From Eledone cirrhosa (Eukaryota), in NCBI GenBank assembly GCA_964016885.1, contig OZ024740.1, forward strand, positions 383,718,001-383,782,000: a stretch of 64,000 nt of DNA, written 5' to 3'. A program made the position numbers and the translations under genes. Positions 1 through 64,000 of the stretch are shown here, piece after piece. Within the stretch, counting starts at the first letter, position 1, and each line of letters starts with the position of its first letter. The notes under the pieces were generated by a model. That model ran no database searches and was not told the origin of the DNA. It saw nothing but the letters and a program-made list of their open reading frames with translations.

Positions 1-2640
1 GGATATCTTCCACATTGCTGTAGCTTTTAATGTGTTTATTATCGGGGCTATCTTTTTTACGAACTGCATTGTACAGTATTGTGGCCACTACATCATACTT
101 CATAGGTAAAGAGTACCGCGATAACATCTTTGGACAGCTGCTGATGACATCTTTGATATATCGATGTTAGTTCTGCAGAGTCTGCACTTGTTATCACTTC
201 TAGGTGTTTTTCCTGCAACCCTATCTCTTTTTTGAATCAGGTATTTCGTGTTAATCTCCTGTTCTTGGATTGCAAAAGCTTATCCTTCAAAGTGGGAGCC
301 AATATAGCGTTATTGGTCCAAGATAGACTACTTTCCTTATCTATATTACTCTCACTCTGGAGCTTCGTGGCAACATATCCATGCATTATTTTATCCATGG
401 ATTCACTGCGATACTGTTGAGCGACTTCCCTGGGTGTGAGTTTTTGATTATCACACAGGGAATATCTCTCGATGATTTCCCTACCAACTCTCATGATCTT
501 ATCTGTTTCATGCAGATAGACTTGCACGAAAAACGAGCTCCTACGTTTCGAGGTTCGTAGATGTTGTCGGAGACATATGATGCGACATTCAAATGTTGTC
601 TGGACTGATGTTAGGCTCTGCCTCCCTGCTTACGTTTCAAGTAAAGGCGGTCTATCTCACTGTTGATGGGGAAGTTTCCGGTGTTGTTTAGTATTTTTCG
701 AATTCCAACATCAACTGCTCGGATTTCGTCTATCGTCCAATTGAGTATTCCAAACGTTGGTGTTAGGACAGGCACTGCAAACACATTGTGAGCCACTGTT
801 TTGTTTTGCGCAGAGAGTTCCGATGACCAGATCTTTCTTAATCGGGTGTAGTATTCCCTGGTTACGTGTTCTTTATTACAGATACCATTATAGGATATGT
901 TCTCATTTATCCCCAGGTATCTGTAGCAGTCCTCATCAGATATCGGTGAAACAGTTAGGCCATTGATGACAATGTTTCTAGATTGGGTTGTTGTTATTCC
1001 CCGCTTTACAGTCATGTATGAGCATTTATCTTGGCTAAACTCCATTCCTATATCCTTTGTGAACGTTGTAACCAAGTCAAGACTTTTCTTCATCCCATCC
1101 ATGTTCTTGACATAGAGTTTCAGATCGCCCACAAAGAAATTATGGGATAGGTTCGTATTTCTGTCCTCCTGTGAGCCAATGATGTATGCCTCACATTTCT
1201 TGAGCAGAAAGTACAAGGGGTTTAATGACAAGATGAATAATATCACAGAGAGACTGTTCCCCTGAAATATACCACTGCAATATTTTATTTCATCAATGAA
1301 AATAGAATCCTCCCTCTCTGTCTTTAACCTTAGGATAGTAGCCCAAGAAGAAGACAGCCTCTCTATGGCTCTGACAATAATGTCTGGGACTTTAGCAAGT
1401 TGGAGGGCCTCTATCATTCAAGAGTGGGGAACATAATCTAAAGCTTTCCTGTAGTCCAACCAGACTGTAGCCATAATCCTCTTAAGTTGTCGCACCTCCG
1501 ACATCGCAGTTTTGTTGATTAGGAGTTGTTCAGCACATCCCCAAAACACTTTCTTTCCAGCTGCTTGTTCATCTGTGATGATGTTATTATTTTTACAGTG
1601 ATCTTGGAGGAATAGGTTCAGGCAGGCTGTATACATGTTATACATCAGGTTCTGGCATGCAATGGGTTGGTAGTATTTGGCCAAATGGGTGTCTTTGTTC
1701 TTGGGGACCAGTAATGTTTGTGCTAATGTCAACCATTCTGGTATGAGTGTATCTCCCTTAAGAACTTGTTGGTAGAGGTCAGTAAGATACCTCCGATAGA
1801 AAATCAATTGTTTGTACCAATAGCCGATAATCATGTCTCTTCCTGGTGTTTTCTTATCTTGGACTTTTCCTATCACAGTCTCAAGGGTACCCCCACTTAT
1901 TTCGTATGTTTTTGTTGTAGTGTATGAGCAATAATTCTTTCGGATTTCTCTTAGCCACACTGCATCTTGGTTGAAATTCTTCTTTTCTCCCCATATTTTG
2001 CTCCAAAAGAATCTATGTCTTTCTGGGATGGGGCCTCAGTGACACTTATTATTTCGTTCTTCATATCTCTATAGACTGATGTTTGGTTTCGTCTGAATTT
2101 TTTATTAATCACCTTTCTCTCATCTACCTTCTTCAGATATCGGCGTTTTTCGCTAACAGCTTTCAATTCTTGTTTGAGGGTGATCAGTTTATATTGAAAT
2201 GTTCTGGTTCTACTGTTACCAAACATCGTCTCTATTTTATTTTTCACTCTTTGTTGGTGAGGAGTGAGGTTTTATTGTGTGTGTTTGCATGTAAGGAGCA
2301 TTGTCACATATCCTATGGTTTTTCGTAGGTCAGCAATCTTTTTTCTATTTTAGTTATATATGATGGTATTTTTGGTGGTGTTCTGTTCTTGTTAATATCT
2401 CTGCTATCACCAAGATAATGCTCCACTGTTGTTGCTAAGGAATATAAACAGGCGTTGATTTGCCAAGATGTTGGGGTTTCTATCCGTCGTAAATATTCAT
2501 CCCCTATTTCGTCAATAACACGTAATATTTAATTATTTGTTTTTTTTTCTTATTAAACATTGTCGTTTTAACACGTTCAGCAAGATAAATTTTTATACAT
2601 AAATTAATTTCTCTCTGGAAGATTTCGTTGAGGGAAATAT
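1..2640 (-). mobile_element. R4/Dong-clade RLE non-LTR retrotransposon, 5'-truncated and frameshifted (family A); runs off the window start
   Basis: ORFs 1951-2247, 1418-1960, 611-1417 and 237-527 carry RT motifs (KTPGRD, YQPIAC, WLDYRKALD, GIFQGNSLS, FFVGDLKLY, YRYLG). CRLC knuckle near 170-190. Homologous to 33750-36360. The 5' junction abuts a GTATGTAT tract at 2641. Confidence 0.9.
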
Positions 2641-4031
2641 GTATGTATCTGTGTATGAATCCATCTCAGGCACGATGCACTCCAGTTGAGTAGAAAAAAA
2701 TGACAATTTAGGGACAGAGAACACCAAAGATCACGCAGGCGATTATCATTTAAAAGAAAGCGGGGAATTAAATGTCGGCATTTTTTGAAATATGTTGATT
2801 AAATATCAGATATATAGAACAGATTTTGTACTTGCACACCTAACATCTGACATATTAACGCACACACGTATAATGGATAACTCTAAAGACAATTACAACT
2901 AGATATACAGGGTTCGACATATACACGCATGCATACACATATCCAAGCACATAACTCCATACGAAAAAGCTAAATTATCTCATCTATTGCAGCTTGACAC
3001 AACATTTTCATTACATAATTGACATAAAAACATAAATAACAACATTTAACAGGAATACACAACATTATACAACTCAGTTTAGAGACGTTGAAACTTCCGG
3101 CAGCTATAACTAGACATCCTCTTACATAAAAAGAAAGAAAAATAGGGTGAATCGATAGCGACAAGAATAGCACGAACTGATGCATATAGGTGGTGGCTAT
3201 TTTCTTCCCCCACTTGATATTGAACCCACCCTCGTGGAGTCTGTCAGTCACCATCAAAGGAGACATGACGTCAGAGGTCAACATCAGATAGTCAGACACC
3301 CCCTATGGAAGCCCTTTTTTTCATCACTTCCCTATCTCATGGTAAACGAAGCTTCGTATCTACAACACGTGAATAAAAAGGTTCATGTTGGTTGATAACA
3401 AAGGCAAGGCTTTCGCCATCTTATCTGATTAAATTCATTATTTAATTTGTTTTCTACTTTTATGGAACAAGATTGTATAATTTAATTGGAATTTGTTGAA
3501 TAATGAACAATTGATTAATCGATGGGTTAATTTGAGTAATAGTCGGTGGAAATTCGCATTTTCTAAGAACATTTATGTGTTGTTGGTATTGTGATATTTT
3601 CCTTTACAATTTATAGAATCTTTGACCATTTGACTAGATACTATTCGCCGAATTATATGTTTTTCCATGAAGAACTTAATCAGAGTTGACGGCCAGAGCT
3701 GGTTGCAATTCTCAGAGTCGCAGAACTAGTTACAGGAATGAAAGAATGTATCCTCAAATAGGAGAGCTTTTCTAAATGCTTTTAAAATGGTCATCTCCGC
3801 TAAAGGCAGCAAATCCCCAACTGGTGTTCTTTACCCTCTTTATATATATATATATGTATATATATATATTGTTATACTTTGGGAGGGTCATGTTGCCAAT
3901 AAGAAACACACGCACTAGTTGCTTTCACTTCAATTTATTATATATTTATAAATTTATAAATTTACAAATCTACAAACTTATAAATTTCTGGTTGGTTGGT
4001 TGGTTCCACAACCAGATAGTTGTTTATATAT

Positions 4032-4076
4032 ATACATAGTCCTTTCGTCACACACTCTGTGACCTCTTCAGTGACT
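4032..4076 (-). ncRNA. Minimal type-I hammerhead ribozyme, helix I damaged
   Basis: Minus strand: agtca-CTGAAGA-g-gtcaca(gagtg)tgtgac-GAAA-gga-CTA-tgtat. The 3' strand reads tgtat instead of tgact. Confidence 0.7.
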
Positions 4077-4371
4077 GGGATTCCTTTCTTTGTTTCTGTG
4101 CCTTTCCTTTCTTCTATCCTACGCCATTTTGTTTCTGTGTGTGTGTGTTGTGTGCTGAGTTTGCGCATGCGCCGAATCCGGGTGTCTGTTTGTGTTCATT
4201 TATCTATTTGTTTATTTATTTATTTATTTATTGTTGGTTGGTTGTTGTTCTATGTGTGTGTGTGTTTTTATTTTGTCCTGTGTGTGTTTTCATTTTATCC
4301 TTAATTGTAAGTTGTTTGTTCTATGTGTGTGTGTGTTTTCATTTTGTCCTGTGTGTGTTTTCATTTTGTCC

Positions 4372-6879
4372 TTAATTGTAAGTTGTGATGTTGCTGTTCC
4401 ACTCATATTTTCTATTTAATTTTGGTTGTAATTCTTTTATGCTTACTGCCTCTGTAATTTGCCTAAACATTGCATCTTTTCTGTGTGTGGATTCTATTTT
4501 TATTTCTATGTTCTCTAATCTACCCCTGTGTTCTATCTTAGCATGTTGGTAGAGCACAGATGATTCTTTATTATTTTGAAGGTCTCGCCAGTGTTCATTT
4601 ATTCGTTCCCCTATATTACGAGCTGTCTCACCTATGTACACTATATTTTTGTTTCTACATTGTCCTTCAGTACATCTCATGCTATACACTACATTTCTAG
4701 TTTTACAGTTAATATGGGGGCTTATTTTACAGGTTATACATTTCTTATCTATACATGAGGGTCTTTGTAACGGGTATGTCTTGCTAATAAGTGTTTTTAC
4801 GGAGGTACCTGGTCTTTCTACTATCTTAATATTGAGTTTATGTTTATTTAGGGCCCTTCTAAATTTGTAGGCTAGTTCGCCTCTAGGGGTTGTATTGATG
4901 AACATTACACTCTGGTATTTATTGCTATCATACCATGAGTTTATTCTATTGGCCTTGTTCCTAGTTCTTTCTATTCTATTCCAAAATTTGCTCCTATACA
5001 AGGGGCAGGTCCCATTTATGTCATTATTTACCATTTTTTCCCATTTGGTTCTGGCTCCTTTATACACTCTGATTCTATCTCTCTGATTGTAGCCAGAGAA
5101 CTGCATACGGTGGATGAAGTGTTGTATGTGTCTCTCTAGTTCTTCGGGGTTGCACATGCGGGACACATTTCTCATCACCCGTACCAAATCCGCAATCAGT
5201 ATGTTGATTTTGGTATGGCCCGAAATGGCCGAGTTTCGGTGGATCAGATGTTTGGAAGTCATGGGTTTGGCATAATGGGAATGGAGGATTTGTTTTTGGT
5301 TGTTAATGGTATCTAACCAGAGCTCTGTGTCTAGTACAGGTAGTCGATGGTTGGGGTGTCTACTTGGGTAGTCTATAGTAATTCAATTGCTCTGGTGGAT
5401 GGAGTTTGCTATTTGCTGGATGCTTTCCATTCTGTTTTTCTCTAGTTCCTGACTGTTCTTTAGTGGGGGTGTCCTAACTACGATGTTTATATCATCTACG
5501 TAGCGGGAGTACATTTTCAGGGTTAAGCTGTCTTCTAAATGTTCTTTAAGTTTTTGTTTAAGTCTACTGTCCAACCATACCATGAATAAGTTAGCTATGT
5601 CGCCTGCAATGCTAACACCAATGGCTGCTCCTTCCTCTTGGGCATATGTTTTACCATTAAATTTGAACATATGTTCCTTAAGGGTTAATTTTATGCTGGC
5701 CCCTACCGCATGTGCAATCATTTTCTTCAGTTCATCGTGGTTTTCGGTTGTCCGTATGGCTCTGGTCCACCCGTTCCATCTATCTGTGTGGGTTTTCTTG
5801 GCCATTGAGGTAATGGTAGGTGGTCTGCCTCTTGCTGGTCTTGTAGGGCACAGGTTGCTAAGTTCATAAGTGTCTAGGTAACTATTACTATGGGTAAGCT
5901 TAAGTAGAAGTCCCAGCTCACTGGTATCAATCCCACGGAACTCAACCTTGCTCTCGCTGATCATTTCTACGCATTTCTCCACAGCAAAATCTACGTCAAT
6001 AGATGGATACAGGGACACAACATCCATACTGCCTATTATGCAGTGTGTTAGGTCCCCAGATCGGTTACACGCGCCGATTATGCTGAGGAGGTCCTCCGTG
6101 CTGTCACATACATCTGCGGACATCTCAATGATGGGGCGTATGATCAGGAAGAGGAAGTAGGACAGTATGTAGTTACTAGCAATGTTAGCTCCACAGACTG
6201 GCCGCGTTGGTGGTCCCGCGACAGGGTCCCAGCCCGTTTTATGGTCTTTTCGAAGCCCATACAACGCCGGCACGTCATTGTTCCAGGCCTGGAAGTTGTT
6301 GGCAGTCCTTTTGTTGGGCTGCATTATATTCGTCCACATCACCATATGGGCATTGGGGGCTTGTTCTCTATCCTCATGCTCCTGTGGTGTTACCTCTCTT
6401 GTGTTAGTGATGTGGGGTTGCATTGCCTGGATGTAGTTTGGCAGGCTGTCAACCGACATTCTGCCAGACTTGTCTGTTGGAAAGCATGCTATCTCTCCAT
6501 TACGCGAGCGCTGCATGAGCTTACGCAAGCCATTTGCAGATTTTTCTCCCAGTTGCTGGGCCTCTATTCTATTATGCTTCTTGCTATACTGTTCTATAAT
6601 ATTTCTAAGTTCGGATTTAGCTATACTAAATTGTGCTTCTGTTTGTTCATCGACCTGCGACGGCAACTGCGTGCGTTTGTTAAATGGCAAAGTCGTGGCG
6701 TGGACTCGTCGCAGGTCGAATGATTTATCGGAGTGATTATAAAACGGAGAGTTCCAGGCTGCTTCTTTATGTGTACTAGTGCTACTGTTATTGTTAGTTG
6801 TGTTGTTTCTATTTCTATTTCCACCAACAGCCTCATGGTTGTTTCTATGTCTCTCATAATTACTCCTGTCTCTTTCCAC
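4372..6879 (-). pseudogene. PLE RT/GIY-YIG ORF in one reading frame, interrupted by an in-frame TGA at 5383-5385 (further TAA upstream near 6969)
   Basis: ORFs 5383-6879 and 4372-5262 are in the same frame; YVDD and YIGET are intact. Confidence 0.9.
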
Positions 6880-9800
6880 TGGCTCAATGTTGTTATCTAC
6901 CCTATTTTGTGTGTCTGTGTGTTCGTCTTGGTTATTCTCTTTGTCCTTAGTCTCCCATCTCTTTTACCTTTTAATCCTATTACTTTCCCTTATTTCTCTG
7001 ATTTCTGTGCTACTGTCATTACTTGTTTTCTGTGTCTGTGTGTTTGTTAAGATTGTGGTGGTGGTGAGAGGCATTGAATGCGTGTGTGTTGTTGATGTGT
7101 GTTGTTGTTGATGTGTGTTGTTGTTGTCTCACACATCCCAACAACAACAGACACACAGACACAAACAACAATAACAACAACATACACATCAACAACAACA
7201 ACAATAGCAACATACCCAGATACAACAACAACAGACTCGCAGACACAAACAACAATAACAACACACACAACAACGATAACACACACGGAGACAACAACAC
7301 ACATCAACAACAACACACATCAACAACAACAACACACACGCATTCAATGCCTCTCACCACCACCACAATCTTAACAAACACACAGACACAGAAAACAAGT
7401 AATGACAGTAGCACAGAAATCAGAGAAATAAGGGAAAGTAATAGGATTAAAAGGAAAAGGAGATGGGAGACTAAGGACAAAGAGAATAACCAAGACGAAC
7501 ACACAGACACACAAAATAGGGTAGATAACAACATTGAGCTAGTGGAGAGAGACAGGAGTAATTATGAGAGACATAGAAACAACCATGAGGCTGTTGGTGG
7601 AAATAGAAATAGAAACAACACAACTATCAATAACAATAGCACTAGTACACATAAAGCAGCAGCCTGGAACTCTCCGTTTTATAATCCCTCCGATAAATCA
7701 TTCGACCTGCGACGAGTCCACGCCACGACTTTGCCATTTAACAAACGCACGCAGTTGCCGTCGCAGGTCGATGAACAAACAGAAGCACAATTTAGTATAG
7801 CTAAATCCGAACTTAGAAATATTATAGAACAGTATAGCAAGAAGCATAATAGAATAGAGGCCCAGCAACTGGGAGAAAAATCTGCAAATGGCTTGCGTAA
7901 GCTCATGCAGCGCTCGCGTAATGGAGAGATAGCATGCTTTCCAACAGACAAGTCTGGCAGAATGTCGGTTGACAGCCTGCCAAACTACATCCAGGCAATG
8001 CAACCCCACATCACTAACACAAGAGAGGTAACACCACAGGAGCATGAGGATAGAGAAAAAGCCCTCAATGCCCATATGGTGATGTGGACGAATATAATGC
8101 AGCCCAACAAAAGGACTGCCAACAACTTCCAGGCCTGGAACAATGACGTGCCGGCGTTGTATGGGCTTCGAAAAGACCATAAAACGGGCTGGGACCCTGT
8201 CGCGGGACCACCAACACGGCCAGTCTGTGGAGCTAACATTGCTAGTAACTACAGACTGTCCTACTTCCTCTCCCTGATCATACGCCCCATCATTGAGATG
8301 TCCCCCAGATGTATGTGACAGCACGGAGGAAATCCTCAGCAGAATCGGCGCGTGTAACCGATCTGGGGACATAACAAACTGCATAATAGGCAGTATGGAT
8401 GTTGTGCCCCTGTATCCATCTATTGACGTGGATGTTGCTGTGGAGAAATGCGTAGAAATGATCAGCGAGAGCAAGGTTGAGTTCCGTGGGATTGATACCA
8501 GTGAGCTGGGACTTCTACTTAAGCTTACCCATAGTAATAGTTACCTAGACACTTATGAACTTAGCAACCTGTGCCCTACAAGACCAGCAAGAGGCAGACC
8601 ACCTACCGTTACCTCAATGGCCAAGAAAACCCACACAGATAGATGGAACGGGTGGACCAGAGCCATACGGACACCCGAAAACCACGATGAACTGAAGAAA
8701 ATGATTGCACATGCGGTAGGGGCCAGCATAAAATTAACCCTTAAGGAACATATGTTCAAATTTAATGGTAAAACATATGCCCAAGAGGAAGGAGCAGCCA
8801 TTGGTGTTAGCATTGCAGGCGACATAGCTAACTTATTCATGGTATGGTGGGACAGTAGACTTAAAAAAAAACTTAAAGAACAATTAGAATCAGCTTAACC
8901 CTGATAATGTACTCCCGCTACGTAGATGATATAAACATCGTAGTTAGGACACCCCCACTAAAGAACAGTCAGTAACTAGAGAAAAACACAATGGAAAGCA
9001 TCCAGCAAATAGCAAACTCCATCCACCAGAGCATTAGATTTACTATAGACTACCCGAGTAGACACCCCAACCATCGATTACCTGTACTAGACACAGAGCT
9101 CTGGTTAGATACCATTAACAACCAAAAACAAATCCTCCATTCCCATTATGCCAAACCCATGACTTCCAAACATCTGATCCACCGAAACTCGGCCATTTCG
9201 GGCCATACCAAAATCAACATACTGATTGCGGATTTGGTACGGGTGATGAGAAATGTGTCCCGCATGTGCAACCCCGAAGAACTAGAGAGACACATACAAC
9301 ACTTCATCCACCGTATGCAGTTCTCTGGCTACAATCAGAGAGATAGAATCAGAGTGTATAAAGGAGCCAGAACCAAATGGGAAAAAATGGTAAATAATGA
9401 CATAAATGGGACCTGCCCCTTGTATAGGAGCAAATTTTGGAATAGAATAGAAAGAACTAGGAACAAGGCCAATAGAATAAACTCATGGTATGATAGCAAT
9501 AAATACCAGAGTGTAATGTTCATCAATACAACCCCTAGAGGCGAACTAGCCTACAAATTTAGAAGGGCCCTAAATAAACATAAACTTAATATTAAGATAG
9601 TAGAAAGACCAGGTACCTCCGTAAAAACACTTATTAGCAAGACATACCCGTTCCAAAGACCCTCATGTATAGATAAGAAATGTATAACCTGTAAAATAAG
9701 CCCCCATATTAACTGTAAAACTAGAAATGTAGTGTATAGCATAAGATGTACTGAAGGACAATGTAGAAACAAAAATATAGTGTACATAGATGAGACAGCT

Positions 9801-10245
9801 CGTAGTATAGGGGAACGAATAAATGAACACTGGCGAGACCTTCAAAACAATAAAGAATCATCTGTGCTCTACCAACATGCTAAGATAGAACACAGGGGTA
9901 GATTAGAGATCATAGACATAAAAATAGAATCCACACACAGAAAAGATGCAATGTTTAGGCAAATTACAGAGGCAGTAAGCATAAAAGAATTACAACCAAA
10001 ATTAAATAGAAAATATGAGTGGAACAGCAACATCACAACTTACAATTAAGGACAAAATGAAAACACACACAGGACAAAATGAAAACACACACACACATAG
10101 AACAAACAACTTACAATTAAGGACAAAATGAAAACACACACAGGACAAAATAAAATCACACACACACATAAACAAACAACCAACCAACAATAAATAAATA
10201 AATAAATAAACAAATAGATAAATGAACACAAACACACACAGACAC

Positions 10246-10299
10246 CCGGATGTGGCGCATGCGCAAACTGAGCACACAACACACAGAAACAAAATGGCG
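10246..10299 (+). promoter_or_regulatory. Putative PLE pLTR promoter motifs (ETS-like, NRF1-like, YY1-like)
   Basis: CCGGATGT 10246-10253, GCGCATGCGCA 10255-10265 and AAAATGGCG 10291-10299, just upstream of the HHR. Confidence 0.4.
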
Positions 10300-10345
10300 T
10301 AGGATAGAAGAAAGGAAAGGCACAGAAACAAAGAAAGGAATCCCC

Positions 10346-10390
10346 AGTCACTGAAGAGGTCACAGAGTGTGTGACGAAAGGACTATGACT
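10346..10390 (+). ncRNA. Minimal type-I hammerhead ribozyme in the PLE 3' pLTR
   Basis: agtca-CTGAAGA-g-gtcaca(gagtg)tgtgac-GAAA-gga-CTA-tgact. Helix I is agtca/tgact, helix II is 6 bp, helix III is vestigial. Confidence 0.85.
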
Positions 10391-10610
10391 ATATATAAAC
10401 AACTATCTGGTTGTGGAACCAACCAACCAACCAGAAATTTATAAGTTTGTAGATTTGTAAATTTACAAATTTATAAATATATAATAAATTGAAGTGAAAG
10501 CAACTGGTGCGTGTGTTTCTTATTGGCAACATGACCCTCTCAAAGTATAACAATAACGGTTTCAACACACGATTTCAGATAAAGAATCTTGCTAAACAAA
10601 TTCAGAAACG

Positions 10611-10667
<57 letters not shown>

Positions 10668-10744
10668 TACGCGTGTGGCGGGAGGGCGTGCGTGTGCGTG
10701 TGTGTGTTAAATATGAAAGTATATATATATATATATATATATAA

Positions 10745-11115
10745 AACAAGCGGCAGAAATGGGATTCCTCCAAACGGTCTTGGAAATAACGTTACTCGAT
10801 AACGTGCATAGATCCATGATCTGAGATTTACTCCAGGTAGAGCCGCTCCTTCTCAGAATTGAGAAATTACAGCTCTGATATTATGGGCATAACCAATCGG
10901 CGAGATACCCCATGCAGATGGTTGGACAGCATACATGATCTTGGCTGGTCAGACTTGGGGATGCAGGCGGATTAGTTCGAGACGGTTGTTTCTGACAGGA
11001 ACCGCTGGAGGGAGTATTTTAGGACTCTGCCCTTAGGACAGTTTCATGAATAAGTGATAGAAGAAGAAGAAGAAGACCAACAACAACAACAACAACCACA
11101 ACACAACAACAACAA
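10745..11115 (+). mobile_element. RTE-clade LINE 3' fragment, degenerate, with (GAA)n(CAA)n tail
   Basis: Remnant peptides KLQL*YYGH, RWLDSI and VSDRNRWRE, followed by a simple-repeat tail at 11059-11115. Confidence 0.6.
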
Positions 11116-12359
11116 CATATTTCACGTATTTTCAGCAGAATATATTCTGATTCCAGCATAATTTAGAAATCACCTGATATATCCGCTTCAAATATAAATC
11201 ACCACTATTAATAGCAATAAGGAAGCAAAGCAAATTAAATTAGATAAATAGATTAATACATTCAAAAAGAAATAAATGCAAATAAAATTAATTGAATGGG
11301 TGTGTGCAATTGTAAAAGTGCTTCAGCCTAGTCAGAAGCAGAATACTGTAGACCAGCTACATAAATAAATAGCTAAAATATAACGCTTTATACTCTAACA
11401 TCTTAGTAATTATCTTTCTATTAATTTAATGTGCGTGCTGGTGTAAGAGATTGTGGTGGGATATTATGGTGGTGGGTTTCATGGTTCTAATTAGCTTGTT
11501 GTGGTGGTTGTTGCTGCATCATCAATATTTATTTCTTAGCACGTCGTTGTGAAAGGGAACGGTAAGAGTGTGGAGAGAGAGAGAATGAGAGGTCTAAAAG
11601 AATAATTACTTTAACGCAAAATAATGTTTATCCTTAAATTACATATAAATTACATATAAATAGTCCATTTTTTGTTTAAGTCACTTGTTAAATTTATTGG
11701 TCGTATTTTTGTGAACAACATGTTGATTGTTGTATATATGCAATTACGTACTGTATATATTGCTTTCCTCTATATATATATAATTCATACATAATAGATT
11801 TCAAATGTCATCTTGATCTTTTTACTACTTGGTGGTTGTTTCTATTTAAACTGTGGAATTTCCACGGGGTCAGCTTATTTTATATAACGGTGTATTCCAA
11901 TTATAATGCTATACATATAAGTCTACATTATGTTCGGAAACTATTAATTTTACATCAAATTACCATAATTGATTTACAGTATAGATAGGTTTCATAAAAG
12001 TAAAATTATTATTGGCTCTCTTTGATTTTGAGGAATATCTAATAACTGAAATTTTCATTTGATTAACAACTTCATTCCACAAACCTTAATAATTTTACAA
12101 ACATTCCTACAACCTATCTGTCTGCTGAAGTAATGATAGATTGAAATCTCGAAAATGTGCGATATAGAAAGACTCTCGTTTCATTTGCCTATCACACTCT
12201 TAAAAGATTAATGTCTATTTCTATTTAACTAAAGTCCTTTAGATCTTTCATGTTTCAGTCATCTGTAAAAGTTTCAATGCCTACGTACACATCCATTATT
12301 AGAATCTAAACGCGCGCTTAGATTCCATCTATTCAGGAAATAGCTATTTTAAATTAATC

Positions 12360-12620
12360 TCCGTCAATATTTAATGATACTTGTGGGTGCCTCAATCTTG
12401 ACATTTCCTTCAAGGACTGCTGATGTCGATACAGATAGGATTTTTCTTGAACAACTAGATAACAACAGAAAAAAATATAGATGTGGAGGTAAGTTAAGAC
12501 GAATTATGTTTTGGATGAAACGATAGGGTTTTACTTTTACCGCGATGATCACAGAAATGGCAAGTGCATTGTTTTAAGTAGGGTTGAGATAGCTTTAAAC
12601 TAATGAGCCCCGCTTACCAT
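12360..12620 (-). mobile_element. Possible Helitron helicase C-terminal relic
   Basis: Weak, frameshifted resemblance to the LAFAMTINKSQGQTL...YVACSRV motifs (LAISVII..KSKTL..SCSR). Confidence 0.25.
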
Positions 12621-13629
12621 TGGTCTCTAGTTGTAGTAGAAATGGAAAATGTAGGTTGTTTGCTGGATGGAGGTCGAATCTAGTTCTAACTTGTTTCTAG
12701 TTAAAACAAACTTTATTATCCCTAATCCGAAAAAATGTTCGAAGATGCTATGCTTTGCTGAAGGTAGCTTCAGTGTAGCTGCAGGATAATGAATTTCAAT
12801 GCTTTCTTTTCTTTGAGCGTCTATTGCATTAGATACTTGTTTTACTATTACTTATGCATGAATAAGTTTTATTATAGAACGATACTTTATAAGAGAATAA
12901 ATTTACCGAAAGTACAAAATCATTATATTGAGATCCTTAATTGAAAAATCTCGTCATTCGATGGCGGTATGTTGCGACTGGTTTCAAGATTCAAATGTAT
13001 CAAAAATATGTACTGATTCTTGTATATGATATCCTTCAGACCATCAATCTATATACTACTAAATTGTATGCTTGTCTGTAATGTAATACAGCCAAAACGG
13101 CGCATAATGGGAAATCACTTTGAAAGGAAGTTGCCTCTGAAATAGGAATACAAATGGAATAAAATAAATTTCGTGTAAATCAGAGCAAGCGTTACCAAGA
13201 TACGGGGCTTTTCCGGGTACCTTCATAAATAGAGAGAGAGAAAGATAGAGAGAAAGATAAAGTGGTTTTGAGAGAAAGTGAGAGAGAGAGAAAAGAGAAG
13301 GAGACAGAGAAGGAAAAGGAAGAGAGAGAGAGAGAAGGGTGGGAGGGGGCTGGTGGTGTTGTTGAATGAAATCATAACACGTGCCTTCAAAGAATCGAAT
13401 ACAACAATACTGTATCTAACTAAAATTTGGTGACTGAATATTAAGTCATATGTATCATATAACTTGGGTTAGCACAGAATGTGTTTAGCGAATATTTCCT
13501 GCTAAATTGAAAGGGTTTAGTAATATATACCATTTTACATTATATACATATCTGTGTATATTTTGATTACTTAAACATTATTTTTAAGTGAACATGATTT
13601 TAAAAATATATATATATATGTTTAAGCGT

Positions 13630-13660
13630 ACGTGCTCCAACGGGTCACGGGTGGGCTAGT
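13630..13660 (+). mobile_element. Helitron-like 3' terminus
   Basis: cgtg...cacg hairpin, then GGTGGG and CTAG|T. Confidence 0.35.
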
Positions 13661-15269
13661 ATATTTATATTAACAAACAATCGCATCACAGAAGTTAGAA
13701 TATATTTAAACGATAATGTTGGGTAAGAAAACACCCATATGATGTTAATAGAAGCATCCCTATTAACCAGGAAGTAATTCTTCCATTGAGACTTTCGTGA
13801 GAATAACTAAAATATTAGCTAATATTATTCCAGAAGTAAGTCGCAGTTTCTTGAAGGTGAACAGAATCGCTTGTATCTTCATTCTGCTTTTATGACTGGT
13901 ATATATTACTATACAAGGTGCACTGTTCAATATATGTAGCGGGCGAGTAAATCACAAACAGTGGCAACCATCCATTTCAGCATTTTTGTTCTTGAAATAT
14001 TGCCACGTGTTTCTATTTTTTTATCGATCTTGTGCCAGGATTGATTATAGAGCTTTAATTGCAAAAACTTAGATATAATAAATGCAAACATTTTAGCTGC
14101 CTTTGAACTTCTAAATAAGGACCAACAAGCACCAAATGACCACTGTTTCATTCACCTATTTTCACTGTTTACTCTATTGTACATAAATCCCAACATGTAA
14201 ATTCGAATGTGGCAAATCTGCGATTGAATCAAAGTAATTATCTCCGTTCATTTCGATCCAGTAATCCTCTTTTGCTATGATAACTGAAAATATTACTCCC
14301 CTATCTCATTGCGTTATCACGCCTTTCTAACTATTGCATGTTCTAAATTACCCAATAGAATTATATTTAGAGGTTTTGCGAGATCCGTAACAAATAAGGA
14401 TCAAAGAAAGTAGTTAATTGCTGTGACTCGTCATTGGAAACCAACTCACAGTTTTCAGTTCCCAGTTCATCGACTACAAGCGTATATGCTCGCATGTTCA
14501 CATACTTTTCTGGGATTTAGATTTATGTGTGAACCGAACTAAACCTGATGCCTTCTGCTCATCCATTGCATATTATTGATAAGCTGAGTATTTTGACTTG
14601 CTCATTATTTCGTATCTGATTGAGAGAAATGTGCACCATCAGGTAAAAGGCAACCTCCCAGTGAAAACATCATAGTACTTGTTTCTTATTCCTAGGTGTA
14701 TATATTTAATTTATTACACTAATGTTATAGGAAAGGCATACAAGCTGCAATTCCAAAGCTTAGCCTTCGAAACTGAATAGATATTAATAGATGCTTCTGA
14801 TCACAGAATGCAACGAATTCTATTCAAATAGAATGTGATATGAGATAATATATGGATATATTTTCATTTTTCTTTGTAATACAGATTAGTATTAAATATT
14901 GTCAGATTCTACAATGCTAGTTTTAATATTCGTAGGCTATCCTCTAAATAGTTTAAGACATGTGCGTTTTCTTCTGAACCCGCTGTCAATATATTCATCC
15001 AATTTTGAACTATGTAATTCTAGATATTGACGTTTGAATTGCAATTTCTACACCCGCTTTCATGATTCATGAACGTTACTATTAGCATCGTGTTTTTTAT
15101 TTTTATTTTTTTTATTAAATCTAGCTGTTCCTTTTAAGTGCGATGGATATTACCAACAGCGTTCTTTAAATCTTAAAAAAAAGATTAGAAATTGGATGAT
15201 ATTTCTTATTATTCTGGATACAGGCATATGCATGTATTTATAAGCAATGATTTCATGCCAATATAAACT

Positions 15270-15292
15270 CCCGCTCATGCGGGTGAACTAGT
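15270..15292 (+). mobile_element. Helitron-like 3' terminus
   Basis: cccgc-tcat-gcggg hairpin, then tgaa and CTAG|T. Confidence 0.4.
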
Positions 15293-16172
15293 TTTCTTCA
15301 AATCTTCTTTTTCCAAAGAAAGGTACTACAATATCATAGAAAATACAATTATTGTGTTTAAGATATCCATATTAGTGATGAATGCTGTGCTTCCACAGCT
15401 GCAACATGTGGAAATAAAAACCACGAAAGAGCACTATTTCACCGAAATTATACCTTTGTGAGGGTTTTCCAATAGAGAACTTTTATATATATGGAACTTT
15501 CTTAACACCTAAGCCCTCCTCATAAACATTGTGTCCCTCATCTAACATAAAATATTGGATCAAGAGGATATGATTTATTTTGACTGTTTATAATTATGCA
15601 TGCAATATTACCATTGTGTTTGCGGCTGAAAATATGATTATTTTGATTTTAAAATAATCACTTTCCATTCATCTATTCAATGATTTAAGTTTTGATTTTA
15701 TTGATTTTATTTCGATCTTTTCATTAATTAAAATTAATCAAAAGTTTAACAGACTTACATACAGAAACGCATATAAACATAGATCCACGTGCACACATGA
15801 ACTCATAACGAACTAGGTAATCATACGGATAAATGCCTGAAACTAATATCTCTGGACACAAATATGCATGTTTCCTTCAATTAATCTATGTAATCGCTCA
15901 AAAGACTGCTGGACTAGTTTTATCTATTTTTAATATGATACTGCATAGAAGTAAGCATTTTTACATTTTCCGCATATTTACCGCTATAATTGGTGATAAA
16001 ATGGTTTTTATATTTAGAAACTTTAAAGAAAATTATCAGTTACCTGATCGATGTATGATTCGTATCTTCATCCACACTCGATACAGTTTTCTGAGCCACA
16101 AGTTTCGATGCCAATGTATATGAATACTTATGCGTCTCTCTCTCGCACTCTCTCTCTAAATATATATATATA

Positions 16173-18538
16173 TATTTCGTTTCTGAATTTGTTTAGCAAG
16201 ATTCTTTATCTGAAAACGTGTGTTGAAAACGATATTGTTATACTTTGGGAGGGTCATGTTGCCAATAAGAAACACACACACCAGTTGCTTTCACTCCAAT
16301 TTATTATAAATAAAAAAATTTTCTCAAAGTTCTTTCGACACACTTTCTGTGACCTCTTCAGTGACTGGGGATTATTTTCTTTGTTTTGTGCCTCTCCTTT
16401 GTTCTGTCCTACGCCATCTTGTTTTTGTGTGTGTTGTGTGCTTAGTTTGCGCATGTGTTATATCCTGGTGTCTGTGTGTCTTTTTATTTGTTTATTTATA
16501 TGTTACTGGTTGGTTGTTTTTTCTATGTGTGTGTGTTTTCATTTTGTTCTTAATTGTAAGTTGTGATGTTGCTATTCCATTCATGATTTCTATTTAATTT
16601 TGGTTGGAGTTCATTTATGTTTATTGCGTCTGTGATTTGTCTAAACATTGCGTCTTTTCTGTGTGTAGATTTTATTTTTATTTCTATGTTCTCTAATTTG
16701 CCCTTATGATCCATTTTAGCGTGTTGGTGGAGTATTGATGATTCTTTTCTATCTTGAAGTTCTCGCCAGTGTTCATTTAACCGTTCTCCTATACTACGAG
16801 CTGTCTCACCTATGTACACTATATTCTTATATTTACATTGTCCTTCAGTTCATCTTATGCTATATACTACATTTTTAGTTTTACAGTTAATAAGAGGGCT
16901 ATGTTTACAGATTATGCATTACTTATCTATACAGGGAGGTCCTTGAAAAGGGTATGTATTACTAATAAGTGTTTTTATGGAGGTACCTTAGTATTTCTAC
17001 TATCTTAATATTAAGTTTAAGTTTATCTAGGGCCCTTCTAAATTTGTAAGCTAATTCACCTCTAGGGGTTGTATTGATGAACATTACACTCAGGTATTTA
17101 TTGCTATCATACCATGAGTTCATTCTATTAACCTTATTCCTAGTTCTCTCTATTCTATTCCAAAATTTGCTCCTATACAAGGGGCATATCCCATTTGTAT
17201 CATTGTTTATCATGTTTTCCCATTTTGTTCTGGCAACTCTATATACTCTTATTTTATCTCTCTGATTGTAACCAAAGAACTGCATACGGTGGATGAAGTG
17301 TTGTATGTGTCTCTCTAGTTCTTTGGGGTTGCACACGCGGGTCACGTTTCTCATCACCCGTACTAAATCCACAATCAGTATGGTGACTTTGGTGTGATCG
17401 GAAACAGCTGAGATTCGGTTGATCAGATATTTGGAAGTCGTGGGTTTGGCATAATGGGAATGGACGATTTGTGTTTTGTTATTAATGGTTTCTAACCAGA
17501 GCTCTGTGTCTAGTACAGGTAATCGATAGTTGGGGTGTTTGCTTGGGTAGTCTATTGTAAGTGTAATACTCTGGTGGATGGGGTTAGCTATTTGCTGGAT
17601 GCTTTCCATGTTGTTTTTCTCTAATTCCTGGCTGTTCTCTAGTGGGGTGTTTTTACTACGATATTTATATCATCAACGTAGCGAGAGTACATTATCAGGT
17701 TAAGAGGTTGCTGTCTTCTAATCGTTCTTTAAGTTTATTGTCCCACCATACCATGAATAGGTTAGCTATGTCACCTGCAATGCTAACACCAATGGCTGCA
17801 CCCTCCTCTTGGGCATATGTTTTTCCATTAAATTTGAACATATGTTCCTCAAGGGTTAGTTTTATACTGGCCCCCACCACATGTACAATCATTTTCTTTA
17901 GTTCATCGAGGTTTTCGGAGGTCCGTATGGCTCTGGTGCACCCGTTCCATCTTTCTGTGTGGGTTTTCTTGGCCATTGAGGTAATGGTAGGTGGTCTGCC
18001 TCTTGCTGGTCTTGTGGGACAGAGGTTGCTAAGGTCGAAATGAACACTGGCGAGAGCTTCAAGATAGAAAAGAATCATCATTATTCCACCAACATTAAAT
18101 AGAAAACATGAATAGAATAGCAACATCACAACTTACAATTAAGGACAACATGAAAACACACCCACATAGAACAAACAACCAACCAGTAACATGTAAATAA
18201 ACAAATAAAAATACACACATACACCCGGATGTAACACATGCGCAAACTAAGCACACAGAACACACACAAACAAGATGGCGTAGAACAGAACAAAGGAGAG
18301 GCACAAAACAAAGAAAATACTCCCAATCACTGAAGAGGTCACAGAAAGTGTGTCGAAAGAACTTTGACAATATATGAACAACTCTCCGGTTGTGGAACCA
18401 ACCAACGGAAAATTTATAAATTACAAAAAATAAAAGATTTTAAGAACATTTTTTTGAAAAAAAAAATTAATGTATAATAAATTGGAGTGAAAGTTACTGG
18501 TGCGTGTGTTTCTTATTGGCAACATGACCCTCCCAAAG

Positions 18539-18543
<5 letters not shown>
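16173..18543. mobile_element. Second, more diverged PLE of the same family: minus arm 16173-~18033 plus short plus arm ~18038-18543
   Basis: ORFs 16550-16819 (YIGETAR), 16962-17609 and 17695-18129 match the 3868-10613 element. The plus arm is the EN tail and 3' UTR with an internal deletion near 18095. Decayed HHRs near 16325-16366 (-) and 18325-18368 (+). (TA)n on both sides. Confidence 0.92.
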
Positions 18544-18602
<59 letters not shown>

Positions 18603-18628
18603 TTTATATATATATATATATATATAAA

Positions 18629-18672
<44 letters not shown>

Positions 18673-18761
18673 TTTATATATATGCATATATATATATAGA
18701 GAGAGAGAGAGAATAAGGAAAAGCGAAGTAGTCTCAGATGTTCAAGTCCTTTAATAATAAT

Positions 18762-18835
18762 GCTGTGATATATATTTCAATGGCGACACTGGCCACACTG
18801 TTCTGTGTGCGAGTGTCGTGACATCATCAGACAGC
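18762..18835 (-). ncRNA. Type-I hammerhead ribozyme (inverted copy of 20275-20348)
   Basis: gctgt-CTGATGA...cgacact/agtgtcg...GAAA-tatata-TC-acagc on the minus strand. Confidence 0.75.
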
Positions 18836-20274
18836 TTGTTACAACATAAGGTTATGTTTCCGAGGCAATCCAAATTGAATCGACATGGGAACGGATGAAA
18901 TGCGTGCTTTTGGGTTTCTCACCCGTTCCTCTGTGAGTACCAATTCACCCCCACCGGTCTGCGCATGTGCATGTCCAATGGAAGTTGACCATTAGCTACC
19001 GCAGATTTCAACGAAATTCGCTTAGTCAGTTCACCCTCTCAGCCACACAATGGCCCATACCATAGTTTACTGCTACCAATCTCGACTGTGGTAGTCAGTC
19101 GAAAGCCAGAAGGGATGAGAGAGTGTTAGTTTTTACAGGTCATAATACTACCTCTCACCTAGCGTGGACAGTACGACTGACCATCAAATCTAAAGGGAAA
19201 ATAAACTTAATTCTAGGTATCATGATTTTACATTGTAAGTTAAGAGTGAGAGTTGGAAATAAAAATTAAAGTCCTAAATCAAGTATCAGAAATTATAAAT
19301 TAAACAACTAAAAAATTAACAATTAGAAATTAAAAGTCATAGAGCGCTCAACAAATTGTAGCTAAATTATTAGTTTAAACATTGATGCAATTCAATTCAA
19401 GCACTCAACGTACTTTTTCCACATAGGAGTGACGCAGTAAATATCGAATAAGGATATATGAATATATGTACTCTGTGTTTTTTACATTTATTCATTATTG
19501 GTTCTTTTCTTTTATGTCTGTTTTTCTTTGGTATTGTTCCATGTGATGGAAATTATGACTGTGTACCAGATTGACTAATGCCTTGAATACTGTAGCTTAC
19601 CTTCCGTTCTAATGTACGGCACTGTCGTTCAATAAGTGGATAGAGTAACTGTGACACTAGAACCCCTCTCAGAACTTCTTACTTAAACAGCTCTCTCCAT
19701 ATTATTTACTCACTTCAATCTATATTTTTTTACTCACCTCAATCCGAATTCTCACTTGCCAAAAAATTTTTTAACTTTTAATTTCTAATTGTTAATTTTT
19801 TAATTGTTTAATTTATAATTTCTGATACTTGATTTAGGACTTTAATTTTTATTTCCAACTCTCACTCTTAACTTACAATGTAAAACCATGATACCTAGAA
19901 TTAAGTTCATTTCCCCTTTGAGTTGATGCTCAGTCGTACTGTCCACGCTAGGTGAGAGGTAGTAATATGACCTGTAAAAACTAACACTCTCCCATCCCCT
20001 CTGGCTTTCGACTGACTACCACAGTCGAGATGGGTAGCAGTAAACTATGGTATGGGCCATTGTGTGGCTGAGAGGGTGAACTGACTAAGCGAATTTCGTT
20101 GAAATCTGCGGTAGCTAATGGTCAACTTCCATCGGACATGCGCATGCGCAGACCGGTGGGGGTGAATTGGTACTCACAGGGGAACGGGTGAGAAACCCAA
20201 AAGCACGCATTTCATCCGTTCCCATGTCGATTCAATTTGGATTGACTCGGAAACATAACCTTATTATGTAACAA

Positions 20275-20348
20275 GCTGTCTGATGATGTCACGACACTTG
20301 CACACAGAACAGTGTGGCCAGTGTCGCCATTGAAATATATATCACAGC
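20275..20348 (+). ncRNA. Type-I hammerhead ribozyme variant
   Basis: Helix I gctgt/acagc, CTGATGA 20280-20286, helix II with a cgacact/agtgtcg stem, GAAA 20332-20335, palindromic ATATATAT helix III. Predicted cut after C20343. Confidence 0.75.
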
Positions 20349-20366
20349 ATTATTATTAAAGGACTT

Positions 20367-20444
20367 TCATCCTTACGGGGTCGATAAAATAAAGTACCAG
20401 TAATGCACTGGGTAATTGCTGGCCTTGTGCCTAAAGTAGAAACA
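20367..20444 (+). mobile_element. 5'-truncated SINE with an 18-bp target-site duplication
   Basis: Core gtcgataaaataaagtaccag shared with 27845-28065. TSD attattattaaa(g/a)gactt at 20349-20366 and 20445-20462. Absent from the left arm. Confidence 0.85.
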
Positions 20445-20570
20445 ATTATTATTAAAAGACTTGAACATCTGAAACTACTTCGCTTTTCCTTATTCGATAT
20501 TTACTCCGTCAATCCTATGTGGAAAAAGTACGTTGAGTACTTGAATTGAATTGCACGCAATGTTTAACTT

Positions 20571-20620
<50 letters not shown>

Positions 20621-20625
<5 letters not shown>

Positions 20626-21393
20626 AATTAAAATGAAGAAAGGGTAACCGATCATCAGTGATCTACTAGTCATCATAGGTATTTCTTCCCACTAAAGACC
20701 AGATAGCTCAGGCTAGCGCGAACAATAACTAAAATAAGTTATTGGGGTAAAAAGAATTGGGTGGCGAAAGAGAGACAGGTAAACAAACATGAATGGTGAG
20801 GCAACGTAAAGAGAGGAAAAAATGAGAAAATCAAGTCAATGATTCTTTTGAACATAAGAACTTGCGAATATTGATGAGAAGACGAGAGACACATCCCAAC
20901 CATGCGATAGTAAGCGGGGAAAGAATTATGCACTGTGTGGGAGAATGGAGGAAGTGAGAGAGAGGGTGAGTAGCAGAGAGTGAGTGAGTGAAAGTGTGAG
21001 GAAGAGGCTAGCCGAGAGAGGGTGACTAGCAGAGGGGGTGAATGAAAGTAAGAGGGAGAAGGAGCGAGAAGGGGGAGAGAGAAAGAGGATAGCAGTAAGG
21101 GAAGAGTAAAAGACAGGTCACAGCGACGGGGAAAGCATATAGGAATGAAAAATGGCGTGCTGTGTTGTTGCAAATGTGATATACAAGTCTCTCTTTCGCC
21201 ACCCGATTCTTTTTATCTCAATAACTTATTTTAGTTATTGTTCGCGCTAGCCTGAGTTATCTGGCCTTTAATGCGAAGAAATACCTATGATGGCTAGTAG
21301 ATCACTGATGATGGATAGTCCTATTTCTAATTCTTCATTTTAATTTGTATATCACATATGCAACAACACAGCACGCCATTTTTCATTCCTATA
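20621..21393. mobile_element. Non-coding foldback element with a ~560-bp permuted unit and a truncated HHR core
   Basis: 21187-21350 is the reverse complement of 20621-20776, and 21350-21393 of 21139-21183. gatca-CTGATGA-tgg near 21300-21314 has no downstream GAAA. (TA)n flanks. Confidence 0.8.
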
Positions 21394-21455
21394 TAAATAT
21401 ATATAGATATTAATATATTAATATATATATATATATATATATATACGATATTAAC

Positions 21456-21753
21456 AAATGGAAACTATATTTATAAAACCATATTTATTTTATTATACAT
21501 ATTTCAAGGACACCACGTTACATTATGGTATGCTTTCATCATACAAAATACAATATAGATCAGTTTTATAAATAAATATTGACATACCCTTAAAAAATGC
21601 AACCATTACTGTTGGAAGCATTAGAAATGGCAGCCGGTAAAAACTTAAAACTAAAACTGAATACTAACCAATACTTATTACTAATTTATACTTATTCCTA
21701 ATTAAACTATTTTTCACTGGGAAAGGTTTGTTAGCATTTCCTTTTCCTTTTTA

Positions 21754-21757
<4 letters not shown>
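21456..21757. repeat. Diverged fragment related to both 25255-25697 (decayed minus-strand HHR) and 22044-22433
   Basis: atggaaactatatttataaaaccatattt is shared with 25272. aaaactgaatactaaccaatact and cctaattaaactatttttcactg are shared with 22330-22393. Confidence 0.7.
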
Positions 21758-21804
<47 letters not shown>

Positions 21805-21948
21805 ATGTATGTATGTATGTATCTATGTATGTATGTATGTATGTATATATGTATGTATGTATATATATATGTATGTATGTATGTATGTATATATGTATAT
21901 ATGCATATATATATTTATATATGCATATATATACATATATATATATAC

Positions 21949-21979
<31 letters not shown>

Positions 21980-22043
21980 AATATATATGTATGTATATAT
22001 ATATATATATTTAAAAGAATAGAGGTGTAACACACAAGTTATG

Positions 22044-22426
22044 ATATATTGGTAAAGGGAATAGAAAATGCTGACAAATTGTTCACAGTGAAAAATAGTT
22101 TAATTAGGAATAAGTGAGAATTAGGAATAGTATTGGTTAGTATTCAGTTTTGGTTTTTAGTTTTACCGGTTGCGTATTTCTAATGCTTTTCAAAAATAAT
22201 TTTGAGATAGAGCGTCCGTGATGTTTGCTCTGATCCGAGAACAGATCAGAGCAAACATCACGGACGCTCTATCTCAAACTTATTTTTGAAAAGTATTAGA
22301 AATGCGCAACCGGTGAAACTAAAAACCAAAACTGAATACTAACCAATACTATTCCTAATTCTCACTTATTCCTAATTAAACTATTTTTCACTGTGAACAA
22401 TTTGTCAGCATTTTCTATTCCGTTTA

Positions 22427-22433
<7 letters not shown>
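22044..22433. repeat. Near-perfect palindrome (~190-bp arms, 8-nt loop) next to (TA)n
   Basis: ...gctctgatc [cgagaaca 22236-22243] gatcagagc...; the arms match out to tattggtaaa/tttaccaata. Confidence 0.92.
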
Positions 22434-22509
<76 letters not shown>

Positions 22510-22656
22510 ATGTGGAAGTGGTAATACAACAGTTAGTTCAGAATACCGAGAACAATTGTTTCACCTTAGCAGACTGTAATGCTCGTAATGCAGTCCCATG
22601 GACTGCATGTTCTACACTACGGATATTACCTCCCAGTGTTCTACCTCTCTCTCTGG

Positions 22657-22774
<118 letters not shown>

Positions 22775-22878
22775 TTATATATATATGCATATATGTATGT
22801 ATATTTATATATATATATATATATATTTTTATATATATATGCATATATGTATGTATATTTATATACATATTTATAAAT

Positions 22879-25220
22879 ATATATGCCTTTGTTAAAATAT
22901 AGGTTCTTTGGAATAACATTTTTCGCGGCGTTTTCTAGCATGACTGTAGTGTGACCCTTACGCTGACTTTTCTTCTTCCTTTCCTTCTTTCTTCTCTTTC
23001 GTTATTCTCTGGCGGAGAGATGGTAGTACATTATAAGCCTTCACCCCTTCACCAGATGGTCATTAGTAGACCGAGTTGCCATCACTTGAGGGAGACTGGC
23101 CGAGGTGAAAGCAGCTTTGGTCTGTGGTCCTTTCTGTTTCTGATTTTCGGACCCATGGATTTTATATATTCCTTTGTTATATTTCGAATAACTGATGATA
23201 TCACCGGATTTATACGGAACCCGGTCATTGAAATGATTATAGTATAATAAACTTTTCAAGGATTTACACCACTCCAGCCTCCTATTATTTTATTTATAAT
23301 AATTAACTCCGTATTAGCACCACCAACTGCATAAACGAAAACGGGTGAACTGCACTACGTTGAGTACGCTCCATAATATTACATCAAGATTGACCATACG
23401 GAATGACGAATTCTATCCTGTGGTGAACCAACAAACCTAAATAAATAATGCTCCAATAATTTTGAGCACTTTCAGATGTAATATTGAACAGCGGCACTGA
23501 CTTCAGTGTACAGCTATTGCCAGCATGGGATTAACTGATCTACTTACCAATTCGGATTTTGGCTGCTCTGTGCTTTGTCTACTGCCCACCCTATCCAATG
23601 CTGCTTCCTGTCGGGAATATTCAGATTTCGACAAAATTCTACGTATTATACTTAAGCAGGAATTGTATTGACTGAATTCTCTACTCTATACCTCAGGACA
23701 TTTTGTGACTCACACTGAATTCGGAGACCCGAACTTTACACTAGGTACCACCTGATACCATTCCATCTCTTCCATCCTCTATATCTAGATGTATAACCTT
23801 GTATTATCTTACTGCAACTTGATGTATTCTGTATTTCCCCTTTGCTTTGATTCCTCCGATATGTTCTTATATATTTCCGTCTTACTACATCACTACCCTA
23901 GCTATGACGGCGTTTTATTTATGTATTTTACTATTTACTTTTTTCTTTATTAATATATTTTTTATTTTTGATTTTTGATATTTGTATTTTTATTTATTTG
24001 TAATTTTCTGCTTATTATTCCTTACTAAGGTCATTATGAACCATTCATAGCTCCCTACCCACCAAAGAACCACACTACTTATAACCCGGACTAACTGGGA
24101 CTTAAAAATAATTATAGTCTATTGGCTCTTTTTATTGGGTTTTACCACTTTCGACTGATCGGGCGATCGGAAAGTTCAGCCTTCCTTGAGTTCTTGGAAA
24201 AATAAATTTCCCCTCTTTCGGTAAACGAAACTACTCGGAGCGGATCGATTTGCCCCGGGGCGCGCCGCACCGCCTGTTTTGACCGCCATATTATACTTAT
24301 ACCTACACACTCTAGGCTTAAGCATAACTGTTAGGTGTATCATACCTCCCTCTACTGGCACGTAAATAAACCCCTCCTGTGTGAATTAATAGTATTTGTT
24401 TGGTATAGTCGATGGCCTGTAGAAGCTGGTAGACTTCTCGCCAGCACACCCGAAGCCTATGGCAGTTGCGTTCCTAGAGTACTCGGAAAAAATTATTTCC
24501 ATTTCTTTCGCTAGACGATACCACTCGAAACTGGCTGACACGTGGTTAGGAGGTGCTGGCTGGGTTTTACAATCGAAGGCTTTTATCTTTACTCTATATC
24601 CCACCTTGATAACTTATCGAGATTCCCTATAATACACTTAAACTTTTTCATATAAGACTCTCCCTGCAATTTCATTAAATAAATCTCGCAACCTAAACCT
24701 TTAATTTTCTATTAATTTTCTAATAATTTAATTTCATCCTATAACTCTTAACATAAGTTAATGTTCCAATTTTCTGTTAATACATTAGACCATACAGACA
24801 CCCATATATATGCCTTTGTTAATATATAGGTTCTTTGGAATAACATTTTTCGCGGCGTTTTCTAGCATGACTGTAGTGTGACCCTTACGCTAACTTTTCT
24901 TCTTTGTTTCTTTCTTTCTTCTCTTTTTTTATTCTCTGACGGAGAGGTGGTAGTACATTATAAGCCTTCGCCCCATCACAATATGGTCATTAGTAGACCG
25001 AGTTGCCATCACTTGAGGGCGACTAACCGAATTGAAAGCAGCTAGTTGGTCAGTCGTCTTCTCTGTCTCTGATTTTCGGACCCATGGATTTTATATATTC
25101 CTTTGTTATATTTCCGATGATATCACCGGATTCATACGGAACCCAGTCATTGAAATGATCATTGTATAATAACATTTTCAAGGATTTACACCACTGCAGC
25201 TTCCTGTTAGTTTATTTATA

Positions 25221-25223
<3 letters not shown>
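22879..25223 (+). mobile_element. Element with ~420-bp direct repeats (pLTR-like, HHR-like core) around a 1.5-kb interior with no recognisable ORF
   Basis: 22879-23302 matches 24806-25223. CTGATGA-tatc-accgg...ccggt-catt-GAAA at 23192-23233; the second copy has CCGATGA at 25114 and palindromic ATGATCAT after GAA. (TA)n-type flanks. Confidence 0.75.
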
Positions 25224-25254
<31 letters not shown>

Positions 25255-25255
<1 letters not shown>

Positions 25256-25697
25256 CAATGTTATTAAATCAATGGAAACTATATTTATAAAACCATATTT
25301 ATTCTAGTATATATATTTCAATGGTACCAAACCTTTAGTACGCCCTCATCAGATAAAATCCAAAGTTTCTTTTATAAATATTGACAGAACCAGGAAGAAG
25401 ATCTTAACAGTTCAAGTTTTTCCTAGATAGTCCAGGTAAAACTTGAACCGTTAAGATCTTCTTCCTGGATATATCAATATTTATAAAACAAATTTTGTAT
25501 TCGATCTGATGAGAGCGTACCAAAGTTTTGGTACCCTTGAAATATATATAATAGAATAAATATGGTTTAATAAATATAGTTTCCATTTATTTAATATCAT
25601 TGGACATTATACTCCAGAAAACTTGTCGAGTGCTTCGAATCAGTTATAAACATTTATATTTGTTGAATTACCAACAAATTAAATATCCCTTTTGCTT
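25255..25697. mobile_element. Foldback element centred at ~25429, with an HHR in each arm
   Basis: Arms ~25262-25427 and 25431-25594; the right arm extends about 100 bp further. (TA)n flanks. Confidence 0.85.
25498..25558 (+). ncRNA. Type-I hammerhead ribozyme
   Basis: tattcgat-CTGATGA-gagc-gtaccaa(agtt)ttggtac-cctt-GAAA-tatata-TA-atagaata. Helix I pairs 7 of 8. More degenerate minus-strand copy at ~25300-25360. Confidence 0.75.
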
Positions 25698-25719
25698 ATA
25701 TATAAGCATATTTATATGC

Positions 25720-25754
<35 letters not shown>

Positions 25755-25795
25755 GATACTCCCCCCCCCCATACACACATATATATATATATATA

Positions 25796-25982
25796 TGAAA
25801 ATGTTTAACCCAGACGGCAGAGCTCAAGCCGTTTCGACGGCTATTTCCAGAAATAGCTGTCGAGACGCCTTGAGCTCTGCAGTTGGGGTTAAACATTTTT
25901 CTATTACCCACTCTACTAGCCTAAGTATTGCGTACTCTGATGCGTTATGGTCCATCTGGTTCCTTACCACACCTCCTTCGTT

Positions 25983-25985
<3 letters not shown>
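25796..25985. repeat. Short hairpin element in (TA)n; relative at 63340-63520
   Basis: aaatgtttaaccc...gggttaaacattt arms of about 50 bp around 25849. Downstream tactctgatgcgttatggtcca is shared with 63480. Confidence 0.7.
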
Positions 25986-26033
<48 letters not shown>

Positions 26034-26735
26034 CATACATATACATATAAATATATAAATATATATATTTATATATATACATACATACATATATGCACGT
26101 TTCAATGTGTGCATATATGTGCACTTATATCTACATTTCAAACTGAACATTATATACCGCTATGTTGCTATAATTGTCCACCTTGCAACCCCAGAAAAGT
26201 AAACAAACAAATGAATGAACAAATAAGTAAATAATAAAAGATACGCCATTATCATAAACATATAATAGCAAAATTAACAGTAGTAAAGTATAGGAAGAAA
26301 ACATGATGAATTAAGCATCTGTGAGCGAAAGGCAATCTAGAATAATCTAATTAAAGTAATTGCGAGAACGAAAGTTACCGTTTGTGCAATGAGTAAAGAT
26401 AAGCTTAGTATATAGTATAGAACAAGTTAAACAGAAATCAAATGTGGAACGAAATCAGTCTTGTTAATGATAGAGAGTCCACGAGAAGGGGAGAGAGGAT
26501 GTTTGTGAGAAACACAGAAGGAGGAGTGAGATAATGTGTGTATGTGTGTATGTGTGTATGTGCAAAGGTGTATGTGTACTGTGAAATGTAAAGTGTTGTA
26601 GAGTAAGATATACAGATTATATAAGTAAAAAGTAAGGAACAGGTGGATTAAAGTGGACACTCAGTTGAGAGATACACAGTAGAGAAGTCAAATAAACCGA
26701 GAAGAAGAAGAAGAAGAAGAAGAAGAAGAAGAAGA

Positions 26736-27622
26736 ATGATTTAATTTATTAGCCACAAGGGCCGACATGTAGGGGACAATACAAAGACAGGGACAGTGGG
26801 TGTTTACAATAAGGTCGAGTAAAAGTGCACAATGGCAAGACTAATTTAACAATGAAAATATAAAAATATAAAATAAACTATGCATAAATATAACAAAATA
26901 AATTCCCCGATAGGGGGTGGACGACCCTGGGGTGATTTGGGTACCCCACCAATTCTGAACCACCCTGCGCTTCTAGGGCACCCAGGAGAGCACCCCTCTC
27001 CTCAAGTGAGGCAGCCTATAGGCGCATGGTCAGAGTAGGCCCATTCACACGAGCCATTCTCGCCACATTCACCCACCTTTTAGCAAATGTACTGGGGGGC
27101 AGCACTTCTCTCTCCACCCTCACCCTCCTTTCCAGGTGAAACTTGAAGAAGTTGATGAGGGATAGTCCTTTCAACCTGGTCCACCATATAATCTCTTTCG
27201 CAACTGCCACCAGACAGAGGAAAATGTCCTGCTCTTCCTGACCTTAGGAAGGTGGCGGCTCGATCTTCACTTTGGACTCGGCCGATAGCCGGATTCGTTC
27301 CACACGCGACAGTAGCTGTTCGACATAACTCCACAAGTCAGTAAAGCACGGACATTGGACAAGTGCGTGCAGAACGGTTTCGTCGTTCTGTGCGCATCTT
27401 GGGCAGGTCCGTCTGACAGCACTTCCGTGCCTGTAGAGTTTATCCCGAACCGGCAGTGCCCCCCGGTAGCACTGCCAAGCGAGGGATTTCTGGAAATTGT
27501 CCATCGTCCGGCTCAAAAGTCCTCCGGTACAGACTGGTCAGTTCGACTTTGTCGAGGCCCAAAGCTTCTCCGAGTGCGTCATCGCACTTGCCCACCACTA
27601 ATCCTCTATAGAACTCGAGAGT
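26736..27622 (-). mobile_element. L1/Tx1-clade LINE 3' fragment
   Basis: zf-RVT-like LAWQCYRGALPVRDKL..CPRC..DETVLHALVQCP. 3' UTR with AATAAA directly before a (TTC)n tract at 26699-26735. Confidence 0.85.
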
Positions 27623-27844
27623 GAAATAATAATAATAATAATAATAATAATATCGGGACCTGTATCATATAAGAAAATTATAACATATAATCGAATCAGA
27701 AAGAAAAAAATGAATGAGAGAAAATAGGAGAGATGGATAACATAAATGATGGATTTTAGAGTTAATTGCACACAGATTTAAGGTGCGGTAAGAAACACCC
27801 ACGAACATACACAAACGAATATATATATATATATATATATAGTA

Positions 27845-28065
27845 ATAATGGTTTCTTATATAGGCACAAGGCCAGTAATTTGGGGGGAGGGGAAAGTCGA
27901 TTAAATCGACCCCAGTGCGTGACAGGTACTTTATTTTATCGACCCCATAAGGATAAAAGGCAAAGTTAACCTCGGCGGGATTTGAGCTCAGATCATAAAG
28001 AGCCGTAACTCTATGCTGTAAAGCATGGCGTCCGACACTCTACCGATACTACCAATCCACCGCCC
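27845..28065 (-). mobile_element. tRNA-derived SINE, full length (cephalopod type)
   Basis: Minus strand: GGCGGTGGATTGGTAG head, B-box-like GAGCTCAAATCC, core GGTCGATAAAATAAAGTACC and an (ATT) tail. Confidence 0.85.
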
Positions 28066-28237
28066 TAATATATATATAGTAATAATGATAAGTGTGAAGA
28101 CTAAATCCAAAGAGGGCTCGATAAGTATAAATATATATCAAATATATAAGAATCCTAGAGCAAATATTTATCAGAAGATCCCGTTAAGGGTGAAAGCAGC
28201 GATTGTTTGCTTAAACTTTAATCTGTTATTTGAATAA

Positions 28238-28360
<123 letters not shown>

Positions 28361-28774
28361 GGGGTGTTGATGTATGTGTGTATAAATATATATTAAGATT
28401 GGTTCCACTTTTCATATTTCGATTTAAACTTAAACATTGATAATTCAAGCGTAACATGTTATGGTGGAGATGACTATACACCAGGACAGGAACTGCAATA
28501 GCAGTCGCAAGGGAGTGTATGATAAAACAAATTATGACGGTTATTTCGACTAGTTTCACAAGGACAATGATGGAAAAAATGTTGGTTCTAACCACTCGAG
28601 GGCCTCAACTCAAATCAAAATGCAATGAAAACAAGATAGTACAAGTGTGTCATTACCCAAAGCAGGCATTCCTATGCACATGCATACACACACATACGTA
28701 TATACATAAATACATACACACATGCCTGCATGCATACATACATGCATACACACATACATATATACATACATAAA

Positions 28775-30297
28775 TAATACATGATATGATGGCCGTAAAT
28801 TTGTGTTCGAGCATTGCCATTGCCTGATAAAATGTTAAAAAAATGTGAGGTCCGAATGTGGCTCTTTAAACCAGACTCGACCGCAGTTCTGGCAAACCAA
28901 ATTCTGCTCAACAGCAGGCAGTTCAGAAGGGTTCCTTTCCCCCACCCTCATTTTCAGGGTTAGGTGTTCTCTTCGATGAGTTTCAAAGTGTTTATTACCT
29001 GACTTGATTAAACCTCTCCACTTCACACACTCCTCAGCCACTTTTTCACGTTCGTCAGATGAAATTCCAGCGCAAGCCTTGGTGCCCCTGTCACAGACCC
29101 GGTAAAGCATTCTTGGTTTGTGCGGTGGTCGCCTTCCTTCGCACAGTTCACCGTAGAAAGGTTGCTTTGGAATACGATCATCAGACATCCGGACCACGTG
29201 ACTGCACCACCTCAGCCGATGCCGAAAGATCATGCTCTCTATACTCATGCATCTGATCCTTTCGAGAATTTCTAAATCACTGAAGAACATTTTCCATTGC
29301 ACCTCAAATATCTAAGAAGAGATTGTTGGTGAATCCTCTCCAGTTCCTTGAGGTGCTCTCTGTATGTGACCCACGTTTCACAAGCATAAAGTAAAGAGGA
29401 GACGACACAAGTGAGATATACTTTTACCTTTGTTTCAATGGTGATACCTCGTCCGGACTAGAAATGTTCATTCAGCCGTCCGAAAGCATTATTGGCTTTG
29501 TGATTCTTAAGGATATCTCATCATCAAGTGTGCATGAATTGTTCAACATACTACCAAGGTAAACAAAGTTGTCAGAAACCTTTAGCCTCTTTCCGTACAG
29601 ATACATACTTGATGGAGTGTATTATTTCCCAGGTGTTGGCTGGTACATCACAACAGTCTTTTCAACGCTTATTGTGAGGACCAAAGCGCTGAAAGCTTCA
29701 GAAAAAGCGTTCATAATATGCTGCATGTCATTTTGTCAGTGTACAAAAAGATCGTAGTCATCTGCGTACAAAGACTCTCGGATTATAGATGTTAATACCT
29801 TCGTGCTTGCACCAAAGCGCCTAATGTTGAACTACCTTCCTGAAGTGCGATACCTGATGTAAACTCCATGCAAAGAATCTTTTTGAAATTCCATGTGAAA
29901 CACTATCGCAAAATATAAGGAAAACAAAGTTGGAGACGGAATGTCCCCCTGCTACCCTCTATTTTCAACTGATATTGGTTCAGAAATGCTACCACCAATC
30001 CTGACGCAAGCCTTCATATCATCATCTAAAAGACACAGCATTTTCACAAACTTTGGATGGTAGCGAAGCCTTTCCAAAAGTTTCCACAACGCAGTTCGAT
30101 TGACGGTGCCAAAGGCAGGTCGATACATTGTTAGATACATTTTCTTGCAGCTGCTGAATAGAGACGAATATATCCATTGTTTCTCTTTCGTTTCTGAACC
30201 CACAACTCATGTAACACATTCAGAGTAACCTTTGAAACAAAAGTTCGACACATGACCTCACCAACTATTGAAAGAATTGATATGCCACGATAATAGA
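28775..30297 (-). mobile_element. RTE (BovB-like) LINE, degenerate and 5'-truncated
   Basis: YRGISILSIVG, AFGTVNRTALWKLL and RHRLRWCSHVVRMSDDRIPKQ..YGEL..GRR motifs. Confidence 0.88.
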
Positions 30298-30702
30298 TCC
30301 ATCCATCCATACATACATACATACATACATACATACATACATACATACATACATACATACATGGTGGCTGCCAACTCGTTTTCGAGTACGGCCACTACTT
30401 TATATTCATGTAGGAGAACCCCTACCGATGCGCTGAACGAGTGTGACTTTTTAGTCCAGCCAGCGACTTGAAAACTCTGGTACAAACACTACACTTGTGA
30501 CAATTATTGACACATAGTGCTTTGCCTTTGGTACCATGTGACGACAAGTGCAGAGAGATCTCCAGATATAAAGCAATGCCTGTGCTGTGAAGCTTTTATA
30601 GTGAGCAAAGGCACTGCACAAAGCCAGTCCCACTCTCTTAACCAAGATGATATTTACCAAAAAGAAGAACAAGTCAACATACATACATACATACATACAT
30701 AC

Positions 30703-32890
30703 ATAGCCACTGGAGATCTGTATGGGAAATGAATGACGGATTTAACAAACAAACTAAATGGCTAAAAGAACTGGAACAGGAATACTGCCAGCATGTTCGG
30801 ACAAAAGAATATGACATAGATGGGTCAATACTGAAAACAGCTTTACAGAAAATGTCGAATAGGTAATCATCAGGACCAGACATCATAACAGGAAACTGGC
30901 TGAAGAATTTCACCTTCTATCGGCAAGATCTCATACGGCTGTTTAGAGAAACCATCAAAGGTACATAAGAACTGCCCTGACTACTCTCCTCATCCCCCAA
31001 AATAGCCAAACCACCCTTGCTAAACATTACCATCCAATAGCCTGCCTGAACATCATGTGTAAATTATACAGTGGGTGTCTTAATCTGTTCTTACAAGATC
31101 ATTGTGCCACCATCAACATTATAACACCTGAACAAGCTGGTGGAAAGGAGGTGTGAGGCTGCATAGATCACCTACTAACAAATAAAAAGATACCGGAAAA
31201 CACAGCAAAGAATCGCAGGAAGATGACTGTGGTGTGGCTGGACTATCAGAAGGTTTTGCCACCTCCTGGGTGGATTACTAAGCCTTTACAGTTAGCCAAA
31301 GTTCAACAACCACCAGTAGCTGATGTTGAACACCTGACCAAAAACTGGTACCCCAATTTGATCCTTAGGGGTGAGAAGGAGCAAATTAAAGCTGATACAA
31401 TATACTACCTGATACGCATCTTTCAGTGCTGCTGTTCCTCCTTTCACTAAACCCACTATCATACCTGCTCACAAACACAGTTGTCATAGATGTTGGTCAA
31501 GAAGTATCTCCCATCTTTTCTTTGTTGATGATCTGAAGTTGTATTGGTCAAATACCAACTATATAAAAAAACAATTGGACCTCATTACGCAAATTTCCAC
31601 CGACATCAGAAGGAAATTTGGTGAGTCCAAGTGTGCATATTTGACAGTATATGGTGGAAGGATTGTGCCCTCCTCTGGAAATCAGGAATTGAACAGCTTG
31701 GCAATACAACCTCTACAGTCATGTGACAAATACAAATATCTTGGGCAGGATGAGAATGTCAGATATGATGGACCCATAAAGAAGGAGAGAACCAGAACTT
31801 AATACCTCAGGAGAGTAATGAAAATATAGTCATCAGCACTATCAGCGTACAACAAATACATTGCCCACAATACTTATTCTGTAACAATCATAACGCCAAC
31901 ATGTGGCCTGCTGAACTGGTTCATTACAAGAACCAAGTGAGATGGATGTAAGAACTCGCAAGCTTCTCATTGTTACTGGAAACTTTAACATATATGGTGA
32001 TGTGGAATAGGCTATACTTCTCACGCATTGAAGATCCTATTCAATGTTCGAGCAAGATTAAAAATGGATCAATTTACAGAGAAAGTTGTACAAGGGTACC
32101 TGAGATGAAAAACACAGACGATAGACGGGATATATTATTTAAAAAACCTGGCATGGAGATCCGACAAGTTTATGATATTCCACCTTGGGGGATTTCTCTA
32201 TGCAATACAGGAACAAGAAATCCCTAGCAAATATCTGCTACACAATAGAGTAGGGCTATTAGTCGTCAACATATGTAGGCTATGTAAAACAATTATCGAA
32301 GATGTTATCCACATTGTTGCCAACTGTAAAAGGTTGTTGTCTCGCTACTACCTCACTATGAGGAACGATGTTATAGCTAGAACCATTTGCAACGCACGTA
32401 GGAAAAAAAATTAAAAACAAATTAGGAGGAATATGTTGGGATAGATGGCACTAAAGAATATTGGTGTAACCTGAAAATAAAAACTGCCAGCAAATTAAGG
32501 CAGAACAGGCCTGATATTGTTGTTTGGAGCCACACATTGAAAATATGTTCTGTTGTAGTGATCAGCTGCCCACTTGATGTCAACGTTGTGAGAACAATAC
32601 AAGAGGACGACATCTACAGACCATTTAGGAGGAGTGTGTAGATCCAGTATCCAAGATACATCTTCAGCTTCATAACCAATATTATTGGAGCTACAGGTTA
32701 TATACCAGCCGGCTTGGACCGAAGTATGACTGAACTTGGATTTGTGGACAAAGAGCGCAGCAGCCGCCTTCAAAATTTTCAAAACATTCTTTCAATTCAA
32801 GGGACGACCCTTTTTTTCTTTCACCACCGTGCCACCAGGAAGGTGGCCGGTAGAAAAAGTACGCGAAATTAAGAGAAAGTGAAAGAGAAA
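30703..32890 (+). mobile_element. R4/Dong-clade LINE, family B, degenerate
   Basis: SGPD, YHPIACLN, WLDYQK, FFVDDLKLY, YKYLGQDE, AIQEQEI, CRLC..EDVIHIVANC and RQNRPDIVVW. (ATAC)n on both sides. Confidence 0.88.
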
Positions 32891-32955
32891 CATACATACA
32901 TAATACATATATACATACATACAGACATACATACATACAGACATACATACATACA

Positions 32956-35900
32956 GTCAACGCGATCAGTCGCATATTTTGGAGTGGGAGACTATTTATT
33001 AAATTTAAGATGAATACTATCTACGACAGTAATGCCACAATTACAGTCATGTTGAATAACTGGTTATTCGAATTCGTAGAGATATCCGACTAAATACATA
33101 ATTCATTTTACAAGGATTTGCTACAAACAGCATGGCTGAAAACAACATCATCAACAACATTAAGGAAGTACCTAAGACAAATAACAAGGAAGGTAAACAA
33201 ACTTTATTCAGTTGTAGCTACAGAAGAAACGGAAATTATAAATCGCATTTCTCTTCGAGTTGCGAACTTAATAATGGTTTATATAATTGTTATAAAATGG
33301 CAAAAACGAATCCCTCCATTGGCTATATGAACAGAATGAAGCTACACTGTTACGAAATACACCAAGAGCAAAATTATTTCACAGCAAAACAACTACGCAA
33401 ACAATAGACGTTTGTTGAACGTAAAAATAAGATAAATATTATTAATTGTAAGTCCCCCACAACAAACATGTTAGCAACAACACGTGCTACAGGTCGCCAT
33501 GCTACTAGAGTTCCTAGCAGCCAGGTCAAACAGCGCCTTGAAACAACTATGCCTGTAAGAAACTTGACACCACCTGTACCATCTAAGTCTACCTCAAATG
33601 CTGGGGAAAACACTATCGATAATAATAATAATCGAAGAAATAATAATGATAATCGAAGAAATTTGACACCACGTGAACCATCCGAGTCTACCTCGACTGT
33701 TGTGGAAAATATTATCGATAATGATAATAATCAAAAGTATAAACAATTGCAATTTTCCCTCAACGAATTCTTCCAGAAAGAAATTAATTCATGTATAAAT
33801 ATCTCTCTTGCTCAACGTATTAAAACGACAATGTTTAATAAAAAAAACCAAATTAATGAAATATTACGTGGGATGAATATTTACGACGGATAAAAACCCC
33901 AACATTTTGGCAAATCAACGCCTGTTTATATGCCTTTGCAACAACAGTGAAGCATTATCTTGGTGATAGCAGAGATATTAACAAGAACAGAAAACCACCA
34001 AAAATACCATCATATATAACTAAAATAGAAAAAAAGATTGCTGACCTACGAAATAACATAGGATATGTGACAATGCTCCTTACATGGAAACAAACTAAAA
34101 AAAAACGTCATTCCACACCAACAAAGAGTGAAAAATAAAATAGAGACGATGTTTGGTAACAGTAGAACCATAACTCTCCAATATAAGCTGATCACTCTCA
34201 AACAAAAATTGAGAGCTGTTAGCGAAAAACGCCGATACCTGAAGAAGGTAAATGAGAGAAACGTCATTAATAAAAGATTCAGACAAAACCAAACATCAGT
34301 CTATAGAGATATGAAGGACAAAATAATAAGTGACACTGAGGCCCCATCCCAGAAAGACATTAATTCCTTTTGGAGCAAAATATGGGGAGAAAAGAAGAAT
34401 TTCAACCAAGATGCAGTGTGGTTAAGAGAAATTCGAAATAATGATTTCTCCTACACTACAACAAAAACATACGAAATAAGTGAGGGTACTCTTGAGACTG
34501 TGATAGGAAAAGTCCAAGATAAGAAAACACCAGGAAGAGACATGATTGTCGGCTACTGGTACAAAAAACTGATCTCTACTAACAATTCTTAATAGAGATG
34601 CTCTTATACCAGAATGGTTGACATTACCACAAACATTACTGATCCCCAAGAATCCATTTGGCAAAAAACTATCGACCCATTGCATGCCAGAACCTGATGT
34701 ATAAGATGTATACAGCCTGCCTGAACCTATTCCTCCAAGATCACTGTTAAAATAATAATATCATCACAGATGAACAAGCAGCTGGAAAGAAAGTGTTTTG
34801 GGGATGTGCTGAACAACTCCTAATCAACAAAACTGCGATGTCGGAGGTGCGACAACTTAGGAGGAATATGGCTACAGCCTGTCTGGACAACAGCTAAGCT
34901 TTCGATTCTGTTCCTCACTCTTGGATGATAGAGGCCCTCCAACTTGCTAAAGTTCCAGACATTATTGTCAGAGCCATAGAGAGGCTGTCTTCTTCTTGGG
35001 ATACTATCCTAAGATTAAAGACAGAGAGGGAGGGTTCTATTTTCACTGATAAAATAAAATATTGCAGGTGTATATTTCAGGGGGACAGTCTCTCTGTGAT
35101 ATTATTCATCTTGTCATTTAACCCCTTGTCTGCTCAAGAAATGTGAAGCCTACATCATTGCCTCACAGGAGGACAGAAATACGAACCTATCCCATACTTT
35201 CTTTGTGGGCGATCTGAAACTCTATGCCAAGAACATGGATGGGACGAAGAAAATTCTTAACCTGTTTAAAACGTTCTCAAAGGATATAGGAATGGAGTTT
35301 GGCCAAGAAAAATGTTCATACATGACTGTAAAGCGTGGAAAAAACAACAACCCAATCTAGTAACATTGTCATCAATAGCCTAACTGTTTCACAGATATCT
35401 GATGAGGACTGCTACACATACCTGGGGATAGATGGAAACATATCCTATAATGGTATCTGTAATAAAGAACGCGTAACCAGGGAATACTACACCCGCTTAA
35501 GAAAGATCTGGTCATCGGAACTCTCTGCGCAAAACAAAACAGTGGCTCACAATGTGTTTGCTGTGCTTGTCCTAACACCAACGTTTGGAATACTCAATTG
35601 GACGATAGACGAAATCTGAGCAGTTGATGTTGGAACTCGAAAAAATACTAAACAACACCGGCAACTTCCACATCAACAGTGTCATAGATCGCCTTTACTT
35701 GAAACGTAAGCAGGGAGGCAGAGGTTTTACATAAGTCCAGACAACATTTGAATGTCGCATCATATCTCTCCGACAACATCTACGAACCTCGAAGCGTAGG
35801 AGCATGTTTCTCGAGCAAGTCTATCTGCATGAAACAGATAAGATCATGAGAGTTGGGAAGGATCTACTCGAGAGATATTCCCTGATTGATAATCAAAAAC

Positions 35901-36950
35901 CCACATCCAGAGAAGTCGCTCAGCACTATCTCAGTGAATCCATGGATGAAAAACTACACACTTATTAGCAAAGCATCATGCATGGATATGTTGCCAAGAA
36001 ACTCCAGAGTGAGAGTAATATAGATAAGGAAAGTAGTCTATCTTGCACCAACAACCGCTATATTGGCTCCCACTTTGAAGGATACGATTTTGCAATCCAA
36101 GAACAGGAGATTAACACGAAATACCTGGCTCACAAAGAGATAGGGATGCAGGAAAAAACACCTAGATGTGATAACAAGTGCAGACTCTGCAGAACTAACA
36201 CTGAGGATGTCGTCAGCAGCTGTCCAAAGATGCTATCGCGGTACTATCTACCTATGAGTTATGATGTAGTGGCCACAACACAGTACAATGCAGTTCGTAA
36301 AAAAGATAGCCACGATAATAAACACATTAAAAGCTACAGCAATGTGGAAGATATCCATCTACATAATATGAAAGAGTACTGGTGCAATATTCCAATAAAA
36401 ACCCAATAAAATGCAGGCATAACAGGCAAGATATTATGATATGGGACAGGAAGAAGAAAGCATGCACAGTAGTGGAAATTAGCTGCCCAGCAGATGCCAA
36501 TATAACATCAAAGATTAGTGAAAAGGAGAATATTTATGCAAAACTGATGAGAAATCTGCAGATACCACACCCTGATTACACCTTCAGATATTTGCCTGTG
36601 ATTATTGGGGCGCTGGAGTATGTTAGTAACTGCCTCAATACAAATCTTGAGAAGCTAGGCTTCACAGGAACAGAAAGAACATATCTAGTTAGGAAATTAC
36701 AAGTACAATCCATTAATGGAACAGTAAACATATGTAAAACATTCCAAACGTCTAATAACTGCATATACACATGTACAGATGCAAAGCATATACACATGCA
36801 CACATACAACTCAAAACATCCACATCAACACATACATGCATACATACATAGTAAATGTGTAAATTCCAATGAAAGACTCTTGTGTCTATGTTAGAAACCG
36901 ACTTCTCTCTCTATTGGTAAAACTTTGTGAAATTATAAAACCAGAAGAAC
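32956..36950 (+). mobile_element. R4/Dong-clade LINE, family A, near full length but disrupted
   Basis: N-terminal GYMNRM..TAKQLRKQ motif, RT, CRLC knuckle and RLE region (RHNRQDIMIWD..VEISCPAD). Both ends lie in (ATAC)n. Confidence 0.92.
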
Positions 36951-36978
36951 ATACATACATACATACATACATACCCAC

Positions 36979-37009
<31 letters not shown>

Positions 37010-37120
37010 CATACATACCTACCTACCTACCTACCTACATACATACGTACATACATACATACATACATACATACATACATACATACATACATACATGCAT
37101 ATATACACACATACATACAT
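36951..37120 (+). repeat. (ATAC)n/(CTAC)n microsatellite
   Basis: Tetranucleotide run directly after the element 3' end. Confidence 0.95.
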
Positions 37121-37410
37121 ATGCATGCACATTTTAAATTTGTAAAGTTTAGAATTAACACCTTACTTAACTTGTAAATTTATACTTTCGAAATGTGTTA
37201 ATACAGGTTACGTCAGTATAAGTAAATTAAATGTGCATGCAGTGAACATCTATCTACTCATTATTCTGTGGTATTTCTGTCAATATAAATTGACACATCC
37301 ATTATGATCAGTTGATTATCCTCATGAGATTATGCAGGCAAATTGATGTATAATTGTTATATCTAGTACAATAAAGCAATAATTTTACCGTTAATTATGG
37401 ATACATTATG

Positions 37411-37622
37411 TGGACGGTAGATTGGCAGTATCAGTAGAGCCGCGGGCACTATGCGCTTTGTGGCTTAGAGTTACGTCCCTTTACGTTCTGAGTTCAAATC
37501 AAGTCGAGATTAGCTTTGCCTTTCATCCTTACGGTAAGTAAAGAGCCAGTAACGAACGAGGGTCGATATAATCGACTTTGCCCTCCCAGCAAAATTGTTG
37601 GCCTTTTACTATATCAGAACCA
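37411..37622 (+). mobile_element. tRNA-derived SINE, diverged
   Basis: ggacggtagattggcag head, GAGTTCAAATC B-box, tttgcctttcatcctt and ggtcgatataatcgact. Confidence 0.8.
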
Positions 37623-37918
37623 ATTGGGGATTGATTGTATAATTATTTACATTAATCTAAACAATTGTCGCAACTTAAATCTTTTTGAATTGATTGATAT
37701 TTTTAATGATTCTCTCTAAAACCTTATATTATGATGTATAAGACTGCTTATCATCAATAATCCTGACCTTATATGGTGTATTACTACCTCGGATTAGTTT
37801 GACATGCATAATTGCTGATGATTGTAATACATTATGTTTTTTCATATTTTGAAATATATGACATAAGGGGATACCTCCATTAATAATTCAATTCTTTAAA
37901 CATACATAAATATATATA

Positions 37919-38142
37919 CAGTGGCGGTGGAAGGATTTTTGATTTGGGTGTGGTGTAAACTTTGGTCAATTTAGTGTAATGATTAGTTTAGCTATTTGCA
38001 CTATTAAATGATCGGAAAACTTCAATAAGCGATAAACATAACATGTATATAAATTGTAGCACATATACAAATATATGTGTGTTTTGCGAGTTTGGGGAGA
38101 AAAATATAATTATTGCGGTGGCATGAAGGTCCACCGCCCCTG
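37919..38142. mobile_element. MITE with 13-bp terminal inverted repeats
   Basis: CAGTGGCGGTGGA ... TCCACCGCCCCTG (1 mismatch) around an AT-rich non-coding interior. Confidence 0.6.
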
Positions 38143-38148
38143 ATTCAT

Positions 38149-38244
<96 letters not shown>

Positions 38245-38266
38245 ACACACACACACGCGCACACAC

Positions 38267-38360
<94 letters not shown>

Positions 38361-38512
38361 CTATATATATATATATATGGCTGAGCAGTGGGTCTGCTAA
38401 TATAGAGATCTGACTAAACAGCCAGTCAGTTAATATGCAAATCAAGCCCATCAGTCACTGCCTATTTCAGAAAATACCATATAGTTTCACTAGTTCTGAC
38501 AATAAGTAGTAA

Positions 38513-38559
38513 ACTCCACTGATGAAGGGTAATCACACAGAAACAACAATATCTGCAGT
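38513..38559 (+). ncRNA. Decayed type-I hammerhead in a ~310-bp island between (TA)n tracts
   Basis: actcca-CTGATGA-agggtaatcacaca-GAAA-caacaata-TC-tgcagt. Helix I pairs 5 of 6; helices II and III are damaged. Confidence 0.5.
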
Positions 38560-38688
38560 TCTGTTTGCATGCCAACACAAGAGCAAAAATGCGTGGCTCA
38601 TTCTACTGACATGGCTTATAAAAGAAGCTGTTTGCTTAATTGCAAACGAATCGAACATTATTATAAATATTCGAAAAAATCAAATTAC

Positions 38689-38798
<110 letters not shown>

Positions 38799-38970
38799 AC
38801 ATATATAAGCAAACAAAGCGTGGACAGTAGAAAACATTCTATACAGTTCAGGCTATAAAAGCGAAAATGATCATAAAAAAGCATCTTCATAACATGTACA
38901 TGTTATACAGATCCATTTTATACATATATGTTGAGCTTTTCGAGACCCATTTTTTAATATCAATTTCCTC

Positions 38971-39024
<54 letters not shown>

Positions 39025-39026
39025 AG

Positions 39027-39153
39027 AAGGGATATTTAATTTGTTGGAAATACAACAAATATAAATGTTCATAACTCATTCAGAGCACTCGACAGTATTC
39101 TGGAGTAAATATTCAATCATATTAAATAAATGAAACTATATTCATAAAACCAT
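39027..39153 (-). repeat. 3' tail fragment of the 25255-25697 family
   Basis: Diverged reverse complement of 25562-25690. Confidence 0.75.
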
Positions 39154-39160
39154 GTGTGTG

Positions 39161-39198
<38 letters not shown>

Positions 39199-39205
39199 TA
39201 TTTAT

Positions 39206-39251
<46 letters not shown>

Positions 39252-39739
39252 GTATATATATATGTATGTATATATATATATACATAAATATATATACACA
39301 TATATGGATATATATACACATATATGGATATATATATATATAAAGAATGAATAATAACAGTAAACATCATAAAAAGGTAATTTATTCCGTGTGCTTACAA
39401 GTGTTTCCACGGTGGTACTACAGCCTAGTTATGCTTTGTGCAAACTTACAAATATTTGCAGAACTCAAATATCCAATGCTGTGACCACTGTATCCTCAGA
39501 GCAGAATGGTAAAATGTACAATGTAAATACCCTTAAGTGGGGTTGTTGGGGAAGATAGAGTAGAAAAGGAAGAGAGAAAAGTAGGGGAGAGAGAGAGAGA
39601 GAAAGATATGCAGGGGTTGGAGAAGTAGGAGAGTGTTGTTTGTAGATATCTTAATCAAAATGTTATGGTAGGGGTTTTATTATACTGGTTACTTTTGGAG
39701 AGATGCGTTGATAGTTAAGGTCGGAATTATTTATTGCCC

Positions 39740-39920
39740 CATTTGTGTTGGGTCGCACATGCGGGACACATTCTTCATCGCTCGTACCAAATCTGCGATC
39801 AGAATATTAAACTTAGCACTACTGGACATTGCTGAGTTTTTGAGTATCAGATATTTGGAGGCCATGGGTTTGGCATAGTGTTTCGACACACGATTTCATA
39901 TAAAAAAAACCTCGCAAAAC
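39740..39920. mobile_element. Diverged PLE fragment (minus) joined to a plus-strand PLE tail
   Basis: Minus strand encodes [34 protein letters not shown]. 39880-39920 resembles the tail at 10560-10598. Confidence 0.8.
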
Positions 39921-40046
39921 TATATATATATACATATATATATAAATATAAATTAAGCGAAAACTACATTTCGGCGGGTAGAAAAAGGGAAACGGGCCGC
40001 AAAATCAGAGTTATGCCAGCATATATATACAGATATATATGGATAT

Positions 40047-40144
<98 letters not shown>

Positions 40145-40155
40145 TGTATATACAG

Positions 40156-40213
<58 letters not shown>

Positions 40214-40288
40214 TATACTGTATATATATATATACATATATACATACATATTTACACAGACACATATACACAGAAACACACACACACA

Positions 40289-40401
<113 letters not shown>

Positions 40402-40671
40402 GACGTATCTCCACAGAAATTAAGTAATGTCAGATATTAAATGGATGAAATGCACAAGATCGAGGAGTAGTGGCAATATCGTATACATAAATATACTGCA
40501 AAAGATATATGTATGTAAGGACAAATTGTATGAAATATAAGAAATACAACAAATTGTAAATGTAAGAAATATTACTGGGAATCTTAACCACGAGTATTCC
40601 TGGTAAATATATTATCGGTAAATATATTATCGCATTATACGGAGCCTGTGTGTTCTTATCATTGAGGCATT

Positions 40672-41790
40672 AGGTTGGACAGAAGGTTTCCACCGTTTTT
40701 TAAAGGGACACCGTTTTTTTGTTAGACTTTTCTGGAAATGTTTGCGAATGCACACATTAGAAGTGACAAGTGTAAACAATAGGTGGATTTCTCATTTTCT
40801 GTTACACCATCAAAGCAGAGGTAGCATGGATCTGTTCAAATCAGTTATTCGGGACTGGTGCTTTGATGACATCAAATCTGATCTAAGCGCATCAGCGTCA
40901 AGTCGTCACATTAACAATGCGTTTGGGTCTCACACTATGTCTGAATCAGTGTCTGGGACTGGATCACATGCTTCCGTTACGGTGAATACAGCCGTGAAGA
41001 TCGAGTTCGTGCAGGACATCCATCTGACTTAAATGGTGAGAAACTGTGTGAGCTTGTGGAAGCTGACATACTCAATACACCATGTCCAAGTGCTTGGAGT
41101 ATCGAAAACACTTCTTCACTCGCTTATATGCAAAATGGAAGGTATCAACAAACTGACTAACCGTAATCTTCGAGCAACAACAAGGATACCTCTGCGCTCC
41201 TACTATCCCAAAACCAACTGCTTACTTTCCATTGTTACTGGTGAGGGAAAATGATGTCTCTACGGTAACGCCAAGCGGAGGCGTTTGTGCGTTGATAAAG
41301 CGAGTGCGTCACAATAAGAATCAAAGGCTGCCCTCCACGCTCGTATGGTGAGCGTCTGTTGGGACTGGAAATTTGTCATACCCTTCCAGTAACTCCCACC
41401 TAACACCAGCATAACATCAGCCGTCATCTTAACGGATTATCGTTGAAGATTGCACAGAGGTGACCGCACCATAGTCTTCTTCGGTCGCATCATGATAACA
41501 CTCGTCCGCAGACATTAAGGATGACCACTGAGAAGCCGCTGGAGCTAGACCGAGAGGTTCTGTCCCAACACCGTATTCACATGGCCTCGCATCTACAATG
41601 AAGACCAGTTGAATCAAGGGCTGCAAAATCGATTTGTATCGACGCCAGAATTCTTATGGGATGATATCGTGTGTCTTCCTAGATGATGCCAGATGATAGT
41701 CACAAGTGATAGCGATTATTTTCACTTCAAAGTTTTCCTGAGGTTAAAAAGCGGCAGAGTCAATAAAAATTAAAAACCAAATTAACTTAA
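40672..41790 (+). mobile_element. Mariner transposon relic
   Basis: Degenerate VTGEGK*CLY (VTGDEKW), CWDWK, HDNTRP (HDNARPH) and PYSHGLAS (YSPDLAPS). Confidence 0.8.
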
Positions 41791-42069
41791 TATATGATGT
41801 GAATGTTAGAACCTTTATGCAATGCTTTTCCCTTTAAAATATCCGATACATTTTGCCGAGATTTCCCTTCCGCAGAAAAGTTTAGTATAATTATAGACCA
41901 TAGTAGAAATGGAAACTACGTTCAAACTATTAGGGAGAATTGATTTGAATCTCTTCCTTTGTATATCATGATAATTCTATATTAATGGTTATTTGTATTA
42001 CATACATGCTTCCATGCATACATACATACACACATATATACTTAACATACATATATACATACATACATA

Positions 42070-42981
42070 ATTTGAAGGATACGCTTTTGCACTTTGAAGG
42101 ATACGCTTTTGCAATCCAAGAACAGGAAATCAACACGAAATACCCGATTCACAAAAGAGATAGGGATGCAGGCGAAACACCCAGATGTGACAACAGGTGC
42201 AGACTCTGCAGAATTAACATCGAAGATGTCACCCATGTCTTAGGCAACTGTCCAAAGATGTCATCGCGGTACTATCTACCTATGAGGCATGATGTAGTGG
42301 CCAAAACAATGTACAATGCAATCCGTAGAAAAGATAGTCCCGCTGACAAACAATGCTACAGCAATGTGAAAGACATACATATACATAATATGAAAAGGGT
42401 ACTGGTGGACTGGTCCAGTAAAAACCCCAATAAGGTGCAAGCATAACAGATCAGATATAATGATATGGGAAAGGGAAAAGAAGGCATGAACAGTAGTGGA
42501 AGTTAGCTGCCCAGCAGATGCCAATATAATATCAAAGGTTAGCGAAAAGGAGAATATTTATGCAGAAATAATGAGAAATCTGCAGATACTCCACCCTGAA
42601 TATACCTTCTGATTTATGCCTGTGATTATTGGGGCACTGGGATGTTAGTAACTGCCTCGATACAAATCTTGAGAAGCTGGGCTTCACAGAAATATAAAGA
42701 ACACAACGAGTTAGGAAATTACAAGTACAATCCATTAATGGAACAGTAAAATATGTAAAACATTCCAAAAATGTTGCATCTAATAATTGCATCCACACAT
42801 CCACACATACACATCCACACATACAGTATCATCCATACATGCACACACCTCCATGCATGCAGACATATATACATATCTACTTAGTTGATGTTGTGTAAAT
42901 TCTAATGAGAAAGTCTTGTAACTATGTTAAAACCGACTCTCTCTCTATTGGCCAACATTTGTGAAATTATAAAACCAGAAG
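42070..42981 (+). mobile_element. R4/Dong 3' fragment (related to family A) with an intact CCHC motif
   Basis: FEGYAFAIQEQEI..CRLCRINIEDVTHVLGNC. The 3' end gtgaaattataaaaccagaag is followed by (TACA)n. Confidence 0.88.
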
Positions 42982-44729
42982 TACATACATACAAACATAC
43001 ATACATTAGAAAACCACTCTATTCATAAAAAAAAGGATAACATTATAAAAGCAGAACACACATACATATATACACACATCTAGATTGCACAATGAATGTT
43101 CATCTCCCTCCAAAGATGTTGAATATAGACTACTACAGCAGTGAAGGGGTAAATTGTATAACTAAAAGAGTTCAACATGGTTTGTGATATCATAATACAA
43201 ACCGTTGACTAATACAGACCATGAACTTACGGAACACAAATTGAAAGCAAAATCATAATACCAAATTCACCGAGCTAATCCTTTCCTCAGTGAATATTTG
43301 CCTTCCTGCATATGCAATTAGTACATTACACGTAAAAACTACATAAACTAGATATCACAGACAAAATATATTTGAGTTTAGAACAGTTTTCGATAGATCA
43401 TCCGAAATTTTCACAAACTTAATATACCCTTTTTAAAGATATACATTTAAGTTTAAACCACGTAGCATATTGCACTAGAAAAACTTTCATTTCCTTATAA
43501 ATTATATTCTATATTACTTTATATTACGCACATGCACACTCAATCTAAGAGACATAACTTAAGCAGCATAAAGAGAGTTATACTCTCTTCCAACTCATCT
43601 ATAAATTACCACATACATTGTCACAGGAGTGGACATGTACATTTAAATATCCTAAGGCCCGTGTTAGACAGTTCAAGCTATGAAGCTAAGTATAAACATT
43701 CAGGAACATAGTATATCTTATGTTACATATTAACTTTACATCCTACTTTGACGTCTTTGTTGTGATTTCTGTAGCTGACTAATGTATATTTTATTGCATT
43801 ATTTATCTATTTATGTTGTATCTTCTCTAATTTTGAATGTTTTGTCACGGCAGAAATAGGTGTTTGCCGTCTAATTTGCCGATGTTATTGCGACTAACAT
43901 ACTCTTTTATATGTTCCAGTCGACATTCAGACCTCAATGGGATAGTAGAAATTCCTTCCTATTCGTTTACTTAATTTTGTTTTGTATGTCCCACTCAGCT
44001 CTTCACTTTGAAAGAAACATTTTAACCGTTTGTTAATACGTCTTTTTTTTTTGCGGATGTGAGTTTCCAAGTCTATTTAATGTCATCACAATAATTATAA
44101 ATATATATACAGTGGGGATCCGGCCGTGTAAATTGGAAAAGGCCGTTTCTGACATGACCCGCTGGAAAGCGTTCTTGAGCATCTGCTCCGACGACCATAC
44201 CAGAAATAAACGAAGATGAAGGGGTTTACATATAATGCAAAATTAAGAGGTTCTGTACAAATCGTATTATGTAGGGAAAATAACAATACAGATTTGAAGA
44301 TGCCACAATTTTATTTTTATACCCAAGCAAGTTTACAATATACAACGGGAATAAATGACATCCTATAAAATAATATAAATATACATATATTTTGTAAATA
44401 TAGGTAGGTATTTAGTTTTTGCATTACAGGTTTTTTAGTAGCTTTTCAAAATTGCATTTCTGTCTATGTTGTTGGTGGATACAGTTTACCATTCACAGGT
44501 TTCTATATACGTGTGAGATATGTCCTCCGTACACAGTTGTTTGCCGCTCATTAAAAGAAGTAATAACCTTTATATTGTCTGAATAAAGTTCTTTCGTTAT
44601 AAATAGTAAACGTGTATAGATCTAAACAAATATTTATTGCTTATTCAAATATTTAATATTGTTTGCCCTACATATATATTTATATATATAAATGTGTGTG
44701 TGGTGAGCACAGTTAAAAGATACTCAGTA

Positions 44730-44800
44730 CTCGATAAAATAAAGTACCAGTAATACACTGGTTGTTTGGTGGCCTTGTGCCAAAAGTAGAAACAATTATT
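44730..44800 (+). mobile_element. SINE 3' fragment
   Basis: tcgataaaataaagtaccagtaatacactgg...ggccttgtgccaaaagtagaaacaattatt, close to 20381-20450. Confidence 0.75.
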
Positions 44801-45101
44801 TCATATAGAGATGGCTTCTAGAGGACTAGGACTGTTTGATTCGGGCGAAATGATCAGGAAGCCGACTGTCCAAGTAATATGGTGGTATTGATATATATTC
44901 CGGTGGTAGGAGAGGATGGTGATTGGGATGGGTGAAAGTCATTGGTTGATGAGTTCAAAGAAAAGGGGATTCTTTAAAAACTATATTTAGAGTAACAAAT
45001 ACAGAAAGAATTCTATAGACAAGTTCTAGTTCAAACTAAGGGGGGGGGGGTACCACTCCTGATTTTTAAGGTTCATTTAAGCTAACAATGGCTATGGTCA
45101 G

Positions 45102-45162
<61 letters not shown>

Positions 45163-48147
45163 TGTATGTATGTATGTATGTATGTATGTATGTATGTATG
45201 TATGTATGTGAATGTGTGTTTGTGTTAGTGTGTATACTTTGACTTAGCCTTTCACCGCCAGTGATATGACACACGTAAATAATGTCATCTTACTACTTAA
45301 ATGGTTAGGAAATATGTAACGGAGATTAGGAATTTAAAGAGAATATGCTCCCTAGCTGGAATAAATAGGAAGCTTTCATTGGTTGGTTCAACCCAACATA
45401 TAATTTTGCTCGTTATTCCACACGAAAACGAGTTACTGGACGATGTTCCCATGTGTACAACATTCCAATTTAAATACAATAGACAGCAGATAATTGTGTT
45501 TACGGAATTACTCTTTATATTGATGTTACTGTCCTTGCAGCAATATTGAGAGAGTGACGTAATTTTATTGCCAATGTGAGTGAGTATTCTAGTTGTTCGT
45601 CTCACTGTTCCGAACTTAATGGTTATTCACTCAGCACCTAACTTGGTCCAGGTGAAGCTAACGTACTCTATGCTGGATATTTAGGGTCAACGGCATAACA
45701 TTTCTTAACAAGGTGTTCCTTCAAATGCAACAGAATATGTTGGATTTCTTCTTATCAACTGTTTCAAAATGTGCAGCCGTTCAAATAAGCAGGGCTTGTA
45801 TTTATGAGTTTCTGATGACTACGTTGGGGGTCCTGTGATGTATGCTTTGTGTTATTCTGGATGAATCATTTCTGTGATCGTAGGAATTCCATATAAAATG
45901 GTACAGGGTAGTGGAGCTTACCCTGACCCTGGGCCTGAATGAGATATGCTTAAAAGCTTCTAGGTCCACATTATTCTCCATTTTACTATCATTTGCTGCG
46001 TCGATTGCTATATCGTAGGGCAAAATTCTCTAATGGAATTTTAGTGGGGTTTCGAGTGCTGCAAGCTATTGCACGAGGTGGATCTCTGCAGGTGCTTATT
46101 TTCTGTGTTGGCATGTGAAGTTCGAAGCATTGTTATTTAGACCGCAACAATTAACCATCACTTTATTGCAACTAAAGTGTTTTCGGTATTTATGGGTGTT
46201 TGAGAATTAAAGTTTAATTAGAGACAGCAAGCTTTTTGCTATAGTTTGACGATGTCTAGAATTGGAGATTAAATCAGATTAGTTTTACTTCCTAAATCTT
46301 TTTGGATGGGTGATTGAACATCCAAGTACTATTATCTCAATTAAATCACTATTCATCAGTTTTCAATCGTAGTGGCCTACAAACATTTAGAAAAATAGAA
46401 CATGATAAACTATAGATATTTTTGCTAAGGCCTACTACTATACTTCGACTTATAACTGGGAACGGGTTTTATGTGTTCGAATGGATATACATTTTTTCCT
46501 CTTTATGTGTCTTTTAGTTGTAGCCATATTATGTTCTGTGATCTATGCTAATGGTCAGAATATCCACTTTTATTATGTTGGTTGTATAATTTTTCTTTAA
46601 AAGCAACTACGTGTAATCTATACTAGATGTTTCCTAGCATATTGTTTGAGGTGTCATGCCGTCTTTCTACGCTGGGCTGAATTGTTATTGCTGTTGTAGT
46701 TTATTTCATGTTCTACCATGTTCGGCAGATATGGAAACAAAGAGTTTAATAACTATCAATATATTTTTATTTAGTTTCTTCTGTAGAGGGTACGGTGTGA
46801 TTTGAATGAGATTTGAATGAGATTTGACTATTATATGTATAAATTCTATTCTCCGTGCAGATCCCTCCTTGATTATATTGCTAGATTTATATTGAAGATA
46901 TGACGGCGTATGATTAGTTTCCAGTATGTTTTATTTGCTTCGTATCGTTTATGCGTATTGAAACTCTACTAACTATTCTTCGTCTGTTTAGGCTGTTTAC
47001 TACAGATTTATAGCCAACGAATATTTCGTACGCTCGGTGTTAACAGTTCTTCCGCGCTGTTAGATTTTGTCTGTCGAGCTTACATTGTTTGACATGCATG
47101 TTGGCTGTGACCACCCCCTTCTACTTTGATGTAATGTATCCAAGATGCATGTTGTTATTATCATTAACCGATGACATGGTGGGGTTTAGAAGCAATATTG
47201 CAGGCAATGTGTTTTTGAGTTTTCATGTCTGCAGGAACATGGCAATATCTGTGGCCTGGTAGAGCAATTCATCTGATAATGAAATCTGCCTTTAAGGCCT
47301 TTCAGAGAGAGGACTTCGGTAAAGACCTTCTAAGATCCATGTAACGGTATTAAAACGGGCAATTAACTGTTCACCCGTTAGTAAATATTAGAATTGTCAC
47401 CACAAAAGATGGACCACAATATATAAAAATCGAAAACAAATGCCAGGCAGTAATGAATGTAAGAAAAAATTAATGGATCAAACTGGACAGACGGATAACG
47501 CATCGAAAATAAATCTAAGGTCTCTATCCAAAGTTATATAATATCCTGCTTCCTCTAACGCTAAAGATAATTGTGAAAGAAACATTCAATCGAATGATAA
47601 CTATATAATCATTAAAACAGCTTGAATGTTGCTTGCAATAAAATCCCTAAGCAATATACAAACATCGACAGTTTTAGAGCATTTATTGTCTAAAACATAA
47701 ATATAAGAGACAAATATCTGAATATGAAATGTTATTTTGAAAAACTAAACAAGGTGAAAGGAAAGCGGTTCTTATGCATCACAGAATGGAAGAGGGTCTC
47801 TATACACATGTGTGCATAAATTACCACATATATGCACGCCACACGAAAATATACACATGCACACACACGCACACGCACACACTCAGACAGACACAAACAA
47901 AACACGCAAATGTATATATGATTATATGCATATATATGTAGAGAAAGACTGAGTGATAGGAGAGAACGTCTGTCGATAGCAAAAGTACATGTCAAGGAGA
48001 GTGTGTAGTAGAACTTTAAAGGCAGCTTTACAAAAACAAGATACCGCAGACCACCATGGTGAAGAAAGGCACATTTAACTAATGAACGTAACATACCGAG
48101 AAATTACACCAATCGGCATATACACACGTACACATACACAATTATGC

Positions 48148-49266
<1,119 letters not shown>

Positions 49267-52167
49267 ACTTTGAACTTTGAAATGTTTTGGCCAGTATTGG
49301 CCCAGGCCATGTCTAACTTAATAGCACCACCTGGCGAAGTCTTTCAATTCAGGATTTGGGCACCATGGCCCATTCGAGAAGAGAATTACTGTTTGCGGAG
49401 ACACATCCGGGTGTGGGTGGTTTGTCCGGGATTTCTTGGAGGAATTTGTCCAAAGACTTCTTGAATTTTGTGTGGTCAGTTTCTGTTTTGACGTGTCCTG
49501 GTGTGATGTTGAAGAGAGCAGGGCCGATTGAGGTGAAATAATTGTGCCGTATTGTTGTTATGAGTTGCGATTTAGAATTTTGAATGGACGGATAGCACGG
49601 GGCCCAAGCCTTGGGTGTATCTTGAAGGCGATGCCAACATCATTTGGTCAGTGATGATGGAACATTTTCCACATCATGCAGATAATATAACGCTCACGGC
49701 GACGTTGGAGTGAGTAAAGTTTCAGGTTTTCTAATCGACCCCAGTAGTCAAGGTCTGACATGCCATCTATCTTTTTCGTGATTGCCCTTTGAGGAGCTTC
49801 AAGTTTCATGATACTTTGTTTCGTGTGGGGAGACCACAGTGGACAACAGTATTCAAGGTGTGCTCGGGCAAAAGTAGAGAAGAGAAGGATAATGGTGCGG
49901 GAATCTCTCGACTGGAAGGTTCTGAGGATCCAGGAACACATTCTGCGGGCCATGTCAACTTTGCTGCTTATATGCGTGGTCCAGCTTATGTTGCTGTCCA
50001 CGGTTACTCCCAAGTCTCTGATGTTGTTAGATGCCACGAGAGTTTCCCCGGAGGGAAGGGAGTACGGGAGTTTCAGAGCATCCTCTTTTCCAAAGTGGAT
50101 CAGTTCGAATTTGTCTTCGTTCAGTAACATGTTGTTCTTTTCTGCCCATTGGGTAACAGCCAGTAGGTCTGACTGAAGGCTTATCCGGTCATCCACGCCA
50201 TTGATGACCTTTTGGAGCTTGGAATCATCAGCGAAAATTTTAATGTTGCTGTGTTTGATGATGTCAGTGATGTCATTAATATAGATGATGAAGAGAAGTG
50301 GGCCCAACACAGTGCCTTGTGGGACCCCACTACTGACTTTGGCTGGGCTTGATTTGACTCCCTCAACTACAACATGTTGGGTTCTGTTTGACAGGAAGCT
50401 CTTGATCCACTGCAGCAGCTTTCCAGTGACACCAATATTGGACAGCTTTCTCAGTAGAATGTTATGATCAACCCTGTCAAAGGCCTTGCTGAAATCAAGG
50501 TAGATAACATCAGTGTTGGAACCCTCTCCCAAGGCTCTCAAAATGTCATCAAAGTGATGCAGTAGCTGCGTCAGGCAATCCCTTCCATTACGGAATCCAT
50601 GCTGGTTGGAGTTCAGCATATTGTTACTCTCAAGGAAGTGGGTCATTCGCGATCTCACCACTCTCTCAAATACCTTAATGATATGAGAGGTGAGTGAGAT
50701 TGGACGGTAATTCACGGCAAGGGATTTGTTTCCCTTTTTGAAAACTGGGACAACAGACTGGGATAGAAGGTTTTCTGGCACATATCCAGCATCCAGTGAG
50801 TTCCGCCACAGATTGGCAAGAGGAGATGCAAGTTGGTGTTGACACGCCTTCAAGACACAAGCAGGGAACCTATCGGGACCTACTGCTGAATTATGCTTGA
50901 TTTCCTTTATTGCCGCCAAGACATCAGGGGCGCCAAACGTTATGTCCGATAAGGTGTAATGGGGAGTAACATCGCCGATACAGCCCAGATCGGCCATATC
51001 AGGATTGCTGAAAACAGAGCAGTATTGTTTCTGCAGTATCTCACCCATGGTTTTAGCATTGTCTTGAAGAGTGCCATTTTCATCAATTAGAGGGCCAACA
51101 GTAGAGCCAGTGATTTTGTGTTTTTTTGCAAATGAAAAGAACACTTTGGGATTGAGTTTGATCTTCTCAATGGCCCAGGCCTCTTCAGCTCTTCTCTGAT
51201 TGTTGATGAGGGACATTATGTTGTTTTGGAGGTTATGTTTTTTAATCTCTAGTGATGAAATGGCAGTCAAGTTGATGTGTTGCTGCTGACAGTATTTCAG
51301 CTTGTTGATTTTTTTGTTCGTTCTCTTAATTTTTCTGATGAGCGTTTTTCTATTTCTAGGGATTCTGCTCTTAGATTTGTTTATAGTTCTTAATGGGGTG
51401 TGTTTAGCACATATGTTTGTAACAGTGTCCACAAATGTCTGCCAGGACTTTTTGATGTTAGCGGGTGTATGAGTGTGCGTGAAGGACCAGTCGACATGTG
51501 CAAGATCATGACTAATCGCTTCCAAGTTTGCATTGTGGAAATCCATAGCGTCAAACGGATGGACAGGAGAGATGACATTGGGTTTGTATATTGGACGGTG
51601 GAATCTCAGATCACAGAGAACCATGTCATGATCAGAGAGTAGAGTTTTCTCCACTGCAATATTGTGGATATTGTCAGTGTGATTGCTGAAAATTAAGTCT
51701 AGGACGTTTTTGTGACACCTCGTTGGTTCGAGCACCAGTTGGGATAGGAAGAAATCATCCATGAAGTCAAGAAGCGATTACACAGCTTCCCTGTCAGAGG
51801 TTGAGGCAGAAGAACCTGGTGGCAGGCTGTTTGTGGACCAGTCAACTCCGGGGAGGTTGAAGTCCCCCATCATTAAGATGTTGTCAGGGTGACACTCTTG
51901 GATGAAACACTTTATGCTGTTGAGGCATTCCTTGAAGCATGGTACAGGCGTTTGGGGTGGCCTATAGAGCCCAACTACTAATAGGTTGTTGGTTTGACTG
52001 AATACAGTGACTGCTTCACAGTATCCATTAGTGAATATGTTCATAGCCTCTGTTGAGAAAGAATTATGGACATAAATGGCAGTTCCGCCCTTTCTTCTGC
52101 CAGCGCGATGAGCAAGGATGGCTTTGAAATTTTTCACTTTCACCTCGGCTTCCAAGTGGAGGTTACT
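49267..52167 (-). mobile_element. CR1-group LINE (APE + RT), 5'-truncated, relatively young
   Basis: APE motifs (GGTAIYV, YRPP, GDFNLP, VLDLIFS, LSDH) and RT motifs (AVGPD, NYRPISLTS, QHGFR, YLDFSKAFD, GVPQGTVLGP, IFADD). The frame is continuous apart from stops at 51778 and 49648. The 3' end carries a TTCAAAG repeat. Confidence 0.93.
49648..51762 (-). pseudogene. LINE ORF2 segment, 704 aa open
   Basis: ORF track; complete RT domain with FADD. Confidence 0.9.
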
Positions 52168-52838
<671 letters not shown>

Positions 52839-53142
52839 TAAATTGAAACAAAATGAAAACGAAATTTCATTTCTCACTCTTAGTATGGCACTTACTTAAA
52901 TGTAAGTATGCATGTATACGTACATACATATATGTGTACAGACGTACAGTAGCATGCACATATATATATATATATATACATATATATATACATATGCATA
53001 CAGGTACACATACATATATGCACGTATCAGTTTAGCGGCGCTAACGTCGCTTTGTTCGTTTGTAAACAAACTGAACAGCCTGAATTTATGCCATACGGTG
53101 TTAAGGCAACCACGTCACCTTTTTGTTCAACACTGACACAGG

Positions 53143-53187
53143 AACGATGTACTAGTTTCAAGCTTGTTAGCTATCATCAGCACCGTT
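53143..53187 (-). ncRNA. Minimal type-I hammerhead ribozyme
   Basis: aacggtg-CTGATGA-tagc(taacaa)gctt-GAAA-ctag-TA-catcgtt. Confidence 0.88.
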
Positions 53188-53608
53188 TACCCATCTGCCA
53201 GATAGTTGAACGTTCGAAAGTATATACTTTCCTTATGAAAATTAACGGCTGAGCAGCCTAATTTGCATATTGAGTGAGTTAAATCGGTCAGGCATACCGA
53301 AAACGATAAATTGAAACAAAATGAAAACGAAATTTCATTTCTCACTCTTAGTATGGCACTTACTTAAATGTAAGTATGCATGTATACGTACATACATATA
53401 TGTGTACAGACGTACAGTAGCATGCACATATATATATATATATACATATATATATACATATGCATACAGGTACACATACATATATGCACGTATCAGTTTA
53501 GCGGCGCTAACGTCGCTTTGTTCGTTTGTAAACAAACTGAACAGCCTGAATTTATGCCATACGGTGTTAAGGCAACCACGTCACCTTTTTGTTCAACACT
53601 GACACAGG

Positions 53609-53653
53609 AACGATGTACTAGTTTCAAGCTTGTTAGCTATCATCAGCACCGTT
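53609..53653 (-). ncRNA. Minimal type-I hammerhead ribozyme
   Basis: Identical to 53143-53187, 466 nt away. Confidence 0.88.
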
Positions 53654-53806
53654 TACCCATCTGCCGTTTTCATTTTGTTTCAATTTATCGTTTTCGGTAT
53701 GCCTGACCGATTTAACTCACTCAATATGCAAATTAGGCTGCTCAGCCGTTAATTTTCATAAGGAAAGTATATACTTTCGAACGTTCAACTATCTGGCAGA
53801 TGGGTA

Positions 53807-53851
53807 AACGGTGCTGATGATAGCTAACAAGCTTGAAACTAGTACATCGTT
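53807..53851 (+). ncRNA. Minimal type-I hammerhead ribozyme
   Basis: 7-bp helix I aacggtg/catcgtt, CTGATGA 53814-53820, GAAA 53835-53838, palindromic ACTAGT helix III. Predicted cut after A53844. Confidence 0.88.
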
Positions 53852-54092
53852 CCTGTGTCAGTGTTGAACAAAAAGGTGACGTGGTTGCCTTAAAACCGTA
53901 TGGCATAAATTCAGGCTGTTCAGTTTGTTTACAAACGAACAAAGCGACGTTAGCGCCGCTAAACTGATACGTGCATATATGTATGTGTACCTGTATGCAT
54001 ATGTATATATATATGTATATATATATATATATATGTCCATGCTACTGTACGTCTGTACACATATATGTATGTACGTATACATGCATACTTAC

Positions 54093-55893
<1,801 letters not shown>

Positions 55894-55948
55894 GTGAGGT
55901 TTTTTTTACAAAATGAAAAATAACCGAGGTGTCCTACACGAGTGAAAG

Positions 55949-56152
55949 TATAAAGAAAAAGAGATGAAATCGAAAATGCAACTGAAGTCTTATTATTTTT
56001 TTTTTTTTTTTTTAAATATATATATTTATTGGTTCCTTTACCGGTTTCGCACTGCGAAACCGGTAAAGGAACCAAATAAATATATATATTTAAAAGTAGG
56101 AAAAAAAAAAAATAATAAGACTTAAGTTGCATTTTCGATTTCATCTCTTTTT

Positions 56153-56158
<6 letters not shown>
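55949..56158. repeat. Palindrome with ~105-bp arms centred on 56052
   Basis: ...taccggtttcgca c tgcgaaaccggta...; the arms match out to ataaagaaaaagagatg. Confidence 0.9.
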
Positions 56159-56204
<46 letters not shown>

Positions 56205-56229
56205 GTATATATATATATGTATATATATG

Positions 56230-56294
<65 letters not shown>

Positions 56295-56302
56295 GTATAT
56301 AA

Positions 56303-56435
<133 letters not shown>

Positions 56436-56451
56436 AAAATTAGTATATCTA

Positions 56452-57119
56452 CTTATGAAAATTGACTTAATTACTAAAATGTCACTCCAACTAATTAGTT
56501 TCTGTAAGGGGATAAATATGGTTACGGAGCGTATCCACAGAGTGAAAGTTTAGTAAGTAAGTCAATTTTCATAACTTTCTTATTTACGTCTTTCATATAA
56601 TTGTTCTGCATCCCCTTGCATAGAACCACAAAGTTACTAAGACAAAACATATATATTTGCTAACATAGGTATGCATCTGTATACATATGTTGGTAGATAT
56701 ACTAATACTTTATAATTACCTCCAAATTATTTGTTGAGCAAAACTTGCCGAAATTACTACTATGATTAATAGTAGTGGCTAGGCCCTGTCTTAATAGCAC
56801 CCCCACTCCTCACTGATTAACCTCAGTGTCACGTGATTGATTCTTTTGAATTTGCCACTTGACCAAGTAGGCCGTGAATTTTTCAATGTCTTGGAATCTA
56901 GTCCACGCTCGCTTTTTTCCATCCACTGAATTATTTTTATATAAGTTCCCAGTGTCCTCGCATTGCCTGGAAGCTTAGCTGAGAATAGACTCCCTGATGA
57001 CGTAAGGCTTCTCTGTGGATAAGCTCCGTAACCATATTTATCCCCTTACAGAAACTAATTAGTTGGAGTGAAATTTTAGTAAGTAAGTCAATATTCATAA
57101 CTTTCTTATTTACGTCTTT
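56452..57119. mobile_element. HHR element: inverted ~90-bp arm, 526-bp unit and ~54-bp terminal redundancy
   Basis: 56452-56542 is the reverse complement of ~57011-57100; 56541-56593 matches 57067-57119. (TA)n flanks. Confidence 0.87.
56989..57069 (+). ncRNA. Type-I hammerhead ribozyme
   Basis: actcc-CTGATGA-c-gtaagg...ccttac-a-GAAA-ctaattag-TT-ggagt. Helix III palindrome ACTAATTAGT; predicted cut after T57064. Confidence 0.8.
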
Positions 57120-57130
57120 TATATATATAT

Positions 57131-57171
57131 ATTGTTATGCTCTGGGAGGGTCATGTAAACAAATTCAGAAA

Positions 57172-57174
<3 letters not shown>
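57131..57174. mobile_element. 44-bp PLE footprint made of two opposed 3' termini
   Basis: attgttat..tgggagggtcatgt (as at 3868-3893) joined to aaacaaattcagaaacga (as at 10594-10611). Confidence 0.7.
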
Positions 57175-57242
<68 letters not shown>

Positions 57243-57400
57243 GGGATAACAAGTTATCGTTATAGGTAATCCAGTTAGAGGTTGTGAGTACTCTGTGTCG
57301 TGGATAGTTTTAAGCTACGGCTTTGTTTGACTTAACAAGATGTTTCAATGGTTAGGCAGCGAGTTCGCGATAATTCCTATGTAGGTTATACTTGGAGTAA

Positions 57401-57730
57401 TAATAGTGAAAGATTGAAGAGTGACATGGTTGGCTGTACAATAAGGGGCTTTATTTCAGGTATTAACAATTGTTTCATTGATCAGGTGTGTCTAGAGGCT
57501 TCTAATCGCTCGAAGTTGCGTCTCTCGATCTCAAATACATTATTTACCTCTGATCAAATCCTCAGAATACAGGATTTGTTCAGAGGTATTTAATGTATTT
57601 GAGATCGAGTGACGCAACTTCAAGCGATTAGCGGCCTCTAGACTCACCTAATCAACGAAACAATTGTTAATACCTGAAATAAAGCCCCTTGTTTTACTGC
57701 TGACCATGTCACTCTTCAATCTTTCATTAT
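57401..57730. repeat. Diverged palindrome (~160-bp arms, 8-nt loop)
   Basis: aaatcct [cagaatac 57563-57570] aggattt; the arms match out to tgaaagattgaagagtgacatgg. Confidence 0.88.
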
Positions 57731-59639
57731 ATATATATATATATATATACATAATGCAAACGTACACACACACATATAATTATATATATATATGTGTGTG
57801 TGTGTGTCTGTGTGTGCGTGTGTGTGAGCGTGTGTGTGTGTGCGTGTTTGTGCGTGTGTGTGCGTGTTTGTGCGTGTGTGTTTATTGGTGAATTTCTGTC
57901 TGTGTTTGTGTTTATATATATGCATATATATATGTTTATATGCATGCCTGTGCGCGTGTTTCTGCAAGCTCTTTCTGAAAACCCGCCCGCACATATTTAT
58001 ATGAAAAACAATGGCGTAGAAAACAATACTTAGAAGTTCGTCTCAATGATAATACAGGAAAAGGAAACACATCTTATGAGTGAGAAGAGAAATTAAAGAC
58101 GGAAATGAAATGTGGAGAATGATTGATAGAATGGAAAAATAGAAAAAGAAAGTATGGAAGGAATATTGAAATAAAGAAGGATTGAAAAGGAAAGAACAAA
58201 GACATAAATAATGAAATATACGTTATAGAAAGGGGAAGAAAGAAAGGAAATTGTGTCACAAAAAGGAGTTTAAACAGAATCTGAAAAAAAGACTCAAGTG
58301 AATAAAAATGGCGGACACTTCGAATAAAGAATAACGAAATGAATAATAACGTATGGACAATTACGTATTATACGTAATAAAAATTGAATTTAAAAAATAG
58401 GTAGAGAATGTTTGAATGTGGCATAGCATGCTATTGGAGCAGGTGTGTTTATCAGTTATCGAAAAATGTATACAAAAATAAAGATTGAGCAGAAATAAAG
58501 AGTTAGAAAATATGTAATCAACTTAAAGAACTGATAATCAGAATTTCTCTCATTGACAACAAAACCATGTGCTACTGTAAGGAACAAATTATTATGTATT
58601 TCACTGATACACATTTTATCGTCCATGAAGGAACGAAAGCAAAGTTGACCATAATGAGATTTGAATTCCGAACGTGAATGAATATAAATACCACGAATGA
58701 ATTGCGTACGGTATTCTACAGATTTTGTTTGCCACTGTCCTATAGCTACTGATTATGCGAATATGTGAAAACACAGTAAATGATGGATTGAATGCAATTA
58801 AGTATAGAATTTCGTTTGTCTACGCTCTATGTTGAGCACTGCTAGGTTTCATTTCATACTATCGTCCTCTATGATCGATGTATTGTGTGCCAGTTATAAA
58901 CTGAAGGTGATCAATCAAATATAATCTGTGTTCTTGTCAACAGCAGATTATGGCCAACAGATGCCCGAATCAGATCCCAACAATGGTTCATTTTCCATTC
59001 TTCTATTGTCTGACTAACAATATATTAAACATAAAGGAATATGAAATAATAGACGAAAAGTTATGTTTTCTTCCAGGCCATCCTTCAGGCTAGACTCCAC
59101 AATATAAATGTACGTTTTATGTCAATTTAATTTATTTTACACTAAATAGCCACAAGCAATACATTCAAAGTATTTACTTATGACTGGGATAACAAAAAAT
59201 AATAATGTTTTGTATTCATTTTGTTAAAAAAGTGTTATAATATTTGCTTTCGTTGATGCTAAATCTTGCACTGGAAAATAATTCCGTGATGTTCTCATCC
59301 CTTAGTGCTCTTGGCAATTGCTCATGTGTTTAATGTTTTTTCCATTCCTACATTTTGCATTAATTAGTGTAATAAATGCTGTATGCCTTTTCATGTGAAA
59401 ATGAAGAAAACGAATGACGAACTGCAATATTGGTATCTACCTATGTCATTTTACTTTCTGTGTTCAAATCACATCGGAATGTAAACTGATTTTCCAAATT
59501 TCCGAAGTAAATTAAACACATATTGGCTTATTAGTGCGATCATCTTTAATCAGGTTTACACTTAATTGTATGTGTGTTCCCATGACAATGATAGCTATAT
59601 ATATCTATATATACAATGCAGTGAGACAGAAACATGTGT

Positions 59640-60190
59640 ATGCATCTGGTCATTCGATTCCTCCAGTTTCATGGCTACGAGCTCATGCTGCTCCATCTTC
59701 TTTTCTGATTCTGGGAAAGGTTAGAGCTTGAAAGCATTTTTTCCACACCTGTGCAGGTTAACATTTAGTATGGATTTTCGAGTCTTCCTTGGCCTACCCT
59801 TTCGTTTCTACCATCAGCTAGAAACCAGGCATGACATTGCTGTTCTTTGTTTGTATATTGTCCCACATAGGGCATGCCAGCCAGCAGGATTCCTCTACTC
59901 TTTATGACAAGACTCAAGCGTGTGGCATCGACTCTTCGAAGAACATCGTTTGTGATTTTGCCATGCCACCTAACGCCCAAGCTCATTTGGAGGCATCTTT
60001 GTTTGAAAGTATCAAACTGTGTTTTATAGTTCTGGCGGTACACTTCCATTAGTCAGCAGCAGTGGTTGTTGTTGTGGTAACAATTGACCAGAATAAGCTC
60101 AATTTAGTTTTTGACGAGAGGTTCTTGTTTTCCATATTGATTGGAATTTGTTGACTACTACAGCACCTTCTGCTATCCTTTGTTATTTAT
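59640..60190 (-). mobile_element. RTE-clade LINE relic
   Basis: DTFKQRCLQMSLGVRWHGKITNDVLRR. Confidence 0.7.
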
Positions 60191-60829
60191 AGAGAGAGAG
60201 AGGGATAGAGTAAATTGAGATATGCTCATTCATTCGTTCTCTGAGAGGAAAAATTAAAAAAGTATAAAGGAGAAATTAAAAACAAAAATTAATTAAATAG
60301 ACTAAGTAAATGGTTATGAAATCTAAAGAAAATAGAAAGAAAGCATATATCAAGAATAAAGAAAGTACAAATCCAAAAAAGATAATCATAGGATTTTCAT
60401 TTCTGTCAATAACATACGATGGTGAGAGAGATCAGTAAGATACAATGTTGAATTTAATCAAGTTTCTTTAGTTTATAATTTCGAATACTGATGAGGTTAG
60501 CTTCACATTTCATTCTCCAGAACTAGTTTAAATAAATAAATAACGCAAAGTTCTAAGCCCAATATAATCGATTATAATACATACTACGTATAATTGAGCT
60601 TATATGAGAAATATATAGCATATATGGCTTGAGGATGAATAGATGTCCTTGACCTTCAATCAGAAATAATTTTATTTTTCATCATATATCTATTGCATAT
60701 AATGTGTTCCATCCGTTTCAGTACTTAGTATAAAAATATATTACCTCACAAAAATGGCAATAAATTCAAAGTCAGTTTAGTCTGCAGGAAATGGGTTTCG
60801 ATTGTTGGTATTTTTTGTTGGGTATTTTA

Positions 60830-61720
60830 TTTCAAACTGAGCCAGAAATTTATTCAACAATGAATCTTATGGGGACACACAATGAATCTCATGTGAAACT
60901 CACAAGGGAGTTCTGCTCTCATATTAGCTTGTGTTGCAGTCACTCACAAACGCACTCAAACGTCTGACTCTTCTTCTGCCGCTTTTACGACTTTTATAAT
61001 ACATGTTTCCCAAACCTCACTGATGTTGAACTATCTCAACAGCACGATACAGCTTACACATATCTTCTCCTTTCTTTACACATGTGTGAATTATTAACTC
61101 CTACGTATCTCCTATCTTGTTTCTGTACCTATTTTGTTCGGAAATTTGTCCGCTTGCAACAATTTAAGTGGGACAAGTTTGGGATTATTTTCTTTCAAAA
61201 TGCAAATGACCTCAGCAAGCAATCACTATTACATTAAAACTTTTTTACAACGTCTCGACATCTAAAATGTTCGATGTATTAAGTGAAGTGTTCTTGTTCT
61301 TCTTCTATCCCCAAAATTCCTCATCAAGTTGACATAATGTCGACCACATTCTAAAGATTCCTTCGTCTTATTTGCATGCATTATCCAATGTCTCCTCTAC
61401 TAGAATACCATTTAAAGGCGATTTGTCTACTATATCTATCCGGTTAACAAATACTGGTTGGCTTCCATCTTCATCAGTAGAAAGTTGCAGTTTGCCAAGA
61501 GTGATAAAATGAAAGAAACAACGGCCCGCCATCTACAGCCCCCTTCTTTGCCTGTCGGCCGTCTACTACATGTGTTCAAATATCTTCAGGATATCAGTTT
61601 CTGTATATGCAATATATTCTGGCAAAGGTATAGTTTACCTGTTAACAATGTGTTTATACTCACGAACTCAAGAACTAATCCATGGTCATGAACCAGTGAA
61701 GGTAGTCATTAGATATTCCC
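60830..61720 (-). mobile_element. Possible piggyBac transposase relic
   Basis: Weak remnants (SRRCKKVLM, xWFMT and a Cys-rich end); no ORF. Confidence 0.25.
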
Positions 61721-62762
61721 TTAAACAATTTAGGTTCCTTCATTTGAACTGTCAATCCTGTAATATTTGTTTTTACCATTGATTCTGCCAACGTCTGTAG
61801 AAGGGTAAGGATTATGTGAAAACACTTAACTATCTATTAGTAGAAAATGGAAAACTTTAATCGAATAACCTCTTTATAGACGTATAGGCATTTGTGTGTC
61901 TTATGAATCATGCTTACGCGAAAGTTAAAACTATAAGGGAACAATTTCTCTGTTCTTTATATATTGTGTAGGTTGATAGTATTTGTCAATGGCCTGTTTT
62001 TAATTTGTATTTGTTCGTTGATACCTACATTTTTATTCATTTGTATATACTTTTATTTACTTTAATTGACTTGTTTCTTCATTTTCAATTTTCTCTATCA
62101 TTTTGTTGTTATATTATTTCATCAGGGAACTCTAAATATTTAAATTCAGTAGCAATTGCGTATCAGCGCTTCAAACCGTGAATAGCAAATGTGATGATAG
62201 CAAAGAATTTGAAGCATTCATACAAATGCACGTCCATACAGCAACACATGGGAATCTACCTAAAACAATACACGCATATACGCTCAGCACAAAAACTAAC
62301 AAACATATAGAATAATGAAAGAAAGGAATAAATAGAGAACAAATTTAACTCGATAAAAGTACTCAACTTGAAGAAATGTAATCAAACGTTCTAAATATTT
62401 ACTTTCTTTTGTATTTATTCCACCTCAAAACCATGTTTTCCCTTTATATGTTTGTCTTTTCTTTTTGCTTCATTTTCTACATATTTTTCATTCCCTCGAT
62501 TATTTCTCTCTCTTTCTTTTATTACCTTATCGTTTGTGTTTTAATATATTTAGTTTATACAAACAAACACACACATATTCACACACAAACGCACACACAA
62601 ACAGACATGCACACAAACACACACACACATACACACACACACACACACACAGATACACACTCATACTCACATATAAACTAACGCATATATGTACATACAT
62701 CATTTTTGTATTTGTTTTCCAAGATTTTTTATGTGAAAATGCGAGTTGAAACAAATATATCT

Positions 62763-63244
62763 ATACTTTGGAAGGGTCATGCTGCTAATAAAAACACACT
62801 CTCCAGTTGACTTTAACTTCAATTTATTATTATAATATCCATGATGGTTGTTTGGCTGGTAATTGTTAAAATTCTTTCATCACGCATTCTGTGTCTTCTT
62901 TTAGTTCTGTTTCACACCATCTTGTCTTAGTGACTCGTGTAACTGAACTGCAAGTGTGTTATATCCGTGTCTATGTGCGTCTTTATATATTCATTTATTT
63001 ATTCAATCATTCATTTATATGTTTCTCTCTCTTCTATCTTTCCGACATGTCACTGGTTAGTTAATTGTTTTCCTGATTTTTCCATTGTATATATGTGTGT
63101 GTGGCAAAGTGTTGTGTATATAACTTATTGATTTTAATTTTGTTCTGGTGCGTCTTTATATTGTCCTTAGTTACTATGCTCGAGTATGGTATTATTCCTC
63201 GTAGGCTTTCTAAGAGATGACATCACAATTTAGTGACTAAGGAC

Positions 63245-63246
<2 letters not shown>
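62763..63246. mobile_element. Old PLE 3' UTR copy (minus) with a short opposed plus piece
   Basis: tatactttggaagggtcatgctgctaataa resembles 3873-3902. acatcacaatt..taaggacaa at ~63220-63246 resembles 10030-10055. Confidence 0.7.
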
Positions 63247-63339
<93 letters not shown>

Positions 63340-63520
63340 CAAAATAGTCAGGAGCCCAACGGCTGAACTCCATCCGTTTCGTTAGCTAGAGCCGACCTGT
63401 TCGGATTTAGTTTAGCTGTTGAAACGGCCGGGGTATTGACTCTATTCCTATTATACACTCTACTACCGTAAGTAAAGAGTACTCTGGTGCGTTATGGTCC
63501 ACTTGGTTTCTTACCATATT
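63340..63520. repeat. Relative of the 25796 hairpin element
   Basis: ccgtttcgttagcta/tagctgttgaaacgg inverted pair, plus actctggtgcgttatggtcca. Confidence 0.6.
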
Positions 63521-63528
63521 TTCTTTGT

Positions 63529-63559
<31 letters not shown>

Positions 63560-63626
63560 TTATCTTTCTATCTCTCTGTCTGTCTTTGTCAATCTGCGTG
63601 TGTGTGTATATGTATATGTTTATATA

Positions 63627-64000
63627 TACAAGGGGCGACTGAATCTTTTTGAGCCTCACACAGAAAAGAAATTGTATGCAAATGAGATGTCTGTAGGAGC
63701 CAGCTTACATGGTCTAAATATTCTTATATTTCTTTTCCCTGATCCTTAAATTTCACGTCCTCAGTCGTTTCATAAATGGAGGAATTCCAGTATCAAGCAG
63801 TGAACAAGTATCTGTAATTGAAAGGCATGACAGCAGCTGAGATCCGTAAGAATATGCAACATACATAAGAGGACTATGCATCGCCATATGCCACTATCAA
63901 CTGCTGGGTAATGAATTCAAGTTTGGCAAGCAAGATGTCCAGAAACATGGTAGGCCATCAACATTGACCATACCAGAGAATATTGATCTTGTCCATGGGA
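63627..64000 (+). mobile_element. Mariner transposon 5' part (relic), runs off the window end
   Basis: TA-CAAGGGG TIR-like start. From 63776, MEEFQYQAVNKYL*LKGMTAAEI..SPYATINCWV..EFKFG is a mariner N-terminal HTH. Confidence 0.75.

What the first reader, a model, noticed from the sequence alone, without database searches (positions are those of the whole stretch)
52839..54092. Young tandem hammerhead unit that would excise a 466-nt monomer (non-LTR retrozyme candidate)
Seen: a non-coding 466-468-bp unit repeated head-to-tail, with identical intact HHRs at 53143-53187 and 53609-53653 (minus) and a third in an inverted arm, all between large (TA)n arrays. Helix III is only the palindrome ACUAGU. 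Established: PLE-type minimal HHRs with palindromic helix III cleave as dimers, and tandem type-I HHR repeats (non-LTR retrozymes) yield circular RNAs. Inference: a minus-strand transcript could form the dimer in cis and release a 466-nt circularisable RNA copied by a PLE RT.
Basis: partly seen in the sequence, partly recalled or inferred. Interest (0 to 1): 0.9.

Follow-up and report, generated by a model that had tools for sequence, protein, structure and literature searches.

The report
Two-armed Penelope-copied hammerhead retrozyme insertion
This is one young copy of a protein-free repeat with a hammerhead-ribozyme motif, present in over 15,000 units in this animal genome, whose back-to-back arms end at two fixed sites as Penelope-type jumping genes do, so it was likely written into the DNA by such an enzyme, probably from an RNA several units long rather than from the single excised circle first proposed.

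Summary
Observation confirmed: 1.77 tandem units (minus strand) plus a 433-nt inverted arm, three identical minimal type-I hammerheads, cut sites 466 nt apart, all inside (TA)n. The family is large (15,418 exact copies of one 30-mer) and non-coding. Inherited changes avoid the hammerhead core (2/24 vs 50/143 columns). Insertions carry the Penelope footprint: head-to-head arms, one ending at site A and the other at site B about 60 nt further on (24 of 25 and 28 of 28 classifiable pairs). 5' ends do not pile at the cut site (11 vs 20 at a control site), so cut linear monomers are not the template. But long arrays are not clonal: two loci repeat the same ordered series of different units in both arms, pointing to multi-unit templates (DNA-level exchange not excluded). 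This locus is probably a product, not a source: read-through across the inverted arm buries both ribozymes. No coding partner was found by sequence. The scan had already noted this family on other DNA of this genome. New member of a known kind.

The parts
52838..53305 (-). Full unit U1-U468; its 3' end (site B, with the ~62-nt tail) joins the left (TA)n array
53306..53665 (-). 5'-truncated unit U108/109-U468; with the full unit it forms the 828-nt B arm
53665..54094 (+). Inverted A arm, U445-468 + U1 to site A (U404-406), tail-less end into the right (TA)n array; 1-nt microhomology (C, 53665) at the head-to-head junction; 2 mismatches to the B arm in 389 non-microsatellite positions
53143..53187 (-). 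Minimal type-I hammerhead; predicted cut after 53150 (GUA)
53609..53653 (-). Identical hammerhead; predicted cut after 53616
53807..53851 (+). Identical hammerhead in the inverted arm
52840..52901 (-). Tail between site A and site B (62 nt), present at this end only; two short hairpins, site A at the loop of the first
53216..53268 (-). Candidate promoter block: octamer ATGCAAAT (53261-53268) and a 16-bp palindrome with TATA-like centre (53216-53231); function inferred, untested. Second copy at 53726-53778 (+); missing from the truncated unit
   Evidence: octamer meaning recalled; newt satellite 2 snRNA-type promoter per a passage in PMC2220036
52167..52839 (.). Left (TA)n target array
54095..55889 (.). 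Right (TA)n target array

Best explanation
This is a young insertion of an abundant non-coding hammerhead tandem repeat (a non-LTR retrozyme) with back-to-back arms that end at two fixed sites in (TA)n, likely made when a Penelope-like RT/GIY-YIG enzyme cut both DNA strands and copied a probably multi-unit RNA from two internal start sites about 60 nt apart. Shown: family size, non-coding unit, selection on the hammerhead, the A+B end rule, random 5' ends, one subfamily per insertion. Inferred from PAc biochemistry (PMC11167929): both nicked strands prime reverse transcription, one at site A and one at site B, and the two cDNAs join head to head by microhomology. Inferred: the template has no free 5' end at the ribozyme site and often holds several non-identical units, so it is an uncut tandem transcript or a multimeric circle made by partial cleavage and ligation; occasional monomer circles would re-found uniform arrays. 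Inferred: this locus is a product, with longer arrays as sources. The helper family is unidentified.
For: Ends: 87 of 105 arms end at A (41) or B (46). Of 37 head-to-head pairs 25 are classifiable, 24 A+B (p=8e-7); re-scored with 40 more loci, 28 of 28 classifiable of 53 pairs, 8 of them in the older marker-sampled set. The coding PLE at window 4182-10613 has the same two ends, 60 nt apart (41 of 54 motif hits, some loci overlapping). 5' junctions genome-wide: 11 at the cut site, 29 two bases upstream, 20 at a control site; 2 of 135 sampled 5' ends at U150-160. Multi-unit template: L221/222 has the series [8-nt-deleted unit][136T unit][136C unit] in both arms, in register from sites A and B, with different 5' ends; L207 (19 units) has the block [136T][8-nt deletion] in both arms and twice in one; arm-to-arm mismatch shows no dip near the junction (1.6, 1.6, 1.1, 0.9% by distance, 29 loci), so routine junction conversion is not seen. 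Selection: inherited variants in 2 of 24 core/helix columns vs 50 of 143 background (p=0.008), while private ones hit the core at background rate (19/12 vs 186/143 columns).
Against: Only two loci show mirrored heterogeneity, both found through one variant (20 hits, 15 single). Mosaic sharing in L235 and L238 and local two-unit repeats in L230 and L205 show that DNA-level exchange or inherited mosaics occur, and conversion could mimic mirroring. Ten variants fixed across whole arrays in 7 of 22 multi-unit loci fit a single-unit founder. A linear uncut transcript should leave a pile of 5' ends at its start; only a mild excess at U436-468 was seen (16 of 93 arms; p=0.04). No helper shares detectable sequence. 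25 of 53 pairs could not be classified. No RNA or cleavage data.
Confidence: 0.6

Rival explanations
1. One reading: dimeric self-cleavage releases a 466-nt monomer, a ligase closes it, the PLE RT rolls round it from sites A and B; heterogeneity in long arrays comes later from unequal crossover and conversion.
For: No 5'-end pile at the cut site or elsewhere; internal initiation suits a circle; units within a locus are far more alike than between loci (median 0.4% vs 3.8%); fixed private variants in 7 of 22 arrays; very long arrays are already present in the youngest subfamily (L207); hammerhead under selection; circles are shown for coral, mussel and axolotl retrozymes (PMC7229834).
Against: Needs two changes converted between arms in L221 and an out-of-register two-unit conversion in L207, with no sign of junction-proximal conversion; 6 of 6 long arrays non-clonal; weak cleavage of minimal hammerheads (PMC4209133), and uncut RNA is the main PAc substrate (PMC11167929).
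Confidence: 0.3
2. The unit is only the pLTR of a coding PLE, left as 5'-truncated pieces.
For: Same architecture, target and tail as coding PLEs here; PLE fragments lie near some copies.
Against: The unit repeats on itself up to 15 times per arm across subfamilies 74-100% identical; in about 94 loci no ORF leads into it as a 3' repeat; neighbouring PLEs have their own unrelated pLTRs and hammerheads; the two junctions with PLE ORFs are an antisense insertion (L126) and a mid-endonuclease join (L031). The sample is about 1% of the family, all from the first 70 Mb of one chromosome.
Confidence: 0.05
3. A DNA-level satellite that spreads and folds back at breaks in self-complementary (TA)n, or by self-priming on an antisense template, with the hammerhead as a relic.
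For: Inverted duplications of flanking DNA occur at several 5' junctions; DNA-level exchange is likely in long arrays; antisense self-priming was proposed for head-to-head PLE junctions (PMC3846280, passage).
Against: Fold-back gives symmetric junctions and no fixed ends; here junctions are asymmetric and ends obey the A+B rule; inherited variants avoid the ribozyme.
Confidence: 0.05

Closest known systems
Metazoan non-LTR retrozymes (Cervera and de la Pena 2020, PMC7229834, parts 2-4 of 6 read; Li, Clavereau and Pollet 2026, 10.64898/2026.07.22.740005, parts 1-3 of 5 read)
   Same: Non-coding tandem units, one type-I hammerhead each, low GC, thousands of copies, co-resident PLEs; U.U at the base of helix II as in HHR_Amex2; PLE mobilisation proposed.
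   Different: 466 nt, above the 170-400 nt of Cervera but inside the 51-972 bp of Li; minimal hammerhead; no pLTR homologue found, unlike 24 of 57 Xenopus families; two-armed layout, fixed ends and multi-unit templates are not described in the parts read; circles untested here.
EN+ Penelope-like elements: pLTR, 5' inversion and tail (Craig et al. 2021, PMC8557442, passages; Arkhipova et al. 2013, PMC3846280, passages; Frangieh et al. 2024, PMC11167929, parts 1-2 of 4)
   Same: Partial tandems, head-to-head inversion, tail at one end only, (TA)n target; two ends matching the two internal RT start sites shown for PAc.
   Different: No ORF; tail 59-63 nt rather than 30-40; the whole unit is the repeat.
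Non-autonomous Chlamys elements such as MRC1 (PMC8557442, passage)
   Same: Non-coding PLE dependants with pLTRs and multicopy head-to-tail insertions.
   Different: Those resemble their helpers at the 3' end and mostly lack canonical hammerheads; here a hammerhead is kept and no helper similarity was found.
Newt satellite 2 (seen only as cited in PMC2220036 and PMC7229834; the original paper is not held)
   Same: Tandem hammerhead satellite with weak palindromic helix III; internal snRNA-type promoter, which the octamer block here may parallel.
   Different: Promoter here is a sequence guess; unit unrelated as far as tested (no direct comparison made).

Membership tests
non-LTR retrozyme | Type-I hammerhead in each of at least two consecutive tandem units | tested here: met
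non-LTR retrozyme | No protein coding | tested here: met
   only (TA)n read-through frames of 150 aa or more overlap it; no PLE protein hit on the unit
non-LTR retrozyme | GC below 50%, unit of a few hundred bases | tested here: met
   39% GC; 422-570 nt by subfamily; above Cervera's 170-400, within Li's 51-972
non-LTR retrozyme | No LTR, PBS or PPT | tested here: inconclusive
   ends are PLE-type, not LTR-type; PBS and PPT not searched
non-LTR retrozyme | Self-cleavage (as dimer) | not testable with these tools
   indirect only: selection and covariation
non-LTR retrozyme | Expressed as linear and circular monomer RNA | not testable with these tools
non-LTR retrozyme | Target-site duplication longer than 4 bp when present | tested here: inconclusive
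   (TA)n target hides it; one possible 6-9 bp duplication in L126
non-autonomous Penelope-like element | Partial tandems with 5' head-to-head inversion | tested here: met
   53 head-to-head pairs among 175 arms
non-autonomous Penelope-like element | Tail at one end only (two fixed 3' ends) | tested here: met
   24 of 25 and 28 of 28 classifiable pairs
non-autonomous Penelope-like element | Insertion into (TA)n or AT-rich DNA | tested here: met
   73 of 80 A or B ends followed by TA repeats
non-autonomous Penelope-like element | Sequence homology to the pLTR of an autonomous family | tested here: inconclusive
   none significant against six resident pLTRs (lowest p 0.045 of 22 comparisons); other families exist and were not read

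The most novel reading that the evidence does not exclude
In this retrozyme family both DNA ends of a break are primed on one multi-unit RNA, at two sites 60 nt apart, and the conserved hammerhead does not normally cut that RNA into monomers before copying: the template is an uncut tandem transcript or a multimeric circle. The two arms of each insertion are then two independent read-outs of one RNA molecule, thousands of times over, which would let the rolling-circle model of retrozyme and PLE spread be tested from genome sequence alone.
Probability: 0.45. Interest if true: 0.65.

Novelty: new member of a known kind. Interest (0 to 1): 0.42.

Why it matters
How retrozymes get into DNA is proposed, not shown, in the papers read. 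This family joins the retrozyme model to the two internal RT start sites measured for one PLE, and gives genome-wide evidence against cut linear monomers as templates and first evidence against a pure monomer circle. Intact young PLE ORFs in the same genome make a helper assay straightforward. The class itself is known, and this scan has reported the family before.

Tried and rejected
DNA search of the own genome returned nothing because common words are skipped; patterns were used instead. No RNA holder was listed (six runs of unrecorded kind, four studies): no evidence either way. Contigs of four runs showed only family variants, and one contig matching 35 nt of the tail; its flank has no exact match in this genome, so it was dropped as a helper lead. 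Helper search: a Pfam family was not in the library; protein searches gave families D and E. A-to-B spacings are U 59-63, PLE-A 60, B 46, C about 93, D 40, E about 44, X 63-65: A and X fit, neither shares significant sequence (a 14/16 match near PLE-A site B, p about 0.2). Head-to-head joins of U with other elements (L025, L031, L044, L047, L066) involve several unrelated families, so they do not name a helper. Collision of the two RTs was rejected: the U436-468 excess is in both arm types. The circular monomer's z of -7 is inflated by self-complementary TA repeats and is not used. One search was a faulty control pattern; its zero is void and one search replaces it. Rows left out: 5 of 45 new marker clusters were not fetched; alignment A1 omits 11 of the 54 loci (five near-identical, six with indels or truncation), which favours pairing; one search printed only loci with three or more detected units. 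Paper searches; no supplements were read, and those of the 2026 preprint or of PMC7229834 (Fig. S9) may bear on novelty.

Full report
Observation. The stretch holds a full 468-nt unit (U, ribozyme sense on the minus strand, 53305 to 52838), a 360-nt 5'-truncated copy identical but for a 2-nt microsatellite indel, and a 433-nt inverted arm at 99.3%. The three hammerhead cores are identical; the two tandem cut sites are 466 nt apart. Helix III is the palindrome ACUAGU, helix II is four pairs above a U.U, helix I six to seven pairs within a longer stem. Rfam gives only a sub-threshold hammerhead match.

Family. The 33-nt core occurs 10,608 times exactly in the 3.0-Gb genome (reversed control 0) and an upstream 30-mer 15,418 times. 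I read 54 loci from the first hits on C1 and 40 of 45 further clusters found only by the upstream marker. Subfamilies run from 74% to 100% identity to U; the window copy belongs to the youngest, with zero differences to other loci over U1-258. No ORF leads into the unit in these loci. The closest named relative of a neighbouring PLE protein is from Octopus vulgaris at 67%; I did not pursue the source further.

The hammerhead is under selection. In 54 marker-bearing loci, variants shared by three or more loci fall in 2 of 24 core, helix II and helix III columns against 50 of 143 background columns (p=0.008), whereas private substitutions hit the core at the background rate. Free positions (N7, loop II) vary, also in an independent run's contigs. 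In alignment A1 (44 rows, 11 loci omitted) 96.9% of cells pair and one helix I pair reads G.U, A-U or U.G (17, 11, 10); only this one pair changes on both sides, probably one event. Selection shows that the fold matters for spread, not that it cleaves efficiently: minimal PLE hammerheads cleave weakly as dimers (PMC4209133, part 1 and passages), 1 of 9 Xenopus dimers cleaved (Li 2026), and the PAc hammerhead needs protein and is dispensable for insertion in vitro (PMC11167929).

Penelope footprint. Arms end at two fixed points followed by (TA)n: site A (U404-406) and site B (U466-468). In head-to-head pairs one arm ends at A and the other at B: 24 of 25 classifiable among 37 pairs (p=8e-7), and 28 of 28 among 53 when re-scored with the older set. 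The window locus obeys the rule (B arm left, A arm right, 1-nt microhomology). Coding PLEs here do the same: the family at window 4182-10613, with intact 1226-1261-aa frames elsewhere, ends 22 or 82 nt after its ATG. Frangieh et al. showed that such tails are the interval between two internal RT start sites and that both strands are cut and extended. I infer double priming at one break. Tail spacing of U (59-63 nt) fits PLE-A (60) and a D-related pLTR, X (63-65), not B (46), C (about 93), D (40) or E (about 44). No pLTR shares significant sequence with U, so the helper is open.

What is the template? Cut linear monomers would leave 5' ends at U157. Genome-wide there are 11 such junctions, 29 at U155 and 20 at control U162, and 2 of 135 sampled ends lie at U150-160. 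So the template is uncut or closed. For a monomer circle: each of 22 multi-unit loci is of one subfamily, within-locus divergence is a tenth of between-locus divergence, and 10 private variants are fixed across arrays in 7 loci. Against it as the only route: L207, 19 near-identical units, carries a two-unit block (136C>T, then an 8-nt deletion) in both arms and twice in one. A search for that variant gave 20 hits, among them L221/222, where both arms read deleted unit, 136T unit, 136C unit, ending at A and B of the same third unit, with different 5' ends. All 6 arrays of five or more units examined share variants among subsets of units; L231 repeats three variants at a period of six, L230 and L205 locally at two, L235 and L238 are mosaics. 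Arm-to-arm mismatch does not fall near the junction, which argues against routine conversion but does not exclude it. One multi-unit RNA copied from both sites is the simplest reading of L207 and L221; DNA-level exchange remains the rival.

This locus. The tandem part alone forms both ribozyme stems (helix II 0.9-1.0), but a minus-strand transcript crossing the inverted arm buries them (helix I at most 0.18 and 0.00). The candidate promoter block (octamer and TATA-centred palindrome, U37-90) is missing from the truncated upstream unit. So the locus is probably a product. One escape: if the palindrome fires both ways, as suggested for a rotifer pLTR (PMC3846280), the copy in the inverted arm could start a minus-strand RNA with both ribozymes and little antisense.

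Comparison and novelty. It meets every testable feature of non-LTR retrozymes and the structural features of non-autonomous PLEs, but for homology to a helper. Seven paper searches found no description of this family, or of tails, two-armed ends or multi-unit templates in retrozymes; supplements were not read. Earlier notes of this scan report the same two-armed family and mostly favour one circle; my reading was fixed before seeing them, and the tests afterwards weakened the single-monomer-circle view and did not reproduce an editing signal. Verdict: real, a new member of a known kind, with a useful mechanistic handle; interest 0.42.

Noticed in passing
window 3900-10613: Two-armed insertion of a young coding PLE (RT + GIY-YIG, own hammerhead near 10345-10392, ends 22 and 82 nt after the ATG); 36,935 search candidates, intact frames of 1226-1261 aa elsewhere; possibly Hydra clade, not tested. 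An older copy lies at about 16270-18530.
   Followed up: partly
window 49266-52167 (-): APE-endonuclease/RT LINE fragment bounded by (TA)n on both sides; a 96%-identical copy also sits beside a U array (L015/L016).
   Followed up: partly
window 55889-56150: Tiny two-armed insertion of a pLTR related to PLE family D (element X), ends 63-65 nt apart; same A+B layout.
   Followed up: partly
window 52167-52839 and 54095-55889: The (TA)n arrays carry interspersed G almost only on the + strand (GC skew 0.66-0.74 at 54-56 kb), on both sides of the insertion; unexplained.
   Followed up: no
L126:4773-7896: A U dimer inserted antisense into a coding PLE ORF, then copied with it into the PLE's inverted arm: U travels as a passenger.
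   Followed up: partly
L031:3205-4700: U arm (A end) joined in the same sense to the endonuclease region of PLE family C, whose B-end arm forms the other side: template switch or target deletion.
   Followed up: partly
L010, L042, L053, L058, L066, L082, L192: At least six further hammerhead families in PLE-like or unknown repeats, several with palindromic helix III.
   Followed up: no
L038, L046, L047, L055: Short inverted duplications of flanking or foreign DNA at 5' junctions of U arms.
   Followed up: partly
window 611-2035, 34071-36894, 41949-42446: Fragments of other non-LTR RT-like ORFs.
   Followed up: no

Follow-up and report, generated by a model that had tools for sequence, protein, structure and literature searches.

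Excess of 5' ends beside the predicted hammerhead cut in a non-coding repeat family with Penelope-type insertions

Results

A two-armed copy of a 525-nt unit

The window (the whole stretch of 64,000 nt that was analysed) carries a copy of a 525-nt repeat unit arranged in two head-to-head arms. We number the unit from the predicted ribozyme cut, +1 being the first nucleotide 3' of it. On the left, as read from the sequence, lies a TA-rich target flank, a (TA)n microsatellite (56150-56432, no strand). The inverted arm (minus strand) abuts this microsatellite with its outer end, 56433-56452, which was assigned to about +155 to +175 of the unit by comparison with locus L002. Its main part, 56453-56542, corresponds to unit 472-525 and +1 to +36 and includes the 3' half of the ribozyme and the cut site; these 90 nt are 95.6% identical to 57011-57100. 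The two arms meet head-to-head at 56540-56542 (no strand), a 3-nt microhomology common to both. The plus arm is a near-complete unit without an open reading frame, running from cut+2 to the predicted cut (56540-57064, plus strand). It continues into a second, partial unit, +1 to +61 (57065-57125, plus strand), which ends at the shorter of the family's two fixed 3' ends and is followed by TA dinucleotides.

The preliminary description of this locus had the copy starting at its own cut site. The plus arm indeed begins near it, and its first base, 56540, recurs at 57066, 526 nt on, but G+1 is missing and the first base is therefore cut+2. Since the first three nucleotides are common to the inverted arm, the boundary lies anywhere from +2 to +5. 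The repeat of the first ~54 nt that had been noted is present, but it measures 60 nt (56540-56599 versus 57066-57125, 95% identical) and ends at +61. Likewise, the 90-bp inverted arm is joined at the 5' point as reported, but it resumes after an internal deletion of +37 to +154 and runs for ~20 nt more to the other fixed end, at ~56433. None of the contigs of four runs crosses the window junction; such contigs cannot show starts.

Other repeats lie close by. A separate element sits within the (TA)n at 55890-56160; its long inverted arms lie around 56012-56093. The plus arm is immediately followed by the end of another repeat (57120-57175), which also occurs at 3857, 16232, and 18522. Next comes an element at 57245-57730 that has inverted repeats around 57400-57725.

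The hammerhead-like motif

A type I hammerhead-like motif spans 56989-57069 on the plus strand, with its predicted cut at 57064/57065, in agreement with the cut predicted earlier. It consists of stem I (56989-56993/57065-57069), the core CUGAUGA (56994-57000), a C at 57001, stem II (57002-57007/57044-57049), an A at 57050, GAAA (57051-57054), a palindromic stem III (57054-57063), and U as H17 at 57064. Thus, CUGANGA, GAAA, and an NUH triplet, here GUU, are all present, and three stems surround the core, stem I being open and stem II long with a covarying inner helix. The G10.1-C11.1 pair that adjoins the core is absent; instead, the C at 57001 stands opposite the A at 57050 before a G-C pair. 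Rfam returned no hammerhead match at the window motif at E≤10, and folded in isolation the motif does not stand out (z -0.45).

The evidence for the fold is covariation between copies. In 10 chosen copies, from which the structure itself was drawn, pairing was kept in 96.3% of 190 cells, and compensatory changes were found in 4 of 19 pairs, a level reached by 8 of 500 shuffles. Among 88 copies of a wider sample, stem II occurred as five fully paired variants with both sides changed. Stem I, core, and stem III were identical at all 31 positions in subfamilies with differences at 68 of 525 positions. The invariant parts together with the covarying stem II indicate that the RNA structure is under selection; self-cleavage itself is a prediction. 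The C of the C.A combination was found in 86 of the 88 copies, the opposing A being fixed by the search pattern. The preliminary description had named C.A and GUU as features that might leave the hammerhead inactive even in the family consensus; both were checked across the family and are its conserved state, not decay.

Such deviations have counterparts among known hammerheads, as far as the accessible texts go. GUU is described as cleavable, although not among the most effective triplets (PMC9217987). Hammerheads of Penelope-like elements (PLEs) typically leave a base unpaired after A9, form dimers through a palindromic stem III, and cleave weakly (PMC4209133). In the axolotl HHR_Amex2, a mismatched base of stem II is tolerated, with weak cleavage of the monomer and better cleavage of the dimer (PMC7229834). 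Of nine Xenopus retrozyme dimers, one was cleaved in vitro and eight were not (bioRxiv 2026.07.22.740005).

Within the motif, the extra A ahead of GAAA gives rise to a pyrimidine tract followed by CAG (57036-57051), which resembles a splice acceptor and ends on the core G12. GTAAGT donor-like words follow at +15 and +19 (57079-57088). Both kinds of word are kept across subfamilies, and no spliced junction was found among 14 same-strand junctions. A small hammerhead-like motif of another family lies at 10345-10391 (plus strand), and the flanks of the fetched loci contain at least ten further hammerhead types.

The repeat family in the genome

In the genome of 3.0 Gb, a 28-mer from the unit had 676 exact and 924 near matches, and the ribozyme motif had 7,697 matches; the controls gave 0 in both cases. 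We examined 405 loci in all, drawn by sequence queries. The unit is non-coding, with 36% GC and a longest stop-free stretch of 82 codons, and contains neither a reverse transcriptase (RT) nor a GIY-YIG reading frame. Full units form subfamilies 5-13% apart. The largest of these (L340-L405) carries poly-A/T expansions at +22 to +35, giving units of ~555-580 nt. A head-to-tail array of ~80 kb lies at G000:C5:84,645,000-84,726,000 (L109-L122, L201, L202, L207, L208), and its adjacent units are 6.7% apart (n=14). A 253-nt contig from another organism (run X4, organism B) contains the ribozyme 3' end followed by unit +2 to +159, with 3 differences and a 6-nt gap, indicating that the family extends beyond this genome.

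The structure seen in the window is common in the family. At 211 loci, 347 of 395 unique arm pieces have a fixed 3' end, at +55 to +62 or +167 to +181; 180 end near +61 and 167 near +176. The 146 head-to-head pairs comprise 108 with both kinds of end, 4 with two alike, and 34 with an irregular end, so that 108 of the 112 pairs with two regular ends combine a long and a short arm. TA runs adjoin 285 of 325 usable arms. These features correspond to the insertion signature of Penelope elements: a partial tandem, an inverted 5'-truncated copy, an extension at one end only (115 nt), and a bias for microsatellites. Both the inverted arm and the terminal repeat of 60 nt are family-wide and of this generic type, and are therefore uninformative on cleavage.

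5' ends relative to the predicted cut

If templates begin at a self-cleaved end, the 5' ends of copies should gather at the cut. For the end statistics, we left out 40 length-selected loci as length-biased, since they covered a query starting at +2; the window copy is one of them. Also omitted were 22 array loci, duplicates, and 70 of the 395 pieces, which had an irregular 3' end, contained a same-strand junction, or lay at a locus edge. This left 264 unbiased arms. The cut was crossed at least once by 213 of them and at least twice by 61. Forty-two began at +1 to +20, nine at +1 to +5, and two at +1, while the 5' ends of the other 222 (84%) lay outside +1 to +20. An exact start at the cut therefore does not define full-length copies.

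Rates were compared for the 226 stops of arms that reached +27. Stops were 3.0-fold denser at +1 to +20 than in the adjacent upstream stretch from -40 to -1 (42 per 5250 nt versus 24 per 9088 nt, p=7.6e-6), and the 42 compare with 13.9 expected from this background. The excess amounts to ~28 ends, 12% of all. It was 3.2-fold in the discovery set and 2.5-fold in the independent replication, where it was weak (p=0.048). In the discovery set, the best 20-nt interval of all 525 starts at -2, and the next best reaches p=0.058. Close to the cut, the step is one-sided, with 23 ends at +1 to +10 against 6 at -10 to -1 (p=0.002) and the upstream side at background; for +1 to +5 against -5 to -1, the counts were 9 and 4 (p=0.15).

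The excess was seen in several subsets: among second or later passes (16 versus 3, p=0.005), with one arm per locus (25 versus 9), and where the partner arm was distant from the cut or absent (2.6-fold, p=0.0013). Both arms ended near the cut in 12 of 92 pairs, compared to 6.2 by permutation (p=0.002). A truncated-exponential model allowing for length bias gave 32 of 158 stops against 14.3 expected (p=1e-5); under the assumption of a steep length decay, the excess drops to 1.5-fold (p=0.012). With a second alignment method, which counted some overlapping loci twice, the ratio was 2.8. In the wider superfamily (64 loci, 109 passages, 17 anchors dropped), it was 2.0 (p=0.14). These superfamily counts are a second version; the first were discarded after poly-A/T expansions at +22 to +35 had made false stops. 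Overall, 5' truncation points are non-random with respect to the cut, as would be expected from the preliminary description, but they do not pile up on it: their mode is +7, just 3' of stem I.

The window holds a second hammerhead repeat, at 52840-54080, which is also two-armed and is unrelated to the 525-nt unit. It has a 466-nt unit, a GUA triplet, and U.U at the base of stem II, with motifs at 53144, 53610, and 53808; a 23-mer from it has 12,292 matches in the genome. No pile-up was detected at its cut in 121 passages (3 per 2351 nt at +1 to +20 versus 8 per 4476 nt upstream), a result that has P=0.024 under a 3-fold effect. Stops of this family at -121 to -144 were set aside, probably being subfamily indels.

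The template RNA and a locus without ribozyme

Next to the ends, sequence variants bear on the template. Private variants were shared within arms, between successive units, in 61 of 33,697 comparisons and between arms in 74 of 35,144, compared to 37 of 403,859 between loci. Rare variants are thus ~20 times commoner between arms and successive units than between loci. The passage over the cut is clean, with 4 indels against 9.5 expected in ~368 passages. These observations fit both arms having been copied from one template, either circular or a young multimer. Divergence of units within arms has a median of 3.2%, a value inflated by misalignment, and is not below the 3.5% between loci, so that a circle is not proven. 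Read-through from the C5 array is not favoured as the main source of templates, given that array neighbours are 6.7% apart and units within arms 3.2%. Fold-back self-priming was ruled out as a general source of the second arm, as the arms end at different fixed sites; their 5' ends are also uncorrelated overall.

One locus carries a junction at the cut itself. L091 (1701-2430; G000:C1:299,080,800-299,081,530) lacks unit 451-525, by which the whole ribozyme is deleted. In three instances across the two arms, A450 is fused to precisely +1, with no microhomology. This was the single such locus among 40 scored of 441 candidates, and its junction is one of the 14 distinct same-strand junctions listed, so it counts as one event. 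Such a junction would be expected from ligation, or from jumping, at a genuine RNA end at +1. L091 is a candidate DNA copy of a ribozyme-less circle.

Discussion

The best reading of the window copy is a non-LTR retrozyme that a Penelope-like enzyme mobilised, a minority of the templates being cleaved and linear. A Penelope-like reverse transcriptase/endonuclease, acting in trans, would nick the (TA)n target. Two reverse transcriptions from the two nicked target strands may then start at +61 and +176 on one RNA. Most templates would be circles or uncleaved multimers, on which synthesis mostly stops at random; for about 1 end in 8, the enzyme would reach a ribozyme-made 5' end, on a cleaved multimer or a re-opened circle. 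The cDNA ends would finally be joined head-to-head by microhomology, with a loss of 0-20 nt.

We consider it slightly better than an even chance that the excess of ends is due to template RNAs beginning at the self-cleaved end, as a minority of all templates. The idea that the template started at a self-cleavage site thereby gains some support from the family, but the large majority of ends lie elsewhere, most arms run through the cut, and the 466-nt family shows no pile-up. The terminal repeat, taken as a sign that the template extended past the next cut, has no bearing on cleavage. The preliminary description went further and saw in this single copy evidence of ribozyme activity in vivo. We do not follow it there: only the family-level excess is suggestive, and it has rivals in stalling and in a transcription start. 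For the window copy itself, 3.2 of the 9 ends at +1 to +5 are expected from the background, leaving 64% as excess, and with the rivals weighed we regard a real cut end as its start as a possibility somewhat short of even.

The rival that survives best is stalling of the RT at the folded, uncleaved ribozyme, at the 3' base of stem I, together with microhomology joining at the self-complementary AAATTT (+7 to +12); cleavage would then have left no trace. Stalling agrees with the mode at +7, two nucleotides 3' of stem I, and with the fact that only 9 of the 42 ends in the zone of excess reach +1 to +5. Several junctions have AT-rich inverted microhomology, and an overlap of at least 2 nt occurs at 58 of 128. 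However, stops were not in excess at any other predicted helix, stem II and one of 16 bp among them, or in AT-rich windows, and the 466-nt family has none at its longer stem I. The excess is also seen in solo arms alone (8 versus 4, p=0.03), and stalling leaves the exact +1 junction of L091 unexplained. We therefore regard it as unlikely, if the most serious of the alternatives.

Ordinary random 5' truncation of the window copy, with the family excess as a residue of sampling and alignment bias, appears improbable. The background share of ends at +1 to +5, sampling by sequence queries instead of the whole family, and the weak replication sets (p=0.048 and p=0.14) speak for it. Against it, the excess survives removal of the length-selected loci, de-duplication, restriction to one arm per locus or to second passes, and the second alignment method.

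Still less probable is an internal promoter, with transcription starting a few bases from the cut and capped primary transcripts as templates. The window copy has a TATA-like TATTTAT at -30 to -24 and, at -6 to -1, TTAGTT, a putative initiator-like word; GTAAGT at +15 would suit a short first exon. In addition, pLTR promoters are described for PLEs in the accessible texts of PMC3846280 and PMC8557442. However, the largest subfamily among those listed lacks the TATA-like word, TTAGTT is already demanded by stem III and the triplet, -10 to -1 is at background, and a capped end would hardly yield the ligation-like +1 junction of L091.

A combined reading, in which the genomic copies record hammerhead cleavage in about 1 end in 8 and L091 derives from an RNA circle that lacked the ribozyme and was closed at precisely the cut site, could equally well prove right or wrong. 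A step in 5'-end density at a predicted cut is a cheap test for any large family. It was positive in the 525-nt family and negative in the 466-nt family, from which we predict that the two differ measurably in cleavage or ligation.

The comparisons that follow draw on the accessible parts of the cited sources. The family resembles metazoan non-LTR retrozymes (PMC7229834; bioRxiv 10.64898/2026.07.22.740005) in its non-coding tandem units with one type I hammerhead each, the palindromic stem III, low GC (36% here), and dispersed copies next to a long array. It shares a mismatch at the base of stem II with the axolotl HHR_Amex2 (PMC7229834). Its unit is longer (525 nt versus 150-450 nt; PMC7229834), and the long stem II with inner helix, C.A, and GUU set it apart. 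As far as accessible, these accounts mention neither insertions with two arms and two fixed 3' ends nor 5' ends in excess at the cut.

With EN+ PLEs, the family has in common partial tandems, an inverted 5'-truncated copy at the 5' end, an extension at one end only, and microsatellite targets (PMC8557442, PMC3846280), as well as a hammerhead with an extra base after A9 (PMC4209133). In vitro, the RT of a PLE was found to start at two internal sites downstream of the ribozyme (PMC11167929), to which the one-sided tail of the present family corresponds. Unlike EN+ PLEs, the unit has no open reading frame, its extension is 115 nt instead of 30-40 nt, and an extra A also stands before GAAA. In the anole element, cleavage was dispensable in vitro and no RNA-seq reads ended at the cut (PMC11167929), and the role of the hammerhead in Penelope-type mobilisation is stated as unclear (PMC8557442). 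In openly accessible texts, without supplements, we found no map of 5' ends against the hammerhead cut for PLEs or retrozymes. If the combined reading of the ends and L091 holds, genome sequence alone would show that hammerheads mobilised by Penelope enzymes cut in the germ line and that cleaved as well as circular RNAs serve as templates, a point that is open in the PLE literature as far as accessible. The gain would be modest, because in vivo processing of retrozymes in animals (PMC7229834) and ribozyme-shaped junctions of R2 (PMC3774820) are already known.

R2 elements with HDV-like ribozymes offer the parallel for the ends themselves. According to the accessible text of PMC3774820, their genomic 5' junctions reflect the ribozyme cut, and where cleavage occurs at the end of the element, junctions are variable and of the microhomology type. 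The ribozyme class and the enzyme are different, and the R2 cut defines the full-length 5' end, whereas in the 525-nt family the excess near the cut comprises only ~12% of ends and the cut is crossed by most arms.
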